Assembly (NCBI GenBank): GCA_964453605.1
Contig: CAYVOI010000001.1
Location: 676,095 to 740,094 of the forward strand
Direction of reading: 5' to 3'
Length of the DNA stretch: 64,000 nt
Source of the DNA: an uncultured Gammaproteobacteria bacterium
GTDB taxonomy: Bacteria > Patescibacteriota > Patescibacteriia > Veblenbacterales > UBA10138
A program made the position numbers and the translations under genes. The notes beneath the pieces are model-generated. The model had not been told where the DNA came from. It worked only from the letters and a program-made list of their open reading frames with translations, and did no database searches. Below are positions 1 to 64,000 of this stretch, piece by piece. Each line of letters begins with the position of its first letter. Position 1 is the stretch's first letter.

Positions 1-417
1 GACACCTGGCACCGCGACACTGCCTACAACACCACGCCAGCCGACGCTGAGGCAGTACAGCTTATCGACCATGTGGCGGGCAGCACGCCCTACGTAGTAC
101 TTGCGAACCAAGCCGTGGCTGCGGCGGCCATACGCGAGTTTGGCTTCACACACTACTACGCGGGCAACTTCTACTACCCTGTGCCCACCGGCACTAACCC
201 TCTGTACCAGGTCTACAGCGCTGCCACGGAAACTGGCACACCCACACGCGCCACCGTAGCCCGCGCCGCTGAGCTCGGTGGCGTAAACCAAGTGTACCTG
301 GTTTTAAACCGCTACTGGGCCGACTTCCTAACGCTGACGCCGGTAGCAATTAAAGAAGCTAACCAGCGCTGGGTCGTAGCCGACGACCGCGTAGAGGTGT
401 TCAGGTACGATTTCTGA
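1..417 (+). CDS. hypothetical protein, 5'-partial (the reading frame is open from base 1)
   Basis: ORF 73..417 is in frame 1 with no stop back to position 1. One of only three plus-strand genes in the window. A hairpin at ~440-470 (catgggtg...cacccatg) follows the stop. Confidence 0.4.
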   Translation, partial: DTWHRDTAYNTTPADAEAVQLIDHVAGSTPYVVLANQAVAAAAIREFGFTHYYAGNFYYPVPTGTNPLYQVYSAATETGTPTRATVARAAELGGVNQVYLVLNRYWADFLTLTPVAIKEANQRWVVADDRVEVFRYDF

Positions 418-556
418 TAGCGTAGTAATACTAAAAGACATGGGTGAGCGATATTGCTGCCCACCCATGCATGTATGAAGGGGTACCTATTGTTGGTACT
501 TAGGTAGTATACCTATGCCCACGACACGGGTCAAGGACATCGCCTGTGATGATGGC

Positions 557-1786
557 TCACGCCAGGGCGACAAGTTTTTTAACGTAACCCTCTAGAGTTC
601 GGTCAGCAAAAGCGCGGCTCCCCTTGAGCCCAGCGCGCAACAAGTCGCCCGGATTATCTAAACACCAGGTAAGCTTCTGTACAAACTCCTGCCTATCGGC
701 TGGGGTATAGAGCCAGCCAGTTTCACCCTCACGAATAAGCTCAGGTATACCACCAACGCGTACCGCCAGTACCGGCGTACCAGCCAGGAACGACTTAGCA
801 ATGGAACCTGGTGAGTTCTCGTAGCAGAGAGATGGCACAATAGTGAGGTGGGCCGAGGTGTAGTGTTCATCTATTTCCGCTTGTGTTACTAACCAGTGGA
901 GTTTGAAGCGACTATCATTTCCCATAAGAGCTCGCGTCTGCTGCAAACGCGCCTTGTCACCGCGAGCCACTAGGTGGAGCTCAAAATCTTGCCGCGGCAA
1001 CGTTTTCAGTGCCTCTATCAGCCAGAACACGCCCTTGTGCACCTCGAGCTGGCCATCGTAGAGAAGCTTCAGCGGCTTGTTCGTAGTTTTTGTATGTGGT
1101 TGGTTCTGAGCCAGCGGCACCGGGTTCGGCAGTACAGCAGTCTTGCTATGAGCGAAAAACCCACGAGCGCTGTGCCGCTCCAGCAGCCACTCAGACGGTG
1201 ACACGGCTACCGCCACCGGGGCAAACAAACGCTTGGTACACTGCTGGTACAACCTCATGGGTAGGCTGAGCTTATCTTTACCCCAGAGGAACAGGCCCGA
1301 GGGGTGCAGGAGCTGCACATCGTGCAGGATATGAATCTGCGTAAGGCCTAATCGCTTTACCGCGCGTGGGATGAGGAACGAAAGCCCCATCAAGTTCGAG
1401 CTTATAACCAGGTCGGGTTGAGTACTTCGTAGTAGACGTTCAACCACTCGAGCCGCTGGCACGTTCCACAAGTTCCAAAGCTGCCACAGGAACCGCACGG
1501 GGTACGGCACGCGGGCAGCGTACAGGTAGTGGTAGAGGTTCAAGGGGAAAAACCGGTACACCTGTACCCCACCCTCCTCGTGGAGCTTGGGCCTAAAGCT
1601 CTTAACACTCTTCCATGGCACCGTGGTTATAACCGTAACCTGGTGCCCCTGCCGCCTGAGCTCAAGCACCATCTCGTGGGCCAGGTACTCAGCCCCGCCA
1701 CGAACAAACGGCGGGTACAAGTTGGTGAGTAGAGCAATCTTCATCCCGGTAGTAGAACTTTGAAACGTCTCTGCATAAACAGACAT
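557..1786 (-). CDS. glycosyltransferase family 4 (GT1 domain). The likely true start is the internal MKIALLTNLYPP.
   Basis: N-terminal 'KIALLTNLYPPFVRGGAE' and a C-terminal GT1 'GxPELIxEGETGWL' E-x7-E-like motif. Confidence 0.75.
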   Translation of the reverse strand: MSVYAETFQSSTTGMKIALLTNLYPPFVRGGAEYLAHEMVLELRRQGHQVTVITTVPWKSVKSFRPKLHEEGGVQVYRFFPLNLYHYLYAARVPYPVRFLWQLWNLWNVPAARVVERLLRSTQPDLVISSNLMGLSFLIPRAVKRLGLTQIHILHDVQLLHPSGLFLWGKDKLSLPMRLYQQCTKRLFAPVAVAVSPSEWLLERHSARGFFAHSKTAVLPNPVPLAQNQPHTKTTNKPLKLLYDGQLEVHKGVFWLIEALKTLPRQDFELHLVARGDKARLQQTRALMGNDSRFKLHWLVTQAEIDEHYTSAHLTIVPSLCYENSPGSIAKSFLAGTPVLAVRVGGIPELIREGETGWLYTPADRQEFVQKLTWCLDNPGDLLRAGLKGSRAFADRTLEGYVKKLVALA

Positions 1787-1903
1787 ACGTTAAGCCGACG
1801 CGTTAGCAATCTACGCCCTTGACTGATTTTACGATAGCGCCCCCGACACTGAGCGTCCAGTTTGTACTTGACGAACATAACCATTCAAAGTTTCACTACC
1901 GGG

Positions 1904-3028
1904 TCATAACGCTTGTCGGTACAGCTGCCGCAGCCGTTCGCCAATCGCTTCCCAGCGGTACTCTTGTTGAACCACCGCGTGGCCCCGGTCACCAAAAGCC
2001 CGTGCCTCTTGGGGCGAGCCTAACAGATGGTCGAGCGCAGCGGCCAGCGCCGTGGGGTCACCCGGTTGCACCAGCAAACCAGTCTGGTGCTCGCGGACCA
2101 CAGCCCTCACCCCGGGGAGCCTCGTAGCTACAACCGGAATGCCACAGGCCATGGCTTGGAGCAGCACTAGGCCAAAGGTTTCGGCTCCGCCTGAACTTGG
2201 TAGCACGAACACCGAAGCCAACCTAAAGTAGCTCGGCAGCTCGCCCTCAGGCACAAACCCCACAAACTGCACCTGGCGCCCCAAGCCCAAAGCCTTAGCC
2301 TGCATTTCATAGGTCGGCCGAGCATTACCTTTCCCAACTATCACCAGACGCCAGGTACGGTGCTTAAGGTGCGCTAGAGCTTGGAGCAGCACGCTTACAC
2401 CCTTAAAGGCGTGAGCTGCATCAAGCGAGCCAACAAAAAGTACTACGGGCATGTGCTCAGGAATGCCAAGAGAGTGTTCCAACGCTTGCGACGGTTCTCC
2501 TGGCTGGTACTGCTCGGCAACCCCGGGTGGCAGCACCTGCCACTTGTCTCGGTGCCCCAAGCGCGGCAGCGCCACGGTTTCTAGGTAGTCTTGCGTTTGC
2601 GTTATGAGGAGACTAGCTCGCTTAGCCAGGTAAGCCTCACTACCAGTACCTAAGTGCCGGAGGAACCAACCCTTTAACCCTCCGGCTTCAGCCACCATAT
2701 GGTACGTAACTACGAGCTTAACTCGCCGCGGTAAAAACCGTAGGAACTCTTGGGCGCCAAAGAAAGGGTAGTGCAGGTGTACGACATCAAACTTCCTCAG
2801 GCGCCAGATGAGCTGCGGCAGGAGCGCGGCATTGCCAAAGCTGCCCCAGGGTTTAAGTGCCACCACCCGAACGCCAGGTGCATTCGTGAACGAACAGCGA
2901 CCACCATAGCGTGGTGTAAACACTGTCACCTCGTGCTCAGGAGCCAACAGCCGAGCGGTGTGGTAGGCCGTATGGCCAATGCCCCCACCATAGGGCGGGT
3001 ACACACAAGTAAGTACAGCAACACGCAT
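1904..3028 (-). CDS. glycosyltransferase family 4 (GT1 domain)
   Basis: 'MRVAVLTCVYPPYGGGIGHTAY' N-terminus and a C-terminal 'SSGGAETFGLVLLQAMACGIPVVAT...GLLV' GT1 signature. Confidence 0.8.
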   Translation of the reverse strand: MRVAVLTCVYPPYGGGIGHTAYHTARLLAPEHEVTVFTPRYGGRCSFTNAPGVRVVALKPWGSFGNAALLPQLIWRLRKFDVVHLHYPFFGAQEFLRFLPRRVKLVVTYHMVAEAGGLKGWFLRHLGTGSEAYLAKRASLLITQTQDYLETVALPRLGHRDKWQVLPPGVAEQYQPGEPSQALEHSLGIPEHMPVVLFVGSLDAAHAFKGVSVLLQALAHLKHRTWRLVIVGKGNARPTYEMQAKALGLGRQVQFVGFVPEGELPSYFRLASVFVLPSSGGAETFGLVLLQAMACGIPVVATRLPGVRAVVREHQTGLLVQPGDPTALAAALDHLLGSPQEARAFGDRGHAVVQQEYRWEAIGERLRQLYRQAL

Positions 3029-3032
3029 AGCC

Positions 3033-4100
3033 TTAAGAACGAATAAGTGGATACAGCAACCACCAGACCGCGCGGCTCACAGGGTTAAATACGTAGTCTA
3101 CTACTGGGCTCTCTACCTCCTGAAAGGTAACACTAGCCGAAGCGTAACGCAGCATCTCCCTGTCACTTAACTTACCCAAGGTCCTGAGCTGTCGGCGCCG
3201 ATGCGTAATGCCGACCCAAGTACGAGGGCGCAGTACGTACGCATAAGCCTTAAGCTTCTCAGCTGCCCAACCTTGAAAAATCGCTACCAACAAAAGCGGC
3301 ACTTCAGACAGAAGCCAAAGCACAATAATGAAGGCCAGTGTCTGTGGTTTAAAATAGGACAACCACACAACAAACCGATTACGCTCCATAAAGTAGTAGC
3401 TCTGGGTACTCCGGTGAAACTCGTAGTAGTGTACGACCTTGGCCTCAGGACAAACGGCCAAGGCTAATCCGGCTAGGCGAAAACGAAAGCAGAGCTCAAG
3501 GTCTTCATGGTACATGAAGAGCTCTTCATCAAACAAACCGCATTGACGTAAGGCGGACGACCGTATGAGCACCGCCGCACATGAAAGGTATGGCGGCTCA
3601 GTACCTGCTTTGAGCCAGGGAAGTCGCGCCTCAGCTTCAGCATAGGTTGCCTGGTACCCACCAGCAAAACCAAAACCTAGGTAGTGGAAACAGTTACCAA
3701 GAGAGTTCACCTGACCGTTGGGTAGGAATATGGCTGGCTGCACGGCAGCTACAGTGGGACTATGTGCCAAAACTGCCACCAAGCGTGATAAGGCACCCTC
3801 CGTGAGCTCTGCGTCTTGGTTTAAGAGCATGACCGCCTCCGCGCCGTCATTCATAGCCTGCTGTATACCAACGTTGTTGCCCCCAGCAAAACCTAGGTTT
3901 TGCTGTTCTCGGATGAGCCTAACGGTGGGAAAGCTTTGCTCTACCAAACGAGCAGACCCGTCGGCCGAAGCGTTGTCAACCACATAGACCGGCGCCTCGG
4001 GTGCAAAACGCTGACACGACAACAAGGCCTGGCCAAGCCAGCGCTCGCCGTTGTAGCTCACCATAACAATCGCCGTGCGCATACCCCAAGACCACGCCAC
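3033..4100 (-). CDS. glycosyltransferase family 2
   Basis: 'TAIVMVSYNGERWL...YVVDNASADGS' GT2 A-domain with a DxD-like 'NQDAEL' motif and C-terminal TM helices. Confidence 0.75.
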   Translation of the reverse strand: MAWSWGMRTAIVMVSYNGERWLGQALLSCQRFAPEAPVYVVDNASADGSARLVEQSFPTVRLIREQQNLGFAGGNNVGIQQAMNDGAEAVMLLNQDAELTEGALSRLVAVLAHSPTVAAVQPAIFLPNGQVNSLGNCFHYLGFGFAGGYQATYAEAEARLPWLKAGTEPPYLSCAAVLIRSSALRQCGLFDEELFMYHEDLELCFRFRLAGLALAVCPEAKVVHYYEFHRSTQSYYFMERNRFVVWLSYFKPQTLAFIIVLWLLSEVPLLLVAIFQGWAAEKLKAYAYVLRPRTWVGITHRRRQLRTLGKLSDREMLRYASASVTFQEVESPVVDYVFNPVSRAVWWLLYPLIRS

Positions 4101-4547
4101 CTACTTCACCCGTGCCTTACGTGAACGTAGGTAGCTATCGAGTGAAAACTTATCAGGTTCAAACCCTGTGAGCGCCAACGCAGCACCCAAGAGCCCGACG
4201 TTTTTCCAAATAACGTTAAAGTTAAACAAGGCAAAGAATAGCAGGAACAGAACAGTAGAGAGTAACGCAGCTAGCTCTAGCCAGAGCCCGGTAACTAGCA
4301 AAAGGCCTAGGGCTATTTCGGCTACCGATTGCAGCCGTACGAACACCTCCGGGTCAAATGGTAACCAGTAGAGCGTGCTCACAAAGTCTATAGCCTCGGC
4401 TCGATTGGTACAGACGCCGATAGCTCCAGGAATATCGATTACCTTGCTGAGGCCCGACCACAGAAACACCAAACCTAAGGCCAGGCGCAACACCAAGGCG
4501 GTGTAAGGTGCAAGGCGGCGGCGCCAGGCTGTAAGCATAGCTGACAT
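4101..4547 (-). CDS. DoxX-family membrane protein
   Basis: 148 aa with 4 predicted TM helices. 'LRLALGLVFLWSGLSK' is typical of DoxX. Confidence 0.6.
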   Translation of the reverse strand: MSAMLTAWRRRLAPYTALVLRLALGLVFLWSGLSKVIDIPGAIGVCTNRAEAIDFVSTLYWLPFDPEVFVRLQSVAEIALGLLLVTGLWLELAALLSTVLFLLFFALFNFNVIWKNVGLLGAALALTGFEPDKFSLDSYLRSRKARVK

Positions 4548-4549
4548 AC

Positions 4550-4963
4550 CTAGGCACTACGGTTTTCGGCCTTACCTTTACCGTCCGCACCCTTTTCTTC
4601 AGGCTTCAGGGCCAGCGTGCGCACCAGCGTAGTTATGTTGCGATTAAGCTGCTCCAAGCGTACAAACACCTTGAACGAAAGGTAGAACAGGAGCAGGAGG
4701 GCCAAGTACACCACCAGGTCACTCCCCCGCCCTACACCTAACACCTGGGCCAGGTATGAAGCTACCTCCGGCACCAACCCCACCACACCAACCGCGGCCC
4801 AGAGTGCAAACCACTCCACAAAGGCACCAGGCGTAAGCTCCCCGGACCGTAAGCGGCCCCACAGCCGCCACCACACCGCGAGCACCACTAAGAGTATAAA
4901 AAATTGGATACCTGACATAAAGGTACTAGCGCACGAGCTTACCGAGCAGTAAGTCTTTAACAA
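4550..4963 (-). CDS. small membrane protein, DUF2304-like (often a GT2 partner)
   Basis: 137 aa with 3 TM helices and a charged C-tail. It sits immediately upstream of a DPM1-like GT2, which is the usual DUF2304 context. Confidence 0.5.
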   Translation of the reverse strand: MLKTYCSVSSCASTFMSGIQFFILLVVLAVWWRLWGRLRSGELTPGAFVEWFALWAAVGVVGLVPEVASYLAQVLGVGRGSDLVVYLALLLLFYLSFKVFVRLEQLNRNITTLVRTLALKPEEKGADGKGKAENRSA

Positions 4964-5600
4964 TTTTGAGGGCCGGGAGCCGGCCCTGCTTGCTGCCGAG
5001 TTTGCTCTCGGTAGTATAGCGCACTGTCACTGGCACCTCTACCAGAGGTACGTGCAAACGTACCAACTCATCTACCACTTCAGAGCTGTAGGCCATGCGG
5101 TCCTGGGCAAGGTGCATGGATCTCAGAGCCTCGGCGGTAAAAGCACGGAACCCGTTGTGGGCGTCGGTGAGCTTGATACCTGAAACTGCCCAGGTGAAGA
5201 GTATAGCAAGCTTAAGCGTGAAACGCCGGAGGGTTGGCAACCCGAGCGTGGTACCCAAGAAACGCGAGCCGAACACGGCACTGGGGGCCCCTGGGGTCAG
5301 CTTAGCAATGAGTGTCGGGATTTCCGTGGCCTCAAACTGACCATCAGCATCAAAGTGAACTACCACATCGGCTCCCTGCGCCAAGGCGTAGGCCGTGCCG
5401 GTGGTAAGGGCTGCCCCGTAACCACGATTAACCCCATGCCGCAGCACCACTGCACCAGCCTCACGCGCCACCTCAGCCGTACGGTCAGTTGACCCATCAT
5501 CAACCACTACCGTAAACTGCGCAAACGGCCGTACCGCAGCAACTGCTTTGGCCACGTTACGTTCTTCTTGGCACGCTGGTATAACCACCGCCACCTTCAT
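4926..5600 (-). CDS. glycosyltransferase family 2, dolichyl/polyprenyl-phosphate sugar transferase-like
   Basis: 'MKVAVVIPACQEERNVAKAV...VVDDGSTDRT' and 'VVHFDADGQ' (DAD motif). ~224 aa, typical of DPM1/GtrB-like enzymes. Confidence 0.8.
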   Translation of the reverse strand: MKVAVVIPACQEERNVAKAVAAVRPFAQFTVVVDDGSTDRTAEVAREAGAVVLRHGVNRGYGAALTTGTAYALAQGADVVVHFDADGQFEATEIPTLIAKLTPGAPSAVFGSRFLGTTLGLPTLRRFTLKLAILFTWAVSGIKLTDAHNGFRAFTAEALRSMHLAQDRMAYSSEVVDELVRLHVPLVEVPVTVRYTTESKLGSKQGRLPALKIVKDLLLGKLVR

Positions 5601-6523
5601 AAGTACTTTGGGTTATCTTTAAACCACTTGAGTGTCTGGCGTAAACCTTCAGTCAGGGGTACCTGCGGCTTCCAGCCCAACTCGCGCTCAGCCCGCCGCG
5701 GGCTCAAGGCACTCCGCTTAACATCACCCGGCCGGAGCGGCCCGTACTCCACCTGGGGCACGGTGCCCACTACCTCACCAAACCGCACCACGAGCTCGCG
5801 CACGGAGATGTCACGCCCAGTACTGAGATTATACACACCTGTACCCTGTTGCAGGGCCGCCAGCATACCCTGGGCCACGTCGGTCACGTAAATGTAATCA
5901 CGAGTTTGGTCACCGTGACCATGAATGGTAAGTGGTTGCCCTACGGTGAGTGCACGAGCGAACACACCAACTACCCCACCCTCACCACCCGCACCAGCCC
6001 GCGGGCCATAGACGTTGGCTGGACGCACCACTACAGTAGCGAGCCCCGAGGTTCGGGTGTAGTAGTCAAGGTAACGCTCAATGGTGTACTTTGACAAGGC
6101 ATAGGGTGAACGAGGATCAAGGTTTTCGGTTTCCACGGTCGGAATGGTAGTAGGTTCGCCGTAGACCGCGGCCGAAGAGGTAAAGAGCACCTTCTTCACA
6201 CTCGAGCCAGCTAGAGCGTTAAGCAGATTCAGGCTACCTACAATGTTTACCTCAGCATCGTGCACCGGGTCGGCTTGCGAACGCGGTACGCTCGATTGCG
6301 CCGCCAGGTGGCAAACGTAGGTAGGCTTGAGACGGGCAATTACTGTGCTGAGCTTCGGCGAGCAGACGTCGAGCTTGTAGAACGTAGCCGCCTTGGGCAC
6401 AAAGCCTCGGCGCCCGCTCGACAGGTCATCCACCACGCTCACCTGAAAATGAGCGCGGAGGGCAGCTTCGCAGAGGTGGGAACCTATGAACCCGGCGCCG
6501 CCAGTTATGAGAACGTGTTCCAT
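5597..6523 (-). CDS. NAD-dependent epimerase/dehydratase (UDP-glucose 4-epimerase-like SDR)
   Basis: 'VLITGGAGFIGSHLCE' Rossmann motif, YxxxK 'YALSK', ~308 aa. Start overlaps the upstream gene stop by 4 bp. Confidence 0.8.
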   Translation of the reverse strand: MEHVLITGGAGFIGSHLCEAALRAHFQVSVVDDLSSGRRGFVPKAATFYKLDVCSPKLSTVIARLKPTYVCHLAAQSSVPRSQADPVHDAEVNIVGSLNLLNALAGSSVKKVLFTSSAAVYGEPTTIPTVETENLDPRSPYALSKYTIERYLDYYTRTSGLATVVVRPANVYGPRAGAGGEGGVVGVFARALTVGQPLTIHGHGDQTRDYIYVTDVAQGMLAALQQGTGVYNLSTGRDISVRELVVRFGEVVGTVPQVEYGPLRPGDVKRSALSPRRAERELGWKPQVPLTEGLRQTLKWFKDNPKYL

Positions 6524-6697
6524 AGAGCAAGGCTTACCCTAGCCAGCGCTAGTCAGTAGTGCTGCCGCGACCGCGGTTCGCAGGGGCCTGCCGCCAGAGC
6601 TCAGCGACCGCCCCGTGACTAGCCCGGTCGCAGAGCTTAGCAGGCTGACCCTTGGTCACCCCTGCAACAGTGGCGAAGGTAGCAACCAGCATAGCAC

Positions 6698-7717
6698 TCA
6701 GGCCGTCGCTGGTATCCCGAGCATGCGGTGGTGGGCACGGAAGTAGTCAAGGGTGGCGGTTAAACCTTGCTCCAGAGGAATGAGCGGGAACCAGCCCAAC
6801 GTTTCTTTAGCCTTCGTAATATCAGGTAAGCCCTGCCTGACTTGGTACGGCAAGGGCTCTGCCGCGTCAACACCGACCTTGACTCCGACGAGCTTCTGAA
6901 TGAGGTCGGCCACCTCGCCAAACGTCCGCTGCTCTGGTGAACCAAGGTTAAAGGTACCTCCCGCCTCGTAGTCCATGAGCTTCAGCAAGCCTTCTACGGT
7001 GTCGCTGACGTAGCAGAAGGTTGACCGGGCTTCGGGTGAACCGTAAATGGTGAGTGGCTTACCTTGGAGTGCGTGCACAATAAAGTCGGGAATCATACGG
7101 CCGTCTGCCAGCTTCATGCGTGGGCCAAAGGTGTTGAAGATACGCGCGATGCGGACACTCAGGCCACGGTGCATACCGTAGTTCGTCACCAGGCTCTCAG
7201 CAAAGCGCTTACCCTCGTTGTAGCAGCTCCTGGGGCCCACCGGGTCTATGAAACCCCAGTAATCTTCCTTAAACGGTACGTGATCAGGTGGTTCGCCGTA
7301 GATGGCTGAGGTGGAAGCGTGGAGGAAGCGAGCACCGTAGTTCAGGGCGAGCTCCAACAGTACCTTAGTGCCCTCAGCGTTAGCCCGGAGTGTTTCTATT
7401 GGTAAACGGTTGTACTCACGGGGACTGGTCGGGCAGGCCAGGTTGTAAATTTCCTGTACGCCCTGAAAACGTACCTTGAATACCTCCAGGTCTGGTAAGG
7501 TATCAAGGTCCAAAGGCTCTACAATATCATGGCGCACGAACTTAAAATGTGGATTCTGGAGTAGAAGGTCGATGTTCTCCTCGCCGCCCGTGATAAAGCT
7601 ATCAATGCAAATAACGTTCCTGGTCTTTACCAGCTGGTCGCAGAGGTGGGAACCTATGAACCCGGCGCCACCAGCCACGAGTGCTGTAGGGCGGTCTAAA
7701 ATGTTCTTGTACGCCAT
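6698..7717 (-). CDS. NAD-dependent epimerase/dehydratase, UDP-glucuronate decarboxylase (UXS)-like
   Basis: 'ALVAGGAGFIGSHLCDQL' and 'YNEGKR' (YxxxK). Overall UXS-like length and motifs. Confidence 0.65.
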   Translation of the reverse strand: MAYKNILDRPTALVAGGAGFIGSHLCDQLVKTRNVICIDSFITGGEENIDLLLQNPHFKFVRHDIVEPLDLDTLPDLEVFKVRFQGVQEIYNLACPTSPREYNRLPIETLRANAEGTKVLLELALNYGARFLHASTSAIYGEPPDHVPFKEDYWGFIDPVGPRSCYNEGKRFAESLVTNYGMHRGLSVRIARIFNTFGPRMKLADGRMIPDFIVHALQGKPLTIYGSPEARSTFCYVSDTVEGLLKLMDYEAGGTFNLGSPEQRTFGEVADLIQKLVGVKVGVDAAEPLPYQVRQGLPDITKAKETLGWFPLIPLEQGLTATLDYFRAHHRMLGIPATA

Positions 7718-7767
7718 ACGAAAGAGATAGTAAGTACCTAAGGTCTACCCTTAGTGTAGCCAAAAAT

Positions 7768-8214
7768 TCACGAACGTTCAATCGGCACCGCTGGTGCAAA
7801 AATGTACTGCCGGAGGGTAGTAAAGTAGACTAGCACAGCTACCGAGAGCACCAGTGCCTTAGCCAGCACATCGTAGACACCAAACGAACGCACCAAGAGC
7901 CACATACCAAACTGAATAAATGCCAGGTAGCAAAGGGTTACAACGAGGTACCGGAGGTACTGGCCAACTAGCGCCTGGCCGCTCCCCCGAAAGGTGAATT
8001 TCCTATTCCAGGCAAAATTATTGGTAGCGGCGCAGAGCGAAGACAGGGTGCTGGCGACTATGAAGTGCTGCTGCCAAAAGGCAAAGGGGCGCGTGAGCAG
8101 CAGGTAGACACCAAAGTCTACCATCGCACCACTGGCCCCCACCACGGCAAAACGGCTGAACTGCTTGAGCCAGGACCTGTACTCCAACCAGAGGCCGGCC
8201 AGCGTGCCTGCCAT
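7768..8214 (-). CDS. GtrA-family polysaccharide-biosynthesis membrane protein
   Basis: 148 aa with 4 TM helices. 'KQFSRFAVVGASGAMVDFGVYLLL' is typical of GtrA. Confidence 0.65.
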   Translation of the reverse strand: MAGTLAGLWLEYRSWLKQFSRFAVVGASGAMVDFGVYLLLTRPFAFWQQHFIVASTLSSLCAATNNFAWNRKFTFRGSGQALVGQYLRYLVVTLCYLAFIQFGMWLLVRSFGVYDVLAKALVLSVAVLVYFTTLRQYIFAPAVPIERS

Positions 8215-8217
8215 ATC

Positions 8218-10530
8218 TCAAGGGAAAACCGCTAGTGCTACCCCGCCGCGAAACGCAGGGTCGGCCACAAAGAACTGCGACCTCACCTCCCCGCTACGGG
8301 TAAACATCCTCAGGTGCGGCCCGCCGCCCGCCCCCGGTGTAGTAATAAGCTCATTTACCCCATCGCCATCCACGTCTCCCACGGCCACGTTCACGCCACC
8401 GCGGAACGTTTTCGCATAGACCCAGAACTCCCTAAGAAGCTTACCTTTGTATGTATATACCCTCACCTGTGGCCCGCCACCGGCGCCGGGTGCTGTTACG
8501 ATATCAAGGGTACCATCACCATCCACGTCTCCCACGGCCACGTTCACACCACCGCGGAACGCCGTGGAATATGGATAAAATTCCGCCTTCTTGCGGCCAA
8601 ACTTATCAAACACTCTAACCGGTAAACGCACGCCGTTCTGGGGGGCAGTGACCACATCAGGTTCACCATCACCATCCAGGTCCCCCACCGCCACGTTAAC
8701 ACCGCCGGTGTAGCCCGGGTCGTAGGGCACGAACTGGTAGCGTAAAGCCCCTTGAACATCGAAGATGCGCACCAGATCCACCCCGCCCCGACCAGTGGCA
8801 GTCACGATATCCGCTTTACCATCGCCGGTGAAATCGCCCATAGCCACACTGACCCCGCCACGAAAGGCCTCGGCAAACGCCATGAACTGGGCCTTAAGCT
8901 CCCCACGTTGGTTGAAGATGCGTATGTGCGGCCCGCCGCCAGCGCGAGGCGCGGTTACAATGTCGGGTTCACCATCGCCATCCACGTCTCCCACGGCTAG
9001 GTTGATACCTTTAGTAAAGCTTGCGCTGTAGCTTAAGAAGGTTTGAATCTGTTCACCGGCCACGTCATAGGTCGCAACCTGGGCAGCCCCGCCAGACTGC
9101 GGTGCCACTACGACCGGGCTACTCACGGGGAAGCGTGCGCTACCGGCTAAATCCAGGGCCGCCTTGAGGTTGAGCCCGCGCCCCAGCTTACCCTCAAGCC
9201 CCGGGTTCTGCTGCGTGAGTTCATCACCCGAGGCAATGAGCACATCCCTGAGCTGTGATGGGCTGAGCCTGGGGTAGATGGACTTGAGGAACGCTAAGCT
9301 CCCCGAGACCATGGGAGCCGCTACGGAAGTCCCCGACCAGTACCCACCGTAGGGCGAGGTAAACCCCGGCTGGCCAGGAATGACAGCCTGCGTACTGTAG
9401 ATGCGCGTACCTGGCGCTGACAGGTCGATGCAGCGGCTACCGAAGTTAGAAAAGCTCGCCAGCTTACCCTGCTCATCGAGCGCGGCCACGCCTATGACTT
9501 CGTTCTCACCGTTCAGACCATCATCACACACCGGGTACTGCGGCTCATGGTCCATGTCGACCCCGAGCTGCTCTTCGTTACCAGCCGCTGCCACCACCAG
9601 GATGCCGGCTTGGTAGGCTTGGTTGATAGCGTCCTCCAAAATAGGGTCGGACAGTGTACCCACAAAGCTCAAATTTATAATGTCGGCTCGGTTCTTTATG
9701 GCGTAGAGTATACCCTTAGCGACGGTTACCGTGTCCCCCACACCCCGAGAGTCGAGTACGCGAATCGGCATTACCCGGGCGTCCCAAGCTACCCCGGCCA
9801 CGCCCGTGCCGTTGTTGCCGGCCGCAGCCGCCACGCCGGCTACAATGGTGCCGTGGTTCATGGCTACCTCGCTCCAGGTGCTGTCGAACTTGGGCCGGGG
9901 ATCTGGGATGTTCCGCACAAAATCCCAGCCAAATTGGTCGTCCACGTAGCCGTTACCGTCGTTGTCCAAGCCATCACCTGGTACCTCAAACGGGTTAAAC
10001 CACAGGTTTGGTTTAAGGTCGGGGTTGTCGATGTCAACACCTGAATCGAGGATGGCAATAATCGGCCGGAGGCTCGTCCCCTGCGGTTTGTCCCAGGCCA
10101 TGGGCGCCTTAATACGCGTAAGGTAGGGACGCTGCAGCTCAAAGTCAGGGTCGTTGGGAATCAGGCTGGCATGGTACTCCCGGAGCGCTGACACGCGCAC
10201 TGCACCAAGCTCACTCGTCAGGTAGTCAGTGGCCGCGGCTGTGCTCAAACGAGCTGAGCAGTGGTAACGTGCTACACCACCGGCTGGGAAAACGGCAGCC
10301 AGGGCGCATGATCCGCTGCGGCTTACGTGAGCGGGCACAGGAGTCGCCGTGGCGGCAGGTGTACGGTTAAAAAATCCCAACAAAAGTAAAACACCTGAGG
10401 TTGCCCCCAGGAGTAGGTAAGGTAAGCGTCGCACACCAAAAAACCGGTTCATGGTCTCTCTACTATACAAAAACGCCGACTGGTTGTAAACCAGCAGGTA
10501 CGGCTTTTGCCCATACCATAAACCCTCCAC
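8218..10530 (-). CDS. secreted S8 (subtilisin-like) serine peptidase with C-terminal FG-GAP/VCBS repeats. The likely start is the internal MNRFFGV with a signal peptide.
   Basis: Catalytic D, H and S motifs: 'AILDSGVD', 'HGTIVAGVAAA', 'GTSVAAPMVSG'. The C-terminus has more than 6 repeats of 'FRGGVNVAVGDVDGDGxxDIVTAPGAGGGP', each with FG-GAP-like Ca-binding loops. Confidence 0.85.
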   Translation of the reverse strand: MEGLWYGQKPYLLVYNQSAFLYSRETMNRFFGVRRLPYLLLGATSGVLLLLGFFNRTPAATATPVPAHVSRSGSCALAAVFPAGGVARYHCSARLSTAAATDYLTSELGAVRVSALREYHASLIPNDPDFELQRPYLTRIKAPMAWDKPQGTSLRPIIAILDSGVDIDNPDLKPNLWFNPFEVPGDGLDNDGNGYVDDQFGWDFVRNIPDPRPKFDSTWSEVAMNHGTIVAGVAAAAGNNGTGVAGVAWDARVMPIRVLDSRGVGDTVTVAKGILYAIKNRADIINLSFVGTLSDPILEDAINQAYQAGILVVAAAGNEEQLGVDMDHEPQYPVCDDGLNGENEVIGVAALDEQGKLASFSNFGSRCIDLSAPGTRIYSTQAVIPGQPGFTSPYGGYWSGTSVAAPMVSGSLAFLKSIYPRLSPSQLRDVLIASGDELTQQNPGLEGKLGRGLNLKAALDLAGSARFPVSSPVVVAPQSGGAAQVATYDVAGEQIQTFLSYSASFTKGINLAVGDVDGDGEPDIVTAPRAGGGPHIRIFNQRGELKAQFMAFAEAFRGGVSVAMGDFTGDGKADIVTATGRGGVDLVRIFDVQGALRYQFVPYDPGYTGGVNVAVGDLDGDGEPDVVTAPQNGVRLPVRVFDKFGRKKAEFYPYSTAFRGGVNVAVGDVDGDGTLDIVTAPGAGGGPQVRVYTYKGKLLREFWVYAKTFRGGVNVAVGDVDGDGVNELITTPGAGGGPHLRMFTRSGEVRSQFFVADPAFRGGVALAVFP

Positions 10531-10587
10531 CGTCAGTGGAGGGTTTATGGGTTAGCGCTGCTTAGGGTACGAACTAGTGGCGCTCTG

Positions 10588-11724
10588 CTAACGTGTGGCG
10601 CCCGAGTAAGCAATAGCCCGCACGGCATCCCAATCCGAGGCCGAGCTCGGGTTGTAGCCGTAGATGGCCTTAAAGCTCTTAATTGCCACCTTCTCAGAAG
10701 CCAGGTTACGCACGCCGATGCGCAAGCCGTAAGCCATAATGGTAATGGCCGCGTCGTCATGGGTACTGGCGCTGCGGTTGGGGTTACGCAGGTAGATCTT
10801 CTTAAAGACACTCTGCATAGCCTGCTCACGAGCAGGATTGGTTAGGCCTGGGAAGCGGCCGTTGGCAATCTTCAATACGTCGTCCCAATCAGCCTGGCTA
10901 TCCGGCACGTGCCCGAAGGCCGCCCGGAAGCTATTTACTACGCCAGCGCGCTCACCAGCGCCTAAGGCGACGGTGGTGGGGGTGCCGTAGGTAACGAAGT
11001 TCACCACTCGTGCACGAGTAGCGGCTGGTGTTCCGGCCACCACCACCCGGGCCACGAGTGTGCTATCGTATCGCTGTTCAAGGCCAGTGTCGCGGCTCAT
11101 CCCCACATTGCCAGCCAGAACTTCGGCCGTCTGTGAAGTCACCGTGGCCGATTCCTGCAGGATGGTGATAATCTGCTGGGCGCGTTCGTCCGCTTGGGTT
11201 GGCAGGGTAACCGGTGGCGTTGTAGTTGGTGGCGTGGTTGTTGGTGTGGTTGTCGTAGCGCCACCACCTCCGCCGCCTCCACCCCCACCTCCTCCTCCGC
11301 CGCCGCCTCCACCCCCACCGCAAATGTTGCTGCGTGGAGTAATGGTGTAGGTAGCCGCGGTCGAAGGCAGCTCCAGGTAGCTCGTACCCGGGGTCGAGTT
11401 GGTAGCGCAGGTTAAGGTCACCCCAGAGGCGGTCGCTTCAAGCGAGCCTACGCTGCTATCGGACGAGCCGATCTTAAAGGTATTGGTAGCGTCGGGATTG
11501 GTAACGGTAAAGGTGCCGCTCGAAAAGTTCCAGCTCTCCGCTTTAGAACCGTTCAATATGAGAAGGTTAACGGTGCCAGAACCAAACGTTACACCAGACA
11601 CGGTGATGTTTCCGTTGGCCACGAAGTCAGTCGTGGCGGCAAAAGCAGGGAATGCCACCAAGCTTATGCCCAATCCAGCAGCCGCCGCAGCGGCCACTAA
11701 CCTAAATCGTTTTTTCATAGGCAT
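10588..11724 (-). CDS. secreted protein with an N-terminal beta-rich domain, a poly-Gly (23x) and Pro/Thr linker, and C-terminal DUF4214-like repeats
   Basis: Signal peptide 'MPMKKRFRLVAAAAAAGLGISLVAFPAFA'. 'CGGGGGG...(23 G)...ATTTTPTTTPPTTTPP' linker. Two 'F+A..G..P.S.ADWD.V..IA.G' repeats. Confidence 0.6.
   Translation of the reverse strand: MPMKKRFRLVAAAAAAGLGISLVAFPAFAATTDFVANGNITVSGVTFGSGTVNLLILNGSKAESWNFSSGTFTVTNPDATNTFKIGSSDSSVGSLEATASGVTLTCATNSTPGTSYLELPSTAATYTITPRSNICGGGGGGGGGGGGGGGGGGGGATTTTPTTTPPTTTPPVTLPTQADERAQQIITILQESATVTSQTAEVLAGNVGMSRDTGLEQRYDSTLVARVVVAGTPAATRARVVNFVTYGTPTTVALGAGERAGVVNSFRAAFGHVPDSQADWDDVLKIANGRFPGLTNPAREQAMQSVFKKIYLRNPNRSASTHDDAAITIMAYGLRIGVRNLASEKVAIKSFKAIYGYNPSSASDWDAVRAIAYSGATR
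11262..11332 (-). repeat. imperfect (GGN)23 simple-sequence tract that encodes poly-glycine
   Basis: The plus strand reads ccaccacctccgccgcctccaccccc... The synonymous third positions vary, so it is not a pure homopolymer. Confidence 0.8.
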
Positions 11725-11748
11725 AATCCGTAAAAGGATTGGCTAAGC

Positions 11749-12774
11749 TTAGCGGGTAACGGTCAAGGTGTACGTATCGCTGGCTCTATCGACTGCGCTA
11801 CCCGACAAGTTACAGAGCTGGTACCGTGAGGTGTTAGTTGCAGTCACCCGACCAATTAAGAAGACGCCGGCTTGTAGAGCAGTCGCAGACGTTACCGTGA
11901 CGCCGTCGCCGAGCGCGGCGCCCGTGGTGGTTACGTCAGAGCTATCGGCGGTACATGCTGCGCTGTTAACTGAGGCTAGGTCCACGGTAGAGGTACCAGT
12001 CGCTACCGCCAGACGAACCGTACCGGTAGCATCTTGCATAGTCCACGTACGCGCAGCGGTCAGATCAGCACTGGTGACCTTGCCATCAAACGTGGCAGCG
12101 CCACCTGTTTTGGGGGCCACCGTTATCGTATCGGCGTTCGCCGTGTTGGTAGCCAAGGTGAAAACGCTGTCAGTGCCATTGCTAATGGTTTCACCGTTCT
12201 GGAGCCGAATGTCGGCCGTGCCGTAGTCAACCGCCGAAGGTGAGCCGTAGTCAGTGGTGGCGGCGTGGAACAGGTCTAGGCCGTAGTTAAAGTGGCTACC
12301 GGCCGTAGAGTTAAAGTACTGAACGCCATAGGCGGCGTTAGGGGTAAGGGCACCGCTGTCCCCACCTAAGACCGCCATGAAAGCCGCATCGGCCACGGAC
12401 AGGTCACCCACCTCACCAATCACACCGGCTTTGGCGCCGGTTGAAGCGTCACTGGTTGTTACAGAGTAGGAACCAATCACACCGGCATGGTAGGAGGAGG
12501 TGGTGTTGGTGAGCGTATCACCCATAAAGTTACCCATCATACCAGCGTGGTAGGTGCTGGTGCCGCCAGCGTTACCCGCGTAGGTCATGTCACCAGAAAC
12601 TGACTGCTGCGAACCGGTGGCTGAGGTAGCTCGGCTGATGGTGGAGTATATGGTGCCGGCAGTTGATATGTTGCTGCCAATGGTGGTAGCAGCGTAGACG
12701 GCTGAAGCCGCCAGGACAGTGGCGAGGGCGACCGTGGACACAGCCAGGGCACGCCTCTTGAGTGTGTTCTGCAT
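11749..12774 (-). CDS. secreted Thr/Ala/Gly-rich surface protein
   Basis: Signal peptide 'MQNTLKRRALAVSTVALATVLAASAVYA'. Low-complexity T/S/G/A-rich body. Confidence 0.5.
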   Translation of the reverse strand: MQNTLKRRALAVSTVALATVLAASAVYAATTIGSNISTAGTIYSTISRATSATGSQQSVSGDMTYAGNAGGTSTYHAGMMGNFMGDTLTNTTSSYHAGVIGSYSVTTSDASTGAKAGVIGEVGDLSVADAAFMAVLGGDSGALTPNAAYGVQYFNSTAGSHFNYGLDLFHAATTDYGSPSAVDYGTADIRLQNGETISNGTDSVFTLATNTANADTITVAPKTGGAATFDGKVTSADLTAARTWTMQDATGTVRLAVATGTSTVDLASVNSAACTADSSDVTTTGAALGDGVTVTSATALQAGVFLIGRVTATNTSRYQLCNLSGSAVDRASDTYTLTVTR

Positions 12775-13134
12775 ACGTAAGGTAAGTTAAGAATTTAGTG
12801 TGCCCACGACAAGTGTGGGCGAGGGTACTGAAATTTGGTATCTGTGTTTTAGGAACCGCGCGTCCGTTATGAGGGTAAACGGGTCGGCGTGCTGTCCTCT
12901 ACCTTAGGCAACTCGACCACTTTGCTGAAAGGTACAGGAACAAAAACAAGCAAAACAAAGAACCTCTAACCCCTCACGGGGTTACAGGTTACGTTACTCA
13001 AAGTAGTAGTAACAGGTCTGGACACTGACGATTGGTTAAGTGTTTAGGCCCTCTACTAAAACACCCACACAGGTAATAGTAAACCAAGGCAGCATAGAAT
13101 CAAACCGCCAACTGTGGATAACTCAATCCGCTGC

Positions 13135-13833
13135 TCACGGCCGGGCGCTAAGCCTCGCCAGCTCAAGCTTAGCTACCTGGTCTTTGGGGTCGTGGCTCAG
13201 CACGTAACGCCACTCCAGCTTCGCCCCGGCGATGTCGCCCACGTCCTCGAGGTAGCGAGCAAAGGTACGGTGCAGGTCAAGCTCGTTGCTAGTGGCTTTG
13301 AACGCGCGAGCAAACAGCGCGCGCAGGTCTGTGTCGGTACCCCCGAGCTTGTAACGCGTAAGGTCAATGAGCTTACCCCAGTTCACCGTTATGGTAGGTT
13401 CTAGTAAGACTGCCTTCTCCAGCGCCGCCTTAGCCAGAGCAGGACTACCCATAGTTTGGTAGAGTGTGCCTAAGTTCCCCCACGGCACGGCAATAAAGGG
13501 ATTTTGCTGGGCCGCCTTGAGATAGGCTTGGCGAGCGTGCTCAAGCTCACCTAAAAACTGGTAGCTATTACCCAAGTTGAGGTACAGTTCGCTTAAGTTA
13601 ACTCCCTCTTTACCAGCCTGGGCAGTAAGCTCAGTTTGGTAGTCAGCAATCCGAGAACGCACCACCGCCTGGTCGTGAGCGCTGAGGTGCGTATCAATAT
13701 GTTCAATGAGCCCGCCTTGGTTTGGGGCTGGGGTCGTCCCATTGGAGACCATGCGGAGGGCAGCATACACCCCCACGGCAATAAGTAGGGCGGCGGCTGT
13801 TAGAAACACCTTAAGCTTTCGGTCTATCACCAT
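13135..13833 (-). CDS. TPR-repeat protein with an N-terminal membrane anchor
   Basis: TM segment 'VFLTAAALLIAVGVYAAL'. TPR-like 'YLNLGNSYQFLGELEHARQAYLKAAQQNP' repeats. Confidence 0.65.
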   Translation of the reverse strand: MVIDRKLKVFLTAAALLIAVGVYAALRMVSNGTTPAPNQGGLIEHIDTHLSAHDQAVVRSRIADYQTELTAQAGKEGVNLSELYLNLGNSYQFLGELEHARQAYLKAAQQNPFIAVPWGNLGTLYQTMGSPALAKAALEKAVLLEPTITVNWGKLIDLTRYKLGGTDTDLRALFARAFKATSNELDLHRTFARYLEDVGDIAGAKLEWRYVLSHDPKDQVAKLELARLSARP

Positions 13834-13992
13834 AGCATTGCTATTAATGGTAAGCTCCCTAGCCTACCTCAGGCAAGCGCAGTAACCTCAGAGCGCCTAA
13901 CAACAACCCCGCCCCGGGGAACAGCCGGGGCGGGAATTGCTTGTTCCAGGGTCATCCGCCTTGGGCGGACAGCCTAGAGAACGTTTAGGTTA

Positions 13993-16900
13993 CTACTGCT
14001 TGGTGATAGTACCAAGGGTTGGCTTACCGTCAACGTACAGTCCAGTGGATGTGTCGAGGAAGTCACCATCTTGGTTAGCATCGTAACCAAGAGCAGCCTC
14101 AGTCACTGAGTACTTGAGGTTACCCAGGGTAGACACTGACAGCGCAAAGCTATCACCACTGGCTACGCTCGTCGCAGTGCTCAGTCCAATGGTCAGGTAA
14201 CGATAGGCACCACCGTTAATGGTAATGCTGCTCGTTAGTGTACCGAAGGCTACCGAGTCACTGGAGCTCACCTTGAGTGAGTTCGCCGTGTAATCAGACG
14301 AGTTCTCGCTCGAAGCGTAAACAGTGTAGCGCGCAGCGGAGCCGGTGTGGGTACCACCATCCGTGAACGAGGCATCGGTCAGGGTAACCTGCTTCGAGCC
14401 GTTGTTCTGGATCTTGAACTGACCAATGTAGGTGTTGGTGGTTACGGTCTGAGTCACCGACGAGGTCGGAGCAAAGGCCGACACCACCACGCCGAACGGC
14501 ACAATGTTGGTGTGGGCAGGGCCGGTGTTGTTCAAGTTGCCACCAGCGTAGGTTGGGGCAGTAGCTGTCTGCACGCCCTTAGCCGTAATGTCGTTACCGG
14601 TCGTCATGTCGAGCTTCATGTAGAAGTCGTCACCGAGCTTGGACACACCTTCGTGGCCGATGTCTGCCTTAGCGTAGATCGTTACCGGCGTACCGGGGTC
14701 GATTGCCGCAGGGAGCAGGTTGTCGGTCGCGGTCCAGGTGTTGTTGCAAGCGTTGCTTGAGCAGGTAGCGAACTGGCTAGCCGTAGCGAATGGATTGGCA
14801 TCCACCGCCGCGCTGCCTACCTGACGGTAGAGCGCTAGGTTCAGAACGTCGTTCTGGTTCAAGCTGGTACCCGCTGCCCTGAGGGTCAGCGAGGTAATCT
14901 TCTGGCTCTCGTACTGAGCGGCCAGCTGGAAGGCGAAGTAGGTGCCACCACTGGTGGACACGTTTACCACCTGGGCAAGCGCCGGCGTAGCGCCGGTGCC
15001 CGTCACCAGCGAACCGGTGAGCGTACCACCTGAGGCTACGGTAATGGTCTGACCAGTACCTGACCCGAAGGTTGGGGTGCTGATCGAGTTACCAGTGTCG
15101 TTGCCAGTGGCAGTGACGTGGGCGGTGTTGCTGGCCACCTTGTAGGTGTGGCTCGTACCGGTGGAGGCAATAACATTACCAACCAGTACCAAAGTTACGT
15201 TAGACGACGTTGATACAATAATGGGGTTGGTGAAGTTAAAGCTCACCGTGTTGGCGTTGGTCGCCGTTGACGAGCTGGTCTGTAGCGGAGTCTTACTGGC
15301 GTCGGCCGCGTTGTACATCCAGAGGTTGTTCACACCGCTGTAGTCCGAGCCTGAGCCCAAGGTGTCCGTCACAATAATGGTAGACACGCGTACGTTTTCA
15401 CCCGAGCTCTGAGCATTGAGCTCAAGGCGGGCGAACTCGACGTTGTTGGTGCCTGCCACCACGGAGGTCGCGACTGGTTGAGCCAGCGTTGACACCTTAA
15501 TGGCAGCGGTCTTGACCGAGCGAGTGAGGCTCGACACCGTACCAACACCCGGGTCTACCAAGTCGTTCGTCACAATGCGCTTAACCTGCGTGACGTCAAA
15601 GGCGTTCACGAAGTAAGCATCGCTCGTAGTGGCGCTGGAGCTGACGGAGACCTCGATGGTCACCACGCTCTTAACGCCGGACTTGATAATAGGGTAGCTG
15701 GAGAGGGTGATGCTGTTCACCGTACCGTTAGCAGCAAAGGTAGAGGCAGCGGCACTGTACACCGTGGAGCCGTCAACCTTTACGTACACCGTACCGGTGA
15801 GGTTGGTGGAGCCAGTGTTCTGGTTCAAACCAAAGCTCACCTTGCGAACTTCCATGTCCTCACCGTTGGCCTGGATGTCGTACTTACCGAGCACGACGCT
15901 GTTAGCACCCGGTACCACGGCCTGGCTCGGGGAGTCAGAGCTGCGGGAGAGGGTCAGCGTACCAGAACCAATGGTCACCTTGTTGTAGGTGCTGGTGGAA
16001 TCACCGATCGGGAAGCTGGTGTCGTTCGAGCCAGCCGTCGGCAGGATGCCGGAGTTGGTCGAGACGCCGCGGATGTCTACATCGTAATCGTTGTAGACAG
16101 TCCACTGGGCAGTGCGGTTCGCACCGTCAATGATAATACCACGAACGGTAAAGTCCTTGGTCTGGCCCTTATCGATCGGGAAGGGGTTAGCCGACAAGTC
16201 GAACCAAACACCCTTGGACATAACCTGAGCGGTAGCGAGCACGGTACCATTCTGTACCAGCTGCATATCCTTCATATCGGTGTCAGCCGCTGTACCATTG
16301 TTGTAGAGCCTGAGGCCGTAGAGCTTCACCACCTCGTTGGAGGAGGTCTCTTGCAGCCTAAACTTGGCTTGCTCCTGCTCGCTGGCAGCATCAACGTTTA
16401 GGGTGATGCCCGAAGCGTTGAGGGGCTGTTCATCAACCGTCACAGCAGCCAGGGAGCTCGAGCCATCTACCACGCTCATGGTGTTACTCGTGAGCGGGAA
16501 GGTGCCGGACACGGTAGCGCCGTTGGTCATAACATCAGCCGCCGAAGCAATGGCGAAGCTGACCGTACCGGTGTAAGAACCGGAGGCGAGGTTCACCTTT
16601 ACCCACACGGCCGTGGTCTGGCCAGCCGATACCATAATGGGGTCGCTGGAGAGGTTCATGATAGCAACGCCATCAGCCCCCAAGGTCGTAACCACGTTGC
16701 CGTAGCGGCGACTATTGGCAAACACCGAGATACCAGACACCTTGCTGTTGGCAAGGAAGCCCATCTTGGTGAGCTTGAGCTGCTTAACGTTGACTGCGCC
16801 GTCGCTTCCGGCAGTGACGTTGAACTTGAGGATAGCGTTGTAGGCGCTACCAGTTGCAATCGTCATGCTGACGGGAGTGTCAGAGGCTAGCGCCACTGAC

Positions 16901-17655
16901 AGCCCGGTGCCAGCACCAGGGGTGATAACTGAAGCACCGCCCGAAACGTTAACCAGGGCCGACTCCTGACCGGTGATGGAAGCACCATCCGGGTAGGCGA
17001 TGTCGGTGGTCACGCCGAAGGTTGAGCTCCTGATCCAGTTAGCGGTCGCGGCTGCGGCCGAGGCGAATGGGCGCCGGGTGCCGGCGCTGATGTAGTACCA
17101 CTGGCTGGGGTTCGAGGCGTAGTTCACCACTGCCCCGGTGGGGTGCATATCAGAGCTGATAGCAGTACCCATCGAGTAGTTGACGAAGAAGGCATCGGCG
17201 ACGTCCACAATGTGCTTGTTCCACATTGGGCCCCAGAGCTTCATGGCCCGGGCTTCGCTGTCGATAGCGCGGAGCTTGCCGCCTGGTTCAACGGCGTAGA
17301 CCTTCGGGTCAGTAGTAATCTTCACGAGCCAGGTACCGGGCCTCATGGTGACGTTGCCACCAATCGGGTAGGACGAAAGCTCAGAGAAGGGAACGGTCTT
17401 CACCGTAGAGAAATCCGCGTACCAGGACATGTAGGTGTTCTGGTTCGGGAAAACAAAACGCTTTGCGCCGTCGAAGTAGTACACGGCGCGGCAGGGGTCG
17501 TTAACACCCGAGCCTACCGGACAGGCCAACTTGATGAGGTCACCGGCCATGGCAGCGGCGGACACTGGCGAAGCCAGCAAGCCACCAAGCCCCAGCGTGG
17601 AAACCGCAGTCAAAGTCGAGACTGCGACGGAGAAAGCTTTCTTGAAATTAGACAT
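13993..17655 (-). CDS. very large (1220 aa) secreted cell-surface protein, Thr/Ser-rich with Ig-like beta-domain repeats
   Basis: Signal peptide 'MSNFKKAFSVAVSTLTAVSTLGLGGLLASPVSAAAMA', then a long low-complexity T/S/V/G-rich sequence typical of adhesin or S-layer-like proteins. Confidence 0.6.
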   Translation of the reverse strand: MSNFKKAFSVAVSTLTAVSTLGLGGLLASPVSAAAMAGDLIKLACPVGSGVNDPCRAVYYFDGAKRFVFPNQNTYMSWYADFSTVKTVPFSELSSYPIGGNVTMRPGTWLVKITTDPKVYAVEPGGKLRAIDSEARAMKLWGPMWNKHIVDVADAFFVNYSMGTAISSDMHPTGAVVNYASNPSQWYYISAGTRRPFASAAAATANWIRSSTFGVTTDIAYPDGASITGQESALVNVSGGASVITPGAGTGLSVALASDTPVSMTIATGSAYNAILKFNVTAGSDGAVNVKQLKLTKMGFLANSKVSGISVFANSRRYGNVVTTLGADGVAIMNLSSDPIMVSAGQTTAVWVKVNLASGSYTGTVSFAIASAADVMTNGATVSGTFPLTSNTMSVVDGSSSLAAVTVDEQPLNASGITLNVDAASEQEQAKFRLQETSSNEVVKLYGLRLYNNGTAADTDMKDMQLVQNGTVLATAQVMSKGVWFDLSANPFPIDKGQTKDFTVRGIIIDGANRTAQWTVYNDYDVDIRGVSTNSGILPTAGSNDTSFPIGDSTSTYNKVTIGSGTLTLSRSSDSPSQAVVPGANSVVLGKYDIQANGEDMEVRKVSFGLNQNTGSTNLTGTVYVKVDGSTVYSAAASTFAANGTVNSITLSSYPIIKSGVKSVVTIEVSVSSSATTSDAYFVNAFDVTQVKRIVTNDLVDPGVGTVSSLTRSVKTAAIKVSTLAQPVATSVVAGTNNVEFARLELNAQSSGENVRVSTIIVTDTLGSGSDYSGVNNLWMYNAADASKTPLQTSSSTATNANTVSFNFTNPIIVSTSSNVTLVLVGNVIASTGTSHTYKVASNTAHVTATGNDTGNSISTPTFGSGTGQTITVASGGTLTGSLVTGTGATPALAQVVNVSTSGGTYFAFQLAAQYESQKITSLTLRAAGTSLNQNDVLNLALYRQVGSAAVDANPFATASQFATCSSNACNNTWTATDNLLPAAIDPGTPVTIYAKADIGHEGVSKLGDDFYMKLDMTTGNDITAKGVQTATAPTYAGGNLNNTGPAHTNIVPFGVVVSAFAPTSSVTQTVTTNTYIGQFKIQNNGSKQVTLTDASFTDGGTHTGSAARYTVYASSENSSDYTANSLKVSSSDSVAFGTLTSSITINGGAYRYLTIGLSTATSVASGDSFALSVSTLGNLKYSVTEAALGYDANQDGDFLDTSTGLYVDGKPTLGTITKQ

Positions 17656-18317
17656 GTATGAAGTATTCCTTTATGCAGGGTGCGGGTAAGAGTATAGGGT
17701 TAGGACAAAGCTCAAGCTCTACCCGTCGCTTTACTCCACACGTACCCTGTAGTTTTAAGTCTGGAGCTCATCCTCTCGTGGCTACCAACCTGTTACAGCT
17801 GGGCCACCTCGACCTTTCGGTAGAGGACTATCCGACTCACGTTCCTGAGTTTGCACAAACCATAGGTGACAGCGTACGCCAAGCTCCCTGAACCTGCACA
17901 CACGGGGGCGCTCTTCAGGTGGCAACACACGGAGTTCCGTTCTTCATCAAGCCGCCCATGGGTGATTGAATCCCGCCTTACGACAGGACAACCTTCACCA
18001 GGGCCGCCCGCCGGCCAGACTGTTTGGCACGAAAGTAAAATTAGTACTTCGTGCCACAGCTATCGTTCTACATATAGAACGTGTGGCGGGCAGGTGCCTG
18101 GTGAGAGGGCTAAATAACCCAGCCAGATAGAGAAGGAACCTGTGGTACAGCTCACCTTTGTGCTCCCTCGAGGTGGTAGCTCGCGGCAGCTTACGGGTAA
18201 CGCTGGTACACTACGGTTGCGCTAGAAAAGAACGTGAGGGGGGTCGTCTGACCCCGTGGCTATGCTCAAAACGCTTCAAGCAGAACCACGGAAGCGGACC
18301 TTGGCCGCCGCTAACAA

Positions 18318-19448
18318 TTACTGCGGTGTGGGCTGGTTTGTGTTCGGAGTAGTAGTATCGGGTATAGTGGTCGGTACATTGGCTCCTGCCCCACCACTCG
18401 TAGTGTCTGGCGTAACTGCTGGGGCAGTGTTCTGGTCAGTAGCGCCTTGCACCTGCCCAGGCTCAGTCGCCGGCGCTTCGGCTTTATCAACCGCCGCTTC
18501 ACTCTTTACAGTAATGTCTTCACTCTCCTGCACCTTCTGAAGTGCCAGGCTAAATTCTTTCTTCTGCACCAAGTCCCTGGCCTCGGTCAGCGTCTTCTTA
18601 GCCTCAAGGGTAGCCACCTGTACAGGGACAATAGTCTGCCTAGCTTCTAACACCACGCGTGGGCTGGGTTTGGATTCAGGAAAGGTTGCTAGTTTGCTGT
18701 CCACGCCGTCGAGCTTAGCTTCTACTTTAGTAATCTGGGATTCAAGCCTGGTCGCCACCGCCGCGGGCAGCACGCCGTTGGCGCCGCTCTGGTGCGCTGC
18801 TACCAAGAACGCTACTGCTTGTGAAGAGAGCTTATCAGTAAGTGCCACGGCAATACCGTAAGGAACTTGAGCTGCGGTCTCAGGGTGCACCCGAGCCAAC
18901 CCGTGGAAAAGTCGCTCTACCTCTTCGTCGTACTGGAGCGCCAGCGAACTCGTCGGCTGGGTAGCTTGGAGCGCGGCTTCAGCAAACCCCAAGTCAACGT
19001 TGTAGTCCTTAAGCAAGCTAGCTTGAGTCACTAGGCTGCTCGGCGTAACGCTACCCACTTCGTCCAATCGGCGAGACGCCAGGGTCAGGTGGTACAGCCC
19101 CTGCGATTCAGGCGTAGCTTGTAGCGCCAGTTCAACGCGCTCCACTGAACGCTTCATGGGGTACCAGAAACTGCCCGGGCCACTGGTCTGGAGCGCATTA
19201 GCGAGCGGTGCCCAAGCAAACACCACTGCCAGCACCGCCACCGTCACAGGTACCAAGGGGAGTGGTGCTAAGCTCAAACGTACGTTAGCCAACTGCAAGC
19301 GGAAACTTTCACCAAACGTAAACTCCCGCTGTGTTTGGGTAGCGGTTACGTTGAGTAACTGTTCACGAGCCTGCTCACGCCACAAAGCCGGCGCCCGGCG
19401 TAGCGTGTGCAGTTCCTGCAGCTGGTGTATGAGGTTTCGGTCTGACAT
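18318..19448 (-). CDS. membrane protein downstream of ECF sigma, a putative anti-sigma factor (DUF5667-like) with a Pro/Thr-rich C-terminus
   Basis: Single TM 'LAPLPLVPVTVAVLAVVFAWAPL' after an ~80-aa cytoplasmic N-domain. Its start is only 8 bp from the upstream sigma gene stop (19448 vs 19457). Confidence 0.5.
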   Translation of the reverse strand: MSDRNLIHQLQELHTLRRAPALWREQAREQLLNVTATQTQREFTFGESFRLQLANVRLSLAPLPLVPVTVAVLAVVFAWAPLANALQTSGPGSFWYPMKRSVERVELALQATPESQGLYHLTLASRRLDEVGSVTPSSLVTQASLLKDYNVDLGFAEAALQATQPTSSLALQYDEEVERLFHGLARVHPETAAQVPYGIAVALTDKLSSQAVAFLVAAHQSGANGVLPAAVATRLESQITKVEAKLDGVDSKLATFPESKPSPRVVLEARQTIVPVQVATLEAKKTLTEARDLVQKKEFSLALQKVQESEDITVKSEAAVDKAEAPATEPGQVQGATDQNTAPAVTPDTTSGGAGANVPTTIPDTTTPNTNQPTPQ

Positions 19449-19456
19449 GCGAAAGT

Positions 19457-20011
19457 TTACTCAGTGGTGCTTAAAACGTTCTTGAGCTCTTGGAGCGCTC
19501 GGTGGAGTATAACGCGCGTAGCGGCTCCGGTCTTACCAATAATAGTTGCTATCTCCTGGGGCCGTAGCCCTTCAACGTAAGCCAGGATCACTACTTCTTG
19601 CCACTCTGGCTTAAGCCTAGTGAGAGCTACTTCTATTTCCTGTAAGCTCACGCGGTGCTCAGGGCTCAAGGCCCTGCCCTGGCTAACATCAGTTACGTGT
19701 AAAGCCTCATCAAGTGGTAAGGTGTTCTGCTGGCTCCGGTAGTGGTCAGCGATCAAGTTCCTGGCCACCTGGTAGAGGTAAGCCCGGAGGTTCCGTATGC
19801 CCCCACCTTCTGGCTTAGTCAGGTACTGCCAGACCTTGAGAAAAAGGTCTGAGGTAAGGTCCTGGGCTACTTCTTGGGTCCTGACGCGGAACGATACAAA
19901 CCGGTACAGCTGGTCCACGTAGCTATCGTACAGAACAGCAAAAGCCTCCTGGTCGCCATGCCGAATTTTTAACAGTAGTACCTCTTCTTCAATCTTGCGT
20001 TTCAAGTACAT
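19457..20011 (-). CDS. RNA polymerase sigma factor, sigma-70/ECF family
   Basis: Region 2 'FAVLYDSYVDQLYRFVSFRVRTQEVAQDLTSDLFLKVW'. Region 4 HTH 'LRPQEIATIIGKTGAATRVILHRALQEL'. Confidence 0.85.
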   Translation of the reverse strand: MYLKRKIEEEVLLLKIRHGDQEAFAVLYDSYVDQLYRFVSFRVRTQEVAQDLTSDLFLKVWQYLTKPEGGGIRNLRAYLYQVARNLIADHYRSQQNTLPLDEALHVTDVSQGRALSPEHRVSLQEIEVALTRLKPEWQEVVILAYVEGLRPQEIATIIGKTGAATRVILHRALQELKNVLSTTE

Positions 20012-20251
20012 ATATGGAGACGTGGTATGTGGAAAATCGTTACACTACGTGAGTGCTACTTTAACTATTTTCCCCTACTTTGGCAAGTATAAAAATAATG
20101 AAATTAAGCCAAAATACTACCCTATAAACTAACCAAATCGGCAAAATGCCATTCTTAATATATTTATACAATGATTTATATAAAAACAGCGGAAATTTTA
20201 AGAATTCATGAGCTTAAATGCAATAAAAATATAATACATGTATACAATAAT

Positions 20252-20279
20252 TTGACAAAAGTATACATTATTCTATACT
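20252..20279 (+). promoter_or_regulatory. near-consensus sigma70-type promoter (TTGACA, 16-nt spacer, TATACT) inside the AT-rich island and upstream of the HTH gene
   Basis: TTGACA at 20252-20257 and TATACT at 20274-20279, ~65 bp upstream of the ATG at 20346. Confidence 0.45.
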
Positions 20280-20345
20280 TTATGTATCTAAATTGAATAA
20301 ATTTATCCAGCAGGGATTAACTACACTAAAACTTTCTAACCACCG

Positions 20346-20618
20346 ATGAACTCCCCTATCAGAATTTCTGTCAGTGAAGCTTCCAGACTCTTTGGCTTAT
20401 CCACAAAAACCATTCGCCAAGCTATTAAGCTGGGCACCATAACCTATGTGGTCGTAAGGGGTAGGTACAAGCTGAACTTTGAGAGTGTGCTCAGCTGGTC
20501 CCAAAGCTCCCCCCGCCGGCAGCACGCTATGGAACGGGGTGGCTTGGGGCAGTATGTGGATACGTGGAAAATCAGGAACCGTAAGTACTCCCCCCGCCCA
20601 CCACAAGAAAACACTTAA
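20346..20618 (+). CDS. small helix-turn-helix DNA-binding protein (HTH_17 / excisionase-MerR-like)
   Basis: 'ISVSEASRLFGLSTKTIRQAIKLGTI' is a classic HTH. 90 aa. Convergent with the DGR RT. Confidence 0.6.
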   Translation: MNSPIRISVSEASRLFGLSTKTIRQAIKLGTITYVVVRGRYKLNFESVLSWSQSSPRRQHAMERGGLGQYVDTWKIRNRKYSPRPPQENT

Positions 20619-20622
20619 CCTG

Positions 20623-21729
20623 CTATAGCAAAAACTGGCGCTTTAAGCTTCGGCTCAAGCGATAAGCACTAGCGTGAGACAGCACGCCGAGGTACGAACT
20701 TAGCAATTGCCCAAAGCTAGTTTTGGTAATGGCTCCTCCACGCCAGGCCACCAGGCGTTGGTGCAGCTTTCGTAGCATGCGTGCCTTGGTTTTTGTGCGT
20801 AGCACGCGGCAGTGCGGCAGCACAACGTAACCTAGAAAATCAATACCCTGGCCGTACTTTCGGAGGATAACCTTCTTTTGGTGGAGTTCAAGCTTAAGGC
20901 CTTCCCTCAAAAACTCAGCGAGCTTTGGTACTAAGCTTTCGAGGTACTCTTTGTTGTCTGCCAGTATCACAAAATCATCGCAGTACCGCACGTAGTGCCT
21001 CACCTTGAGCTTGTGTTTTACAAACTGGTCAAGCTCGTTCAAGTAAATGTTCGAGAATAGCTGGCTGGTCACATTTCCTAAGGGCAATCCCTTGCCTGGA
21101 CTGGTTTCAAAACTTCCCACCACTTGACGAATAAGCCAGGTAGTGCTAAGGTCATATGATTTATACGCGATAAGCTCAAGCAATATCTTATGGTCAACCG
21201 TATCAAAGAATTTCTTGACATCGCACTTCAGAGCATAGCTAGGTTTTTGCCTGTTACGGCTTACCTGCCACAGGAAACGTTCCAAGCGGGCTACCCCGCG
21301 GTGGGTGCCTTTATCAATACGGCAAGAGTAGGAGTCGAAAATAAACTTCCGTTCGTACAACGGGTACAGTACGCGAAACAGGGCTTGGTGCACTACCCTG
21401 TCTCGCACGCTGGCCTTGTGGATATGTCGTAGCTTAGGGTCGGTAATGTAAAACGAAGCGTAAGCGGTGTTGCGGTAGGTTTTGCTGGTAAGCTCCTGGT
21501 GTAATTTAAAAAGGTTGTCCTCAAGGCCGAATTCAAACACCTGCACATCAGGCTTGCTCCGCTTGCCACGCCGAAACTCGCGCCAGGCTAAAAGCAGGTT
21601 AGGCAAACTAACAACCCGCTCAAATAAACCACTATGCCCAACACCATTCCCCAAAGCCCACCCCTCGCCACCGACCATGTTGATGTTCCCTTGGTTCATA
21701 CGATTTACCAATTTTACAAGCTTCTGCAC
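20623..21729 (-). CDS. diversity-generating retroelement (DGR) reverse transcriptase. The start is probably an internal Met near 21678.
   Basis: RT motifs 1-7. 'LPLGNVTSQLFSNIYLNELDQFVK' carries the DGR-specific SQ in motif 4, where group II introns have SP. 'YVRYCDDFVIL' catalytic motif. A cognate TR and VR lie next to it. Confidence 0.9.
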   Translation of the reverse strand: MQKLVKLVNRMNQGNINMVGGEGWALGNGVGHSGLFERVVSLPNLLLAWREFRRGKRSKPDVQVFEFGLEDNLFKLHQELTSKTYRNTAYASFYITDPKLRHIHKASVRDRVVHQALFRVLYPLYERKFIFDSYSCRIDKGTHRGVARLERFLWQVSRNRQKPSYALKCDVKKFFDTVDHKILLELIAYKSYDLSTTWLIRQVVGSFETSPGKGLPLGNVTSQLFSNIYLNELDQFVKHKLKVRHYVRYCDDFVILADNKEYLESLVPKLAEFLREGLKLELHQKKVILRKYGQGIDFLGYVVLPHCRVLRTKTKARMLRKLHQRLVAWRGGAITKTSFGQLLSSYLGVLSHASAYRLSRSLKRQFLL

Positions 21730-22014
21730 GGGTACATCAAGCTCTTCCCCAAAACCGAGAAGTACTCACTGGGCGCGCGTATTGAACATTTTACCCTGGA
21801 TACACTCGAGCTCTGCTTAAAGGCAGCCTATGCGTCTAGGGCAAACCGTTCAGTGCTCCTGGAGGAGCTCGACACGAAGGTGCAGGTGCTGAAAACGCTC
21901 GTCCGGCTGGCGCACGAAATTAGGGCGCTCGATGATGCTAAGTACTTGGGCCTGCAAGAACGGCTACAGGAGATGGGCAAAATGGTTGGCGGGTGGTTAA
22001 GATACAGCAGGTAA
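21634..22014 (+). CDS. avd: Avd-like accessory variability determinant (four-helix-bundle, 23S rRNA IVS protein family). The start may be a non-ATG codon near 21688.
   Basis: 'YQFYKLLHGYIKLFPKTEKYSLGARIEHFTLDTLELCLKA' matches the four-helix-bundle 'FPKxEKYxL' signature. It is followed by a strong terminator. It lies on the opposite strand from the RT, TR and target. Confidence 0.65.
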   Translation: MPNTIPQSPPLATDHVDVPLVHTIYQFYKLLHGYIKLFPKTEKYSLGARIEHFTLDTLELCLKAAYASRANRSVLLEELDTKVQVLKTLVRLAHEIRALDDAKYLGLQERLQEMGKMVGGWLRYSR

Positions 22015-22019
22015 AATAA

Positions 22020-22049
22020 GCACCCCCCGAAATGCCGGGGGGTGCTTTT
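22020..22049 (+). terminator. intrinsic terminator: a 10-bp GC stem (gcaccccccg/cggggggtgc) plus a TTTT run
   Basis: Starts 6 nt after the avd TAA stop. The same hairpin lies immediately 3' of the TR on the minus strand. Confidence 0.75.
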
Positions 22050-22068
22050 AGCATTACCGCGAGAACTT

Positions 22069-22184
22069 CCAGGGGACGAAGCCCGTTGTTGTTCCAGTGA
22101 TTACCCGCGTCGTTGTAGTTGACGTTCGCCAAGCCACCGTTGTCGGAGTTACCGCCGATAAGACGGCTACCACGGCTCTCAAAA
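22069..22184 (-). repeat. DGR template repeat (TR). The sense strand is minus, and it is rich in AAC codons in the target frame.
   Basis: ~116-bp near-identical copy of the 3' end of the target gene. It differs from the VR almost only at TR adenines. Confidence 0.9.
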
Positions 22185-22458
22185 ATTGTTTGCTCCCGCC
22201 CATAGACACCAGGGCTCGATTCGTATGCGAAACTCGCCCTTGTATTTTATGCTGTGGCAGCCCTGAAAGGTTTCGGACATCCACACTAGGAGCAAACAAG
22301 CAGTGCTCTTGGTAATGCCGCGATACGCTCTCCGCACCCGTGAGTTTGGAGACCCTGATCGCAAGTATCCTAAGGATTTCGGCGACAGCGATCCGTAAAC
22401 CACTGTGCATTAGCCTACTCTCAACTCTACCTTAGCTCATTTTTGAAAAATAATAAAG

Positions 22459-22497
22459 GCTTGAGAAAATTGCTTCCCAAGCCTTTTTTTCCAAGTT
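22459..22497. terminator. bidirectional hairpin terminator (aggcttg...caagcct) with T-runs on both sides, ~45 nt downstream of the target-gene stop
   Basis: 7-bp stem. TTTTTT follows on the plus strand and TTATTATTTTT on the minus strand. Confidence 0.5.
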
Positions 22498-22520
22498 CCA
22501 AAAGGAACCATTGTTTTCAA

Positions 22521-22536
22521 TCCGCCAGTTGGCGGA
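22521..22536 (-). other. short GC hairpin (tccgcc-agtt-ggcgga) immediately 3' of the VR/stop. It matches the cruciform/hairpin position seen at DGR targets.
   Basis: 6-bp stem with a 4-nt loop, 5 nt after the TAA at 22541-22543. Confidence 0.5.
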
Positions 22537-22540
22537 CAAG

Positions 22541-23482
22541 TTACAGCACTGCCAGGGGACGAAGCCCGAAGCTGTCCCAGTGAAGACCCGCGTCGTTGTA
22601 GTCGACGCTCGCCACGCCACCGTCGCCGGAGCTACCGCCAATAAGACGGCCACCACGGCTCTCAAAATACTCCTCTCGCCATTCCCAGGTGTTGGTTTTG
22701 CCATCGTCCTTGCGGGGCAAATCCAGGCACAGCTGAGGAATGACGTTGGCCTCGATCTCCTTTTCGAGACGGACTTGTTCAGGCTTGAGCTTGAGAAGTT
22801 TGGCCACGGCCGGCTTAACGTGTTGTTCCCATTCATTGGGTGAAACGCTGAAGCGAGACGAACGCGGACCTTGGGTGTAATCAAGAATGGCACCAGCCGA
22901 ACGCAAACCTGCGATGATGGAGCCGAGGAATTTTCCGTCGTCCTCATACATCTGCCGTCCATTGTCGTATACAGGCTTGCACCTGGTATCAATCAGTACC
23001 GTAATGCCACCAAGCCCATAGGCCGGATTGGAAACCACGAGCTCACCAGAGGTATTGGCCAAGAAAAGTTTGCCCTTGTCGGACACCTCGTAGTACCACT
23101 TCTCGGGCTTCACCTTCCAACCCGGAAAGTTTGCGGCCTGTGCCATGAGCACCGCCGGCAAAAACGCCACGTCGAGGCCAAGCTTTTGCCACTCGGCTAT
23201 CTGCCGACGACCGTAGCGCTTGAGTGTTTGGGCGAAGGCCGTGAGGTCAAACTCGGCACCGAAGAACAGCCAATGGCGTTTGAACTCCCGCAGCAGCAGG
23301 GCCAGCATCCAGTTGGACACTACCACCGTGTTGTGGCCGATGATGGTATCACTCACGCGCTTGGCGAGATCAGGCACTGCGCGCATCTTTTTGAAATGTT
23401 CTCGCTCGACACCATGCTGTGCCAGCACTTCGAACGTCGACGTTATTTCGGAGAGTGGTATCTCCTTGACTAAGTTCCCCAT
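22541..23482 (-). CDS. DGR target (variable) protein. The C-terminal ~39 codons are the variable repeat, VR 22551..22667.
   Basis: C-terminus '...VDYNDAGLHWDSFGLRPLAVL'. The TR-encoded version is 'VNYNDAGNHWNNNGLRPLEVL'. Strong SD (AAGGAG) before the ATG at 23482. No obvious signal peptide. Confidence 0.85.
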   Translation of the reverse strand: MGNLVKEIPLSEITSTFEVLAQHGVEREHFKKMRAVPDLAKRVSDTIIGHNTVVVSNWMLALLLREFKRHWLFFGAEFDLTAFAQTLKRYGRRQIAEWQKLGLDVAFLPAVLMAQAANFPGWKVKPEKWYYEVSDKGKLFLANTSGELVVSNPAYGLGGITVLIDTRCKPVYDNGRQMYEDDGKFLGSIIAGLRSAGAILDYTQGPRSSRFSVSPNEWEQHVKPAVAKLLKLKPEQVRLEKEIEANVIPQLCLDLPRKDDGKTNTWEWREEYFESRGGRLIGGSSGDGGVASVDYNDAGLHWDSFGLRPLAVL

Positions 23483-23865
23483 AATGGGTCACTCCTTTCC
23501 TGTATTTGGGCTCTCCTGTAGAAGGCTCGCCCGGTTGAACATTATCCAGCGTACAAGCTGGGGTTGATTGAAGTTACGACTAGGGTAAGTCTATGGCTGT
23601 AACTTATATTTAGTTTACCCCTGCCAACCTGACCAAAACACCCTGGTTTCAGCCATATTGGCAGGGATAAGGCATTGTTAAAGGACGCTCTATCGTACCC
23701 CTATTTTATAGCTTTGTCAAGCGCTTAAAGCGCGCCCACTCTAAACAACTAGCCATAGCCACATAAAAACCGCCCTAAGCTAGTGGCGGCACATTAAGTG
23801 CACAAGCAAAAGCCTAGTGACTAGGCCTTGCGCACCAGTGGCAAGTCTTGTAACCCCTGGGCTAA

Positions 23866-23905
23866 CTATACACCAAAAACCAAAAACACCCCAAAGAGCG
23901 GGGTG
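23866..23905 (-). terminator. intrinsic terminator on the minus strand (caccccgctctttggggtg plus a U-rich tail)
   Basis: 6-bp GC stem followed by TTTTTGGTTTTTGG on the minus strand. Confidence 0.5.
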
Positions 23906-24368
23906 CCGTAGAAAAGAATAAGAAGTTGGTTTTTTGTTGGAGGGATTGTTGAGAAGGGAATGTGTTGTAGAGGTGTTGTTTGAGGAGTTTTATAATTGAG
24001 AGTTTTGGTTGTTTGTGTGGAGTGTTGGGGTGCAGTTGCCTGCGGTAGGGGTTTTAGTAAGTTTTGTGTAGACGTCCCAGGCTTCAAGCTTTCTTGAAGA
24101 CTAAGGCATCTACACAGCCTACTACCCTATTCCACACAAGTCTCTCGACTCCTCTGGCCTCTATTCCCTTGTTAATCCTTCCGAAACCAACTTCTTATAG
24201 TTAGAATACTCTCAGGCTAAAACTTTGTCAAACCCCTGTAAATACTGAGGACTGTGCTACGTCTAACCCCTGGGGCTTAGAGTTATCCACAGCGTATAAA
24301 AAGAGGTAGCCCCACAACTTGTGAGACTACCTCCATGTTACGACTCTATTGGTTTTATTATGGCTGTG

Positions 24369-26402
24369 TTACCTACCCTCTCGCATGAACCCGAGGAAGA
24401 ACTGCAGGCCGTTGAAGCACTCGAACAGGCACACCTGCAGCCACTTCAGTGGATTCCACAGGTGGCGGTACCACTGGCACCAGACCTGGCTGATGTAGGT
24501 TCGCGATGAAACGCGGGCGAAGGGGTTGTGCTTGTAGAACCACAGCGCGAGCGACGACGGCACCCGCACCTCGGGCACCTCAGCCTTGAAACGAGCGTAG
24601 AGCGCACGCAGCTCGGAAACCTTCACCAGGCGCCAATCGACCACCCCCTTACGGGCACGGGCGACCAGCTCGGTGAGGCGCTCTTCCGCCGCAGGAATAG
24701 GCCGGCTCCTCAGCCACACCTCTTGGAACTGCAGGTAGAGCTTCACGAGCTCCCGCAGGCGGTAGGCAGCGGCGCGCGCCCTCCCCCACCAGAACGGCAG
24801 CCAGGCTTCGCGAGGGAACCCCGGCCTCCGCTCGTCGCGGTAGCGCACGGTCCAGAAACCGCAGTTCATGGGATGCAACCCCTCGATACGTGCAGCGTAC
24901 AGGTACCAGGCGAAAAACCACAGCTGCGCCCAGTAGTGCTTGCGGTTACCGCGCCAGCCCTTGAGCACCTGAACCATGTGGTCGGTAGAGTAGAACCACC
25001 GCCAAATGTCACGGTGTGTCTGTGCAAGGTCTGCAGCCGACATACTTTGGGGCAGTACGGCCACGTGGTTTGAGTCGTAGGTGTTAAAATCAGGATGCAT
25101 CCAACGACCCTCCTTCCACCACGTTTGGTGATCTTCCGACCCTGGCAGCGGGGTAAGAATATAGAACGAAGCTGAGTTGAAGCCGATAGCCTGAAGCTGG
25201 CAAATGTCCTCACGAATGCTGGCACGCGTGTCAAATTCCAAGCCAATGATATATCCGGCGTGGCACGTCATGCCTAAGGCATTGCAGTGTTTGACCAGCG
25301 ACTCATACTCCTTCACTTGGTTCTGGTACTTACCCTGCGCCTTCAGGTTCTGCTGGTTCATGGTCTCCAGGCCGAAGAATACCTGGTTGCAGCCGGCGCG
25401 GGCTGCCAACTGGAAGAAATCACTGTTCTTCCCCTTCCTGGCCGCCAGGTCAGCCTGCATCATGAACGTAAAGGGAATGCCCTCGGCCTCGCGGAGAGCG
25501 GCCAGGCCAGCGAACAGTTCGCGCCAGCGCGGGTTGCGGGCCAGGTTGTCGTCGGTGAAAAAACAGTGGCGAACGCCGACGGCGTGGTAGTTGCGGCGGA
25601 CAAACTCTACCACCTGGTGCGGGTCGCGGCAGCGCATGGTGTTCCCCTGCACGTTTATGATGGTGCAGAACTTGCAGGCGAACACGCAGCCGCGGCCGGT
25701 ATCAAGGGTACTGAACGGTGAAGCGAACCCCTTGAGATCAGACTTGGTAAGCCTGGGGATGGGCAAATTGGTGAGGTCGGGCGTCTCTTTCAGGAAATCG
25801 TAGAGCGGCTGAGCTTGTCCACGTACGACATCGGCGATAATGTTCGGTAACCGGTCGCCTTCCACCTCTCCAGCCACGAGCGTAATACCGCGATCCATAG
25901 CTGCCTTGAGGTCGTCCGTTAGGCCGATCATCGCCAGCATACCGCTGACGTGAAACCCCCCAATGAGCACGGCAATGCCGTGGGGCAGGAACTGGGCCGC
26001 AATATCATTAGCCCGTGGGTACTGGTTGGTTTGCACGCCCACGAACATGACAATCGCTTTCACGCCACGGCGGCGCGACTGCCTGATGATATCCCGCACC
26101 GGCACACGCTGAATTGCCTCGTCGATGAGGCGCACGTTGAGCTGTAGGCCTTGAAAAAACGGGTACCGGGTGAGATTACGCGTGAGGCAACCCATTTGGG
26201 TAAGGGTGTTACTGCGGATGACCCCGATACGTGTACGAATGGGGTAGCCGTCATCGGTGTAGTTGGTGCAGCGCACCAGCGTAATATCGAGCGTGTCGAC
26301 GCCGTACCTGTGCGCGGTCGTATTTGTCTGCAGCACGTGGTTCATAACTCCTCCTTTCATCAGAGGTTTAACGGTTGATATTGTATTGTCAATTATTTGC
26401 AA
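24369..26402 (-). CDS. B12-binding domain-containing radical SAM protein (class B). The start is probably an internal Met.
   Basis: 'GRGCVFACKFCTI' CxxxCxxC radical-SAM cluster motif after an N-terminal Rossmann-like B12-binding region ('GVKAIVMFVGVQTNQY...LIGGFHVS'). Long C-terminal extension. Confidence 0.8.
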   Translation of the reverse strand: MQIIDNTISTVKPLMKGGVMNHVLQTNTTAHRYGVDTLDITLVRCTNYTDDGYPIRTRIGVIRSNTLTQMGCLTRNLTRYPFFQGLQLNVRLIDEAIQRVPVRDIIRQSRRRGVKAIVMFVGVQTNQYPRANDIAAQFLPHGIAVLIGGFHVSGMLAMIGLTDDLKAAMDRGITLVAGEVEGDRLPNIIADVVRGQAQPLYDFLKETPDLTNLPIPRLTKSDLKGFASPFSTLDTGRGCVFACKFCTIINVQGNTMRCRDPHQVVEFVRRNYHAVGVRHCFFTDDNLARNPRWRELFAGLAALREAEGIPFTFMMQADLAARKGKNSDFFQLAARAGCNQVFFGLETMNQQNLKAQGKYQNQVKEYESLVKHCNALGMTCHAGYIIGLEFDTRASIREDICQLQAIGFNSASFYILTPLPGSEDHQTWWKEGRWMHPDFNTYDSNHVAVLPQSMSAADLAQTHRDIWRWFYSTDHMVQVLKGWRGNRKHYWAQLWFFAWYLYAARIEGLHPMNCGFWTVRYRDERRPGFPREAWLPFWWGRARAAAYRLRELVKLYLQFQEVWLRSRPIPAAEERLTELVARARKGVVDWRLVKVSELRALYARFKAEVPEVRVPSSLALWFYKHNPFARVSSRTYISQVWCQWYRHLWNPLKWLQVCLFECFNGLQFFLGFMREGR

Positions 26403-26468
26403 TGTTAGTAAGATCTTTTAAGCTTATTCTTTATTATTTTTACCGCACCGTCAAGAGGCTAAGCAAAA

Positions 26469-26500
26469 ATCGGCGAGTGCCTAGGCACTCGCCGATTTCC
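26469..26500 (-). terminator. intrinsic terminator downstream of gyrB: a 15-bp perfect stem (aaatcggcgagtgcc/ggcactcgccgattt) followed by TTTTT on the minus strand
   Basis: Perfect palindrome with a flanking A-run on the plus strand, equivalent to a U-run on the minus strand. Confidence 0.7.
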
Positions 26501-26580
26501 CGGCATAACCCCCAAACTAAATATCCAAATTCTTTACCCTCCTTCGTCCGCCAGCTGGCGGACTACGGCGGGCAGGCGTT

Positions 26581-28701
<2,121 letters not shown>

Positions 28702-28710
28702 TTAATACAG

Positions 28711-30825
28711 CTAATTGGGCAAAAGTTCCAGATTAATCTCAGCTAGTGCAGCTAACGGCTTCAGGCTCGACTTCATAAACTGCACCAAGGCTACACCGCC
28801 AACGTGCTTGCCCTGCACCATAACCTTAGCTGCTGAGGGGCCCACAGGCTCAAGCGTAAAGGTAAACCCTAGGACCCCGGCCACACTGTCGAGCGCACCG
28901 CGGAGTAGTTGGTACGTGCGAGCCGCGTCATTGCCTGGTAACCTCAGGGCAACCGCAAGATGCCACGGCTGCTGCGGTAGCGTAGCTGAGCCCTCCCCGG
29001 CCGGCAAGCCCCCCGAGCTTTCGGTGAACACGCGACCAAGCTCAAACATTTGCACTAGTTGCTGCGGCAGGTGCAACGCATTCAGAATAAGCTGGGAGAC
29101 AAAATTTGGCATAAGCGCCGCGCGAAGGTTTGGCTCAGCCTGGTTCACGGGGTTCATGAGCTCAAGCAGCTCCGGTGGCACGGTGGCCAAGGTAGTCAGT
29201 ACTTCAGGAGGTAAGACCTCAAGGGCGCGGCTGCCAAGGAATGAGTAACTTAAAGATTCTGTGTACCCTTGGGCCACCAACACGTCGCGCACCTTCCAAC
29301 GCGCCACCTGATCTGGCTCTCTTTCAGGCGCCATGGCCTCAGACTTTGGCAGTGCCAAGGGAATGTTGCCGTAGCCGTACATGCGTGCTACTTCTTCAAG
29401 CAAGTCCTCAGGTATGGTGATGTCGCGGGTGGCGCGCCAAGAAGGGGCGGTAACCAAAAGTTCACCAGCCTTTTTCTGCACCGTAAACCCTAAGCGCTCC
29501 AAAATACCAACTACCTCGGCCTCGGGAATAACTGTTCCCAACCGCTTGTAGAGCCACGGCAGCGAAAGCGCAATGGGTGCGGCAGCTGGCGGATCGTCAT
29601 ACACATCTACCACCGGGCTCGCGACGCGGGCGCCTGGGCAGAGCTCGGTGAGGAGTTCAACCGCGCGCCGTAAAGCTAGTTCAGGGAGTTTAGGGTCCAG
29701 CGCCTTTTCAAACCGCGCCGAGGCCTCGGTTCTGAGGCCTAAAGCCGTGGCGGTCTTCCGCACATTCACAGCTTCAAACGTAGCAGACTCAAGCACAATG
29801 TTGGCCGTACTAGCCGAAACTTCGCTCGTCTGCCCGCCCATTACCCCAGCTATAGCCTGAGCCTGCGTTCGGTCGGCGATCATAAGCATAGACTCATCGA
29901 GTGTACGCGTAATACCATCGAGTGTTACAAATTTTTCCCCTTGCTTGGCCTGGCGAATCACAATGTCTGTACCACCAAGCTTATCCAAGTCAAACGCGTG
30001 AAGTGGCTGGCCCAGCTCGAGCATAACGTAGTTGGTAATATCCACAATCACGTTTATAGGCCGCATGCCCAAAGCGGTAAGCGCCTGCCTGAGCCAGGCT
30101 GGCGACTCGGCTGCCTTCACACCTTCCACAGCCACGGCCATGTACCGCACAACCTTGGCTGGCTTTTTCACGCTCACCATGAGCGGCACATCTATCTCGG
30201 GCTTGAGTTCTGCTGTCTCGGGCAACCTGAGTGGTGCCTTCCACAATGCTGCGAGCTCACGCGCTAACCCCAGGTGCCCCCACAGGTCAGGCCGATGGGT
30301 AATAGACTTATTATCGATGTCCAAAACCACATCACAGAGCTCCAGCGCCTCAGCTACCGGCGTACCGGGCCGCGCAGAGAGGTGCGAGAGGTCCATTATG
30401 CCGTGTTCTATCGCGGCTGAGTCGGGCAGTTCCAGCTCCTCAGCGGCACAAATCATACCGTGTGACTCTACACCGCGGATTTTGGCGGCTTGAAGCTCAG
30501 TCCAGTTGTCTTCGCCGTGCCAGCGAACCTGCGCGCCGATTTTTGCAAAGGCAACCTTTATGCCCTCTTTCAAGTTCACACCACCACAGACAACATCAAA
30601 CTGCTCACTGCCGCAGTCCACGTGTGCCAGCTTGAGCTTGTCGGCGTTGGGGTGTGATTCAACTTTGGTAACCAAACCAACCACCACATTGTTGAGGCGC
30701 TCGACCTGGCTCTCCCAGCTCTCCACCTCGACAACCGACATAGTCAGCTGCTCAGCCAGCTCCCGCGCCGTAAATTTCCGTGGCGGCGTAACAAACTTTT
30801 TCAAAATGTCGTAGGAAACTTTCAT
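28711..30825 (-). CDS. pheT: phenylalanine--tRNA ligase beta subunit
   Basis: N-terminal tRNA-binding (OB) domain 'LVTKVESHPNADKLKLAHVDCG', B3/B4 and B5 domains, ~700 aa. Adjacent to pheS. Confidence 0.9.
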   Translation of the reverse strand: MKVSYDILKKFVTPPRKFTARELAEQLTMSVVEVESWESQVERLNNVVVGLVTKVESHPNADKLKLAHVDCGSEQFDVVCGGVNLKEGIKVAFAKIGAQVRWHGEDNWTELQAAKIRGVESHGMICAAEELELPDSAAIEHGIMDLSHLSARPGTPVAEALELCDVVLDIDNKSITHRPDLWGHLGLARELAALWKAPLRLPETAELKPEIDVPLMVSVKKPAKVVRYMAVAVEGVKAAESPAWLRQALTALGMRPINVIVDITNYVMLELGQPLHAFDLDKLGGTDIVIRQAKQGEKFVTLDGITRTLDESMLMIADRTQAQAIAGVMGGQTSEVSASTANIVLESATFEAVNVRKTATALGLRTEASARFEKALDPKLPELALRRAVELLTELCPGARVASPVVDVYDDPPAAAPIALSLPWLYKRLGTVIPEAEVVGILERLGFTVQKKAGELLVTAPSWRATRDITIPEDLLEEVARMYGYGNIPLALPKSEAMAPEREPDQVARWKVRDVLVAQGYTESLSYSFLGSRALEVLPPEVLTTLATVPPELLELMNPVNQAEPNLRAALMPNFVSQLILNALHLPQQLVQMFELGRVFTESSGGLPAGEGSATLPQQPWHLAVALRLPGNDAARTYQLLRGALDSVAGVLGFTFTLEPVGPSAAKVMVQGKHVGGVALVQFMKSSLKPLAALAEINLELLPN

Positions 30826-30830
30826 TCGTT

Positions 30831-31742
30831 CTATTTATTCAAATTATAGCTTTGCTTAATAAGCTCAACGGCGGTAATAAAATCACTGTCTTTATTAAGC
30901 TTCACCTCATAATCACCATTACCCCAGTGCCCCGTAGGTTTTGGTTTCGTCAAATCGCGGGCGAGGTGATTTGGATCTTGTAACTCTCCGCTCTTAACAT
31001 TTAAAAAAATCTTTATATCCTTACTTCTAATCTCAACGTCGACAAAATTGGTTGACAATTTATAAGCAATATACAGTTTCTTAGGCTCCTCCTTAATCTT
31101 TTCGTCAAGCTCTAAAATTTGCTCACGCAATTTAAAAAATAGCGTCTTAATATTTACGTCTGCTTTTCTGAGATGGTATTCCACTGAATAATTTTTTTGC
31201 AGCGACTCTGTCTGCCTCTTTTCCACCCTTGATGTCTCACCTATCTGCGAGGAGGTTCTAACATTCTGATAACGTTCGGGTTCAAGATAAAGAATGTCGT
31301 CGCTGTAAATTCGGTAACGAAACAATTCGATATTAATTGGTAAAAGATCCGCTACATCAAGATCGAACTTGTTGTAGCTCTCAGCAACACAAATAACCCG
31401 AGGTGAGTCCCAATCAATCTCAACATCGACCTTCTTACTCCGGCACAAAACTCCAAAATCAGCTTTATGATCCAGGAGCCAGCGTAAGTAAGCCAAGCCC
31501 TGATTTATAACATTATTATTTTGTTTTTTCTTGTATTCAATGATGCAGGGCGAACCATGTTTATCTATGCCCAGAGTGTCAATGCGTCCCCCAAAACTCG
31601 TAGCATACTCGTGCGCGAGGAAAGTAATATACAGAACCTCTTCTAGGTTAGCTTCAAAAAGTAACTGCAACTCCCGCTCTAAGTCCAGGCCGCGTGCGTT
31701 TAATCTCTTGACCACCTTACCCTCAATTTTAAACAACGCCAT
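30831..31742 (-). CDS. hypothetical protein with a PD-(D/E)xK nuclease-like core. Low-GC gene inserted between pheS and pheT.
   Basis: 'GGRIDTLGIDKHGSPCIIEYKKK' gives a D...E-x-K arrangement. The gene is ~38% GC against a ~58% background. Confidence 0.45.
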   Translation of the reverse strand: MALFKIEGKVVKRLNARGLDLERELQLLFEANLEEVLYITFLAHEYATSFGGRIDTLGIDKHGSPCIIEYKKKQNNNVINQGLAYLRWLLDHKADFGVLCRSKKVDVEIDWDSPRVICVAESYNKFDLDVADLLPINIELFRYRIYSDDILYLEPERYQNVRTSSQIGETSRVEKRQTESLQKNYSVEYHLRKADVNIKTLFFKLREQILELDEKIKEEPKKLYIAYKLSTNFVDVEIRSKDIKIFLNVKSGELQDPNHLARDLTKPKPTGHWGNGDYEVKLNKDSDFITAVELIKQSYNLNK

Positions 31743-31754
31743 AGTACGGTTTAG

Positions 31755-32789
31755 TTAAAACTTTTCCAAGAACTTCATATCGCCGGAAAGCAATGAGCGT
31801 ATGTCGTCTAACTTATAGCGCATCATAACAAGCCTGGAAAGGCCAAGACCAAAGGCAAAGCCGCTATACTCTTTAGGGTTCACCCCGCCGTACTCAAGCA
31901 CCCTGGGGTGTACTAAACCACAGGGCAATAGCTCTACCCAGCCTCGCTGTTTGCACACGCTGCAACCCTTGCCCTCACATACAAAGCAGCGAATATCAAG
32001 CTCAAACCCTGGCTCCACGAATGGAAAATAACCAGGCCGCAGACGAACCTCAACCTCGCGCTTAAAAATGCCAGTGAGGAGCGCCTTCATAGTGGCAATG
32101 AGGTGGGAAATAGAAATGTCTTTCCCTACCACTAAACCTTCCATTTGCCAAAACGTAGTTTCGTGGCTGGCGTCAGTCGCCTCGTACCGGAAAACTCGCC
32201 CGGGCACCACAGCCCTAAGTGGCGCGCCATATTTTTTAAGCGCACGCACCTGCATGGCCGAAGTGTGCGTGCGCAGCAGCCAGCGGTTGTCGGCTTCACC
32301 GCCTTTAACATAGAACGTATCTTGCGTATCGCGCGCCGGGTGCCAAACAGGGATGTTGAGTGCTTCAAAGTTGTAGAACTCACTCTCGAGCTCCGGCCCA
32401 TCGAGCACCATAAAACCCATGGAGCGAAACAGCTCTTCGAGCTCGCGCTGAACAAGGGAGACGGGGTGAAGGTGCCCGGTAGTTTTTTCTGTAACACCTG
32501 GCAAGCTAACGTCGAGGGTAGGTGCTGCGCCACTACCCAGAGACTGGGCGATGTTGTTAAAGGCTTGCTCAATGTCGAGCTTCACCTGGTTGAGGAAGGC
32601 ACCAACCTTTGGTCGCTCCTGCTCGGCAAGCTCGGTAACCTGCTTCATGAGCGTAGCCAACTCACCCTTGCGTCCAAGGTACTTTACGCGGAACTCTTCT
32701 ACTCCCGCACTCTCGGTGAGTGTCTTGAGCTCCTCAAGGGCACGCTTCCGTAGGTGTTCTAGTTCTTTCAACACAAAGTTAGTAATCAA
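31755..32789 (-). CDS. pheS: phenylalanine--tRNA ligase alpha subunit
   Basis: Class II motifs 'FRxE' ('GRVFRYEATDASHETTFWQMEG'), 'GFAFGLGLSRLVMM', ~344 aa. Confidence 0.95.
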   Translation of the reverse strand: MITNFVLKELEHLRKRALEELKTLTESAGVEEFRVKYLGRKGELATLMKQVTELAEQERPKVGAFLNQVKLDIEQAFNNIAQSLGSGAAPTLDVSLPGVTEKTTGHLHPVSLVQRELEELFRSMGFMVLDGPELESEFYNFEALNIPVWHPARDTQDTFYVKGGEADNRWLLRTHTSAMQVRALKKYGAPLRAVVPGRVFRYEATDASHETTFWQMEGLVVGKDISISHLIATMKALLTGIFKREVEVRLRPGYFPFVEPGFELDIRCFVCEGKGCSVCKQRGWVELLPCGLVHPRVLEYGGVNPKEYSGFAFGLGLSRLVMMRYKLDDIRSLLSGDMKFLEKF

Positions 32790-33171
32790 TCCGTGGGCTG
32801 CGCCGAGCTGACAGTAAGAAAAACTCGAGCAAGGTTAACCCTACAATAAGTAGCCCCAAGTTCCACCAGGTGAGCAGCTTGTTGGCCTGAAGCAGAAGCG
32901 CGCCGACTGCCATAGCGGCGAGCAGTAGCCCCTGGCGGAAGGAGATAGAGACATGACGAAAGAGCACCTCGTCGCGGTGCCTAAAGTGCCTCCAGGCAAA
33001 ACCAAATAAGGTCAGGGTACCAGTGATGCTTAAGAACAGCGAAAGGTAAAAGAACGCAAACCCCAACATTCCAGCTGTATCGGGGCTCAGGTAGTTAAGA
33101 ACTACGAAAAACGCCCCCCACGCCACGGCAGTGCCAATTGCCATCCAAATTAAGTACTGCTTCAAACTCAT
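32779..33171 (-). CDS. small integral membrane protein (4 TM)
   Basis: 130 aa, hydrophobic throughout. Confidence 0.4.
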   Translation of the reverse strand: MSLKQYLIWMAIGTAVAWGAFFVVLNYLSPDTAGMLGFAFFYLSLFLSITGTLTLFGFAWRHFRHRDEVLFRHVSISFRQGLLLAAMAVGALLLQANKLLTWWNLGLLIVGLTLLEFFLLSARRSPRIDY

Positions 33172-33277
33172 GATTTAGGCTAAAATAAGACAAAAAAGAG
33201 GTATTTACCTACCCCCTAATTGTAGCAGATTTTATGCCTTTCTACAAGCCTAAAACTAGGCAAAAATAGACCTAATG

Positions 33278-33568
33278 TTAGCCAAAAATTCGCAACCGGT
33301 AGCGCCTACCCTGGAGGGCTGCCTGGAGGGCATCTTCCAAAGGGATTTGGGCCATGCGAAGCTCGCTCGCTAGGGCCGCAGAATTAACCAGTACTTCTAA
33401 GGTATCGCCGCGCACAGCGAGCTTCCGAAAGGCCTCTTTGGTAGACTCGCCAAAACGTTTAGCAACCTCAACCTTAAACGCCTCAGTAACTTGAGCAGCT
33501 TGCACCGCCTGGGTTATACCGTGCTCACGTAAACGGTCTGACAGTGCTCGTTTTAGCGATTGAAACAT
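33278..33568 (-). CDS. DUF721 (DciA-like) protein
   Basis: ~96 aa. 'LSDRLREHGITQAVQAAQVTEAFKVEVAKRFG...' resembles the DUF721 proteins found near gyrB/recF. Confidence 0.5.
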   Translation of the reverse strand: MFQSLKRALSDRLREHGITQAVQAAQVTEAFKVEVAKRFGESTKEAFRKLAVRGDTLEVLVNSAALASELRMAQIPLEDALQAALQGRRYRLRIFG

Positions 33569-33574
33569 AAGAGG

Positions 33575-36565
33575 TTACTCTAGGTGACGGTATTCACACT
33601 GGTGCCGGGTGGCCTCATCAGCTTGCATAAAGCTGTCACTTTTGACCGTGTCAATAATTTCTTTAATCGCTTCCGTGTACTCGGTTTTGAGTGCCGTGAT
33701 CTGCTTGTCGGATGCTACAAAACTTTCGGAGAACTGGTTTGGCTCTAGGTACCAGTACTGCGCACCAACTACCTTCTCACGCAAAAACTCTTGGGCGGCG
33801 ATTTGGTAAATGATGAGCTGATCCCTATCTACTTTGTTGACCTCAGTAGCAGCCGTGCCACCGGTTTTGTAATCAAGAATGGTAAGCCCACCAGTGCCTT
33901 CGTCTAGCCGGTCAATTTTACCGGTGAATTTGTAGGGGCCCATGCCGAACTTGAACATTTTTTCCAAAAACTTTGGCCCGGGCTTAGTCGCCACAAACTG
34001 TTGGTAGAAATTTTTGAGCTGCTGGGGCCCGCGCTTCAGGCGGTACTCGTCTTTGGTTTTTTTATCAGGGTACCAATCGTCTATCCATGAATTCTCAAAT
34101 AAGGTTTTAAGCTCTTGCTCGCTTGGAACCTCTACCTTACCTTTCGCTCCGCCACCTTCTCCAAACAGGCCTTCTTGCACCGCGCCGCTCCGTGCTTGCC
34201 AAAGCTTCATGAATTGTTCCAACGTCCGATGCATGGTTATGCCGAAGCTTAGAGAGTGGTGTCCCGGGCTTGGCAGGCGAAGTAAGTAACGGTACTTGTA
34301 CTCAAGCGGGCACTTGCGAAAGGCGGACACGGAACTAAATGAAAAGCTTTCAGGAATGAGGTACTGGGCTTGTGCCTGCGCTACTACGGCGGGAGCAGTT
34401 GGCTTAAGGCGGGTGGCGGGCGCTGTGGCTTCAGCCTCAGTCACAAACCCAAGTTCATACAGGAATCTAGAGGGTTTGCGCGCGGTTTTGCCAAAGTAGT
34501 CCTCCGCGCGGGTTAAAAACACGCCGTCACACGCGCGGGTAAGGCCTACGTAGAACAACCTGCGCTCTTCTTGCAGGTGCACGTCGCCCTCTGGCAGCAC
34601 CTCTTTAATAAGCTCCCGGGGTAGCTCTATTGGTTCCCGACGTTCAGTGGAAGGGAAACGCCTGTCTACCAGCTGCACTAAGAACACATAGCGCCACTCC
34701 AAGCCTTTAGCCGAGTGCACGGTGATGACCTTGACGGTGTCCGGGCCCTCTTCAGTGTCCTTAGGCAGCTGACCCTCCTCCCCCGCCTCAAGCTCAAGCC
34801 TCAGGTACCTAAGGAAACTGGCTAATGTGCGGTCAGCAGTGTCGAGCTCAAAGCGCTGTAGACGCTGGTAAAACTCCGTCAGGTAGGCTGCTTCACGCAC
34901 TAAGGCCGGGTGCGCCACCCGATCGTTGATGCCTAAGTCCTCCACCACCCGCACGTACACCTCACTTCCTGAGCGCTCACGCGCCAACTTGGTATGCTGG
35001 TCAATGAGTTTTAACAGTCGCTGTACTGTGGCTGCGCCCTCCTGGCTTAGCGGCGGCCCGCCTGGGTTTCGGAGCACCTCATAGAGCGACACGGTGCGGC
35101 GGTAAGCGTAAGCGACCAGGGTGCTGACATCGGCCTGGGGAGTGCGGAACGGCTCCATGGTGAGCACGCGGTACAGCGCCTCTGACTCATGGTAGTTGTC
35201 GAGGAGCTTAAGGTAAGCCGTAACGTCGAGGATAATGGGTTCGCTGTACAGCCCCCGGTTGGCCACATAGTCAAACGGCAGCTGCCGGGCTTTCAGCGCC
35301 TGCAAAAAAATGGGCGCCGAGGCATTAGCGCGCACGAGTATAGCAAAGTCGCGCCACTCAGCCTGGGTTTTTTTCTGCAGCTCAAGAATCTTGGCAACCA
35401 CGGCCTCAGCTTCGGCCTGCGCAGTGGGGAAACTTAGGGCTTCTACTTGTCCCTGGCCCTTGCGTTCGGCCTGGAGCTTCTTCGATAGGCTCTTGCCCTT
35501 GCCAGCGAGTTTTACCTCCAGACGGTAGGGGTTGTTGAGCTGGATAAATTCGTACGCCGTGTCCAAAATGTTCTGGTAGCTGCGGTAGCTCTTGGTTAGG
35601 AAAACTTCTTTTGCGCTCGGGTAATCTTGCTTGAACTCCAAAATGTTGGAAATGGAAGCACCACGGAACTTGTAGATAGACTGGTCGTCGTCCCCTACTA
35701 CGGTAATGTTGTTGAGTGGAGCGGCCAAAAGCTTTATAAGCTCGTACTGAGCGTAGTTAGTATCTTGAAATTCATCAACCAAAATGTACTTGAACTTAGT
35801 TTGAAAGTGCTGCAAAACACGCGGCCTGGTACGGAAAAGCTTGAGGGTGTAGTTAATAAGGTCGCCAAAGTCTAAGCTGCCACTATCGAGCAAGAGTCTT
35901 TGGTACACCGTATAGGCACCAGCTACTTCGTCTAAACGCACAGCCTCTGACTCGTCAGGCGACGCTTCAGCAGCAGCGGGCTTTTTAGCTACAGTTTTTT
36001 TCTTTCTCCCCCTCTTAAGGTACTCTGCGGCGCCAGTGTCTAAACGTTTGCCTTCGGTGAACTTGAGGTAGTCTTCGGGGTATACCTCTTCGTCTTTGGC
36101 ACGCGAGAAGTGCTGCAGCAGGGCGTGGATAAACTTGGTGGGGTTGCCAAGCGGGCGATAGTAATCAAGGTTAAACTCGCTCAAGTGCTCCCGCACTAAC
36201 ATCCACTGCTCAGTTGCAGTGAGAAGCCGAAAATCATTTGGTAGGCCAATCTCGAGGCCCCAATCTTTAAGTACCGACTCGCCAAAGGCGTGAAAGGTAG
36301 AAACCTGCACGTCAACGTAGCCTAAGGGGAGTACCCGGTCCACCCGCTCGGCCATTTCAGTGGCGGCCTTGTCCGTAAAGGTTAGAGCTAAAATCTCGTC
36401 CGGTTTAGCCAAGCCACGTTCAATGAGCCAGGCGATGCGGCGGGTGATGACCGTGGTTTTCCCCGTACCAGCCCCGGCCACAATGAGGAGCGGCCCCGCG
36501 GTGTGGGTTACCGCCGCTTGCTGCTCAGCATTTAAATCTTTAAGTAAGTCTCCGTGCTCCACCAT
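33575..36565 (-). CDS. UvrD/PcrA-family ATP-dependent DNA helicase fused to a C-terminal PD-(D/E)xK nuclease domain (AddA-like architecture)
   Basis: Walker A 'GAGTGKTTV'. Helicase motifs 'VDEFQDTNYAQYELI', 'GDDDQSIYKFRGA', 'TVHSAKGLEW'. C-terminal 'GKIDRLDEG...LTILDYKTG' nuclease motif. Confidence 0.85.
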   Translation of the reverse strand: MVEHGDLLKDLNAEQQAAVTHTAGPLLIVAGAGTGKTTVITRRIAWLIERGLAKPDEILALTFTDKAATEMAERVDRVLPLGYVDVQVSTFHAFGESVLKDWGLEIGLPNDFRLLTATEQWMLVREHLSEFNLDYYRPLGNPTKFIHALLQHFSRAKDEEVYPEDYLKFTEGKRLDTGAAEYLKRGRKKKTVAKKPAAAEASPDESEAVRLDEVAGAYTVYQRLLLDSGSLDFGDLINYTLKLFRTRPRVLQHFQTKFKYILVDEFQDTNYAQYELIKLLAAPLNNITVVGDDDQSIYKFRGASISNILEFKQDYPSAKEVFLTKSYRSYQNILDTAYEFIQLNNPYRLEVKLAGKGKSLSKKLQAERKGQGQVEALSFPTAQAEAEAVVAKILELQKKTQAEWRDFAILVRANASAPIFLQALKARQLPFDYVANRGLYSEPIILDVTAYLKLLDNYHESEALYRVLTMEPFRTPQADVSTLVAYAYRRTVSLYEVLRNPGGPPLSQEGAATVQRLLKLIDQHTKLARERSGSEVYVRVVEDLGINDRVAHPALVREAAYLTEFYQRLQRFELDTADRTLASFLRYLRLELEAGEEGQLPKDTEEGPDTVKVITVHSAKGLEWRYVFLVQLVDRRFPSTERREPIELPRELIKEVLPEGDVHLQEERRLFYVGLTRACDGVFLTRAEDYFGKTARKPSRFLYELGFVTEAEATAPATRLKPTAPAVVAQAQAQYLIPESFSFSSVSAFRKCPLEYKYRYLLRLPSPGHHSLSFGITMHRTLEQFMKLWQARSGAVQEGLFGEGGGAKGKVEVPSEQELKTLFENSWIDDWYPDKKTKDEYRLKRGPQQLKNFYQQFVATKPGPKFLEKMFKFGMGPYKFTGKIDRLDEGTGGLTILDYKTGGTAATEVNKVDRDQLIIYQIAAQEFLREKVVGAQYWYLEPNQFSESFVASDKQITALKTEYTEAIKEIIDTVKSDSFMQADEATRHQCEYRHLE

Positions 36566-36580
36566 ACTGTGTCAAGAATC

Positions 36581-36868
36581 TTATTCTAATATTCTTAAGA
36601 ATTTGAGAATGACACGGCCAACGGCGGTGAGCTCGTGCTGCACTAGGCTGCCACGGTTACGCTTGACTACTAAACCAGGCAGTGTTAACCGACGCAAATG
36701 CTCAGAGGCAGTTTTAAAGTTTATCTTTAACCTATCGGCTACTTCAAAAACCGACAGCTGTGGGCTGCGCTCCAAGAGAAGTAACATCTCAATGCGCCGG
36801 TGATTGGCAAACCCCTTGACTAGACGCTCGAGCTGCCGGGCCTTTTCCATACGAACAGTATACACCAA
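36581..36868 (-). CDS. ArsR/SmtB-family transcriptional regulator
   Basis: 'HRRIEMLLLLERSPQLSVFEVADRLKINFKTASEHLRRL' winged HTH. 95 aa. Confidence 0.8.
   Translation of the reverse strand: MVYTVRMEKARQLERLVKGFANHRRIEMLLLLERSPQLSVFEVADRLKINFKTASEHLRRLTLPGLVVKRNRGSLVQHELTAVGRVILKFLRILE
36585..36610. promoter_or_regulatory. second copy of the operator-like dyad (attctaatattctt|aagaatttgagaat) at the arsR-like / uvrD-like junction
   Basis: Inverted repeat built from the same half-site family. Confidence 0.5.
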
Positions 36869-36872
36869 ACTA

Positions 36873-36908
36873 CCCCATTCTCAAATTCTTAAGAATTTGA
36901 GAATGGGG
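36873..36908. promoter_or_regulatory. 36-bp perfect palindrome (ccccattctcaaattctt|aagaatttgagaatgggg) immediately upstream of the ArsR-family gene. It is a candidate operator.
   Basis: Perfect dyad. Related half-sites recur at 36585-36610 and 57930-57957. Confidence 0.6.
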
Positions 36909-36964
36909 TAAAAAGAAAAACAAACTACCTAAATAAAATAGCTCTAAATTTAGGCCGGGTCGCG

Positions 36965-37408
36965 CTATTCAATTCGGGTACCGAAGCTACCGCGGTCTTT
37001 ATGTTTCCTGACCACCCGCAGGCGGGCTAGCTCTTTCTCGAGCTTGGCGGTAAGGGCCGCGTAGTCGACCTCCTCGGCCACCCGCTTCTGCTGCATGAGC
37101 TGTCGCGCGCGCTCCCTGGCCTCCTCCGCCCGTTGTTCGTCGATTTCTTCCGCCCGCTCGGCTGTATCTGCCAACACTACAACCTTGCCTGGCTTAACCT
37201 CTATAAAACCGCCTGACACTGCCATGCTGATGTGCTCACCGCCTATGGTCACCCGAACCTCGCCTGGCACCAAGCTGGACACCAGGGGCAGGTGGTCGGG
37301 TAGTATGGTGATCTCACCCATTTTGGTGGGCAGCGTAATGGCTGAAACACTTGGCGCTTCAAACACCACGCGCTCAGGAGTTGCAATTTGGAAGTGGAGG
37401 GTTTTCAT
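36965..37408 (-). CDS. atpC: ATP synthase F1 epsilon subunit
   Basis: 'MKTLHFQIATPERVVFEAP...' N-terminal beta-sandwich and C-terminal helical hairpin, located after atpD. Confidence 0.85.
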   Translation of the reverse strand: MKTLHFQIATPERVVFEAPSVSAITLPTKMGEITILPDHLPLVSSLVPGEVRVTIGGEHISMAVSGGFIEVKPGKVVVLADTAERAEEIDEQRAEEARERARQLMQQKRVAEEVDYAALTAKLEKELARLRVVRKHKDRGSFGTRIE

Positions 37409-37429
37409 TAAAAATAAGTTAAATAATCA

Positions 37430-37930
37430 CTACTCTTCGGGTTCGCTTGTAGCGGTGCCTCGCAACCTCTTTTCGGCTTCATAAATATAGCCATCACGAT
37501 AACTTTCATAACCATCCTTCTTGGCTTCCTCATAGGGTGGTTTGGTCGCATACTTCGCCATTAAGTCAGGAAATGCGGGTCCGTCTTCAGCCATTTCACG
37601 TTTAAAAAATTCAGGAAAATCATCGAGTAGGTCCAAGTATTTTTCCAGGCAAGTTACATAGGAAGCTACCCCTGTATAAGTTTGTAACTCATTTTCATAG
37701 TCAAACGTTCTCCCAAAATGTGATATTGCTTGAGACGACACAGCGCCCAAATTGCCAAGATAATCAGCAATATGGTTTGTGTCTATACCCTTTATACCAA
37801 CCCGTTCCTCTACTCGAGCCCATACTTGTTTATATCTACTTATAGCAACTTCAGCACGTTCACGTAACTTCAACCAATCATCATTACTAGGTTTACTCTC
37901 CAGGTGTTCCATTGACTCACGTTCAGGCAT
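37430..37930 (-). CDS. hypothetical protein (low-GC insertion between atpD and atpC)
   Basis: 166 aa, acidic, no recognisable motif. ~43% GC against ~58% in the flanks. Confidence 0.45.
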   Translation of the reverse strand: MPERESMEHLESKPSNDDWLKLRERAEVAISRYKQVWARVEERVGIKGIDTNHIADYLGNLGAVSSQAISHFGRTFDYENELQTYTGVASYVTCLEKYLDLLDDFPEFFKREMAEDGPAFPDLMAKYATKPPYEEAKKDGYESYRDGYIYEAEKRLRGTATSEPEE

Positions 37931-37967
37931 AAATTTACTAAGCTAAATCCCTGGGAAGTCTTGGACA

Positions 37968-39362
<1,395 letters not shown>

Positions 39363-39380
39363 TTAGGTAATAGTTACGAG

Positions 39381-40316
39381 TTAGCCTTCCACGGCCACAC
39401 GGCCGCCGATTATCTCGGCGAGCTCAGCCGTAATGCCAGCTTGCCTGGCCTGGTTAAACTGGAGGGTGAGGGAATCTATCATGTCTTTGGCGGCGTCGGA
39501 AGCGTTACGCATGGCCAACATACGGGCCGAGTGTTCTGAAGCGTCGGACTCGAGCAGCGCTTGGTACACCTGCACCTCAATGAGCCTAGGCAACAGGTCT
39601 TCCAGCACTTCGTCGGGCGTGGGCTCAAACAGGTACTCGTAGCTAACGTGGGTAGCGGTAGTGTCTGCCTCACGCACCTTGGGCTCACCCGGGAGCCTGC
39701 CACCGCCGAGTTCAGCGTCAGGCTCTGGGACAATCGGCAGCAGCTGGCGAATACGTGGTTTTTGGATCAGGGGGGAAATAAAATCGGTGTAGGCCATGAC
39801 TACGCGGTCGTAACGGCCGCTGAGGTAATCATCTATCAAGAGCTTGGCGATGGGCCGCACTTCTTCTACCCGAGTGGTGAGGTCGGCTTTGGTAAACTCT
39901 GCTACCACGGCTTGGCCGTAGCGGAACATAATGTCCCTGCCCCTCCGGCCCACAGCCACCAAATCTGCCCCGAGCTCCACCTGTTGACTTTGGTGCTTAC
40001 GGATAAAAGCGTTGGCACGGTTTGTTACTTGATGGTTAAAGCCACCACAGAGCCCACGGTTGGAAGTTACGAGTACCAAACCAATGCGTTTTACCTCATC
40101 GCGCTTTTGGAGCAACGGGTGGTGTGATGGGTCGGTGCGTGAACTTAGTTCGGTGAGCAGACTCCACCCCAAAGCGGCGTAAGTACGCGTGGCGAGCACG
40201 TTCTGGACCGCCCGGCGCATTTTAGCAGCCGACACCAGCTCCATCGCCTTGGTGATCTGGCGGGTGTTCTTGATGGAGCGAATGCGACGCTTAATTTCGC
40301 GAGTGGCTTGCGGCAC
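39381..40316 (-). CDS. atpG: ATP synthase F1 gamma subunit
   Basis: 'IKRRIRSIKNTRQITKAMELVSAAKMRRA' N-terminus and 'LTLQFNQARQAGITAELAEIIGG' C-terminus, both typical of gamma. Confidence 0.9.
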   Translation of the reverse strand: MPQATREIKRRIRSIKNTRQITKAMELVSAAKMRRAVQNVLATRTYAALGWSLLTELSSRTDPSHHPLLQKRDEVKRIGLVLVTSNRGLCGGFNHQVTNRANAFIRKHQSQQVELGADLVAVGRRGRDIMFRYGQAVVAEFTKADLTTRVEEVRPIAKLLIDDYLSGRYDRVVMAYTDFISPLIQKPRIRQLLPIVPEPDAELGGGRLPGEPKVREADTTATHVSYEYLFEPTPDEVLEDLLPRLIEVQVYQALLESDASEHSARMLAMRNASDAAKDMIDSLTLQFNQARQAGITAELAEIIGGRVAVEG

Positions 40317-40355
40317 AAAAGTAAAATCAAAAATTAAAAATCAAAATGCAAAAAT

Positions 40356-40757
40356 CTAATCTTGTTTCTGCCGCCAATCATAGTATGGCAGTAAGTCTTT
40401 TAGCTTTATGAGTTTACCTTTATCTAACACAACGTCTGTTTCTAAGTTCGCCTTACTAACCTGCCACATAAATTCGCGACACCTCCCACATGGCGAAAGA
40501 ATGACATCATAACCATCGTTATCTTTTGCAACGGCTACTATTTTCTTTATTACGTATTCGCCGTTAGTAATCATGGACCCGATAGCATTATGCTCAGCGC
40601 AAAATCCCATACCAGAACTAGCGTCAATGCAGACACCAAGGTAGAGATTATCCCTGTCTGTTACCAAAGCACATCCAACGGTACCCGACTGAAATTCTCC
40701 AGTTTTATTTGGCTTCACTATAGCTGCAGCTTTTGCTATAAGGTCTTCATTAGTCAT
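40356..40757 (-). CDS. cytidine/deoxycytidylate deaminase-family protein (blasticidin-S-deaminase-like). Low-GC gene inserted between atpA and atpG.
   Basis: Zn-binding motifs 'CAEHNAI' (H/C-A-E) and 'SPCGRCREFM' (PCxxC). 133 aa. ~40% GC. Confidence 0.7.
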   Translation of the reverse strand: MTNEDLIAKAAAIVKPNKTGEFQSGTVGCALVTDRDNLYLGVCIDASSGMGFCAEHNAIGSMITNGEYVIKKIVAVAKDNDGYDVILSPCGRCREFMWQVSKANLETDVVLDKGKLIKLKDLLPYYDWRQKQD

Positions 40758-40761
40758 AATT

Positions 40762-42267
40762 TTACATCTGCTTAACTTCAGCGATAGCTTTCTTTAAACC
40801 CTCTTCCACTTCTGGTGTAAGCTCAGGTTTTTCGGCTAACGTCTTGAGCACGGCTTGGGTTTTGAGGTAATCGTGGAAGCGCTTTTCAAAAGTCCGAATT
40901 TGGTCGACTGATATATCATCTAAGTATCCATTCACTGCCGCGTACAGAATGGCGACTTGGTTTTGAACTGGCATGGGCTCGAACTGGCCCTGTTTCAAAA
41001 GCTCGGTGACACGCTTACCCCGCTCGATCTGGCTCTTAGTAGCCTCATCGAGGTCGCTGCCAAACTGCGCAAAAGCGGCGAGTGAGCGGTACTGTGCTAG
41101 GTCCAGGCGGAGCTTGCCGGCTACCTTCTTCATCGCTTTAACCTGGGCAGCCGAACCCACGCGTGACACGGACAAGCCAACGTTCACGGCCGGCCGAATG
41201 CCTTGGTAAAACAGGTCGCTCTCCAAGAAAATTTGCCCGTCGGTAATAGAGATGACGTTGGTGGGCACGTAGGCTGAAATGTCGCCGGCCTGGGTTTCGA
41301 TAATCGGGAGCGCGGTCAAGCTACCGCCACCGTTCTCCTTATTGAGCTTGGCGGCACGTTCGAGCAAACGCGAGTGCAAGTAAAAAATGTCCCCGGGGTA
41401 GGCTTCCCTGCCCGGTGGGCGCCGGAGCAAGAGCGAGATCTGGCGGTAAGCCACGGCGTGCTTGGAAAGGTCATCGTAAACCACCAGAACATCTTTCCCC
41501 TGGTCCATGAAGTACTCACCCATAGCGCAGCCAGCGTAGGGCGCCAAAAAGCTCATAGCCGCGGGGTCGCTGGCACCGGCTGACACGACAATGGTATAGC
41601 TCAAGGCACCGTACTCTTCAAGTTTCGCTACAATGCGCGCCACCTTAGACTCTTTTTGGCCAATACCAACGTAGATGCAGGTAACGTTCTGCCCTTTTTG
41701 GTTCAAAATAGCGTCTATGGCCACGGCGGTTTTACCAGTTTGCCGGTCACCAATCAAGAGCTCACGCTGCCCGCGACCAATGGGGATCATGGAGTCGATA
41801 GCCTTGATGCCTGTTTGTAGGGGCGTGTTTACACCCTCACGCACAATGACGCGTGGGGCAATTTTTTCCACTGGGTACTGCGCCGCGGCCTTAATCTCAC
41901 CCTTGCCATCCAACGGCTGCCCGAGAGGGTTAACCACCCGACCAACGAGGCCTGGCCCCACTGGCACTGACAGAATTTTGCCGGTGGACTTTACGGTGTC
42001 ACCCTCTTTAATTTCTAGGTAGTCCCCGAGGATCATGGCGCCAACCTGGCTTTCTTCTAAGTTCAGCGCCACGCCCATAACGCCATGCGGAAACTCAAGC
42101 ATTTCAGAGGACAAGCAACCCCCGAGGCCTGCCACCTTAGCAATGCCATCACCGACTTCGGTCACCGTGCCAACCGTAGCCGAGGTCACCTTGGCTTCAA
42201 AACCCTTGAGTTCAGCTTCGAGAGTTTGGAGGAGTGTGTCTTTGGTGTGGGTGGTCTTTTCAGTCAT
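40762..42267 (-). CDS. atpA: ATP synthase F1 alpha subunit
   Basis: Walker A 'GDRQTGKTA'. Alpha-specific length and C-terminal region. Confidence 0.95.
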
Positions 42268-42299
42268 AGAGCGAGTAAGTGATAATTGCCTTAAGTAAA

Positions 42300-42707
42300 T
42301 TACTGAGTTGTGCCAGCGAGCTGGTGGTAGAGGCTGTCGATGCGGCCCTTGAGGGAGGCGTCGTAGCGGCGGTCCCCCACCGTTACCACCAGGCCGCTGA
42401 GCAAATGTGGCTTCACGCTCACGGTGAGCTCAACTTCCTGTCCCACAGCTTTGGTGAGCTCGCGCTTAAGTTTGGTTTCGGCAGCCTCAGTTAGCGGCTT
42501 AGCCACTGCCAGCTCCACACCCGTGACGCCCGACTCCTTGCGCCAGAGTGTTACTACCTCGGAAACGATTCTTTGCCGCCAACCCCAGTGCCGGTGTTTC
42601 CAGACCAGCTGCCAAAACCGCGCGGTAACCGCTGGTAGTTCACGTGGAGCGACCTCGCGTGCTAAACCAAGGTACAGGTTGGCGTAGGTGGCAGGAGTAA
42701 AACGCAT
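42300..42707 (-). CDS. atpH: ATP synthase F1 delta subunit (OSCP)
   Basis: Position between atpF and atpA. ~135 aa, helical. '[15 protein letters not shown]' C-terminus. Confidence 0.75.
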
Positions 42708-42711
42708 AGGG

Positions 42712-43212
42712 CTAACGCTTAGCTACCTCCGCCACCGCCTCCTCCACTAACTTTTTATCAAGCTCGGCCCCGGGCAACTTGCTCACAAGTTTAGTAACAG
42801 CCAGCGTCACCAAGCGGGCCGCCTCACGCCGCACCTCGAGCAGGGCAGCGGTTTGCTCAGACTCTAAGCGCGCGCGAGCTTCAGCCACTACCTTTTCTGC
42901 CTCGCCCTTCACCCGGGCCAGTGTTTCCTGGCGCTGGGCTTCAGCCTGTACTTCAGCCTGCTTCAGGAGTGCCTGAGCCTGACGCCTGGCTTCGGCCATC
43001 ACCTCTGCTCGCTTAGCCTCCAAGGCCTTGAGCTCGGTTTCTATCCGCTGAGCCTCGCGCAAACTGTTCTCAATTCGCAAGCGGCGCTGCTCTAAAAACT
43101 TTATGAGCGGCTGGTACAAAAACTTATACAGCACCCCCAGCACAATCAAGAAGTTGACTGCTTGGGCCAGGAGGAGCTTCCAATCGATGCCGAGTTTGTC
43201 TAAGAGTTCCAT
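42712..43212 (-). CDS. atpF: ATP synthase Fo subunit b. The start is placed at the internal MELLDKLG, because the longer ORF reaching 43344 overlaps atpE.
   Basis: N-terminal TM 'LLLAQAVNFLIVLGVLYKFL' followed by a long charged coiled coil. Confidence 0.8.
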   Translation of the reverse strand: MELLDKLGIDWKLLLAQAVNFLIVLGVLYKFLYQPLIKFLEQRRLRIENSLREAQRIETELKALEAKRAEVMAEARRQAQALLKQAEVQAEAQRQETLARVKGEAEKVVAEARARLESEQTAALLEVRREAARLVTLAVTKLVSKLPGAELDKKLVEEAVAEVAKR

Positions 43213-43288
43213 AGAGATGGGTAATGACGCTGGCCAAGCGGCCAGTTCGAGTCCCCCGCCTGCCGGCGGGGGACCGAGAACTGAACGT

Positions 43289-43552
43289 TTAGACGAACTT
43301 AATAATGAGCGCCATGACCAACGCGTAGATGGCGATAGCCTCACAGAACGCGGTGGCCAAAATCATAGCCGTTTGCACCTTAGCGGCGGCTTCGGGGTTG
43401 CGGCCGATGGACTCCATGGCCTTGCCAGCCAGACGGCCAATGGCAAAGGCGGGGAGCATGCCACCAAAGGCGATAGTGGCGCCAGCCGCCATACCCTTCA
43501 GTACCTCCGGAGTGAAGCTGCTGGCTACTTGTGTAACTGCATCTGCTGCCAT
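43289..43552 (-). CDS. atpE: ATP synthase Fo subunit c
   Basis: 87 aa hairpin proteolipid. '[37 protein letters not shown]' with the conserved carboxylate E. Confidence 0.9.
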
Positions 43553-43682
43553 ACTGTTACCTTTCGTGAATGATCAGGCTGCTACGGCGAATGTTGATTT
43601 ATTATTTAACGCCGTCAGCTTAACCACTCGACTTAAGAAGTTAGTGGCCGGCTCCAAAACGTTGGGGCGAGCCACCAGCTAC

Positions 43683-44456
43683 CTAGTGCTCGGCGTGCTC
43701 TGTGGTGGCAATGGTAAGAAAGACGAGCGTGAGCAGGCTAAACACCAGGGCCTGCACCACGCCCACAAAAATTTCCAAGAAAATAAACGGCAGCGGTGCA
43801 ATATAGGGCACCAGCGCCGAAACCACAATGAGGAGCACCTCACCCGCGAACACGTTACCAAACAAACGGAACGAGAACGAGACCACGCGTGACACTTCGC
43901 TGACCAGCTCTAGAAGCCCCACCCCCAGCATAATAACACTCTGAAAACTGAAGTGCTTGAACAGCGCCTTGAAGTTCAGGTACTTAGCCGCGTGCTTAAA
44001 AAAGCCTAAGGTAATAATGCCAAAGAGCTGCGTGCCCAACACCGATACCAAAGCAATGGCGATGGTGGTATTAAGGTCGGCTGAGGCTGAGCGGAAGAAC
44101 GGCACCAGCACGGTGTGCCCTTCGTGCAGCTGGTAGATGCCAATAGAGCCCACTCCGGGCAGCAACCCAAACCAGTTCGAGAACATGACAAAGAAAAATA
44201 TGGTAGCCACCAGCGGGAAAAAGCGCACCGCCGTCTCGCGTGAGCCAGTAACGCTCGCTACAAAGTCCAAACCACCCTCGATCACCGTTTCAACCACGTT
44301 CTGAAACCCCGTAGGCACCGCCGCGAGTTTACGGCGGTGGAACGCGAGTGCCACCACTACAAACCCCACCATTAACACCAGCGCCACCAATAGCGAATTG
44401 GTGACACTAAAAGACCCGAGATGGAAAATTGGTTCAGCTGCTAGAGAAATGTTCAT
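43683..44456 (-). CDS. atpB: ATP synthase Fo subunit a
   Basis: 5-6 TM helices. 'LFGNVFAGEVLL' contains the conserved Arg-less region, and 'SFSFRLFGN' contains the essential R. Confidence 0.9.
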   Translation of the reverse strand: MNISLAAEPIFHLGSFSVTNSLLVALVLMVGFVVVALAFHRRKLAAVPTGFQNVVETVIEGGLDFVASVTGSRETAVRFFPLVATIFFFVMFSNWFGLLPGVGSIGIYQLHEGHTVLVPFFRSASADLNTTIAIALVSVLGTQLFGIITLGFFKHAAKYLNFKALFKHFSFQSVIMLGVGLLELVSEVSRVVSFSFRLFGNVFAGEVLLIVVSALVPYIAPLPFIFLEIFVGVVQALVFSLLTLVFLTIATTEHAEH

Positions 44457-44459
44457 ACG

Positions 44460-44738
44460 CTACTGCTTCGGTTCTGACTTATCAGCTGTACCCGTGGAAC
44501 TGTCGGCGGCTGTCATAATTGCCTTGGTCTTACGCAGAATAAGGACCGTGGAAATAACTATGGAGAACAAAACTCCGGTGAGGAGCAACCAGGGCGAAGT
44601 ACCAAAGTGCCTATCCGCCAAGCGCCCCAGGAGCGCCAAAACTACCAGCGGTACGGCTATGGTGTAGCCAAGTTCCCAAGCTAAACCAAGGGCAGCAAAG
44701 GTGGTGGAGTGGTTGTGTTTAGGTTGAGTCTCGGCCAT
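44460..44738 (-). CDS. AtpZ/AtpI-family small membrane protein (ATP synthase protein I)
   Basis: 92 aa with 2 TM helices, first gene of the atp operon. Confidence 0.6.
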   Translation of the reverse strand: MAETQPKHNHSTTFAALGLAWELGYTIAVPLVVLALLGRLADRHFGTSPWLLLTGVLFSIVISTVLILRKTKAIMTAADSSTGTADKSEPKQ

Positions 44739-44780
44739 AAGAAAAGTACAGGGAAACGCCGAGTAGTATACCCTGCCCAG

Positions 44781-44812
44781 CCCCTTTCGTCAACGGCTCA
44801 AAAATTTTTTCG
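44781..44812 (-). terminator. intrinsic terminator (ttttttcgct-tacctt-agcgaaaaaa, then TTTTT on the minus strand) that separates the upstream cohesin-like gene from the atp operon
   Basis: 10-bp stem flanked by A and T runs. Likely bidirectional. Confidence 0.55.
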
Positions 44813-44846
44813 CTTACCTTAGCGAAAAAACGAAACCGGCGGGCAG

Positions 44847-46622
44847 CTACCCCGTAGTGTGCCTAATATCCTCAAGCTCGCCCGCTACGGCTTGTTCAGC
44901 GGCCGCCAGTGCCTTCTGGAGCTGGAGGCTGATTTTTTCCTCCTCGACCGTAAGTTCACGTTTGGTGCGAGTGCGCTCTAAGAGCCGCAGCTGCCGCTTG
45001 AGGTTGTCCTGCAGCGTGCGGAACGACCGGTGGAGCAGCCGCTCAGCCGTGGTTACCTCTTGCTGTACGGTGCGACGCAAGCGACGGAGCTTCACATAGC
45101 CGTAGACCGCCACCACCATCAGACCGAGGAGTAGGCACGCCAGGGTGACGAACATGGTCAGGTAGGAAATTGCCAGCTTACCAAAGTGCAGCAGCGGGCG
45201 CTCGCGTACGAGCAGTACCTGCGGCTCAGTCGGCAAACTCTTAGCTCCCCGGTTGTCGGTGACCTGCAGGGTGTACTGGTAGGTACCAGCGCTCAGGCGA
45301 CGAGGCCAGGTCACGGTAAAGTCGCCCAGGCCGTCGCTTGAAACATCTTGGTAGGCTGGCGGATCTGATTCAGCCACGAGCGTCAGGCGCACCTGTGCCG
45401 CAGGGTAAGTTCTGCCGCGCACTACGAACGGCTCTGACGGGTCAAGCTCAGTCGGGGCGTTCAGTAGTACCGGCTGGCTAATGGGTAGAACCTCGAAATC
45501 TTGTGAAGCGGTAACGTAGTTACCGGCTGCGTCAACTGCCTGTACCAACATGGTGTGCTTGCCCGGTGCCTCGGGCGGCAGGACGTACGGGTTGCTCGAC
45601 ACCACCACGGCGGCAGCCAAACGAGCGAACTCTTGATCGCCCACCTTAACGTTGTAGTGATCAATACCGGAAGGCAGATCGGTGGTGTTAAAGAGCGCAG
45701 TAGGTGTGGGGTTGGTAGTCGGTACACTGTCAACAAACTTAATTGAGAAGGCGTCAGGTTTCTGGGTGTCTATTTGAAACCGGAAGTGGCTAATCGCTCC
45801 CCAGCCCTTAGCATTGTGGAGCCGAATATGGAAGTACCACACCCCGTCATCTACGTTCTCGTAGGTATAGGAGGTGCGTAAACCATCAGACCGTAGTCCA
45901 GGGTCACTGGTCGGGTTGTGGTCGGCGAGCACGTTTACCCCATCGGTACCGGGCGGATTCACCCAGCTAAACGTGGGGTTACTATTCGCGTACCACTTGT
46001 TGGGGTCAGGGTGGGTAGATGAAGAGACCTGCGGGGCGGCTGGTACACCAGCCACTACCACCGGGCTGCTTGATTCAGGTGCCGCTGATGAGGACCCCCC
46101 TAAACTATACTGGGCGCTACCTACCCCTTCGAGCATATTCGTGCCCTGGCCATCGTTCGCCAGCACCGAAGCAGAAGCAAAACCTAGCCGTGCCTCACCC
46201 ACCGCCTTGACCTTAAAGGTAATACTCACCACCTTGCCCGTACCCTTAAACCCGGGATTAAGCACAATACCTTCGAACCGCACCTGGCCCACAGCATTAT
46301 CAAGCGACGGTTCCTGCACCCACAAGCTCACGATTGAGCCGCTCTTTGACAGCGCGGTGGCTTGCAGCTCGTCAGGCGGGAACGATACCCGGCCTGAAAC
46401 CGCATTCATAGCCTGATCGGGCGAGGCCACGTACACACTCACACTGAACGTTTGCCCGACGCCGTAGCTGCCGCTCGCAGGGGTAAACGTTAAGCTGGCT
46501 GCTTGAGCATAGACCGGCCGGGCGCCAAGCGCGAGCCCCGCGAGTAGCACCAGGCAGGTGAACACACGGCCCACCAGCGGCTCGAGGTACTGCCACCTAT
46601 ATCCGTTGGAACCTACGCGCAT
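44847..46622 (-). CDS. membrane-anchored surface protein with an N-terminal cohesin-like domain, Ig-like middle domains and a C-terminal TM plus coiled coil
   Basis: Signal peptide. 'LTFTPASGSYGVGQTFSVSVYVASPDQAMNAVSGRVSFPPDELQATALSKSGSIVSLW' has a cohesin-like pattern. C-terminal TM 'ISYLTMFVTLACLLLGLMVVAVYGYV'. Confidence 0.55.
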   Translation of the reverse strand: MRVGSNGYRWQYLEPLVGRVFTCLVLLAGLALGARPVYAQAASLTFTPASGSYGVGQTFSVSVYVASPDQAMNAVSGRVSFPPDELQATALSKSGSIVSLWVQEPSLDNAVGQVRFEGIVLNPGFKGTGKVVSITFKVKAVGEARLGFASASVLANDGQGTNMLEGVGSAQYSLGGSSSAAPESSSPVVVAGVPAAPQVSSSTHPDPNKWYANSNPTFSWVNPPGTDGVNVLADHNPTSDPGLRSDGLRTSYTYENVDDGVWYFHIRLHNAKGWGAISHFRFQIDTQKPDAFSIKFVDSVPTTNPTPTALFNTTDLPSGIDHYNVKVGDQEFARLAAAVVVSSNPYVLPPEAPGKHTMLVQAVDAAGNYVTASQDFEVLPISQPVLLNAPTELDPSEPFVVRGRTYPAAQVRLTLVAESDPPAYQDVSSDGLGDFTVTWPRRLSAGTYQYTLQVTDNRGAKSLPTEPQVLLVRERPLLHFGKLAISYLTMFVTLACLLLGLMVVAVYGYVKLRRLRRTVQQEVTTAERLLHRSFRTLQDNLKRQLRLLERTRTKRELTVEEEKISLQLQKALAAAEQAVAGELEDIRHTTG

Positions 46623-47511
46623 ACCACTGCCAGGCTAAGTATAAGACCAGGCTGCTCATGAAGAGTAGTATAGCGCGAAGCCAAACCTGGCGATACCAGG
46701 GCGTAGCTGAGGCGGGGAGTACGGCCAGCCGCTTGTTACCAGCGCCATCCACCGCGCGCACGTACAGGCTGCTACTACGAGTTTGATCGTGGAGCAGGTA
46801 GGGACTCTGGGCTGGCTGCCAGTGGAGGCCATTGGCAGCGGCACGGGGCGGGCCAGGAGCCTCGGCCACCTCATAGGCGGCCACACCCACGCCCTTGTCT
46901 TGCGTGGTAAAGGCGGCAAACCACTGGCCGTCGAACACAGCTGGATCACGAGCCAGTGCAATAGTAAAGGCTTCGGGCGGTGTGGTATCTGGCGGCGGGA
47001 CCGCGGCTGGACTGGCCTGCGCCGCCAGCTGAAGCTGGAGCGATGCGTGCGTAACTGGCGCCGCCGTGCCCTGACCGTCGTTCAACAAAAACTGTTCAGC
47101 ACTTGAGCTCAAGGTGACCGTCCCGGGCACATGTGCGGTAAACACCAGCGTAAACAGGTAGCCCTGGCTCCCGCGGTAGCCACCGGGTATGATGCCCGAA
47201 AAAGAAACGTCGGCCGCCGTACTCTGGGGTGGTTCAAGCCACAAGCTCACGACCGATCCACCCTGCCGTACCTGCACCACGGTTAGCTGGCTGGCAGAAA
47301 AACGTATGCTGCCCGAGATGGCATTGATACTTTCTCCCTGACTATCGAGGTACACGGCGACCTCAAATGGCTGGCCTACGCCGGCGGGAGCTGGCGGAAC
47401 GCTGAACGACAACCCGGCAGCGAACGCCGGCTGTGCCAACAGGAGTCCCAGCACAAAGAGCAAACGAAGGAATCGCTCAAGGCACGGCGGTAAAAAAAAC
47501 ATATCACGCAT
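46597..47511 (-). CDS. membrane-anchored cohesin-like domain protein, a paralog of the N-terminal module of 44847..46622
   Basis: 'LSFSVPPAPAGVGQPFEVAVYLDSQGESINAISGSIRFSASQLTVVQVRQGGSVVSLW' aligns with the neighbouring gene. C-terminal TM 'WLRAILLFMSSLVLYLAWQWY'. Confidence 0.55.
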   Translation of the reverse strand: MRDMFFLPPCLERFLRLLFVLGLLLAQPAFAAGLSFSVPPAPAGVGQPFEVAVYLDSQGESINAISGSIRFSASQLTVVQVRQGGSVVSLWLEPPQSTAADVSFSGIIPGGYRGSQGYLFTLVFTAHVPGTVTLSSSAEQFLLNDGQGTAAPVTHASLQLQLAAQASPAAVPPPDTTPPEAFTIALARDPAVFDGQWFAAFTTQDKGVGVAAYEVAEAPGPPRAAANGLHWQPAQSPYLLHDQTRSSSLYVRAVDGAGNKRLAVLPASATPWYRQVWLRAILLFMSSLVLYLAWQWYARRFQRI

Positions 47512-47517
47512 ACACTG

Positions 47518-48882
47518 CTAGCCTGTCCAGTAAAAGGCCATAATGCTGAAATCGATCAAGTTCACCTGCCCATCGCCGTTGAGATCAACACGGGCGGGGG
47601 GCGAGGCGCGCTTGTACCAGTACGCCAGAATAGAAAAATCAATCAGATTCACGCGACCGTCGCCCGTGACGTCACCGGTGAGTGGCACAGCTGGCGACTT
47701 AGTTACCGTTTTATCGCCCACGGTAAAGCTCACGAGTTTGCCGAACGCCGTAATTTGCCCACCTTGAGCAGCTTTTGATTTGGCAGTGTGGTCACCCAGC
47801 TCAAGCGAGCTGGTAGCTACATCGTAGGCGTAGCTACCGTCGCTGTCGGCGCTAGTTTTGAACAGCTGCGGCACGGCCGAATCTACCTGAATCGTAACCT
47901 CGCTCCCGGGCGCCGTGTAGCCCACCACGGTCACGAGTTCACCCTGCTTCACCTGGGTTTTATCAAGATCGATGGTCGGCGCGAGAAAAATACCGCTGAC
48001 GGTAGCAGTCGCGCCAGCGGTGAGTGATACCGGAAAGGTGAACAGTCCAGACCGATTGCCGTTTTTATCGTCGGCGTACACGGAAAAAATGTAGCTCCCC
48101 GCGGTCAAGTCACTGAGCGATGAGCTAAAACGAGCATCGGGGCCGGCTATGGTCGTCACTGCTACCTGCCCGTCTTTAAGAATAGTGACGCCACTAGCTG
48201 GGTAGGCGCGACCAGAAAAGGACACGCTGGCGCCAGAGCTGACCGGGGCAGGCACACCCCCACCCCCTCCTCCGCCACCCCCACCCGGTGGGGATGGCGG
48301 GGACACCACAGCCGCACTGCCGAACAGCGCAAAGGGGCTGAAACTGCTGGCACTGGCCGTCACGGTCCGCGCCGTAGTGTTCACCGTGCTGGGCAGGGCT
48401 TGCCAGCCCGCGCCGCTCCAGTGGTAAGCTTTCAGGCTGGCTTGATCAATGCCGCTGACGTCGCTGGCGGTGTAGGTAAAGGTCAGGCTCAGAGGCTGGT
48501 TAAAGCTTGTCACCGGCGTGCCATCAGCGGCGCTGGTAAAGCTCACGACATACGTGGTAGCAGCCGCCAGCTTACCTTGGGGCAAGGGGTGCGAATCGGT
48601 AATCGAGGTAGCCAACTCGGCCACCACATCCATTTTCAAATCCGTACTCGTGCCGAGTGCCCCAGCTGGCGAAACAATATCGAGGCTGGTACCGGTTGGG
48701 CTCACGAGCGAACTGGTGACCAGCTGGCTGCTGTTGAACTGGATGGTGTTCTCAGCTAACGGCACAATGGCCGAAACAGCCACCGACCCTTGCTGTGCTT
48801 GACCAGCCAAGACGGGCAGTAGTACAACCACAGCTATCGCCATGGCTCCTACCACCCACGATACCACGGGGGCCCGCATCAC
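47518..48882 (-). CDS. secreted protein with a C-terminal dockerin domain
   Basis: Signal peptide. Poly-Gly (12 G). The C-terminus carries two Ca-binding dockerin repeats, 'GDVTGDGRVNLIDFSILAYWY' and 'VDLNGDGQVNLIDFSIMAFYW'. Confidence 0.75.
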   Translation of the reverse strand: MMRAPVVSWVVGAMAIAVVVLLPVLAGQAQQGSVAVSAIVPLAENTIQFNSSQLVTSSLVSPTGTSLDIVSPAGALGTSTDLKMDVVAELATSITDSHPLPQGKLAAATTYVVSFTSAADGTPVTSFNQPLSLTFTYTASDVSGIDQASLKAYHWSGAGWQALPSTVNTTARTVTASASSFSPFALFGSAAVVSPPSPPGGGGGGGGGGVPAPVSSGASVSFSGRAYPASGVTILKDGQVAVTTIAGPDARFSSSLSDLTAGSYIFSVYADDKNGNRSGLFTFPVSLTAGATATVSGIFLAPTIDLDKTQVKQGELVTVVGYTAPGSEVTIQVDSAVPQLFKTSADSDGSYAYDVATSSLELGDHTAKSKAAQGGQITAFGKLVSFTVGDKTVTKSPAVPLTGDVTGDGRVNLIDFSILAYWYKRASPPARVDLNGDGQVNLIDFSIMAFYWTG

Positions 48883-49877
48883 GAAGTTCTAGCGGTGGCG
48901 CTGGCTTTACGAATGATCCACTGGTTGTAGCGGTGTATCCCCCAACGCCCGAGCACGGTGAGGCTGAGCAGTACAATGAGTGCCACCAGCAACAGCTGCC
49001 ACGGAATAAGGAACAGGTTATAGGCCGAGCTCACGGTTTCACCTCGCGTGCCATAGCTCAAGTTTAGGTGGGCGGTGTACCAGCCAAAGGCGAAGTTGTG
49101 CCACTCGCGGCTGACGGCGGCAAAAAATCCTGAACCACCTGCCGCGGGGTGAGAAGCAGACCAAGCGACCTCAAACCGACGCACGCTGTTCGGCAGTACG
49201 TTGCCCTGACCGGGGTTAGCGTCCAGCCTTACCGCCGTACCACCAAACATGTTGGTGACCTCAATTTGTCCTAGCGGCTGGACACGATCGCCGCCGCCGT
49301 TGTGAAATCGGTAGTAGAAATTTACCGGCAGAGCAGTAAAAAACTTCTGCCCAGTGGTGGTGCCGAAGCCCAGTAGACCGTCGACTTCTTTCACACTACC
49401 AGTAACGTTAAGCAATACCAAAATACCAACCTTGGCGCCCAGGGCCACCTGCCCTGAACCGGGGGCTGGAGGCGGGCTGGCAGTCCAAAAAATGGCCGCA
49501 AAGTGGCCGCCCGGGTCAGCGTCCTTGGGTACGGCAACGCTAAAGTGTAGCATTTTACGTTCAGCCGCCGCCAGCGTCACCTGCCGCGGGGCTTCGAGCC
49601 AGGTGGCCAAACCTTCTGTGCCAGGGGTAAAGTGCGGCGTGCCACTTTCACCCTGGGCTTCAAAGTTCTCGAACGAGGAGTAAAATGTTTTGCTGGCACC
49701 TTCGTCGTTGTAGAGCTCGAACGTGCCGTTGATGCTTTGACCGGGGTCGGCGGTAAGCTCCAAGCGCACCGGCGACAAGGTCAGCGCCCTGGCCCCCGGC
49801 ACGCCCGCAGCAAAAACAACTAGCCAGGTCACCAGGGTTACGGCGCTAAACGTAGAGTAACGCGCCAGTTGTTTCAC
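48879..49877 (-). CDS. cell-surface protein with a C-terminal TM anchor (DUF916/DUF3324-like architecture)
   Basis: Signal peptide 'VTLVTWLVVFAAGVPGARA'. 'LTLSPVRLELTADPGQSINGTFELYNDEG' beta-sandwich start. C-terminal TM 'LLLVALIVLLSLTVLGRWG' and a basic tail. Confidence 0.45.
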   Translation of the reverse strand: MKQLARYSTFSAVTLVTWLVVFAAGVPGARALTLSPVRLELTADPGQSINGTFELYNDEGASKTFYSSFENFEAQGESGTPHFTPGTEGLATWLEAPRQVTLAAAERKMLHFSVAVPKDADPGGHFAAIFWTASPPPAPGSGQVALGAKVGILVLLNVTGSVKEVDGLLGFGTTTGQKFFTALPVNFYYRFHNGGGDRVQPLGQIEVTNMFGGTAVRLDANPGQGNVLPNSVRRFEVAWSASHPAAGGSGFFAAVSREWHNFAFGWYTAHLNLSYGTRGETVSSAYNLFLIPWQLLLVALIVLLSLTVLGRWGIHRYNQWIIRKASATARTS

Positions 49878-49919
49878 AAGCAGAGCACTAAGGCTTAAGC
49901 TAGGTACGTAGAGTTGGGG

Positions 49920-51008
49920 CTAAAAGTTAGCCGTCGCTACGTACGTCAAGTTGGCGCTGTAGCTACCAGCCTGAGTGGTGCTGGCAATGTTGGCAATGTA
50001 GTGCACCGAGTAGGTGGTGGTGGCCGACGAGCTGGAGGATGACGCCACCTGGTCAGCGGTGCTGGCGGTGGCCCCGTAGTAGAACTGACTACTCGTGCCA
50101 TTGTAGTTAGTGACCACGCTGCCCGAGCCACCCGAGGCGGTGAGGTAGGTGCCAAACTGCGCCGTACCAGCGGCCGAGGCCGCCGGCGAGCCGGTGATAG
50201 CGGCAATGGTATTAGCGCCCGAGGTAAGCGTAGCGCCTTGTACGGTAATGGAGTAACCGCTGGTACCGTTGGTAGCCGCGGTGATGGTGTGCGCCACCAC
50301 GTCGCTGGCTGAGCCCGAGCTGGTGTTGGCATACTGCGGGGCTGAGGTGCTCAAGGTGCCGAAGGCAATAGAGTTGGCTGAAATGGCAAAGCTGATGGTT
50401 TGGTTCACGGTGGCGGTTACGGCGACCGTGCTGTTGCTCACAATGCTCACGCTGATGGTACCAGTATCGCCAAAGGTTCCAGCTACGGTTACGGTGCCCG
50501 TGCCCGCCGTCGGGTTGGTGATCTGGTGCGTACCAGTGCCGCCGGTGACGGCGTTGGTACCGACGCGCAGGCGGACACAGTTACCAGCGGTTGAAGTGCC
50601 CGTGCCGGAGGTAATGGTGAGCACCTGACCAGAAACCGCGGCACCCCACGTGGAGCCAGAAGCAGTCGCCGCTAAGGTTTGCTCGGTGTAGGTAGCGCTG
50701 GAGCAAGTGGCACTGTTGCCCGTAGCAAAGTCAACATCACCAAACACAATGGAGCTCAAGACGAACCCAGAGCTAAAGGTATAGGTAACCGTGTTGCCCG
50801 CGGCAATGCCCGTGGGTGAAGCAAACTTAATGTCGTGGTTGGCTGCCGTGCTGGCAGTCAAGTTGGACATAACGTCAGACAAGCTCGACAAAGACCCGGC
50901 GAGGGCAGGCGACGGCGGTAGTGCCACGGTAGTAGTGGCTATAGCCACGGCTAAACCAGTGACAAGAACCTTAAACTGCTGGAATGTTTTTTTATGTTGG
51001 ACCATCAT
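49920..51008 (-). CDS. secreted Thr/Ala/Ser/Gly-rich protein, paralog A, with the conserved C-terminal module '...AGSYSANLTYVATANF'
   Basis: Signal peptide 'FKVLVTGLAVAIATTTVALPPSPALA'. Extensive similarity to 51105..52079 over the C-terminal ~150 aa. Confidence 0.55.
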   Translation of the reverse strand: MMVQHKKTFQQFKVLVTGLAVAIATTTVALPPSPALAGSLSSLSDVMSNLTASTAANHDIKFASPTGIAAGNTVTYTFSSGFVLSSIVFGDVDFATGNSATCSSATYTEQTLAATASGSTWGAAVSGQVLTITSGTGTSTAGNCVRLRVGTNAVTGGTGTHQITNPTAGTGTVTVAGTFGDTGTISVSIVSNSTVAVTATVNQTISFAISANSIAFGTLSTSAPQYANTSSGSASDVVAHTITAATNGTSGYSITVQGATLTSGANTIAAITGSPAASAAGTAQFGTYLTASGGSGSVVTNYNGTSSQFYYGATASTADQVASSSSSSATTTYSVHYIANIASTTQAGSYSANLTYVATANF

Positions 51009-51104
51009 AATGTGCCTGGTTAAAGTCGGCTCCCTTCAAAAAGCCGAGGAATTAAATTATGAACACCTCTATTATACCACACCTCGCGACGCTTGCCTAG
51101 GGCC

Positions 51105-52079
51105 CTAGAACGTACCGGTAGCTACGTACGTCAAGTTGGCACTGTAGCTCCCGGCCACGGTAGTTGAACTAATGTTAGCCAAGTAGCGCAGCGAAAAAAC
51201 CGTCGAGCTGCCGTCACCCGCGCCAGAGGCTACCTGGCTTGAGGTAGCAGCAGTGGCGGCGTAGGCAAACTGGCTGGTGGCGGCGTAGGGCGAGGTAACG
51301 GTGCCGGTGCCCGAGCTAACATTGATGCGCAAGCCGAACTGGGCTGTGCCGGGCGCGGAGGCGGTGCTGGTGCCACCAATCGCCGCAATGGTATAGGCGC
51401 CATTACTGGTGTTGGTCAGCGTGGCGCCCTGCACGGTGATCACGTAGCCGCTGGCCGCATTGGTAGAGGCAGTTAGGGTGTGAGCCTCAACTTCGCTACT
51501 CGAGCCACTACCCGTGGTGGCGTAGCGGGCGGCGCTCGGGTCAAGCGCACCAAAGCCGATGCTATTCGCCGAGGTGCTAAAGGTGAGCGACTGGGCAGCA
51601 GCCGAGGCAGTGGCACACACCTTGGTGCTATAGGCTGTGCCGTCGCCGGCATGCGCGTTGGTAACCGCTGACATAGATGCCACCGTAGTATCGAAGCCCG
51701 TACAGTTGCTGGCCTGATACCCCACCGAAACTGAACCCGAGGAAACTGACAAACAGGCGCTATTCGCGTAGTTCGATTGGCTGTTCTGCTCCACGTGCGC
51801 GTTGGTAACTGCCGACAGTTTGAGCACGGTCGCAAACGTACCTGAGCAAGCGTTGCCCAAGCCAGTCACGCCGCTGCAGCAAACTAAGTTCGTATAGTTA
51901 GACTGGCTGGGTAACTCAGCATGGGAGTTGCTCGTCGAGTACAAACGGAACACTACCACGCTCGGGCCCGTGCAGGTGGCGCTGACCGAACACGTCAAGG
52001 TGCCACCCCAAGCCGAGTGACCGACCCCGAGGTAGGCTATGGCTACGACCAGGCACGTTAGGAGCCGACGTTTAGTCAT
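51105..52079 (-). CDS. secreted Cys-containing Thr/Ser-rich protein, paralog B, with the conserved C-terminal module '...AGSYSANLTYVATGTF'
   Basis: Signal peptide 'LLTCLVVAIAYLGVGHSAWG'. An N-terminal region with ~10 Cys. C-terminus homologous to paralog A. Confidence 0.55.
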   Translation of the reverse strand: MTKRRLLTCLVVAIAYLGVGHSAWGGTLTCSVSATCTGPSVVVFRLYSTSNSHAELPSQSNYTNLVCCSGVTGLGNACSGTFATVLKLSAVTNAHVEQNSQSNYANSACLSVSSGSVSVGYQASNCTGFDTTVASMSAVTNAHAGDGTAYSTKVCATASAAAQSLTFSTSANSIGFGALDPSAARYATTGSGSSSEVEAHTLTASTNAASGYVITVQGATLTNTSNGAYTIAAIGGTSTASAPGTAQFGLRINVSSGTGTVTSPYAATSQFAYAATAATSSQVASGAGDGSSTVFSLRYLANISSTTVAGSYSANLTYVATGTF

Positions 52080-52112
52080 CTTGCGCTCAGTAGGCCAACC
52101 AAAAAGAAGGTG

Positions 52113-53144
52113 CTACTTGTACACCAATTCAATAAATGCGTCTTGGAAGGTGGTGGTGGTAGTGCTGGCAGCTGATTTATACGTTACCGAAATAATATTG
52201 TTCGCCGTGGTGGTGTTAACGTTGGTAGCTGTACCTCGCACAATCTGTGTAGCGGTGGTGGAAATGCCCGTAGTGCCCTGGTTCACAAGCTTAATGTAGC
52301 CGTCGCTGGTGGCGCTGGCACCGGTGGTTCTGACCGTGACGACAAAGGTAACCTCAAACGGTATGGTGGTGCCGGAGGTAGCTGAGTTAGCGGTCACGGC
52401 TTGCTGCATCAGTCCGTCGGAGGTGGTACCGTTGGTGCCGATTCTGACCGAAAAAGTGCTGGCGTTGGCGGCCGAAGCGGTGGTGGTGCCATGGAGGGTT
52501 ATGCGAATGATAGTGCCGGCTTGCAATCGGTTGGCGGCCAGGGCCGCGGTTTTGGTGATCACGGTTTCTGTAGTATTGATAGCGGCGCTGGCCGCTGTAA
52601 TGGACACTACCCCCGTGCCCCTATCGGTCTCCACGTAGTTCGTGCCATCGCCCTCAACCACCTTAGCCAAGGTACCCGTGTTAGGATAGGTTGGGGTGGA
52701 CCAGGTCGGCGCGCCCGAGGCGCCAGACAAAAGCACCTTGCTGGCCGTAGCTGTACCAGCTAGTATCGCTAGGCTGGCAGCGCCAGAATAAACTATGCCG
52801 CCATTCGACGCTGTTAAGCTGGCGCCAGCACCGCCGTTACCTAAGGGTAAGTTGCCTGTCACGCCATTGGTAAGGTCCACCTGCGCCCAGGCGGGGTTGT
52901 TGCTCGACCCGGTGTTCGAAAGGTAGCGCGTTGAGCTAGCATTTTTCGCCAAGGCCGCCAGCGTATCCGCCGCCGAGCCATAGAGCAGGTCCCCCTGCAC
53001 TACCCCGCCCGACACTTCGGTAAAATTGTGCCCGGGGTTGGGGGCAGTAGCAAACACGATTCTGGCAACAGTTACCGCGAGTGCTGCCAGTAAGAAGATA
53101 GATAGAATGATATTGCGGCTAGCAGGCAGCGTAAGGTGTTTCAT
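52113..53144 (-). CDS. secreted Thr/Ala/Gly-rich protein (fibre or adhesin-like)
   Basis: N-terminal TM/signal 'IILSIFLLAALAVTVARIVFA'. Low-complexity beta-rich body. Confidence 0.45.
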   Translation of the reverse strand: MKHLTLPASRNIILSIFLLAALAVTVARIVFATAPNPGHNFTEVSGGVVQGDLLYGSAADTLAALAKNASSTRYLSNTGSSNNPAWAQVDLTNGVTGNLPLGNGGAGASLTASNGGIVYSGAASLAILAGTATASKVLLSGASGAPTWSTPTYPNTGTLAKVVEGDGTNYVETDRGTGVVSITAASAAINTTETVITKTAALAANRLQAGTIIRITLHGTTTASAANASTFSVRIGTNGTTSDGLMQQAVTANSATSGTTIPFEVTFVVTVRTTGASATSDGYIKLVNQGTTGISTTATQIVRGTATNVNTTTANNIISVTYKSAASTTTTTFQDAFIELVYK

Positions 53145-53196
53145 AAAACGTAAGGTTAAGTGTCGCTTGTAGTATACCTAAAAACAGGCCCGTACA

Positions 53197-54234
53197 CTAT
53201 TCCTCGTCTGCCCGCGGCCGCTCTAAGAGCGTGGGTTCAATGCCGGCAGCCTCACCCGAAATACGCAGCACGTCTTTGTCGATTTTCCCAAACTCTTTGT
53301 AGGCCGAGTTGTACATGTTCACCGTGGTGCCCAGGTTATTCCCTAACTTTTTCATGTACTCGTCGTAACTCGCTAAGTGTTTTGCCAGGGACTCTACGTT
53401 CTTACGAATTTCTTTGGCTGACTCTTCTATTTGCAAAGCCTTAAGCCCCTGCAACACGGTTTGGAGGTAGGCCAGGAAACTGGTGGGTGACACGATGATA
53501 ACATGTTTCTCTTTAAAGGCGTACTCAATGAGATCCCGCGTGTTCACCTTCACCGCGCCAACTTGCGCCACTAACAGATCATAGTAAATAGCTTCGTGCG
53601 GTATGAACATGAAGGCAAACTCCATAGTATTTTCGCCTGGCTTGACGTACTTAGCAGTTTCGTCAATACGCGCTTTGAGATCAGCCTTGAACAGTTTCTC
53701 CAAACGCTCTTTCTCAGCCGGGTCGCGTTCCTCACTCAGGCGGTTGTAGTTCTCCAGCGAAAATTTAGAATCAACTGGAATTATTCTGTCCTTCACAAAC
53801 ACCACAGCATCCACAATCGTGCCGTCCTTAAACGCGTACTGCATTTGGTAGCTGCCAGCAGGGAGCACGTTCTTAAGTAACGTTTCCAAGTAGTACTCAC
53901 CCAAGATGCCGCGCTGCTTAGGGTTCTTTAAAATATCTTGGAGCGATTGCAGCTGGTCGGCAAAGTTCACCACCTGCCGGTTGGTTTCGTCGAGTTTAGT
54001 AAGTCGCTCCGTAACGTCGCGGATAATTTTGGCGCTCTCACCGAACTGGCTCTGCAGCACCTTGGTGGACTCGCCTAGCTTGGTGTCGAGTGTGCGCGTA
54101 ATTTCATTTAACTGGTTTTGAAGTAACAAAAGTGAACTACTGTCGGCGGGTGCTGAGCCACGCGACTTAAGCTGCCATACAACCACAGCAAAACCGGCTA
54201 TGACGATTAGTGCCAAGATAATCTCGAAACTCAT
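53197..54234 (-). CDS. rmuC: DNA recombination protein RmuC
   Basis: N-terminal TM, a long coiled coil, and the 'FAFMFIPHEAIYYDLL' RmuC core. Confidence 0.8.
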   Translation of the reverse strand: MSFEIILALIVIAGFAVVVWQLKSRGSAPADSSSLLLLQNQLNEITRTLDTKLGESTKVLQSQFGESAKIIRDVTERLTKLDETNRQVVNFADQLQSLQDILKNPKQRGILGEYYLETLLKNVLPAGSYQMQYAFKDGTIVDAVVFVKDRIIPVDSKFSLENYNRLSEERDPAEKERLEKLFKADLKARIDETAKYVKPGENTMEFAFMFIPHEAIYYDLLVAQVGAVKVNTRDLIEYAFKEKHVIIVSPTSFLAYLQTVLQGLKALQIEESAKEIRKNVESLAKHLASYDEYMKKLGNNLGTTVNMYNSAYKEFGKIDKDVLRISGEAAGIEPTLLERPRADEE

Positions 54235-54309
54235 AACCTTAGTTTAGCAAAATAAAAAAGGCTTGAAAACTACACACCATCGGTGGTATAGACTCAAGCC
54301 CTCATTGCG

Positions 54310-55086
54310 TTATCCTACATAGGTTGGTACTGCAATGGTTCGGGACGAGAAATCAGACATACTTACACCCAAACCATTACGGCCAGACGAGGTTTCCTTG
54401 AAGTACGGGGTCCAATGTCTTTGATCATTGGGCATTTTCAAGTAATACCCAGGGAGCGACACAAAAGGTACGCTCCTGCCATCCATAGCCTTCACCCACT
54501 CAGGAAAATAAACTGCGGCCCAGAGCAGAGCAACGTGGGGAGAGGTTTCTGCGCTTCGCACATCAAGCGTACTGACACCAGCAGAATTTGGACTATGATC
54601 CCAATTCGCCTCCAGATCCAGTACCCTCCAGCGTAAACCACGGCTATGTTGGACACCCTTGATGAGCTGCAATTTACTAGGGTCCAAATCTGTTGAGACT
54701 GAAAGCCAGCTCGCTAACTGATTACATGCCTCTTGAAACGTAACCTGAATAGTATCCAGTTGAACCTCGAGCACTACAGCTCTGAGAGGGTAGCCTGGCC
54801 AAGGAGGAGGCTCACCTAAAGCATTAAAATCAGCGCGCGTGAAACCCCAGTTTCTCTCCCGATTCAACCCTCGAACTATCTCAAGTTGCTTATAGGGAGA
54901 GGCCATAAGGAGCTCAGACCGTGGAAACGGATAGCGCCCTAGAGTTCGTTTGAGCATCGCGCCAAGCTCAGTTGGATTATCAATTAAGTACTTGCGCTGG
55001 AGCTCAGCTATATCTCTTGGAAACTGCTGGATTGCTGTGGCCAACAGCTGGGCCCATGAACCACTTAAGGTATCCTCTTCAAACAT
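54310..55086 (-). CDS. hypothetical protein
   Basis: 258-aa ORF with coding-like composition and no recognised motif. Confidence 0.4.
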   Translation of the reverse strand: MFEEDTLSGSWAQLLATAIQQFPRDIAELQRKYLIDNPTELGAMLKRTLGRYPFPRSELLMASPYKQLEIVRGLNRERNWGFTRADFNALGEPPPWPGYPLRAVVLEVQLDTIQVTFQEACNQLASWLSVSTDLDPSKLQLIKGVQHSRGLRWRVLDLEANWDHSPNSAGVSTLDVRSAETSPHVALLWAAVYFPEWVKAMDGRSVPFVSLPGYYLKMPNDQRHWTPYFKETSSGRNGLGVSMSDFSSRTIAVPTYVG

Positions 55087-55221
55087 AAGAGTATCCCTTC
55101 CTTTCTGTACATATTCCCGAATCCGTCGGTACGGTTCCTTTTTTAAGGAGTTATTTGGTATTCTTTACCAGTGTATTTACCTCTTTTATCTTACTCTGTC
55201 AACTACTCTAACCATCACAAA

Positions 55222-55261
55222 TTAGCCATTTACCCTTTCGCGCGAAAGGGTAAATGGCTAA
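55222..55261. repeat. 40-bp perfect palindrome (ttagccatttaccctttcgc|gcgaaagggtaaatggctaa), copy 1 of a repeated element
   Basis: Exact dyad symmetry. The 28-bp core is identical to 56476..56503. Confidence 0.85.
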
Positions 55262-55388
55262 AGATGGATAAAAAGAAAAGCAAGGCACAGCGATGGTTGC
55301 TGCACCTTGCTTACTTGCATTCGTGTTTGAAGACTAAAGGTCAAAGGCCGCTTTCCAAAGGACAAGCAACCGAAGTCCAAAGCTCTCA

Positions 55389-56318
55389 CTACCGAGAGAG
55401 GACAAGACCACCAGAACACCCGTCATACGCATTGCCGAGGTCGCCCCCGCTGTCGAACCCCGTCCTGCCATCGCAGGCCCCCAGACAGAGCGACCGCCCA
55501 GACCGCTGCCATTGTACGGCGCTCATATCATACCCAGGGGTATGAAAGTTTGCCATCATCGTGTCCGTATACGTTGCTGCTCCTGTGAGCGTTTCCAGGG
55601 GGCCAGCCAGGCTTAACCTGTCGGGCAAGGTTGCCATCTGTTCACGCTGCGCCAGGATTGAGAAGCCCTGAAGCGGGTTGGGAAAGTAAATGACGACCTG
55701 GGAGCCCTGTTTCGCTCGCTCGACAATTCGCTCGTGGCGAGACCCTGGAATGATTGTTACTTCACCCTTGAGTGTGTCCTGGCGGTAGTTGATGAACGGA
55801 CGGCCAGGAAACTCCTTCTGGTAAGCTCGCTCGACTGCGGGAAGCAGGATATTCTCGATTGCCTCGCCGTAATCGAGGGTAGCGAGCTTCTGGATGTAGA
55901 GCGGGTAGTACACACCCTTGAGCAGCGGACGGAAGTCTTCGGACGCTTGCAGTTCGGCGATGAGCGCCGTGGCTTGAGCTTCAAACTCAGCTGCCTGAAT
56001 GTCAGGCGTGATGTTGAACGCTTCAGCACAGCCCAGCAGCCGCTTGAGATAGTCAAGCTTCGGCTGCTTGAGGCCAAAGCTGCGGTCGGGGTCGCAGTGA
56101 GAGTACTGCAGCGTGGGCAGCGGAATGCGGCGACCGTGCTTGTCAAAGAGCAGCGTCGGTTTTTCACTGACGCGAGCGGTGGCGTTGGCAAAAACGACCT
56201 GCGTTTCATCACGCAGTAACTTTTTGACGCCCGCAACCCCGCCGAGTTTGGTGCCGACTGCCAACCAACGATCTAGGCCGACTTCGCCCAGACTTTCTAT
56301 ATCTTCTAAACGTACCAT
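55389..56318 (-). CDS. hypothetical protein (309 aa) bracketed by the palindromic repeats
   Basis: Strong SD 'AAGGAG' 8 nt before the ATG at 56318. No recognised domain. Gly/Cys-rich C-terminal tail 'GGDLGNAYDGCSGGLVLSR'. Confidence 0.5.
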   Translation of the reverse strand: MVRLEDIESLGEVGLDRWLAVGTKLGGVAGVKKLLRDETQVVFANATARVSEKPTLLFDKHGRRIPLPTLQYSHCDPDRSFGLKQPKLDYLKRLLGCAEAFNITPDIQAAEFEAQATALIAELQASEDFRPLLKGVYYPLYIQKLATLDYGEAIENILLPAVERAYQKEFPGRPFINYRQDTLKGEVTIIPGSRHERIVERAKQGSQVVIYFPNPLQGFSILAQREQMATLPDRLSLAGPLETLTGAATYTDTMMANFHTPGYDMSAVQWQRSGRSLCLGACDGRTGFDSGGDLGNAYDGCSGGLVLSR

Positions 56319-56475
56319 TGTTAAGCTCCTTTCTCAGGCTCGTTGCCCGAGGTTTTGTTTAGCCCCTCCCCGAGGCTCGGGGTTATTTCCTTTTGTTAAA
56401 GTTTGGGAATAACAATTTAGCCTAACATAGCTCAATGACTCTGTCAAAGGTTATCCAAATTACCGCCACATCACC

Positions 56476-56503
56476 ATTTACCCTTTCGCGCGAAAGGGTA
56501 AAT
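56476..56503. repeat. 28-bp perfect palindrome (atttaccctttcgc|gcgaaagggtaaat), copy 2, 20 bp after the tatD stop
   Basis: Identical core to copy 1. Confidence 0.85.
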
Positions 56504-56522
56504 AGGTAAAGAAGAGGTAATC

Positions 56523-57359
56523 TCATAGAAGAGCAAACAGTGCTCGGGTGTTCTCAGTTGTTACCCGATCAACCTCTTCGAGACTGACACCTTTTAGCTC
56601 AGCAATTTTTTGGGCCACCTCCACCACGTACGCTGGCTCGTTCTTTTTGCCGCGGTAAGCCTGCGGCGCTAGGTAGGGCGCGTCGGTTTCAACCATTATT
56701 CTATCAAGCGGGGTCTCCTTTACAACTTCAAGCAACTCAGCTGCAGCGTTCTTGAACGTAATAATGCCGGTAAACGAAAGGTAAAAGCCAAGGTCGAGAA
56801 ACTTTTTGGCCTGCTCGCGGTTGCCGAGAAAACAGTGGTTCGCCCCGCGCCGCGGCAGCTTACCCGCGGCCACTGCCCGCTGCAGAATGGTGAACAGGTC
56901 GTCGTACGCTTCGCGGCAGTGGATAATGAGCGGCAGGTTGAGCGCTGTTGCCAAATCTATCTGCTGCTCAAAAAGCCTAGCTTGCTGGCGCTTAACCTCG
57001 GTAGGATCAATCCCATCGGGCAGGCGGTAGTAATCCAACCCGCACTCCCCTACAGCCACAACCTTGGGTGAGCTCTTGGCCAGCGCGGCATAACGCGCGG
57101 CGTCAAACACCTCGGCACGAGTCTTGAAGTGCGTTTCTTCCTCATCTACCTCTTGCTCAAACAAATGCAAGAGATGCAGACCAATAGCAGCATACAAACC
57201 CTCGCTCGCTTCGGCCATTTGAACGCCCCGTTCGCTGGTATCCCACTGGCTGCCGACGTTTATGATAGCGGTAACGCCAGCTGCCTTAGCGCGCGCTTGC
57301 GCGGCCTCAGCCTCGTCCTTAAACGCCGAAAAGTTTAGGTGGCAGTGAGTATCAACCAT
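56523..57359 (-). CDS. tatD: TatD-family metal-dependent hydrolase/DNase
   Basis: 'MVDTHCHLNF' N-terminal His pair. 'GECGLDY'. ~278 aa TIM-barrel family. Confidence 0.85.
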   Translation of the reverse strand: MVDTHCHLNFSAFKDEAEAAQARAKAAGVTAIINVGSQWDTSERGVQMAEASEGLYAAIGLHLLHLFEQEVDEEETHFKTRAEVFDAARYAALAKSSPKVVAVGECGLDYYRLPDGIDPTEVKRQQARLFEQQIDLATALNLPLIIHCREAYDDLFTILQRAVAAGKLPRRGANHCFLGNREQAKKFLDLGFYLSFTGIITFKNAAAELLEVVKETPLDRIMVETDAPYLAPQAYRGKKNEPAYVVEVAQKIAELKGVSLEEVDRVTTENTRALFALL

Positions 57360-57363
57360 TGCT

Positions 57364-57906
57364 TCAGGGTTGTGGAACAGGCAGCGTTACCCCCGGCACG
57401 TACGGCTGCACCTGGCGAATGATATTCGGTAAGAGTGGCACGAGGATGCTGGCAATGGTTATGAGCTTCTGTGCCACCTGCGAATTGGCAATAGCGGCCT
57501 CAACCGAAATAGGGAGAGCTACGCGATTGGCAAAGTACAGGGTAAGACCAGTCACTAAAACACCTTCGGCTAACCCTAAGATAGCGCCGACAAAACGATT
57601 GATGGTCTTGAGAAACGGCGCCATAGAAATAAACCGGAAGCTGCGGTCTATGAGGTGAAACACAAACCCGACCACTCGGTTTATCACTACAAAAATAAAA
57701 ATAAATGCTACCAGGTCCACCCACCCGGTGTCAGTGCCGAAGAGTAAGTGCAGCGGGCCAGCTAGCTTGTCGTAGAAATGGCCAGCGAGGTAGGCACCCG
57801 CCACCGTACCGATGAGCCCGCCAGCCATGTGGATAGCCCCAAACCACAACCCAAACCAAACAAACCCAGCTATTGATAGAATCAGGATGATGTCGAGTGT
57901 GGTCAT
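57364..57906 (-). CDS. cvpA: CvpA-family membrane protein (colicin V production protein-like)
   Basis: 180 aa with 4 TM helices. 'LDIILILSIAGFVWFGLWFGAIHMAGGLIGTVAG' N-terminus typical of CvpA. Confidence 0.6.
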   Translation of the reverse strand: MTTLDIILILSIAGFVWFGLWFGAIHMAGGLIGTVAGAYLAGHFYDKLAGPLHLLFGTDTGWVDLVAFIFIFVVINRVVGFVFHLIDRSFRFISMAPFLKTINRFVGAILGLAEGVLVTGLTLYFANRVALPISVEAAIANSQVAQKLITIASILVPLLPNIIRQVQPYVPGVTLPVPQP

Positions 57907-57929
57907 AACCTACGAACTACGATACTGCT

Positions 57930-57957
57930 ATTCTCAAATTCTCAAGAATATTAGAAT
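57930..57957. promoter_or_regulatory. third copy of the ArsR-associated dyad (attctcaaattctc|aagaatattagaat), upstream of cvpA
   Basis: The two half-sites match the variants seen at 36585 and 36873. Confidence 0.45.
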
Positions 57958-57965
57958 GTTCGTTC

Positions 57966-59369
57966 TTAAGATAAACGCGGGAACAACGGCGCGGCTTTGC
58001 TAATAGTTTCAGCCGCTAGAGCTTTTTCAACCTTAGTTGAAGTCTCCGGCATAAACGGCCCCAAGGCCTCGGCCACACCCCTAAGTTTCTGGGTCCACCC
58101 AGCGATAAGCTCAGCCACTGGTTTTCCCTCCTTAACCATCTGCCAGGGTTTGGTTTGGTCAATCTCTTGGTCAATGGCGCGGAGCGTGGTGTTTATGTTT
58201 TCGAGCGCGGCATCAAAGTTAAAATCACTAAGTTCAGCGCTCACATCAATAGCAACTACGCCAGCGGGTACCTTGCCGCCACAGTACTGCGCGGCCATGT
58301 TCGTAACACGCGAGAACGTGTTTCCGAGGCCATTCGCCAGGTCGCTCTGGTAGCGCTCGCGGAATCGAGCCACCGAGACATCCCCATCAGATGAAAACGG
58401 CACCTGGGAGAGTAGCAGGTAGCGCGTAGCGTCGACACCGAACTCTTTTATCAAATCAAGCGGATCTATCGCGTTGCCTAAACTCTTCGACAGCTTCTGT
58501 CCGTCGATGGTAAAAAAGCCATGCGTAGCAACTACCTTAGGGAGCGGTAGCCCAGCGGCCATGAGCATGGCCTCCCAAATTACGGCGTGAAACCACAGAA
58601 TATCTTTACCCAACAGGTGCACGTTCGCCGGCCAAAACCCGCCCTTACCCTCTACGAACTGTGTGGCCGAGTAGTAGTTGATGAGCGCGTCTATCCACAC
58701 GTAAATGGTCTGCGACTCGTCCCACGGCACCCGAACGCCCCACTCTACGGATTCACGAGAGATAGACAAATCCTCAAGCCCCTGCTTGAGTTTACCCACC
58801 ACCTCGTTCTTGCGGCCCGCCGGCACAATTGCGTACTCGCCTGTTTTAATAGCGGCGAGGAGCTTATCGCGGAAAGCAGAGAGCTTAAAAAAGTAGTTCT
58901 TCTCTTTCTGCTTCACAATGTCGCGGTTGGGGTGCAGCGGGCAGCGGCCGCCGGTAAGCTCGTCCTCCTTATAAAACCGCTCGCAGCCCACACAGTACAG
59001 GCCTTCGTACTCACCCTGGTAAATGTAGCCCGCGTCGTAAATTTTCTGTATAAGCTCACGCACTACGGCCTCGTGGTGCGGGTCGGACGTGCGGATGAAA
59101 AAGTCGTACGAAATGCCGAGCGCCTGCCAGGCGCGAATGAACTCACCGCGGTTACGCTCGGCAAACACTTCGGGGGCAACCCCGGCAGCTGCAGCCGACT
59201 CCTGAATTTTAGCGCCGTGTTCGTCAGTACCCGTGAGAAAGAACACGTGCTCGCCCTTAAGCCTATGCCAGCGCGCCAAAACGTCCGCGCACAGCGTCGT
59301 AAACGCGCTGCCGATGTGCGGCTTATCGTTCACGTAGTAAATGGGAGTGGTGACGTAAAACCTTGACAT
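57966..59369 (-). CDS. metG: methionine--tRNA ligase (short form without a C-terminal tRNA-binding extension)
   Basis: HIGH motif 'PHIGSAFT'. KMSKS motif 'KLSKSLGN'. Zn-knuckle 'CVGCERF...CPLH'. Confidence 0.95.
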   Translation of the reverse strand: MSRFYVTTPIYYVNDKPHIGSAFTTLCADVLARWHRLKGEHVFFLTGTDEHGAKIQESAAAAGVAPEVFAERNRGEFIRAWQALGISYDFFIRTSDPHHEAVVRELIQKIYDAGYIYQGEYEGLYCVGCERFYKEDELTGGRCPLHPNRDIVKQKEKNYFFKLSAFRDKLLAAIKTGEYAIVPAGRKNEVVGKLKQGLEDLSISRESVEWGVRVPWDESQTIYVWIDALINYYSATQFVEGKGGFWPANVHLLGKDILWFHAVIWEAMLMAAGLPLPKVVATHGFFTIDGQKLSKSLGNAIDPLDLIKEFGVDATRYLLLSQVPFSSDGDVSVARFRERYQSDLANGLGNTFSRVTNMAAQYCGGKVPAGVVAIDVSAELSDFNFDAALENINTTLRAIDQEIDQTKPWQMVKEGKPVAELIAGWTQKLRGVAEALGPFMPETSTKVEKALAAETISKAAPLFPRLS

Positions 59370-59562
59370 ACACCAGTAGGTAAGCTAGTACTAGTATGCA
59401 GAGAATACCAAAAGATTACAAATACGCGTACCGGGGTTTGATTAAGAGCACGGGGGGTTCATAGCCCCCTTAGCCGCTTACCCAGTCGAGGCCCGGCTTC
59501 GAACCCGGGGGATAACTCTGGTGCTAACCCCTTCTGCTGCTCCAATGTGGCAGAAGGGGACT

Positions 59563-60288
59563 TTATGTTCCCGACACTACGACCACAAACTCGCCTTTGC
59601 TCGACGAGGCTTGCAGCTGCTCCGCCACTTGAGCAGCGGTACCACGGTACACGGCTTCAAACGCCTTGGTGAGCTCGCGGCACACGACCAGCTGTCGCTC
59701 GGGGGTGAGGCGCTCAAGCTCAGCCAGAGCTTTACCAATGCGGTGGGTGGACTCGTAGAATACCACGGGATACTCGCTCCCCGCCACATTGCGGAAAAAC
59801 GTTTGCCGACCCTTTTTGTGCGGCGGAAACCCAAGGAATACATAGTGCTGTGCGTTGAGCCCGGCCACCGACAGCGCCGCGGTAACTGCCGCAGGCCCAG
59901 GTATGGGTACCACGCGAATTCCGGCTTGAGCTACGGCAGCCACCAGTTTACCCCCGGGGTCGCTGAGGCCTGGTGTGCCGGCGTCAGAAACATAGGCTAG
60001 TGATTCGCCACCCCGGAGGCGATCCAACAAGCCAGCAACTACTGCTGGTGGTGAGTGGTGGTGGTAGCTCAGCGTTACTGTGCTAATGCCAAAGTGCGTG
60101 AGGAGCTTCCGGGTTACCCGCGTGTCCTCACACACCACTGCCGCCACACCACGCAAAACCCCAAGCGCTCGGGCGGTAATATCCCCCAGGTTCCCAATCG
60201 GCGTCGCCACCACGTAGAGCACGCCCGGCATGGTGACGTACCTAGCCGGCAGCTCCAAACGGCGGCTCGGTGCTGGAGCGAGCCTCAA
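59563..60288 (-). CDS. rsmI: 16S rRNA (cytidine1402-2'-O)-methyltransferase RsmI. The likely start is the internal MPGVLYVV near 60231.
   Basis: 'LYVVATPIGNLGDITARALGVL...VVCEDTRVTRKLL' tetrapyrrole-methylase-fold signature of RsmI. Confidence 0.85.
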   Translation of the reverse strand: MRLAPAPSRRLELPARYVTMPGVLYVVATPIGNLGDITARALGVLRGVAAVVCEDTRVTRKLLTHFGISTVTLSYHHHSPPAVVAGLLDRLRGGESLAYVSDAGTPGLSDPGGKLVAAVAQAGIRVVPIPGPAAVTAALSVAGLNAQHYVFLGFPPHKKGRQTFFRNVAGSEYPVVFYESTHRIGKALAELERLTPERQLVVCRELTKAFEAVYRGTAAQVAEQLQASSSKGEFVVVVSGT

Positions 60289-61285
60289 ACAGATCTGACA
60301 CTACCACGGCAATCGCCGTCACCAGGGGGATAGCCATGAGCGCACCCACCACACCACCTAAGCGCGCCCCCACTAAAATGGCAGCAATAGAAATTACGGG
60401 GTTAAGCCCCACCGCCTTCTTCATCACCACAGGTACAATTACGTTGTTCTCCAGCTGCTGCGCTACCAGGTAGAGTATGGCGACCCAAAACGCAGCTGTG
60501 GGCGACACCGACAGCGCTAGGAAAATGCCCGGCAGCGCGCCTAAAATTGGGCCCACGTAGGGAATAATTTCCGTAATGCCAGCCCACAGCCCCAACGTCA
60601 GGGCGTAATCCATGCGCAGGAGCCTCAAGCCAAGGTAGACCAACAGGCCGATGATGAGCATGAGCAAGAGCTGACCCCTGAGCCACTGCCCCAGTTTTTG
60701 CTGAATTTTGCCCATGGCGTTGTCGACGCGTCCTTGGTAGCTCTTCGGGGTAATAGAGTGGATGAACCGCTTGAGGCCGTTCTCCTGCACCACCAGGTAG
60801 AACGCCATGACAAAGGTAGCCACGAACTGTACAAAGCCGCCAAAGATAGCGGCCAAGGTAGAGAAGAGTGAGCCGGTAGCTGAGGCTAGGGCGGCGCCCG
60901 CCGACTCGACCAGCTGCTGCAGTGATGACACCACCTGGTCGTTGAAGGCGCTAGTGTGGGAAATGCTCATGAGCAGACGATCGTACGTGCCGGGGAGCTG
61001 GCTGGCTAGGTCCCCGAGCTGGGAGATGAGTGGCGGCACCATGAGCACAATGATGAGCGCAAACACCGAAAACAGCCCGAGGTAGATGAGTAGCACCCCG
61101 AGGGCGCGGGGGATATGGTTGTGCTGGAGCCAATCCACGGCCGGGTCAAGCGCGGTCGAAATAATAACCGCCACAAACACCAGTGCCAGCACATCGAGCA
61201 CTTGGTAGAAAAAGTACAGGCCAAAACCAACCAGCGCTACCTTGATGATAGTGTTGAAGGAAATGTTGAAGTTGGTTTGCTCCAT
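60242..61285 (-). CDS. AI-2E family transporter (PerM-like permease)
   Basis: 347 aa with 7-8 TM helices. 'GLNPVISIAAILVGARLGGVVGALMAIPL' C-terminal region typical of the AI-2E family. Confidence 0.7.
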   Translation of the reverse strand: MEQTNFNISFNTIIKVALVGFGLYFFYQVLDVLALVFVAVIISTALDPAVDWLQHNHIPRALGVLLIYLGLFSVFALIIVLMVPPLISQLGDLASQLPGTYDRLLMSISHTSAFNDQVVSSLQQLVESAGAALASATGSLFSTLAAIFGGFVQFVATFVMAFYLVVQENGLKRFIHSITPKSYQGRVDNAMGKIQQKLGQWLRGQLLLMLIIGLLVYLGLRLLRMDYALTLGLWAGITEIIPYVGPILGALPGIFLALSVSPTAAFWVAILYLVAQQLENNVIVPVVMKKAVGLNPVISIAAILVGARLGGVVGALMAIPLVTAIAVVVSDLFEARSSTEPPFGAAG

Positions 61286-61289
61286 AGGT

Positions 61290-62564
61290 TTAGGGTCGTG
61301 AGCTTAAGAGCTTACGCCACTCGGTCTGGTTTCGGAAGGGGCCGATGAGGGCCAAAGTTGCGTGCGTAAGGTTTAACACTTCACGGGCGGCGGCGGTAAG
61401 CTGGCTGGAGCTAACCTTGGCCAGGCGCCGCAAGTGCTGCTCAGGGGTTTCCCGGCTCTGCTCAAGGAACAGGCGCTTAGCTGCCCAGTCGGCCTGAGCC
61501 GCCGCGTCCTCCAGGGCCAGGGTGAACCTACCTCTACTATACTCCTTTGCCCGTGAAAGTTCATCCTTACCTACGCCTTCAGCCGCCACCCGCGCCAGCT
61601 CCTCGCGAATGAGGCGAATGGCCAAGGGCAGCCGGGCACGGTCGAGGCCGGCCTGCACCACAAACAGGCCCGTGCCTTGGTAGCAATCCACCCCCGCACG
61701 CACCGAGTAGCACAAGCCCTCTTTCTCCCGAAGCCTCACGAACAAACGCGAGCTCATGTTGCCGCCCAAAATGGTGGAGAGTAGCTCAAGCGGGAGCAGA
61801 CGCTTATGGGTGTAGCCGTAGCCTGGGAACCCGAGGGCGAGCTGCACCTGTTCGGTTTCTTTAAAGTGGAGGGCAACGTGCGGCTGCTTTGGTTTAGGTA
61901 CAAAGGGCTTAAATTTGCCAGCGCGACCAGTGGGGCGCTTGGCACCAAACCACTTTTTCAACGCACGCTCAGCTGGTGCACTCACCTTACCTGCTACCAC
62001 CAAGAGCATGTTGGCAGGGTGGTAGTAGCTCTCCCAAAAGTGCATGAGCTGCGCTCGCTTCAAAGCCAAGACACTTTCACGGGTGCCACTAATAAGTGTA
62101 CCTAAGGTGCTGCCGCGGAACACTCCCCCCTCTAACAGGTCGCCAATGTGCATGAGAGGGTTGTCTTCATACATGTTTATCTCCTCCACAATCACCTTTT
62201 TCTCGCGCTCAAGCTCACTGGCGTCAAAGCGCGAGTGCCAGAGCATGTCGGAGAGCACGTCGAGCGCAAGTGGCAGGTGTTCAGCCGCCGCTTTGATGTA
62301 GTAACCCGTGAACTCTTTGGTGGTGTAGGCGTTGAACTCAGCGCCCACGCCGTCCAAAGTTTGCGTGAGAGTCCGCGCGTCAGGCCGGCGATCCGTACCC
62401 TTAAACAGCATGTGCTCTAAAAAGTGCGACAGGCCGCTCTCGGCTGGAGTTTCCAGGCGCGAGCCTACGCGCACTAACACGTGCACAGCCGCTGTTGCCG
62501 TGCCTACCATAGGCACGGTTATAAGCGGCAAGCCGTTGGAGAGTCGCTTGAATGTGGTGGCCAT
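61290..62564 (-). CDS. M16-family (pitrilysin/insulinase-like) zinc peptidase
   Basis: Inverted zinc motif 'HFLEHMLFKGT' (HxxEH). ~424 aa. Confidence 0.85.
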   Translation of the reverse strand: MATTFKRLSNGLPLITVPMVGTATAAVHVLVRVGSRLETPAESGLSHFLEHMLFKGTDRRPDARTLTQTLDGVGAEFNAYTTKEFTGYYIKAAAEHLPLALDVLSDMLWHSRFDASELEREKKVIVEEINMYEDNPLMHIGDLLEGGVFRGSTLGTLISGTRESVLALKRAQLMHFWESYYHPANMLLVVAGKVSAPAERALKKWFGAKRPTGRAGKFKPFVPKPKQPHVALHFKETEQVQLALGFPGYGYTHKRLLPLELLSTILGGNMSSRLFVRLREKEGLCYSVRAGVDCYQGTGLFVVQAGLDRARLPLAIRLIREELARVAAEGVGKDELSRAKEYSRGRFTLALEDAAAQADWAAKRLFLEQSRETPEQHLRRLAKVSSSQLTAAAREVLNLTHATLALIGPFRNQTEWRKLLSSRP

Positions 62565-62565
62565 A

Positions 62566-63174
62566 CTACAATGGTATGTTCAAAATGAAATTTTGCAGCG
62601 GCTTTCCAATTGCATCCTGCCAAAATATATCCTGTTCCGCCTGGCTCATTTCAGATATATACTTCCCGCTGGTGGGGTCAATCTGAATGGATTCAAGTGG
62701 GTAGCCGTCAATAATTTTTGAACTTGGAACACTAGTAAAGGTTCGTGGAGAGACTATCGTCGTTTCATGAACTACTCCGTCCGGAGTGGCTACACAAATA
62801 GCAAATTCCCATCGGCCAGTGGTTTGCTCACCAAACTTTCGGATAAGCCCAGCATAGTAGGTAAGCAGTTCATGATCACTCGGCCGTTCGACTCCCCTGC
62901 CAATGCGCCTGACGTGCAGACCAGGCTGCTCTGCTAGGGGAAGCTTATCAAAATAGAGCGCGTTATCCATGGAAAGTACAGTTACCCCGAGCTGCCTGGC
63001 ATAGGTTACTGCCTTTTTCCTGGCATTTTCCTGTGCCGTATTCCCATATTCTTCAACCGGGCGGAAAGAGGCCTTATCTTTCACACCTGTCACTGCGACA
63101 CCAATAGGTGCAAGTGCGCCTTGTAACTGCTTTACTTTTGCCTCATTCGTAGTTGCAAAAACAATCTGCTTCAC
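62566..63174 (-). CDS. Ham1/RdgB-family non-canonical purine NTP pyrophosphatase (divergent)
   Basis: 'MKQIVFATTNEAKVKQLQGAL' compares with the RdgB 'VVLATGNxGKVRE' start. 'EEYGNTAQENARKKA' compares with RdgB 'EETGLTFIENAILKA'. ~200 aa. Confidence 0.55.
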   Translation of the reverse strand: MKQIVFATTNEAKVKQLQGALAPIGVAVTGVKDKASFRPVEEYGNTAQENARKKAVTYARQLGVTVLSMDNALYFDKLPLAEQPGLHVRRIGRGVERPSDHELLTYYAGLIRKFGEQTTGRWEFAICVATPDGVVHETTIVSPRTFTSVPSSKIIDGYPLESIQIDPTSGKYISEMSQAEQDIFWQDAIGKPLQNFILNIPL

Positions 63175-63179
63175 TGAAA

Positions 63180-64000
63180 TTATTTTAATTTTTCCATTAC
63201 ATAAGCCGCCAGTTCTGCCATCGCTACCCGCTCCTGTTTCATGGTATCTCGATCGCGCACGGTGACTGCTTTGTCTTGAAGCGTTTCAAAATCCACCGTT
63301 ATACAGTACGGCGTGCCAATTTCGTCTTGCCGCCTATAGCGCTTGCCAATGGACTGCGTGTCGTCATACTCAACAGAAAACTGCTGCCTGAGTTCACTCG
63401 CGAGTTTGGTTGACACTTGGGCCAGCTCGTCTTTTTTCGACAGCGGCAGCACAGCCACCTGAATAGGCGCGAGGTGTTTGGGAAGCCTTAGCACAATGCG
63501 CGTTTCGGTTTTTCCATCTTCGGCTGTGGGTGCCTCTTCCTCATGGTACGCCTCAAGCAGAGTTACGAGCAGGGTGCGCTCCAAACCCATGGAGGGTTCC
63601 ACCACGTGGGGCATAAACGTCTCTTTGGTTTCAGGGTCGGTGTAGGTAAGGTCGGCACCAGAGGCCTTAGCGTGTTGGGCTAAATCGTAATCGGTTCGAT
63701 ACGCTAATCCATACAGCTCCTTTTGCCCAAACGGGTACTGGTATTCAATGTCGATAGTACGCTTGGAGTAGTGAGCGCGCTCACCCTCGGGAATTTCGTG
63801 GAACACCAAGTGTTTGTCGCTGACCCCCAAACTCTTGAGCCAGGACTTCATAACGGAAAGCCACATATCGAACGCCTGCTCCCAAGTTTCGGGCTTTACA
63901 AAGTACTCCAGCTCCATAATTTCAAACTCGCGCGTACGGAAAATAAAGTTGCCTGGCGTAATCTCGTTACGGAACGCCTTGCCAAGCTGGGCAATGCCAA
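63180..64000 (-). CDS. glyQS: glycine--tRNA ligase (class II, single-chain type), 5'-partial because the N-terminus lies beyond the window end
   Basis: 'ELEYFVKPETW', 'ERTLLVTLLEAYHEE', and a C-terminal anticodon-binding domain. The ORF is open to the window edge. Confidence 0.8.
   Translation of the reverse strand, partial: GIAQLGKAFRNEITPGNFIFRTREFEIMELEYFVKPETWEQAFDMWLSVMKSWLKSLGVSDKHLVFHEIPEGERAHYSKRTIDIEYQYPFGQKELYGLAYRTDYDLAQHAKASGADLTYTDPETKETFMPHVVEPSMGLERTLLVTLLEAYHEEEAPTAEDGKTETRIVLRLPKHLAPIQVAVLPLSKKDELAQVSTKLASELRQQFSVEYDDTQSIGKRYRRQDEIGTPYCITVDFETLQDKAVTVRDRDTMKQERVAMAELAAYVMEKLK

What the first reader, a model, noticed from the sequence alone, without database searches (positions are those of the whole stretch)
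20623..23482. Complete diversity-generating retroelement (RT, Avd-like gene, TR, and a VR-bearing target gene)
Four co-located elements establish a DGR.
- An RT carries the DGR-specific motif-4 'GNVTSQ', where group II introns have SP, and a YCDD catalytic box.
- A four-helix-bundle Avd-like ORF carries 'FPKTEKYSL'.
- A ~116-bp template repeat (22069-22184) is rich in AAC codons.
- A target ORF (22541-23482) has a 3' terminal ~117 bp variable repeat (22551-22667) homologous to the TR.

Such a system can rewrite the C-terminal ligand-binding surface of the target protein through adenine-specific mutagenic retrohoming. This particular cassette and its target are probably undescribed.
Basis: partly seen in the sequence, partly recalled or inferred. 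Interest (0 to 1): 0.9.

Follow-up and report, generated by a model that had tools for sequence, protein, structure and literature searches.

The report
CPR-type diversity-generating retroelement with structured leader
This is a genuine, complete diversity-generating retroelement of the kind already known to be common in ultra-small Patescibacteria (CPR), and the stretch between its target gene and its template encodes a conserved folded RNA that seems to take over the priming and stop roles of the RNA that follows the template in the model phage system.

Summary

- **Repeats.** A 123-nt template repeat (TR, 22062-22184) and variable repeat (VR, 22545-22667) differ at 16 positions on the minus strand. 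Thirteen of these are TR adenines (Fisher p = 1e-7).
- **Reverse transcriptase (RT).** Its best solved relative is the Bordetella phage DGR enzyme bRT (E = 6e-46, against 1.6e-19 for group II intron RTs).
- **Avd.** It passes the NCBIfam Avd cut-off but lies on the opposite strand.
- **Target.** The 313-aa protein has no family match. It models confidently as an FGE-type C-lectin fold.
- **Activity in relatives.** In two sister loci, public variants differ almost only at codons whose TR codon contains adenine.

The host is a Patescibacteria bacterium. The layout target-TR-(avd)-RT is the published "B3" architecture, which is typical of CPR DGRs, so the cassette is a new member of a known kind.

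One thing goes beyond the finding. The 356-nt "spacer" between VR and TR is a conserved structured RNA.
- It has strong covariation.
- It was found in 7 of 7 RT-homolog loci with other targets.
- Relatives give sub-threshold matches to the Rfam RT-16 motif.
- Its helices bracket the TR the way the BPP-1 primer and stop duplexes do, but from upstream.

I infer a circularly permuted DGR RNA. This is not shown experimentally.

The parts
22541..23482 (-). Target (variable protein) gene, 313 aa. It has a variable about 55-aa N-terminal helical region followed by one FGE-type C-lectin-fold domain whose last about 37 residues are the VR.
22545..22667 (-). Variable repeat (VR), the 3' end of the target gene. 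The positions that differ from TR adenines span 22569-22651.
22552..22567 (-). Invariant GC-rich segment GGGCTTCGTCCCCTGG at the 3' edge of the VR, identical in TR (22069-22084). It is an IMH-like homing segment. The next base (22551 C against TR 22068 A) is a fixed TR/VR difference.
   Evidence: Sequence. In the sister locus the corresponding GAA/GCA codon never varies among 15 variants. The same A-in-TR, C-in-VR difference occurs in L094, L096 and L098.
22522..22535 (-). Small GC hairpin CCGCC-AACT-GGCGG 6 nt after the stop codon, followed by loosely periodic TTG(G) repeats (22478-22539).
   Evidence: Sequence. TTG periodicity across loci.
22455..22486 (-). Intrinsic-terminator-like hairpin plus T run ending the target transcript.
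   Evidence: The same element type aligns in 24 related loci.
22429..22439 (-). Promoter-like element TGAGCTAAGGT. Relatives carry TTTGaTAAAAT, an extended -10, about 6-8 nt upstream of the conserved RNA start.
   Evidence: Alignments. Inferred, not mapped. The consensus scan did not call it.
22185..22423 (-). Conserved non-coding leader of the TR transcript (239 nt): a 5' domain, segment X and a three-way junction (P1, P2, P3).
   Evidence: No consistent ORF. Conserved in 24 distinct loci. RNAalifold finds 26 of 30 pairs with compensatory changes. Pair counts and controls.
22182..22317 (-). Core of the leader as matched by covariance model R1 (X plus P1, P2, P3 with the conserved joiners AUAAAAUACA and GGUG..GGxxG). 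It resembles Rfam RT-16.
   Evidence: The only R1 hit in the window: 115.5 bits, E = 3e-23. Relatives give full-length sub-threshold RF03019 RT-16 hits of 32-39 bits against a gathering score of 50. The window copy gives none at E <= 10.
22299..22319 (-). Segment X (GGCAUUACCAAGAGCACUGCU), complementary to the tail just 3' of the TR. Proposed counterpart of the BPP-1 Sp primer strand.
   Evidence: RNAduplex gives -17.8 kcal/mol, ranked first against all 24 tails. Cognate pairs average -12.6 kcal/mol against -8.0 when permuted, with 0 of 10000 permutations as low. The pairing holds in 6 loci with other targets.
22288..22298 (-). P1 5' strand (UGUUUGCUCCU).
   Evidence: helix 4 is 99.6% paired, with compensatory changes at 9 of 11 pairs.
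22187..22197 (-). P1 3' strand (GGGAGCAAACA). It ends 2 nt before the first TR base. Proposed counterpart of the BPP-1 'cPRT Stop' duplex strand.
   Evidence: TR/VR homology starts within a few bases of the model end in all extra loci.
22062..22184 (-). Template repeat (TR). It has 28 adenines, 8 AAC and 1 AAT codons in the target frame, and no reachable stop codon. It allows about 1e16 protein variants.
22051..22070 (-). TR tail GGAAGUUCUCGCGGUAAUGC, which pairs with X. It overlaps the last 9 nt of TR/VR homology.
22018..22047 (-). GC-rich hairpin flanked by an A run and a T run, between the TR and the avd stop codon. It looks like a bidirectional terminator for the TR RNA and the avd mRNA. 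It could also be the 'Avd-binding stem-loop' predicted downstream of TR by Handa et al.
   Evidence: An equivalent hairpin with covarying stems is present in most related loci. The Handa et al. preprint section was read.
21634..22014 (+). avd accessory gene (126 aa), on the strand opposite to all other parts.
   Evidence: NCBIfam NF033474 DivGenRetAVD 80.4 bits against a cut-off of 80. Pfam bAvd E = 1.9e-17. phrog_3206. The same inverted position is seen in many related loci.
20623..21729 (-). DGR reverse transcriptase (open frame 368 aa; likely start ATG 21699, giving 358 aa). Its 5' end overlaps the avd 5' end divergently. A promoter-like site lies at 21740-21711.

Best explanation
**What it is.** This is a chromosomal diversity-generating retroelement of the CPR type: architecture B3, target-TR-(avd)-RT, in a Patescibacteria genome. 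Its parts are intact and it is probably active.

**Shown by sequence and comparison.**
- A DGR-clade RT, an Avd, a TR/VR pair with adenine-specific differences, and a C-lectin-fold target whose C-terminal about 37 residues are the VR.
- Sister cassettes whose public variants differ only at A-containing TR codons.

**Inferred mechanism.**
1. The target gene ends at its own terminator.
2. A separate promoter then drives a non-coding RNA of about 400 nt, made of a leader (239 nt), the TR (123 nt), a short tail and a terminator hairpin.
3. In this RNA, leader segment X pairs with the tail just 3' of the TR.
4. The adjacent helix P1 pairs a leader strand with the bases just 5' of the TR. The TR is therefore looped out from one continuous helical stack.
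5. This has the same geometry and the same 5'-to-3' order as the template:primer duplex and the 'cPRT Stop' duplex of the Bordetella phage DGR RNA. The difference is that the Sp-like part lies upstream of the TR instead of downstream. That makes it a circular permutation, which fits the fact that avd occupies the TR-RT interval on the other strand.
6. RT-Avd would start cDNA synthesis at the 3' edge of the TR, near 22071, and misincorporate opposite adenines.
7. Synthesis would stop at P1.
8. The cDNA would replace the VR, guided by the invariant GC-rich 3' segment.
9. This recodes up to 18 codons (about 1e16 proteins) of the ligand-binding face of a protein that appears to be cytoplasmic.
For: **Identity as a DGR.**
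- RT: best PDB match bRT, E = 6.4e-46; motif LGNVTSQ.
- Avd: NCBIfam, Pfam and PHROG matches.
- TR/VR: 13 of 16 mismatches at adenines, p = 1e-7; adenines at codon positions 1 and 2; no stop codon reachable.

**Host and type.**
- GyrB is 81% identical to that of Ca. Veblenbacteria, with further Patescibacteria hits.
- The same cassette order occurs in more than 25 related loci.
- B3 architecture is described in PMC5758913.

**Activity in the lineage.** Two sister loci (targets about 52% and 44% identical to this one) show variation only at A codons of the VR.

**RNA.**
- Covariation: P1 99.6% paired with 9 of 11 compensatory pairs, P2 97.4%, P3 86.7%. The slid control gives about 48% paired, and 0 of 500 shuffles reach the observed values.
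- Model R1 hits only this site in the window. It hits 7 of 7 RT-homolog loci, 6 of which were shown to carry non-homologous targets. It hits 0 of 29 target-family loci searched that lack an intact TR/leader unit.
- X and the tail co-evolve: 0 of 10000 permutations reach the cognate energy. The pairing holds in loci with unrelated TRs.
- TR/VR homology begins within a few nt of P1.
- The BPP-1 RNA architecture comes from the Handa et al. preprint 10.1101/2023.10.23.563531.
Against: **No direct evidence of activity at this locus.**
- The only other copy in the databases (L001) is identical.
- Three TR/VR differences are not at adenines. They are C>T (synonymous), T>G (Leu>Val) and T>G at the boundary. 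This could mean drift since the last homing event.

**The RNA model is purely computational.**
- The promoter, the transcript ends and the priming site are not mapped.
- The -10-like element in the window is weak (TAAGGT) and the consensus scan did not call it.
- The terminator may be leaky.
- Handa et al. report Sp-like elements downstream of the TR for CPR DGRs as well. The hairpin at 22018-22047 may be that element.
- The window's leader does not reach, or even register against, the Rfam RT-16 model.

**Other.** Cytoplasmic location rests only on the absence of an evident signal peptide or transmembrane segment when the sequence is read by eye.
Confidence: 0.85

Rival explanations
1. The cassette is a recently inactivated DGR fossil. 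All parts are recognisable, but mutagenic homing no longer occurs and the VR is now drifting.
For: Three non-adenine TR/VR differences. No VR variants of this exact protein in a 15-billion-protein collection. Decayed relatives exist: L006 keeps only an avd fragment and the C-terminal half of the RT next to the target, and several loci have the RT match split across frames.
Against: The RT and avd frames are open and full length, with all catalytic motifs. The leader gets the highest score of any copy against its model (115.5 bits). The X:tail duplex is the most stable of all 24. There are 13 adenine differences and no stop codon in the VR. Two of the three non-A changes are silent or at the boundary.
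Confidence: 0.2
2. The conserved leader is a regulatory RNA or a separate small RNA, for example a ligand-sensing junction that controls TR transcription. On this view it is not the structural scaffold that primes and stops reverse transcription. The Sp-like functions would lie downstream of the TR, in the hairpin and the antisense-avd region, as in the canonical model.
For: A three-way junction with invariant joiners resembles riboswitch aptamers. Handa et al. predict Avd-binding stem-loops just downstream of the TR in most Avd-containing DGRs, including CPR examples. A hairpin is present there.
Against: The downstream hairpin has no conserved sequence. It is flanked by A and T runs like a bidirectional terminator, and it is missing in some loci (L002, L053, L040). 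Beyond it lies avd coding sequence on the other strand. X:tail co-evolution and the exact abutment of P1 on the TR 5' edge tie the leader physically to both TR ends.
Confidence: 0.3
3. The RT belongs to a group II intron, retron or defence-RT system, and the repeat is an ordinary partial gene duplication.
For: The top NCBIfam hit by name is group II intron RT/maturase, because NCBIfam has no DGR-RT model. Many PADLOC DRT models also match the RT domain.
Against: Every such hit is far below its cut-off (147 against 300 bits, 82 against 200, 58 against 235). bRT is the best solved relative by 26 orders of magnitude. Rfam detects no intron or retron RNA. Mismatches are adenine-specific and adenines are placed by codon position. 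A dedicated Avd is adjacent.
Confidence: 0.02

Closest known systems
CPR (Patescibacteria) DGRs: architecture B3 of Wu et al. 2018 (PMC5758913), DGR clade 2 of Roux et al. 2021 (PMC8144416)
   Same: Order and orientation target-TR-(avd)-RT. Cellular rather than viral. A target without recognisable domains or membrane anchor. Host lineage. The RT has more than 7500 relatives at E < 1e-30, and those that carry a name are labelled Patescibacteria.
   Different: Nothing categorical. This particular target family (about 310 aa, C-terminal RLxGGxSxxGGLAxV...HW...RPLAVL) has no annotation in the libraries I searched. The papers I could read do not describe the VR-TR spacer as a structured RNA.
Bordetella phage BPP-1 DGR (mtd-avd-TR-brt), including the bRT-Avd-RNA structure (PDB 8ub7; Handa et al. 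preprint 10.1101/2023.10.23.563531)
   Same: RT family (E = 6e-46, motifs aligned). Avd. Adenine mutagenesis signature. C-lectin-fold target with a C-terminal VR. A GC-rich invariant 3' segment. An RNA in which one strand pairs first with the TR 3' end and then, immediately after, with the bases 5' of the TR, followed by a stem-loop and conserved adenosines.
   Different: [quoted passage not shown] The Sp-like RNA is upstream of the TR with its own promoter (a circular permutation, inferred). Only a terminator hairpin follows the TR. The target is not a phage tail fibre and has no trimeric Mtd-type N-terminal domains. After the VR there is a small hairpin plus TTG repeats instead of the BPP-1 cruciform.
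Rfam RF03019 RT-16 motif (Weinberg et al. 2017, PMC5737381)
   Same: Relatives of the window's leader align over the whole RT-16 model at exactly the core position. They share CUAC, the long-range helix, AUAAAAUACAG, the following hairpin and GGUG. RT-16 was found next to RT genes.
   Different: All hits are below the gathering score (32-39 bits against 50), and the window copy is not detected at E <= 10. The 2017 paper assigns no role to RT-16; only RT-10 was linked to a DGR.
Treponema denticola TvpA and other FGE-type C-lectin DGR variable proteins (PDB 2y3c; TaqVP 5vf4; Mtd 1yu0)
   Different: 12-18% sequence identity and no Pfam FGE-sulfatase or DUF1566 hit. No lipoprotein or signal sequence is evident. 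Some relatives carry N-terminal AAA_5 ATPase domains instead.

Membership tests
Diversity-generating retroelement | RT of the DGR clade, with motif 4 [LIV]GxxxSQ instead of the group II SP and a YxDD box | tested here: met
   LPLGNVTSQLF and RYCDDF in the translation. Best solved relative bRT, E = 6.4e-46, against 1.6e-19 for group II. phrog_1423 E = 1e-111. No explicit RT phylogeny was built.
Diversity-generating retroelement | TR/VR repeat pair whose differences fall on TR adenines | tested here: met
   13 of 16 mismatches at the 28 adenines and 3 at the 95 other bases, p = 1.1e-7.
Diversity-generating retroelement | VR inside a protein-coding target (usually the 3' end), with TR adenines at codon positions 1 and 2 (AAY codons) | tested here: met
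   The VR is the last 41 codons of ORF 22541-23482. Adenines at positions 1/2/3 = 12/15/1. Eight AAC codons. No stop codon reachable.
Diversity-generating retroelement | Accessory variability determinant (Avd) | tested here: met
   NF033474 80.4 bits against a cut-off of 80. PF22296 64.2 bits against 40.
Diversity-generating retroelement | IMH/IMH* elements: a GC-rich invariant 3' segment with TR-specific differences, and a structure downstream of the VR | tested here: inconclusive
   A 16-nt invariant GC-rich segment is followed by a fixed A(TR)/C(VR) difference. A 5-bp hairpin lies 6 nt after the stop codon. Function is not testable here.
Diversity-generating retroelement | Ongoing mutagenic retrohoming (population heterogeneity confined to the VR) | not testable with these tools
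   No reads. The exact protein has cluster size 1. It was met in sister loci: 17 of 20 A codons variable against 0 of 21 non-A codons, and 1 of 270 positions outside the VR.
CPR-type DGR, architecture B3 (Wu et al. 2018) | Core order TR-(avd)-RT with avd on the reverse strand | tested here: met
   Coordinates. The definition and its 90% share of CPR DGRs come from PMC5758913. Host placement.
C-lectin-fold DGR variable proteins | C-type lectin / FGE-like fold with the VR in the C-terminal part of the domain | tested here: met
Rfam RF03019 RT-16 RNA | Score at or above the family gathering threshold (50 bits) | tested here: not met
   No RT-16 match for the window at E <= 10. Relatives reach 32-39 bits over the full model. 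It is related in architecture but is not a member by Rfam's criterion.
Group II intron RT/maturase | TIGR04416 at or above 300 bits, plus intron RNA domains | tested here: not met
   147.4 bits. No group II RNA family in the Rfam scans.
Retron | Retron RT model at or above its cut-off, plus an msr/msd RNA | tested here: not met
   NF038233 58.3 bits against 235. No retron RNA in Rfam.

The most novel reading that the evidence does not exclude
The B3 class covers about 90% of known CPR DGRs. In this class the RNA elements that position the primer, stop the reverse transcriptase and probably bind RT-Avd would not lie downstream of the template as in the Bordetella phage paradigm. They would form a separately transcribed 5' leader, about 170-250 nt long and related to RT-16, which clamps both ends of the TR. 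That makes it a circular permutation of the canonical DGR RNA. It would give the orphan Rfam RT-16 motif a function. [quoted passage not shown] It would also define a compact unit of target, leader, TR and terminator that, in some genomes, stands alone without a nearby RT or avd.
Probability: 0.5. Interest if true: 0.7.

Novelty: new member of a known kind. Interest (0 to 1): 0.5.

Why it matters
**As a DGR, this is one more example of a class already known to abound in CPR bacteria.** Its value is as a clean, complete and apparently intact reference cassette. It sits on a long contig: the databases hold the same gene on an 876-kb contig. Its target family has no annotation, yet it models confidently as a C-lectin fold.

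**It bears on an open question.** Roux et al. asked whether CPR DGR targets are genuinely not membrane-bound. This protein has no evident signal peptide or membrane segment. Some of its relatives are fused to AAA_5 ATPases, which points to intracellular recognition.

**The wider point is the RNA.** If the leader is a permuted equivalent of the phage Sp RNA, two things follow:
- The mechanistic model derived from one phage can be carried over to the largest natural reservoir of DGRs only after re-mapping where the RNA elements sit.
- A compact, self-contained template RNA with its own promoter and terminator would be useful for engineering DGR-based mutagenesis.

Tried and rejected
1. **A small gene in the VR-TR spacer.** No open frame is shared among 24 loci. 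Rejected.
2. **Rfam on the window.** Nothing relevant at E <= 5 over 20000-24400, or at E <= 10 over 21990-22560. The RT-16 link appeared only through relatives.
3. **Pairing of the leader's 5' end (GAGAG) with the tail.** Only 4-5 bp, and inconsistent between loci by inspection. Dropped in favour of X:tail.
4. **A pseudoknot (GGAU with AUCC) and a 3-bp helix in the 5' domain.** These are 75% and 83% paired, with little covariation. Left open and not claimed.
5. **Column-wise covariation count for X:tail.** The MAFFT register shifts between loci, so I used cognate against non-cognate duplex energies instead.
6. **Phage association.** A pattern scan of IMG/VR gave 119 stretches, about the number expected by chance by my own rough estimate. 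None of the 80 fetched matched model R1. The target has no PHROG or PADLOC hit.
7. **A second VR in the window.** None found.
8. **Literature.** The Wu 2018 and Weinberg 2017 supplements are not held. Paul et al. 2017 is not held. A 2026 preprint found in a search is not held. I therefore could not check whether this VR class equals one of the 'UVR' classes, or what taxa seed RT-16.
9. **Species look-up.** The species-representative genome scan did not return the window's own genome. The host was placed by GyrB instead.

Full report
**1. Checking the observation**

The ORF list contains the following:
- A 368-aa frame on the minus strand (20623-21729) with LPLGNVTSQLF and RYCDDF.
- A 126-aa frame on the plus strand (21634-22014) with FPKTEKYSL.
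- A 313-aa frame on the minus strand (22541-23482).

The repeat finder reports one strong direct repeat, 22062-22184 against 22545-22667, 123 nt at 87% identity. On the minus strand the alignment shows 16 differences. Thirteen are at TR adenines and three are elsewhere: C>T, T>G and T>G. With 28 adenines among 123 bases, this gives Fisher p = 1.1e-7.

In the target reading frame the TR adenines lie at codon positions 1/2/3 = 12/15/1. There are eight AAC codons and one AAT codon. No A-to-N change can make a stop codon. Eighteen codons can vary, giving about 1e16 proteins. An adenine-tolerant scan of the whole window finds no other VR.

**2. The proteins**

*RT.*
- It matches Pfam RVT_1.
- Against all PDB sequences its best relative is the Bordetella phage DGR enzyme bRT (8ub7), at E = 6.4e-46 over residues 29-324. 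Group II intron RTs follow at 1.6e-19 and retron-type RTs at 1.5e-18.
- NCBIfam has no DGR-RT model. Its group II, Drt and retron models all score far below their cut-offs.
- PHROGs gives the phage RT family phrog_1423 at E = 1e-111.
- Homologs number more than 7500 at E < 1e-30. Those that carry a name are labelled Patescibacteria.
- Their N-termini suggest a start at ATG 21699. On that reading the RT and avd are divergent genes whose 5' ends overlap by about 66 bp.

*Avd.* It reaches the NCBIfam DivGenRetAVD cut-off (80.4 against 80 bits), Pfam bAvd and phrog_3206 'Avd protein of DGR'.

*Target.*
- It has no hit in Pfam, NCBIfam, PADLOC or PHROGs.
- It has 108 word-indexed homologs of about 310 aa and 514 clusters at 50% identity in the exhaustive profile search.
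- The family alignment shows a variable N-terminal 55 residues, a conserved core, and a C-terminus RLxGGxSxxGGLAxV.....GxHW..R..RPLAVL with hypervariable positions.
- An AlphaFold2 model built on 108 sequences is confident: pLDDT 89.7, pTM 0.87.
- Some relatives of 800-1150 aa carry the domain at the C-terminus behind an AAA_5 ATPase. This recalls the Midasin/AAA link that Wu et al. noted for one CPR VR class.
- I see no N-terminal hydrophobic segment. That is by inspection only.

**3. Host and context**

GyrB in the window is 93% identical to its best (unnamed) match, 81% identical to a Ca. Veblenbacteria protein, and otherwise matches Patescibacteria. The same target protein lies on an 876-kb NCBI contig and on a Logan contig, L001, with identical gene order. 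G+C drops to 47-52% over the cassette against 56-57% in the flanks.

**4. Related loci**

Scans with the target-family profile fetched 22 genomic and 70 metagenomic loci.
- In more than 25 of them the target is followed by a TR 250-357 nt downstream, then avd on the reverse strand, then the RT. Mismatches fall overwhelmingly at adenines.
- This is the B3 architecture TR-(avd)-RT of Wu et al. [quoted passage not shown]
- Roux et al. 2021 describe a CPR-restricted DGR clade whose targets lack recognisable domains (PMC8144416).
- The cassette is therefore a new member of a known kind.

**5. Evidence of real diversification**

The window's own protein has no variants on record. Two homolog clusters have many members:
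- In the P0012 cluster (48 members), 15 sampled members are identical over 270 residues and differ only in the last about 35.
- Mapping onto the TR of the matching locus L025, 17 of 20 A-containing codons vary, 0 of 21 codons without adenine vary, and 1 of 270 positions outside the VR varies (p = 7.5e-9).
- For the P0098 cluster against L075 the counts are 15 of 16 against 2 of 20 (p = 4.9e-7).

The last A-containing codon (TR GAA, VR GCA) never varies. The same A/C difference recurs in other loci. The window's 22068/22551 difference is therefore best read as a fixed TR/VR (IMH*-type) difference outside the mutagenised zone.

Poribacteria orthologs have a fixed C-terminus, scattered ordinary variation, and no TR, avd or RT nearby.

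**6. The spacer is a structured RNA**

The 356 nt between the stop codon and the TR contain no ORF shared among loci, yet they align across 24 distinct loci. In order, the elements are:
1. A hairpin and periodic TTG repeats.
2. A terminator-like hairpin with a T run (window 22486-22455).
3. An extended -10-like TTTGaTAAAAT.
4. A conserved RNA beginning GAGAGUAGGCUAAUG.

RNAalifold predicts a three-way junction in which 26 of 30 pairs have compensatory changes. The pair counts are as follows:

| Element or control | Cells paired | Covariation |
|---|---|---|
| P1 (11 bp) | 99.6% | 9 pairs compensatory |
| P2 | 97.4% | - |
| P3 | 86.7% | - |
| Whole structure | 89.3% | score 0.65 |
| Partners slid by 1-3 columns | about 48% | score 0.14-0.22 |

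None of 500 shuffles reached the observed values.

The P1 3' strand (22197-22187) ends two bases before the TR.

A covariance model of the core (R1) gives the following results:
- It hits the window once, at 22182-22317 on the minus strand (115.5 bits).
- It hits 7 of 7 loci fetched through RT homologs. The targets of six of these were compared with the window's target and are not homologous to it.
- It hits none of the 29 target-family loci searched that lack an intact TR/leader unit.
- It hits none of 80 IMG/VR stretches picked by a sequence pattern.

The RNA therefore goes with the TR and RT, not with the target.

**7. The leader clamps both ends of the TR**

Duplex prediction between the leader and the TR 3' end repeatedly pairs the segment just 5' of P1 (X) with the tail just 3' of the TR/VR homology. 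In most loci X reads AUUUAGAGCACUGC. In the window it reads GCAUUACCAAGAGCACUGC.
- Cognate X:tail duplexes average -12.6 kcal/mol, against -8.0 for permuted partners. None of 10000 permutations is as low.
- The window's duplex (-17.8 kcal/mol; GCAUUACC with GGUAAUGC, GAG with CUC, ACU with AGU) ranks first among all combinations.
- The pairing recurs in six loci with unrelated TRs, for example AGACACU with AGUGUCU, and UGAAGGGGAUACU with AGUCUCCCUUCA.

Downstream of the tail, most loci have a hairpin flanked by A and T runs and then the avd stop codon on the other strand.

**8. Comparison with the BPP-1 RNA**

In the phage RNP, Sp 47-56 pairs with TR 118-129 to form the template:primer duplex. 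Two nucleotides later, Sp 59-70 pairs with the avd segment just upstream of the TR to form the 'cPRT Stop' duplex. A short stem-loop, unpaired adenosines and a single-stranded 'thumb ring' follow (Handa et al. preprint).

Here the order is X (pairs with the TR tail), then P1 5' (pairs just upstream of the TR), then the P2 stem-loop, then the invariant AUAAAAUACA, then P3. The logic is the same, but the whole Sp-like block precedes the TR and is joined to it through the P1 3' strand. I read this as a circular permutation of the DGR RNA. It fits the inverted avd, which occupies the TR-RT interval.

This is an inference from covariation and analogy. Nothing here shows priming or stopping. Handa et al. 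state that CPR DGRs also have Sp-like elements downstream of the TR. The downstream hairpin may be what they scored.

**9. Is the RNA known?**

Relatives of the window's leader give full-length but sub-threshold matches to Rfam RF03019 'RT-16' at exactly the core position. The scores are L045 39.0, L053 37.8, L018 33.6, L027 33.4 and L007 32.1 bits, against a gathering score of 50. The consensus shares CUAC, the long helix, AUAAAAUACAG, the hairpin and GGUG.

Weinberg et al. 2017 listed RT-1 to RT-19 as RT-associated motifs. They tied only RT-10 to a DGR and speculated that others might also belong to DGRs. The window copy does not register against RT-16 at E <= 10.

The motif is therefore partly known as an orphan. 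Its place as the TR leader of CPR DGRs, and its pairing with the TR tail, were not described in any paper I could search. Key papers and supplements were not available to me.

**10. Verdict**

It is ordinary in kind: a CPR B3 DGR. I place it as a new member of a known kind with moderate interest. The interest comes mainly from the leader RNA and from the unannotated, apparently cytoplasmic C-lectin-fold target family.

Noticed in passing
window 22478-22539 (minus strand); the first 70 nt after the target stop codon in L002-L100: Just after the VR and stop codon, DGR-linked loci carry 3-6 TTG (often CTTGG or CTTGA) repeats with a sharp 7-9-nt spacing (67 of 96 intervals). They average 4.2 TTG per 70 nt, against 2.2 in shuffles and 3.0 in family loci without a DGR. 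The repeats also occur in cassettes with unrelated targets. This may be a target-site recognition element. In the window the pattern is looser.
   Followed up: partly
L014/L085, L021/L083, L032, L066, L069, L072: These loci have target, leader, TR and terminator units with adenine-biased TR/VR mismatches, but no avd or RT in the downstream sequence held (about 0.5-6.5 kb, depending on the contig). Where there is enough sequence, housekeeping genes follow instead (NusA-like, GroEL-like, Pol I exonuclease-like by N-terminal sequence). The RT is either supplied in trans or lost. Their leaders carry an extra hairpin and GAAAAAAUGC in place of AUAAAAUACA.
   Followed up: partly
L009, L010, L012, L013, L015 (Ca. 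Poribacteria); protein clusters P0097 and P0092: Orthologs of the target in 3-6-Mb Poribacteria genomes have a fixed C-terminus (QFYYGGFAFVFWPDALRSYGCFRP). Their variation is ordinary and scattered, and there is no TR, avd or RT nearby. This is a non-diversified form of the same protein family outside CPR.
   Followed up: partly
proteins P0205, P0210, P0233, P0239, P0240, P0251, P0261: Relatives of 800-1150 aa carry the target domain at the C-terminus behind an AAA_5 (dynein/MoxR-type) ATPase domain. This hints at an intracellular sensing role for the family.
   Followed up: partly
L006 5950-6630; L011, L061, L063, L064, L077, L079: These are decayed or odd cassettes. In L006 the target is followed directly by an avd C-terminal fragment and only RT residues 165-367, with no TR. 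In several other loci the RT match is split into two pieces in different frames near residue 210. That could be a frameshift, a pseudogene or an assembly error.
   Followed up: no
window 20012-20618: A 90-aa helix-turn-helix ORF lies convergent with the RT (20346-20618, plus strand). It scores 30.3 bits against TIGR01764 'excisionase family', cut-off 28.8. It follows an AT-rich gap that holds a 22-nt direct repeat (20156-20177 and 20232-20253) and promoter-like sites on both strands. It is absent from related cassettes. Together with the G+C dip this may mark a horizontally acquired island.
   Followed up: partly
window 23483-24368: About 890 nt upstream of the target hold no convincing ORF. 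They contain two near-perfect hairpins (23615-23670 and 24065-24116) and give only chance-level Rfam hits.
   Followed up: no
L094 3247-3314: The 5' domain of the leader in one RT-homolog locus gives a weak hit to another orphan Rfam motif, RT-7 (33.5 bits against a gathering score of 116.8; E = 3e-4). Different RT-n motifs may be pieces of DGR leaders.
   Followed up: no
window 1-64000: ARAGORN finds no tRNA or tmRNA gene in 64 kb. All of the non-overlapping ORFs of 150 aa or more lie on the minus strand; the plus-strand ORFs in the list are nested inside longer minus-strand ones.
   Followed up: no
L100 74-3234 and window 22541-28677: In L100 the DGR target lies directly next to gyrB. In the window gyrB is two genes away, with a radical-SAM gene between. 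This could be synteny or a preferred insertion neighbourhood.
   Followed up: no

Follow-up and report, generated by a model that had tools for sequence, protein, structure and literature searches.

A conserved structured RNA upstream of the TR in an Architecture B3 DGR, a possible permuted counterpart of the downstream spacer RNA of phage BPP-1

DGRs are especially abundant in the Candidate Phyla Radiation (CPR). In retrons, with which the locus described here is also compared, the structured non-template RNA lies 5' of the template and is joined by a helix to the 3' side of the template; this helix ends at a 2'-OH branch nucleotide. The reference DGR, that of BPP-1, has the order mtd-avd-TR-brt (Handa et al., 2018; bioRxiv 10.1101/2023.10.23.563531), and its RNA contains primer strand Sp47-56, a 2-nt linker, stop strand Sp59-70 and a stem-loop, which are followed by adenosines, a single-stranded ring and a further stem-loop (Handa et al.). 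A structured RNA associated with a DGR RT, the RT-10 motif, has been proposed as a primer for reverse transcription (Weinberg et al., 2017, PMC5737381). In the searchable text of Wu et al. (2018; NAR 46:11; PMC5758913), the layout TR-(avd)-RT is named Architecture B3, is reported for 90% of their CPR DGRs, and is defined as a core of TR-(avd)-RT with avd reversed and without any other accessory gene.

The window, meaning the whole stretch of 64,000 nt that was analysed, contains a minus-strand target gene with a VR, a TR, a plus-strand Avd, a minus-strand RT and a GC hairpin at the TR/avd junction, all of which are present in the sequence at the following positions:

20623-21678 (ORF open to 21729), minus strand: reverse transcriptase of the DGR (RVT_1; putatively of the DGR clade), likely start ATG 21678
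21634-21678, both strands: G-rich 5'-5' overlap of avd and RT, coding for PP in Avd and GG in RT
21634-22014, plus strand (opposite TR and RT): avd, 126 aa, above the cut-offs of PF22296 and NF033474
21711-21740, minus strand: promoter-like site TTGATG-18-TAAAAT upstream of the RT and inside the avd coding sequence (consensus match only)
22018-22029/22036-22047, both strands: 12-bp GC hairpin with a 6-nt loop, perfect stem, 9 GC
22062-22185, minus strand: TR, repeated in VR over 123 nt at 87% identity
22455-22486, minus strand: terminator-like hairpin and T-run at the end of the target mRNA (terminator scan: 14 pairs, tail ATTATTTTTC)
22521-22536, minus strand: 6-bp GC hairpin TCCGCC-AACT-GGCGGA, 5 nt past the target stop codon, after VR
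22545-22667, minus strand: VR, direct repeat of TR, 87% identity
22541-23482, minus strand: DGR target gene (ORF), 313 aa, the C-terminal ~40 residues encoded by VR

As is expected of a DGR, VR forms the 3'-terminal part of a protein-coding target gene, with 2 nt left between it and the stop codon of ORF 22541-23482, and the two repeats differ at TR adenines on the RT strand. There are 17 such differences (minus strand), while the non-A differences are few and lie mostly at the 3' end, past the predicted start site. VR is the sole other copy within the window of the 3' 16-mer of TR, and GC-rich GGGCTTCGTCCCCTGG is common to both repeats where an IMH-like 3' boundary was looked for. The target gene gave no Pfam, NCBIfam or PDB sequence match, and no known domain was found in it. 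The small hairpin after VR (22521-22536) resembles the target-side inverted repeat of some DGRs and ranks within the top 1.5% of random windows for this locus; it was rejected as a family feature, reaching the top 5% in only four of 58 related loci.

The RT ORF matches RVT_1 (E 6.5e-22), and its translation carries LGNVTSQ and YCDD, candidates for the [I/L]GxxxSQ of motif 4 and the YxDD used to define the DGR clade. Its best NCBIfam match was a group II intron RT, below cut-off, in libraries that hold no DGR-specific RT model. A total of 506 relatives of this RT were confirmed among genome contigs, and the best 80 of the 506 are all CPR-type MAG contigs, at 46–63% identity. In the related loci the RT always adjoins a TR/VR pair.

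The first-pass annotation had described an Avd-like ORF on the opposite strand, placed between TR and RT, and had left it open whether this was a genuine variant or a misleading overlap. The ORF is a genuine Avd, passing two curated family thresholds: Pfam bAvd PF22296 (E 1.9e-17, 64.2 bits against a cut-off of 40, profile positions 6-106 of 107) and NCBIfam NF033474 DivGenRetAVD (80.4 bits against a cut-off of 80, profile positions 2-104 of 104). A PDB sequence search with Avd returned nothing useful. The search for a better minus-strand accessory ORF found none with any family support in 21730-22130. Avd homologues, with E-values down to 1e-30, are found, in 74 of 75 loci, at the same site and with the same relative orientation, and the TR-(avd)-RT layout was likewise found in 74 of the 75 RT relatives for which upstream sequence was retrieved. 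The TR directly adjoins the avd stop codon, the gap between the two being -30 to +62 nt in 64 loci. One locus that at first seemed to be without avd (L001) has it behind a masked N-run, and in another (L035) avd is reduced to a 24-aa remnant.

The inverted avd is therefore a genuine and conserved variant, as had been proposed, but it is not the unusual arrangement it was taken for. Comparison with catalogued architectures identified it as B3 in the sense given in the searchable text of Wu et al. (2018; PMC5758913), the standard layout of Patescibacteria DGRs: the window has the core TR-(avd)-RT with a reversed avd and lacks further accessory genes, TR, avd and RT agree fully in order and strand, and the target lies upstream on the RT strand. 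No architectural difference was found, making the window one more member of B3, and its relatives are all CPR-type MAGs. The architecture in itself brings nothing new; it confirms that the window holds a typical, apparently intact DGR of the CPR/Patescibacteria type, with the order target-TR-(avd)-RT.

The 5' end of avd was also correctly described as overlapping the start of the RT ORF, by 96 nt between the maximal ORFs (21634-21729) and by 45 nt if the start codons are those in best agreement with the homologues (avd ATG 21634, RT ATG 21678). The G-rich sequence of this overlap corresponds, in degenerate form, to a simple-sequence repeat, poly-G or other, that relatives have at the same place. 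In many relatives, though not in the window, this repeat may act by slipped-strand events as an ON/OFF switch of the whole mutagenesis machinery. For the putative RT promoter nearby, conservation is inseparable from coding constraint because the TAAAAT-like block coincides with the conserved YxFYK codons of Avd.

What looks new in this locus lies on the other side of TR, and consists of a conserved RNA leader with the following parts, all on the minus strand:

22429-22434: putative DGR-RNA promoter -10, TAAGGT in the window (consensus match only, the window copy being weak)
22186-22424: structured leader of the DGR RNA, ~240 nt, non-coding (nhmmer, RNAalifold)
22381-22415: leader P1
22321-22361: leader P2
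22300-22320: leader J2/3 strand, with an invariant A at 22304
22288-22299: leader P3, 5' strand
22254-22284: leader P4
22241-22253: leader invariant A-rich single strand
22211-22240: leader P5
22186-22197: leader P3, 3' strand
22051-22067: 3' partner AGTTCTCGCGGTAATGC of the leader J2/3 strand GCATTACCAAGAGCACT (22302-22318), inverted repeat I9

The leader was found directly 5' of TR in 61 of 65 related loci by nhmmer, with E-values down to 1e-52, among elements whose RTs are only ~50% identical. The consensus structure from RNAalifold has 47 pairs, of which 45 show compensatory changes, and 93.8% of the leader cells are paired, compared with 65% in shuffles and ~45% in slid controls. The window's own leader forms 45 of the 47 consensus pairs, and both P1 and P2 have conserved loops of the UUACGG type. 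At the -10 element upstream, the family consensus is TGnTATAAT (alignment A1, columns 11-20), with T in 26 of 28, A in 27 of 28, the final T in 27 of 28 and the upstream G in 20 of 28. No conserved small ORF was found in the VR-TR gap, where BLASTP matches came solely from the included VR and TR flanks, and the ORF at 22054-22410 (minus strand) and three others were without family support.

As far as was checked, the leader family is present neither in Rfam 15 nor in the searchable literature. Rfam searches of the whole window at gathering thresholds, and of 21600-22560 at E<=10, returned chance-level matches only, and neither RT-10 nor any other Rfam family was matched beyond chance. The searchable literature on upstream DGR RNAs, on the B3 architecture and on phase-variable DGRs contained nothing relevant beyond Wu et al. 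(2018) and Handa et al., and the searchable text of the former (PMC5758913) describes no RNA element upstream of TR.

Two helices of the leader bracket TR. A single contiguous leader segment pairs with the 3' edge of TR, ending in the invariant A, and 2 nt further on pairs with the 5' flank of TR. At the 5' edge, 19 of 21 loci have the start of homology 2–7 nt past the 3' strand of P3. The 3' edge is closed by a long-range helix between J2/3 and the TR flank, and an equivalent pairing with different sequences occurs in nearly all relatives. These duplexes have a mean of -14.5 kcal/mol within a locus compared with -9.5 kcal/mol across loci, and none of 10,000 permutations was as low; RNAduplex picked another partner in four of 21 loci. 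The support for this helix is alignment-free because MAFFT shifted the register between sequences in the mini-construct alignment (A2). The 3' edge of TR is the base opposite the invariant leader A, and the TR/VR homology collapses exactly there: 5' of this point mismatches are sparse and at adenines, and 3' of it 50–80% of positions are mismatched, with all substitution types.

In the window, the sequence 3' of TR comprises a hairpin and its U-run, beyond which lies antisense avd. The first-pass annotation had placed a 10-bp GC hairpin and T-run here at 22020-22049; the hairpin and T-run were borne out, while the stem proved to be 12 bp, at 22018-22029/22036-22047. Only 0.5% of random windows of the same size equal its stem score, and its fold z-scores are -4.0 on the minus strand and -5.3 on the plus strand. 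Its sequence has the form of an intrinsic terminator, in which a U-run comes immediately after a GC-rich stem-loop. There is a T-run behind the stem on either strand, although the consensus scan calls a terminator on the minus strand only (13 pairs, tail ATTTTACC) and not on the plus strand, where the tail is TTTAGC, with 4 U counting the stem end. The suggestion that this hairpin terminates avd holds to the extent that it can end that transcript, and it is probably a bidirectional intrinsic terminator common to the DGR RNA on the minus strand and to avd on the plus strand. In 35 of 65 loci the junction has a hairpin that scores within the top 5% of random windows, and the T-run lies on the TR strand in 24 of 39 hairpins, but the hairpin is not conserved in sequence, stem length (5–17 bp) or loop (3–9 nt).

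Taken as a whole, the locus is best explained as a B3 DGR with four transcription units whose leader is a permuted Sp-like RNA, a reading to which we give a probability of about 0.65. The ends and promoters of these units are placed at the level of consensus matches. The target mRNA would terminate at 22486 to 22455. A discrete non-coding DGR RNA of ~410 nt would start on the minus strand from the conserved extended -10 promoter (~22434) and would comprise the ~240-nt leader, TR, a 17-nt segment that pairs with part of the leader and, as terminator, the GC hairpin plus U-run (22047 to 22018). The plus-strand avd would converge on that same hairpin (22018-22047), and the minus-strand RT, whose 5' end overlaps that of avd, would have its promoter within the avd gene. 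By analogy with the described systems, a complex of RT and Avd may bind the leader, cDNA may be primed from the 2'-OH of the invariant A (22304) or at a nick, and TR would be copied from ~22066, halting at helix P3 (22186). We infer these transcript ends, the protein binding and the priming site from the features above. The more exact proposition, that the non-template part of B3 DGR RNA is circularly permuted relative to the Bordetella-phage element, with RT/Avd-binding, priming and stop elements in the upstream ~240-nt leader in a retron-like topology, priming at the invariant A (22304), and a stand-alone transcript that shares its terminator with avd, stands for us at even odds.

Other explanations of the same features can be weighed against this one. 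That the Avd-like ORF is a chance overlap, with the true accessory gene elsewhere, has a negligible probability: only the odd strand speaks for it, whereas both curated thresholds are passed, no competing ORF is supported, and homologues stand at the same position in 74 of 75 loci; the profile searches refute a misleading overlap. It is also very improbable that the upstream element belongs to the target gene, as its 3' UTR or a regulatory element, or serves TR as promoter or operator, and is no part of a DGR RNA. In favor of such a role, the element is located between the target stop codon and TR, and its 5' end is partly a promoter-like motif. However, it stays beside TR when VR and the target are remote or on the other strand (loci L013, L038, L047 and L039), a predicted terminator lies between leader and target in the window, a promoter would need far less than ~240 nt of covarying helices, and two of its strands pair precisely with both edges of TR.

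The junction hairpin allows two further readings. The essential Sp RNA of the Bordetella phage lies between TR and brt, and the hairpin is the structure nearest to TR on its 3' side, in keeping with the earlier suggestion that TR and RT are co-transcribed and that the antisense-avd region is a functional spacer RNA with the GC hairpin as its first structural or priming element. Approximately 40% of relatives are without a clear junction hairpin, and read-through into the RT is therefore possible. This suggestion is nevertheless improbable, and the hairpin and spacer are not favored as the priming structure: the hairpin is followed by a U-run on the TR strand and called a terminator there, its sequence, stem and loop vary as described, and the covarying primer-like and stop-like helices are made by the leader upstream of TR. 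Any conservation of the antisense-avd region itself is confounded by Avd coding constraint. It is unlikely, too, that the hairpin is mainly an Avd-binding stem-loop of the DGR RNA, and not or not only a terminator. Stem-loops just downstream of TR have been proposed for Avd binding in 207 of 278 Avd-containing DGRs, commonly of 9 bp and from diverse taxa including CPR (Handa et al.), and the window hairpin, of 12 bp, starts 20 nt past the end of TR/VR homology. Against this, the hairpin has no conserved loop or flipped-out base pattern, is missing in many relatives and has a T-run behind it, while P1 and P2 of the leader, with their conserved loops, are better candidates for sequence-specific protein sites. 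One hairpin could fill both roles, that of terminator and that of Avd-binding site.

Should the leader prove to be the permuted equivalent of the spacer, it would explain how cDNA is primed and stopped in DGRs with an inverted avd, and it would name exact nucleotides that can be tested (A22304, a start at ~22066 and a stop at 22186). It would also link the RNA topologies of DGRs and retrons and define a minimal RNA for reconstituting or engineering these compact systems. B3 elements make up the majority of CPR DGRs, but the mechanism has been modelled on a single phage element, whose priming RNA is downstream of TR. The relevant RNA would escape surveys that cover no more than 40 nt on the upstream and 100 nt on the downstream side of TR.

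Compared with BPP-1, the window shares the RT, Avd, TR/VR pair and adenine mutagenesis, and in both, TR is bracketed by two adjacent helices from one contiguous RNA segment. In both, this segment consists of a primer strand with a terminal A and, after a 2-nt linker, a stop strand of ~12 nt, and it is followed by a short stem-loop, an A-rich single strand and another stem-loop. The window leader is collinear with the BPP-1 Sp also in having stem-loops with conserved loops ahead of the primer strand, and by analogy its invariant A (22304) would be at the position equivalent to the priming site. The helix-forming segment is, however, 3' of TR in BPP-1 and 5' of TR in the window, which amounts to a circular permutation, and the structured priming RNA that BPP-1-type elements have between TR and RT, where RT-10 also lies in BPP-1, would have its counterpart here in the Sp-like helices 5' of TR. 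In BPP-1 avd is upstream of TR on the same strand, whereas in the window it is inverted between TR and RT, and the window, unlike BPP-1, has a probable terminator directly after TR. The likeness between leader and Sp is one of order and topology, with no detectable sequence or Rfam similarity. The same topology is seen in the msr-msd of retrons (general knowledge; Handa et al.), although the retron RT is of a different clade and works without Avd, the retron template is not a gene-derived repeat, and retrons are without adenine mutagenesis and retrohoming; branch chemistry in the window would be by analogy only. The upstream leader seems, by analogy, to do the job that the downstream spacer does in the textbook phage element.

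The diversity-generating retroelement (DGR) of the window includes these genes and repeats:

23482 to 22541, minus strand: target ORF, 313 aa, without known domain, with the variable repeat (VR) at its end
22667 to 22545, minus strand: VR, the 123-nt repeat that ends the target ORF
22184 to 22062, minus strand: template repeat (TR), downstream copy of the VR (87% identity)
21634 to 22014, plus strand: avd, matching Pfam bAvd and NCBIfam DivGenRetAVD
21729 to 20623, minus strand: reverse transcriptase (RT), RVT_1 domain

Read on the minus strand, the downstream copy has an adenine at 17 of the positions where the two repeats differ; the few non-adenine changes lie mostly at the extreme 3' end. 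Mismatches specific to template adenines are what defines a DGR, and the downstream copy is therefore the TR and the upstream copy the VR. The 3' 16-mer of the TR occurs only twice in the 64 kb, in the TR and in the VR, and the RT translation includes LGNVTSQ and YCDD. The first-pass annotation had allowed that the Avd-like ORF might be a misleading overlap. The ORF is genuine: its product scores 64.2 bits against a cut-off of 40 for Pfam bAvd, and 80.4 bits against one of 80 for NCBIfam DivGenRetAVD. Neither an absence of Avd profile matches nor a better minus-strand accessory ORF was found when both were looked for, and none of the minus-strand ORFs between 21730 and 22130 has family support. 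The features of the locus are real and had been correctly described.

Around the DGR, a 6-bp GC hairpin with a tetraloop (22521-22536, minus strand) lies 5 nt past the target stop codon and resembles the inverted repeat on the target side of the phage DGR. Relatives do not conserve it, as only 4 of 58 related loci reach the top 5%. A 90-aa ORF (20346-20618, plus strand) converges on the RT 3' end; its match to the excisionase-type HTH_17 family is weak, at 23.6 bits against a cut-off of 27. Ahead of this ORF is an AT-rich stretch of ~300 nt (20040-20340) that holds the best promoter-like site of the region, TTGACA-16-TATACT (20252-20279). The neighbors at 13993-20011 and 24369-26402, described from reading translations, are a repetitive surface-type protein of 1220 aa with a signal peptide, an ORF of the sigma-70 family followed by one of 376 aa, and an ORF of 677 aa carrying a CxxxCxxC motif; on this reading nothing next to the DGR was recognized as a phage structural gene.

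A plus-strand avd between a minus-strand TR and RT was thought unusual, which the relatives do not bear out. The best 80 of more than 500 RT relatives, fetched from one-genome-per-species contigs, all come from CPR/Patescibacteria-type MAG contigs (46–63% identity). Using phmmer, an Avd HMM and tblastn in the 75 loci with upstream sequence, an Avd homolog was found opposite the RT strand and abutting the RT 5' end in 74, and a same-strand avd/RT arrangement in none. A TR whose mismatches are adenine-specific directly adjoins the avd stop codon in 64 loci (gap −30 to +62 nt). The layout has been described before and is the rule in its lineage; Wu et al. (2018; PMC5758913) defined it as Architecture B3, "TR-(avd)-RT", and state that DGR components on different strands require separate transcription units.

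The avd/RT junction was compared by aligning N-termini and the DNA between conserved Avd and RT anchors, and falls into two groups. The ATG start codons lie 10–25 nt apart in one; in the other, which includes the window, both frames are open across a G-rich tract (GGG in RT, PPP in Avd). The best-fitting starts in the window are ATG 21634 for avd and ATG 21678 for RT, an overlap of 45 nt. A sigma-70-like site (21740 to 21711) lies inside avd, upstream of RT; its −10 overlaps conserved Avd codons, where conservation is uninformative. Read on the RT strand, the conserved Avd N-terminal YxFYK codons give a −10-like TAAAAT/TATAAA (window 21711-21716, minus strand) ~25–35 nt upstream of the RT start in the window and related loci, and one stretch may serve as both Avd coding sequence and RT promoter.

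Exactly at this divergent junction, 30 of 73 related loci carry a G-run of 8–14 nt, and in 9 others the repeat is (GT)n, (CT)n or (CCTGT)n (examples are L002 ~5985-6000, L004, L011, L021 and L051). The 835 kb of fetched sequence hold 36 G/C runs of 8 nt or more, 30 of them here. With the 10 G of its assembly, L021 has the flanking avd ATG out of frame; 9 or 12 G would put it in frame. The window keeps only a G-rich remnant (21640-21680), a degenerate version of the repeat. Judged from these sequences, the repeat looks like either a slipped-strand switch that turns avd and RT on and off or a homopolymer assembly error; nothing on phase-variable DGRs was found in the searched literature.

At the junction between TR and avd stop lies a perfect 12-bp hairpin with 9 GC pairs (22018-22029/22036-22047), with fold z-scores of −4.0 and −5.3 on the two strands. 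T-runs flank it on both sides, and a consensus scan calls a terminator on the minus strand only. Ranked against random windows of the same size, the junction hairpin reaches the top 5% in 35 of 65 loci (about 3 expected by chance) and the top 1% in 20. Of 39 stems with 6 bp or more, 24 have a T-run after them on the TR strand; relatives differ freely in stem length, loop and sequence, and many hairpins have the A-tract/stem/T-tract form that is typical of bidirectional terminators. On this strand bias, variability and form, the hairpin is read as a putative terminator that serves both the DGR RNA and the convergent avd. Handa et al. (bioRxiv 10.1101/2023.10.23.563531) propose that Avd binds stem-loops immediately 3' of TR, a role that could coexist with termination. 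A clear hairpin is missing in about 40% of relatives, so that in some of them transcription may continue into antisense avd and RT.

The non-coding gap between VR and TR has a median length of 330 nt across related loci, and no conserved ORF was found in it, yet its DNA is conserved although the RTs are only about 50% identical. In 61 of 65 loci an iterated nhmmer profile finds this leader right next to TR, on its upstream side (E down to 1e-52); in L013, L038, L047 and L039, whose VR is distant or on the opposite strand, the leader still accompanies the TR. In a MAFFT alignment of 28 full-length copies, RNAalifold gave 47 pairs, 45 with compensatory double changes. Paired cells make up 93.8% (65.0% in shuffles, 40–48% with slid partners) and the covariation score is 0.83 (0.27 and 0.13–0.18, respectively), with none of 500 shuffles attaining the observed value on any measure. 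The window leader forms 45 of the 47 consensus pairs; no Rfam 15 family matched it even at E ≤ 10. Its parts are:

22415 to 22381, minus strand: P1, with UUACGG-type loop
22361 to 22321, minus strand: P2, with UUACGG-type loop
22320 to 22300, minus strand: J2/3, single strand, pairs with the TR 3' edge
22299 to 22288, minus strand: P3, 5' strand
22284 to 22254, minus strand: P4
22253 to 22241, minus strand: A-rich single strand AGCAUAAAAUACA, almost invariant
22240 to 22211, minus strand: P5
22197 to 22186, minus strand: P3, 3' strand, abuts the TR 5' edge

An extended −10 (TGnTATAAT) is conserved ~15 nt ahead of the first helix; its window counterpart is TAAGGT (22434-22429), and a terminator-like hairpin (22486 to 22455) stands between the target gene and this putative leader promoter. 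P1 and P2 (22321-22415, minus strand) share the conserved loop motif UUACGG/UYACGG across loci, which suggests two copies of one predicted protein-binding site; Avd of the phage system is a pentamer. A 118-aa ORF (22054-22410, minus strand) spans leader and TR in a frame other than that of the VR. Since it has no family match and overlies covarying helices, a gene caller could misannotate it as a hypothetical protein. In L035 (5539-6004) the leader is kept (E 3.8e-33) beside an intact-looking RT and a 24-aa C-terminal remnant of avd, which may be a decaying element or else an Avd-independent variant.

Two helices bracket the TR. In 19 of 21 loci TR/VR homology starts 2–7 nt past the last P3 base. 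At the other end, J2/3 GCAUUACCAAGAGCACU (22318 to 22302) is complementary to AGUUCUCGCGGUAAUGC at the TR 3' edge (22067 to 22051), a pairing retained in relatives with other sequences (GAGGAGA/UCUCCUC, GCAAGAC/GUCUUGC, AGAAAAAG/CUUUUUCU, CUAGACAC/GUGUCUAG). Duplex energy averages −14.5 kcal/mol within loci vs. −9.5 across loci, and none of 10,000 permutations was as low. J2/3 ends 3' in an A that is invariant in 28 of 28 sequences (window 22304), and the P3 strand starts two nucleotides past it. To the 5' side of the base opposite this A, TR/VR mismatches are sparse and nearly all at TR adenines; from +1 onward 50–80% of positions differ, by every substitution type. Window positions 22068, the last adenine-type change, and 22064, the first non-adenine one, flank T22065, the partner of A22304.

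It had been supposed that priming structure lies in the TR-to-RT spacer, antisense to avd; this model is probably wrong, as the comparative data favor the leader upstream of TR. In the Bordetella phage DGR (BPP-1), the spacer RNA downstream of TR (Sp) supplies, in order, an Avd-binding stem-loop (Sp3-33), a primer strand (Sp47-56) whose last base is the priming A56 and which pairs with TR117-129, a linker of two nucleotides, and Sp59-70, which pairs just upstream of TR ("cPRT Stop"). After these come a short stem-loop, then adenosines, a single-stranded thumb ring and a bRT-binding stem-loop (Handa et al., bioRxiv 10.1101/2023.10.23.563531). The TR is looped out between two adjacent duplexes, and priming is via an internal 2'-OH, which makes a shift of the module to the other side of TR chemically plausible. 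From the collinearity of the elements we infer that the leader may be the Sp equivalent for binding and priming. The survey of Handa et al. covered no more than the 40 nt before TR and the 100 nt after it, and a permuted arrangement is not mentioned there; nor was a leader so organized found in Rfam or the searched literature. The odds that this reading is both functionally correct and previously undescribed are put at about even. The main interest of the locus lies in this conserved, covarying leader and its organization, which is like Sp in the order of its elements and in drawing two TR-bracketing duplexes, with a 2-nt linker, from one contiguous segment, without sequence similarity, but which, unlike the downstream Sp, lies 5' of TR, giving the leader and TR the topology of retron msr-msd RNA.

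Follow-up and report, generated by a model that had tools for sequence, protein, structure and literature searches.

The diversity-generating retroelement (DGR) of Bordetella phage BPP-1 (mtd-VR / avd / TR / Sp / brt) transfers a template repeat (TR) to a variable repeat (VR) with adenine-specific changes. In its RNA, a primer strand (Sp47-56) pairs with TR117-129 and adjoins an avd:Sp stop duplex; a stem-loop and adenosines come next. This RNA primer forms a better match with IMH, at the VR end, than with IMH*, at the TR end. Since the definition of IMH, it has been an open point how the donor (TR) and the recipient (VR) are marked. In bacteria of the candidate phyla radiation (CPR), architecture B3 predominates, at 90% of the DGRs in the CPR set (Wu et al. 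2018, PMC5758913). Of 278 DGRs, 207 have stem-loops immediately downstream of TR, and across many DGRs, CPR members included, stem-loops 3' of TR have been assigned to Avd binding (Handa et al.). Two RNA motifs also bear on such elements. The Rfam/Weinberg RT-10 motif, which covers the BPP-1 Sp region, is a structured DGR RNA proposed to prime reverse transcription. RT-16 (Rfam RF03019) is an orphan motif near reverse transcriptase (RT) genes (Weinberg et al. 2017), and we found no function assigned to it in the literature.

We analyzed a locus with two similar repeats in a 64,000-nt stretch of DNA, referred to below as the window. Its main components are, in the order in which the minus strand is read:

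22541-23482, minus strand: target (variable-protein) gene, 313 aa, helical in its N-terminal region and with a C-type-lectin fold at the C-terminus; VR forms its last 39 codons
22552-22667, minus strand: variable repeat (VR), aligned to TR without gaps
22185-22422, minus strand: structured noncoding leader of the TR RNA
22069-22184, minus strand: template repeat (TR), with 26 adenines and 8 AAC codons
21634-22014, plus strand: avd (accessory variability determinant), 126 aa (Pfam bAvd PF22296, E=1.9e-17)
20623-21729, minus strand: DGR reverse transcriptase, listed ORF of 368 aa (Pfam RVT_1, E=6.5e-22)

On the minus strand, TR and VR aligned over 116 nt without a gap and with 14 mismatches. Twelve of these fall on the 26 TR adenines, which lie between 22086 and 22168 (Fisher/hypergeometric P = 9.8e-8), so that 46% of TR adenines differ versus 2/90 non-adenines. 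No mismatch is at an adenine of the VR copy, showing that the bias is one-directional. The two non-adenine mismatches are T>G at 22132 (plus-strand a>c, index 63) and C>T at 22157 (plus-strand g>a, index 88). A longer direct repeat without gaps spans 123 nt (22062-22184 and 22545-22667, 87% identity); in it, 27 of 28 TR adenines occupy the first or second codon position. Each of the 12 adenine substitutions is nonsynonymous. The TR peptide ...VNYNDAGNHWNNNGLRPLEVL corresponds to ...VDYNDAGLHWDSFGLRPLAVL* in VR, where Asn codons have become Ser (three), Asp (three), Leu (one), and Phe (one), with one S>G and one D>G change in addition. The repeat contains nine AAY codons, and AAC makes up 8 of 38 TR codons, compared to 2.7% of 15,843 codons in the long ORFs of the window (binomial P = 7e-6). 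A search of the window for a second VR or target gave nothing above noise: at the non-adenine positions of TR, the best match elsewhere was 45/90.

A sequence-only reading of this DNA had proposed the TR/VR pair from a manual alignment. The exact per-base alignment confirmed its count of 14 mismatches with 12 at about 26 TR adenines, and the two exceptions are exactly those it had described. Both peptides had been quoted correctly, and the replacement of Asn by Asp, Leu, Ser, or Phe was reproduced. The comparison of AAC frequencies that it had suggested revealed the enrichment given above. Substitutions scattered randomly over A, C, G, and T were named there as evidence against the idea, and the alignment shows concentration at adenines instead. 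It had also placed the end of the homology in a GC-rich stretch and expected an IMH-like element there. Identity indeed stops after GGGCTTCGTCCCCTGG, a 16-nt GC-rich sequence which is the same in both copies (22069-22084 and 22552-22567), and is followed by GCAGTGCT in VR and by GAAGTTCT in TR. The expected element was borne out by this IMH/IMH* difference and by a hairpin after VR. Further support for the TR/VR reading came from the DGR-type RT, the bAvd protein, and the recurrence of an adenine-biased VR-TR layout in related loci.

The proteins are in line with this. The C-terminus of the target has a C-type-lectin fold with TvpA of Treponema denticola as the top match, and VR forms the C-terminal strands of this C-type-lectin/FGE-like fold. 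No Pfam domain was detected in the target. Its identity with TvpA is 15%, its N-terminal approximately 150 residues are unrelated to that protein, and the Treponema element uses HRDC and has a different architecture. The best solved relative of the RT is the Bordetella phage bRT (8ub7, E=6e-46), while group II intron and retron RTs were matched at 1e-19. The motifs PxGxxTSQLF and RYxDD align with bRT, and the catalytic motifs are conserved. The RT gene lies approximately 300 nt downstream of TR; its true start is probably the ATG at 21699 or 21678, head-to-head with avd and overlapping it. The avd gene is on the strand opposite to TR, RT, and the target gene, and the same inverted placement was found in the related loci L009, L010, L018, L026, L031, and L033. 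A search for a solved structure of Avd gave no sequence-level PDB match. All three ORFs are intact.

Taken as a whole, the two repeats are very probably the TR and VR of a chromosomal DGR with B3 architecture. The locus has the features by which DGRs are recognized: an adenine-biased repeat pair, a DGR-clade RT adjoining TR, a VR within a target gene, an Avd, which most DGRs have, an IMH at the VR end that differs from IMH* at the TR end, and an inverted repeat after VR. After target/VR come the structured leader, TR, the inverted avd, and RT. As a gene order, TR-(avd)-RT corresponds to the published B3 architecture, and thus the element belongs to a known kind. Compared with CPR-type B3 DGRs (Wu et al. 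2018, PMC5758913), gene order and strands are identical, the source genome is Patescibacteria-like (contig of 876 kb), the target likewise lacks a Pfam domain, and there is no defining difference. The VR-then-TR layout with adenine bias was also detected in 10 loci with target-gene homologues and in >40 loci found via the RT, and relatives of the element occur in Patescibacteria. The element is therefore a further example of a known DGR type, and as such one more case among thousands catalogued, in a lineage where DGRs are commonest.

The region between VR and TR contains the following elements, which, together with the repeat ends that they concern, are all on the minus strand:

22545-22552: IMH core GCAGTGCT, the first bases past TR/VR identity and a perfect complement of leader positions 22300-22307
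22322-22415: helices P1-P3 of the conserved leader fold
22300-22319: proposed primer strand GGCAUUACCAAGAGCACUGC, pairing with the TR 3' flank (15/20) and the VR IMH core (8/8)
22297-22304: conserved leader motif ACUGCUUG
22288-22298: 5' strand of P4, UGUUUGCUCCU, pairing with 22187-22197
22252-22287: leader helix P5
22241-22251: A-rich single strand CAUAAAAUACA
22211-22240: leader helix P6
22198-22210: leader GGUG..GGGC
22187-22197: 3' strand of P4, GGGAGCAAACA, ending 3 nt ahead of TR
22050-22069: IMH*, the TR 3' flank GAAGUUCUCGCGGUAAUGCU, in a duplex with the primer strand that is mismatched at positions 1 and 5

Approximately 55 RT-linked loci have the conserved leader, and in all of them it is on the TR strand. 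Its approximately 235-nt fold contains 56 pairs, of which 49 show compensatory changes, and P4 alone comprises 11 pairs, 9 with compensatory changes and 97% of cells paired; these covariation counts, like those given below for the leader and VR, overstate the number of events because the related loci are not phylogenetically independent. In the whole leader, 91.7% of cells are paired, versus 40-49% in slid controls, and 0/500 shuffles reached the level of the leader. Thermodynamic folding of the window RNA alone recovered P4 and the duplex between primer strand and TR flank (z = -3.9), the latter in both the MFE and the centroid fold. Searching with nhmmer revealed one leader copy in the window, on the TR strand, and tied it to the relatives L026 and L009 (E=1.5e-42). 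A weak -10-like box (TAAGGT) precedes the leader in the window. We also considered a protein gene in the VR-TR spacer, where a 118-aa ORF (22054-22410) starts from a conserved ATG. In relatives, the ORF from this ATG is short (0-46 aa) and varies in frame, indicating that the spacer is not coding.

The leader proved to be complementary to the end of VR. At the diagnostic position, leader-VR complementarity was found in 40 of 47 related loci, and all four bases covary. At positions 1-5 past the repeat, VR is the reverse complement of the leader in 85-89% of loci versus 31-36% for permuted leaders; the register of leader, VR, and TR was chosen to maximize matches to either TR or VR over 8 positions, so the absolute match rates are inflated, while the VR-versus-TR contrast and the permuted control are unaffected. 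The mean perfect run with the leader is 5.9 nt for VR and 1.9 nt for TR, and in 39 of 47 loci the run is longer for VR. Pairing of the TR flank occurs farther down the primer strand, at positions 6-12. We rejected the simpler idea that the leader motif is more complementary to VR than to TR overall, as the totals over 18 nt are similar (VR 9.2, TR 10.1). The contrast is positional: VR is perfect at positions 0-7, whereas TR matches at positions 2-12 and is mismatched at 1 and 5. The A>C difference between 22068 and 22551 is the conserved IMH*/IMH difference and not a product of mutagenesis; the leader base that pairs with VR C22551 is G22301, the N of ACUNC. By analogy, pairing of the leader strand with the VR end fits the BPP-1 model, in which a cDNA-linked RNA primer would recognize the end of VR.

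We compared the leader with known RNA families. No Rfam match was obtained in 19500-24500 at E<=1; in 22000-22480 at E<=10, there were only chance matches to the terminator hairpin, and RT-10 was matched in neither scan. In the relatives L026 and L009, by contrast, the whole 158-nt RT-16 model aligns to the 3' half of the leader, with scores of 33.6 and 32.1 bits, respectively, both short of the gathering score of 50. The model and these leaders have in common CUAC.CG, the long-range helix, AUAAAAUaCAg, the inner hairpin, and GGUg; the RT-16 model lacks the 5' domain P1-P3. The window's own leader gave no RT-16 match at E<=10 and hence does not reach the 50 bits of Rfam membership. The leader is probably a distant homologue of RT-16 without being a member by the Rfam criterion. 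Neither this leader RNA nor its relation to IMH is described in the papers on B3 DGRs that were consulted (Wu et al. 2018, PMC5758913).

Three hairpins surround these elements, all given for the minus strand:

22520-22537: GC-rich hairpin with a 6-7 bp stem and the loop AACT, 3 nt past the stop codon; the DGR target-site inverted repeat
22455-22486: hairpin resembling an intrinsic terminator, with 14 pairs and then a T-run, at the end of the target-gene transcript
22018-22047: 13-bp hairpin just past TR, 3 nt after the avd stop codon on the other strand

The 40 nt downstream of VR fold at -13.6 kcal/mol, and about half of the relatives have such a hairpin. A CTTG array also lies downstream of VR. 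A strong hairpin after TR was found in 45 of 47 related loci, with differing sequences. In the window, this hairpin may terminate transcription in both directions, bind Avd as a stem-loop, or do both.

The likeness to BPP-1 extends from the adenine-specific transfer and the Avd protein to an RT that is 30-40% similar over its whole length and has the same motifs, a C-type-lectin-fold target with a C-terminal VR, the GC-rich repeat end, the IMH/IMH* difference, and the hairpin after VR. It includes the RNA logic, in which a primer strand is followed by a stop duplex, a stem-loop, and adenosines, and the primer complements IMH better than IMH*; the long-range helix P4 is analogous to the "cPRT stop" duplex of BPP-1. 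In contrast to BPP-1, avd is on the opposite strand, after TR, the host is a small-genome bacterium and not a phage, and the target has no phage-tail context. Furthermore, the primer-bearing structured RNA is located 5' of TR here and 3' of TR in BPP-1, corresponding to a circular permutation of the DGR RNA. Thus, priming and stop elements 3' of TR, which characterize a BPP-1-type RNA, are absent from that side, both being 5' of TR.

The following mechanism is modeled on BPP-1, from which the priming nucleotide and the chemistry are extrapolated. An RNA of approximately 400 nt (about 22422 to 22015, minus strand) would be transcribed from its own promoter and terminate at the hairpin past TR. 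P4 would close the leader directly 5' of TR, and the adjacent primer strand (22300-22319) would pair with IMH*, so that TR would be looped out between two stacked duplexes. RT-Avd could then start cDNA from the primer strand near C22300, with a first template base at approximately 22070, copy TR with misincorporation opposite adenines, and halt at P4. The RNA-linked cDNA would anneal to VR. Since the primer RNA is perfect to the VR IMH (22545-22552) and mismatched to the TR IMH*, transfer would be one-way. In the target protein, the new VR would recode approximately 10 Asn-rich positions at the surface of the lectin fold. Whether this holds for the whole B3 class we judge to be evenly balanced; the proposal is that an approximately 235-nt 5' leader primes and stops the RT, that its 3' half is RT-16, and that the VR IMH is set or selected to match the primer strand, the TR mismatch being kept.

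Priming may alternatively occur elsewhere in an active element, from a hairpin or sequence 3' of TR or from a nicked target, and the leader would then serve Avd/RT recruitment, stability, or regulation. The frequent hairpin after TR (45/47 loci) and the link made by Handa et al. between stem-loops 3' of TR and Avd binding in many DGRs, including those of CPR, are compatible with this. Past the hairpin, however, the TR 3' sequence is antisense avd coding sequence, and it is the leader strand by P4 that pairs and covaries with both the TR flank and the VR IMH. Moreover, the succession of primer strand, stop duplex, stem-loop, and A-rich strand copies that of BPP-1 Sp47-81. We consider priming outside the leader unlikely.

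That the element once homed but has since lost its activity, leaving the TR/VR differences as a frozen record, appears quite unlikely. The two non-adenine mismatches would fit such decay, as would the exact target protein, which is known only as a single-member cluster. Yet change has remained confined almost entirely to adenines, the three ORFs and the RT catalytic motifs are preserved, and the leader, P4, the primer strand, and the IMH complementarity are all intact in the window. Two direct copies 483 nt apart could also have arisen by plain tandem duplication of the 3' end of the gene, and then diverged by gene conversion or point mutations, without any retroelement. The base-specific asymmetry already refutes this: the adenine bias (P=1e-7) is one-way. 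RT and Avd are adjacent, and dozens of loci with unrelated TR sequences have the same layout. The probability left for simple duplication is negligible.

If leader-based priming in B3 DGRs is true, the B3 scaffold is the BPP-1 TR-Sp RNA in circularly permuted form, and the RNA scaffold of CPR-type DGRs is on the opposite side of the template from that in the one studied system. The four-base covariation would be phylogenetic support for DGR directionality via RNA primer:IMH pairing: over 47 loci, it suggests that the VR end is read by an RNA primer strand, which bears on the marking of donor and recipient. The pairing would amount to a simple rule by which DGR target sites might be found or engineered, and could aid the prediction of remote targets and the retargeting of DGRs. 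The comparison of relatives would also give a job to the orphan RT-16-like RNA motif.

We considered a prophage context for the locus and rejected it on the basis of the surrounding genes. The neighbors of the element are gyrB and genes for an ECF sigma factor, a DUF5667 protein, and a radical SAM protein.

The template repeat (TR) and variable repeat (VR) form a direct repeat without gaps on the minus strand (22062-22184 and 22545-22667), with 87% identity. The sequence-only reading had placed 12 of 14 mismatches on TR adenines and estimated about 26 adenines in the template. Re-alignment of TR 22069-22184 with VR 22552-22667 gave the same 12 of 14 and 26 adenines in 116 nt (hypergeometric P = 9.8e-8 for the mismatch bias). 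On the minus strand, the two exceptions it mentioned are T>G (22132) and C>T (22157). The asymmetry has a single direction: at mismatches, the VR base was G, T or C, never A. We counted eight A>G, three A>T and one A>C substitutions at TR adenines, all amino-acid-changing, and 27 of the 28 adenines in the 123-nt repeat lie at codon positions 1 or 2. In the VR, 46% of the TR adenines differ, close to the per-adenine rate of about 40% reported for cDNA of Bordetella phage BPP-1. Both peptides quoted in the earlier reading were right, and its Asn codon changes were found as claimed (Asn to Ser, Asp, Leu and Phe). The AAC codon to which it had pointed makes up 8 of 38 TR codons, compared with 2.7% of 15,843 codons in the long ORFs of the window (P = 7e-6). 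These results confirm the observation and support its interpretation as a TR/VR pair of a diversity-generating retroelement (DGR).

The repeats lie among the following features:
22541-23482, minus strand: target gene, a 313-aa ORF with the VR as its final 39 codons
22520-22537: GC-rich hairpin (6-7 bp stem, 4-nt loop), 3 nt past the target stop codon
22455-22486: terminator-like hairpin 3' of the target gene
22185-22422, minus strand: leader RNA
22018-22047: terminator-like hairpin 3' of the TR, 3 nt past the avd stop codon on the opposite strand
21634-22014, plus strand: avd
20623-21729, minus strand: reverse transcriptase (RT; RVT_1, E=6.5e-22)

The target ORF had no match in Pfam. In a fold comparison, the protein matched an FGE paralogue (8.8), the Legionella Lcl C-terminal domain (8.4), Mtd (7.4), TaqVP (5.4) and numerous animal C-type lectin domains. 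Therefore, the target is a typical DGR variable protein in fold, not in sequence. The majority of its homologues come from Patescibacteria MAGs. The nearest solved relative of the RT is the BPP-1 bRT (8ub7, E=6e-46), with which it aligns at the fingertip, LKxD, PxGxxTSQLF and RYxDD motifs; group II intron and retron RTs come next (~1e-19). The head-to-head overlap between the 5' ends of avd and the RT ORF (21634-21729) measures 45-96 nt, according to which RT start is used. A sigma-70-like promoter match for the RT (21740-21711) falls within avd, a similar near-overlap is present in the related loci L009 and L026, and expression of the two genes may be mutually interfering. The neighbouring genes are chromosomal: gyrB, a radical SAM gene and, after the DGR, a pair formed by an ECF sigma factor (19457-20011) and an anti-sigma-like DUF5667 gene (18318-19448). 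Downstream of this pair lies a 1220-aa ORF (13993-17655, minus strand) without a Pfam match. Nearly all long ORFs of the 64-kb window are on the minus strand, and its G+C content of 55% is rather high for a Patescibacteria-like genome.

The gene order exactly matches the B3 architecture of Wu et al. 2018 (PMC5758913), TR-(avd)-RT with a reverse-strand avd, which made up 90% of their CPR-set DGRs and was almost absent elsewhere. Target homologues were encoded at 35 genome loci. In 10 of these, a TR lay 413-534 nt past the start of the VR and showed adenine bias (e.g., 10/10, 19/20, 11/11 and 16/17 mismatches); 6 of the 35 carried inverted avd and RT in the order seen here. A metagenome scan with the RT alignment yielded 80 further loci. 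Metagenome loci, genome loci and the window together gave 55 loci in which the RT strand carries a TR/VR pair with adenine bias, the VR preceding the TR by 400-620 nt. Thus, the element belongs to a known, well-populated kind of DGR. The locus is an ordinary B3-type DGR of a small-genome bacterium and appears to be intact.

Two further arrangements were seen among the relatives. The TR of L073 (475-584) matched two VRs, 106-214 and 2686-2795, with 16/18 and 11/11 mismatches at A; therefore, this DGR diversifies two targets, one on either side of the RT cassette. L016, L017, L019, L020, L022 (Poribacteria) and about 20 other loci encode a target homologue, but RT, Avd and TR are absent within ~5 kb. 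These may be paralogues that are not diversified, or a remote DGR may target them. A separate, weak pair with adenine bias is present in L019 (10430-10524 and 7926-8020; 7/9 mismatches at A).

About 235 nt upstream of the TR is conserved across loci with unrelated TRs and targets. A protein gene was considered here and rejected: the ORF from the sole conserved ATG varies from 0 to 118 aa across loci. RNAalifold on 26 leader sequences gave 56 pairs in about six helices, 49 of them with compensatory double changes. Paired cells amounted to 91.7%, versus 40-49% when partners were slid by 1-3 columns, the covariation score was 0.66 versus 0.13-0.16 in controls, and 0 of 500 shuffles attained the observed values. 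The leader is a structured RNA. Its alignment profile had a single match in the window (22422-22177, minus strand, E=1.5e-42) and matched about 55 loci, each time on the TR and RT strand. The long-range helix P4 joins 22288-22298 with 22187-22197 (11 pairs, 9 compensatory) and ends 3 nt before the TR; it is followed by stem-loop P5 and a conserved A-rich strand, CAUAAAAUACA. The primer strand directly 5' of P4 (22300-22319, consensus ...ACUNC) is complementary to the TR 3' flank, with 15 of 20 positions pairing in the window. On the 3' side of the TR, a single hairpin is followed by antisense avd sequence. When the 411-nt window RNA was folded alone, P4 and the primer:flank duplex were present in both the MFE and the centroid structure (z = -3.9). 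Thus, the TR is looped out between adjacent duplexes in the predicted fold.

Rfam 15 had no match in the part of the window that was searched (19500-24500). In L026 and L009, RT-16 (RF03019) aligned end-to-end with the 3' half of the leader, immediately 5' of the TR in each (L026:6007-6129, 33.6 bits; L009:1869-2042, 32.1 bits; gathering score 50). RT-16 and these two leaders share CUAC.CG, the long-range helix, AUAAAAUaCAg, an inner hairpin and GGUg. Weinberg et al. 2017 listed RT-16 among RT-associated motifs and gave a DGR role to RT-10 (the BPP-1 Sp region) only; we found no later functional description of RT-16 in the literature. The position and end-to-end extent of these sub-threshold matches suggest that B3-type elements have RT-16 as their DGR RNA scaffold. 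In the window, the leader has diverged too far for RT-16 to score; it probably belongs to an extended RT-16 family. L026 also has a full-length tmRNA gene (1643-1964, minus strand; RF00023, 113 bits), ~4 kb from its DGR.

For 47 loci brought into register by the leader motif, we then compared the leader reverse complement with the VR and TR. At positions 0-5 past the repeat, 83-94% of loci have a VR base equal to the leader complement. The figures for the VR at the two variable positions are 85% and 89% (permuted leaders, 31% and 36%), and those for the TR just 36% and 57%. At positions 6-12, the TR agrees better than the VR (~50% versus ~28%). The unbroken match counted from position 0 has a mean length of 5.9 nt in the VR, compared with 1.9 nt in the TR; it is longer for the VR in 39 loci and for the TR in 3. 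At the diagnostic position, covariation between leader and VR involves all four bases (40/47 loci); in 20 of the 22 loci with C in the leader complement, the TR base is A. In the window, VR 22545-22552 is GCAGTGCT, as is the leader complement GCAGTGCT, and the TR is GAAGTTCT. Therefore, A>C at 22068/22551 is a conserved difference between the TR 3' flank (IMH*) and the first VR bases past the repeat (IMH), and its reading as mutagenesis was rejected. Pairing of the leader primer strand with the IMH obeys a consistent rule. Naorem et al. 2017 reported more extensive pairing of the BPP-1 RNA primer to IMH than to IMH*, and proposed that this sets directionality; judged from sequence comparison, the covariation in this distant DGR class supports their idea. 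The analysis adds the structured leader, its probable RT-16 family membership and the primer-strand/IMH pairing rule; we found no description of the three together in the literature, and tentatively regard them as new.

The cryo-EM structure of the BPP-1 RNP (Handa et al.) contains an avd:Sp "cPRT stop" duplex, followed by a stem-loop and an A-rich strand. P4 resembles this duplex, P5 and the A-rich strand follow as in BPP-1, and a TR looped out between two adjacent duplexes is common to both RNAs. Unlike in BPP-1, the scaffold lies 5' of the TR. In the scheme that we propose, cDNA would be primed from a putative priming nucleotide at about C22300, and the RNA primer would be joined to cDNA exactly at the end of TR/VR identity. 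The VR end may be copied from the RNA, or merely selected to match it.

Most related loci (L002, L048, L049, L055, L068, L078, L081 and L093, among others) have a short yCTTGr array downstream of the VR, before the target-gene terminator (22440-22545 in the window, minus strand). The motif averages 2.7 copies per 110 nt past the VR, versus 0.6 past the TR and 0.4 within the target gene. At least three copies occur in 26/47 loci, with a spacing peak of 7-8 nt. The array could bind a protein or be a site related to homing. The window copies are ACTTGT, ACTTGG and GCTTGG, and CUUG also follows the primer motif in the leader (ACUNCUUG).
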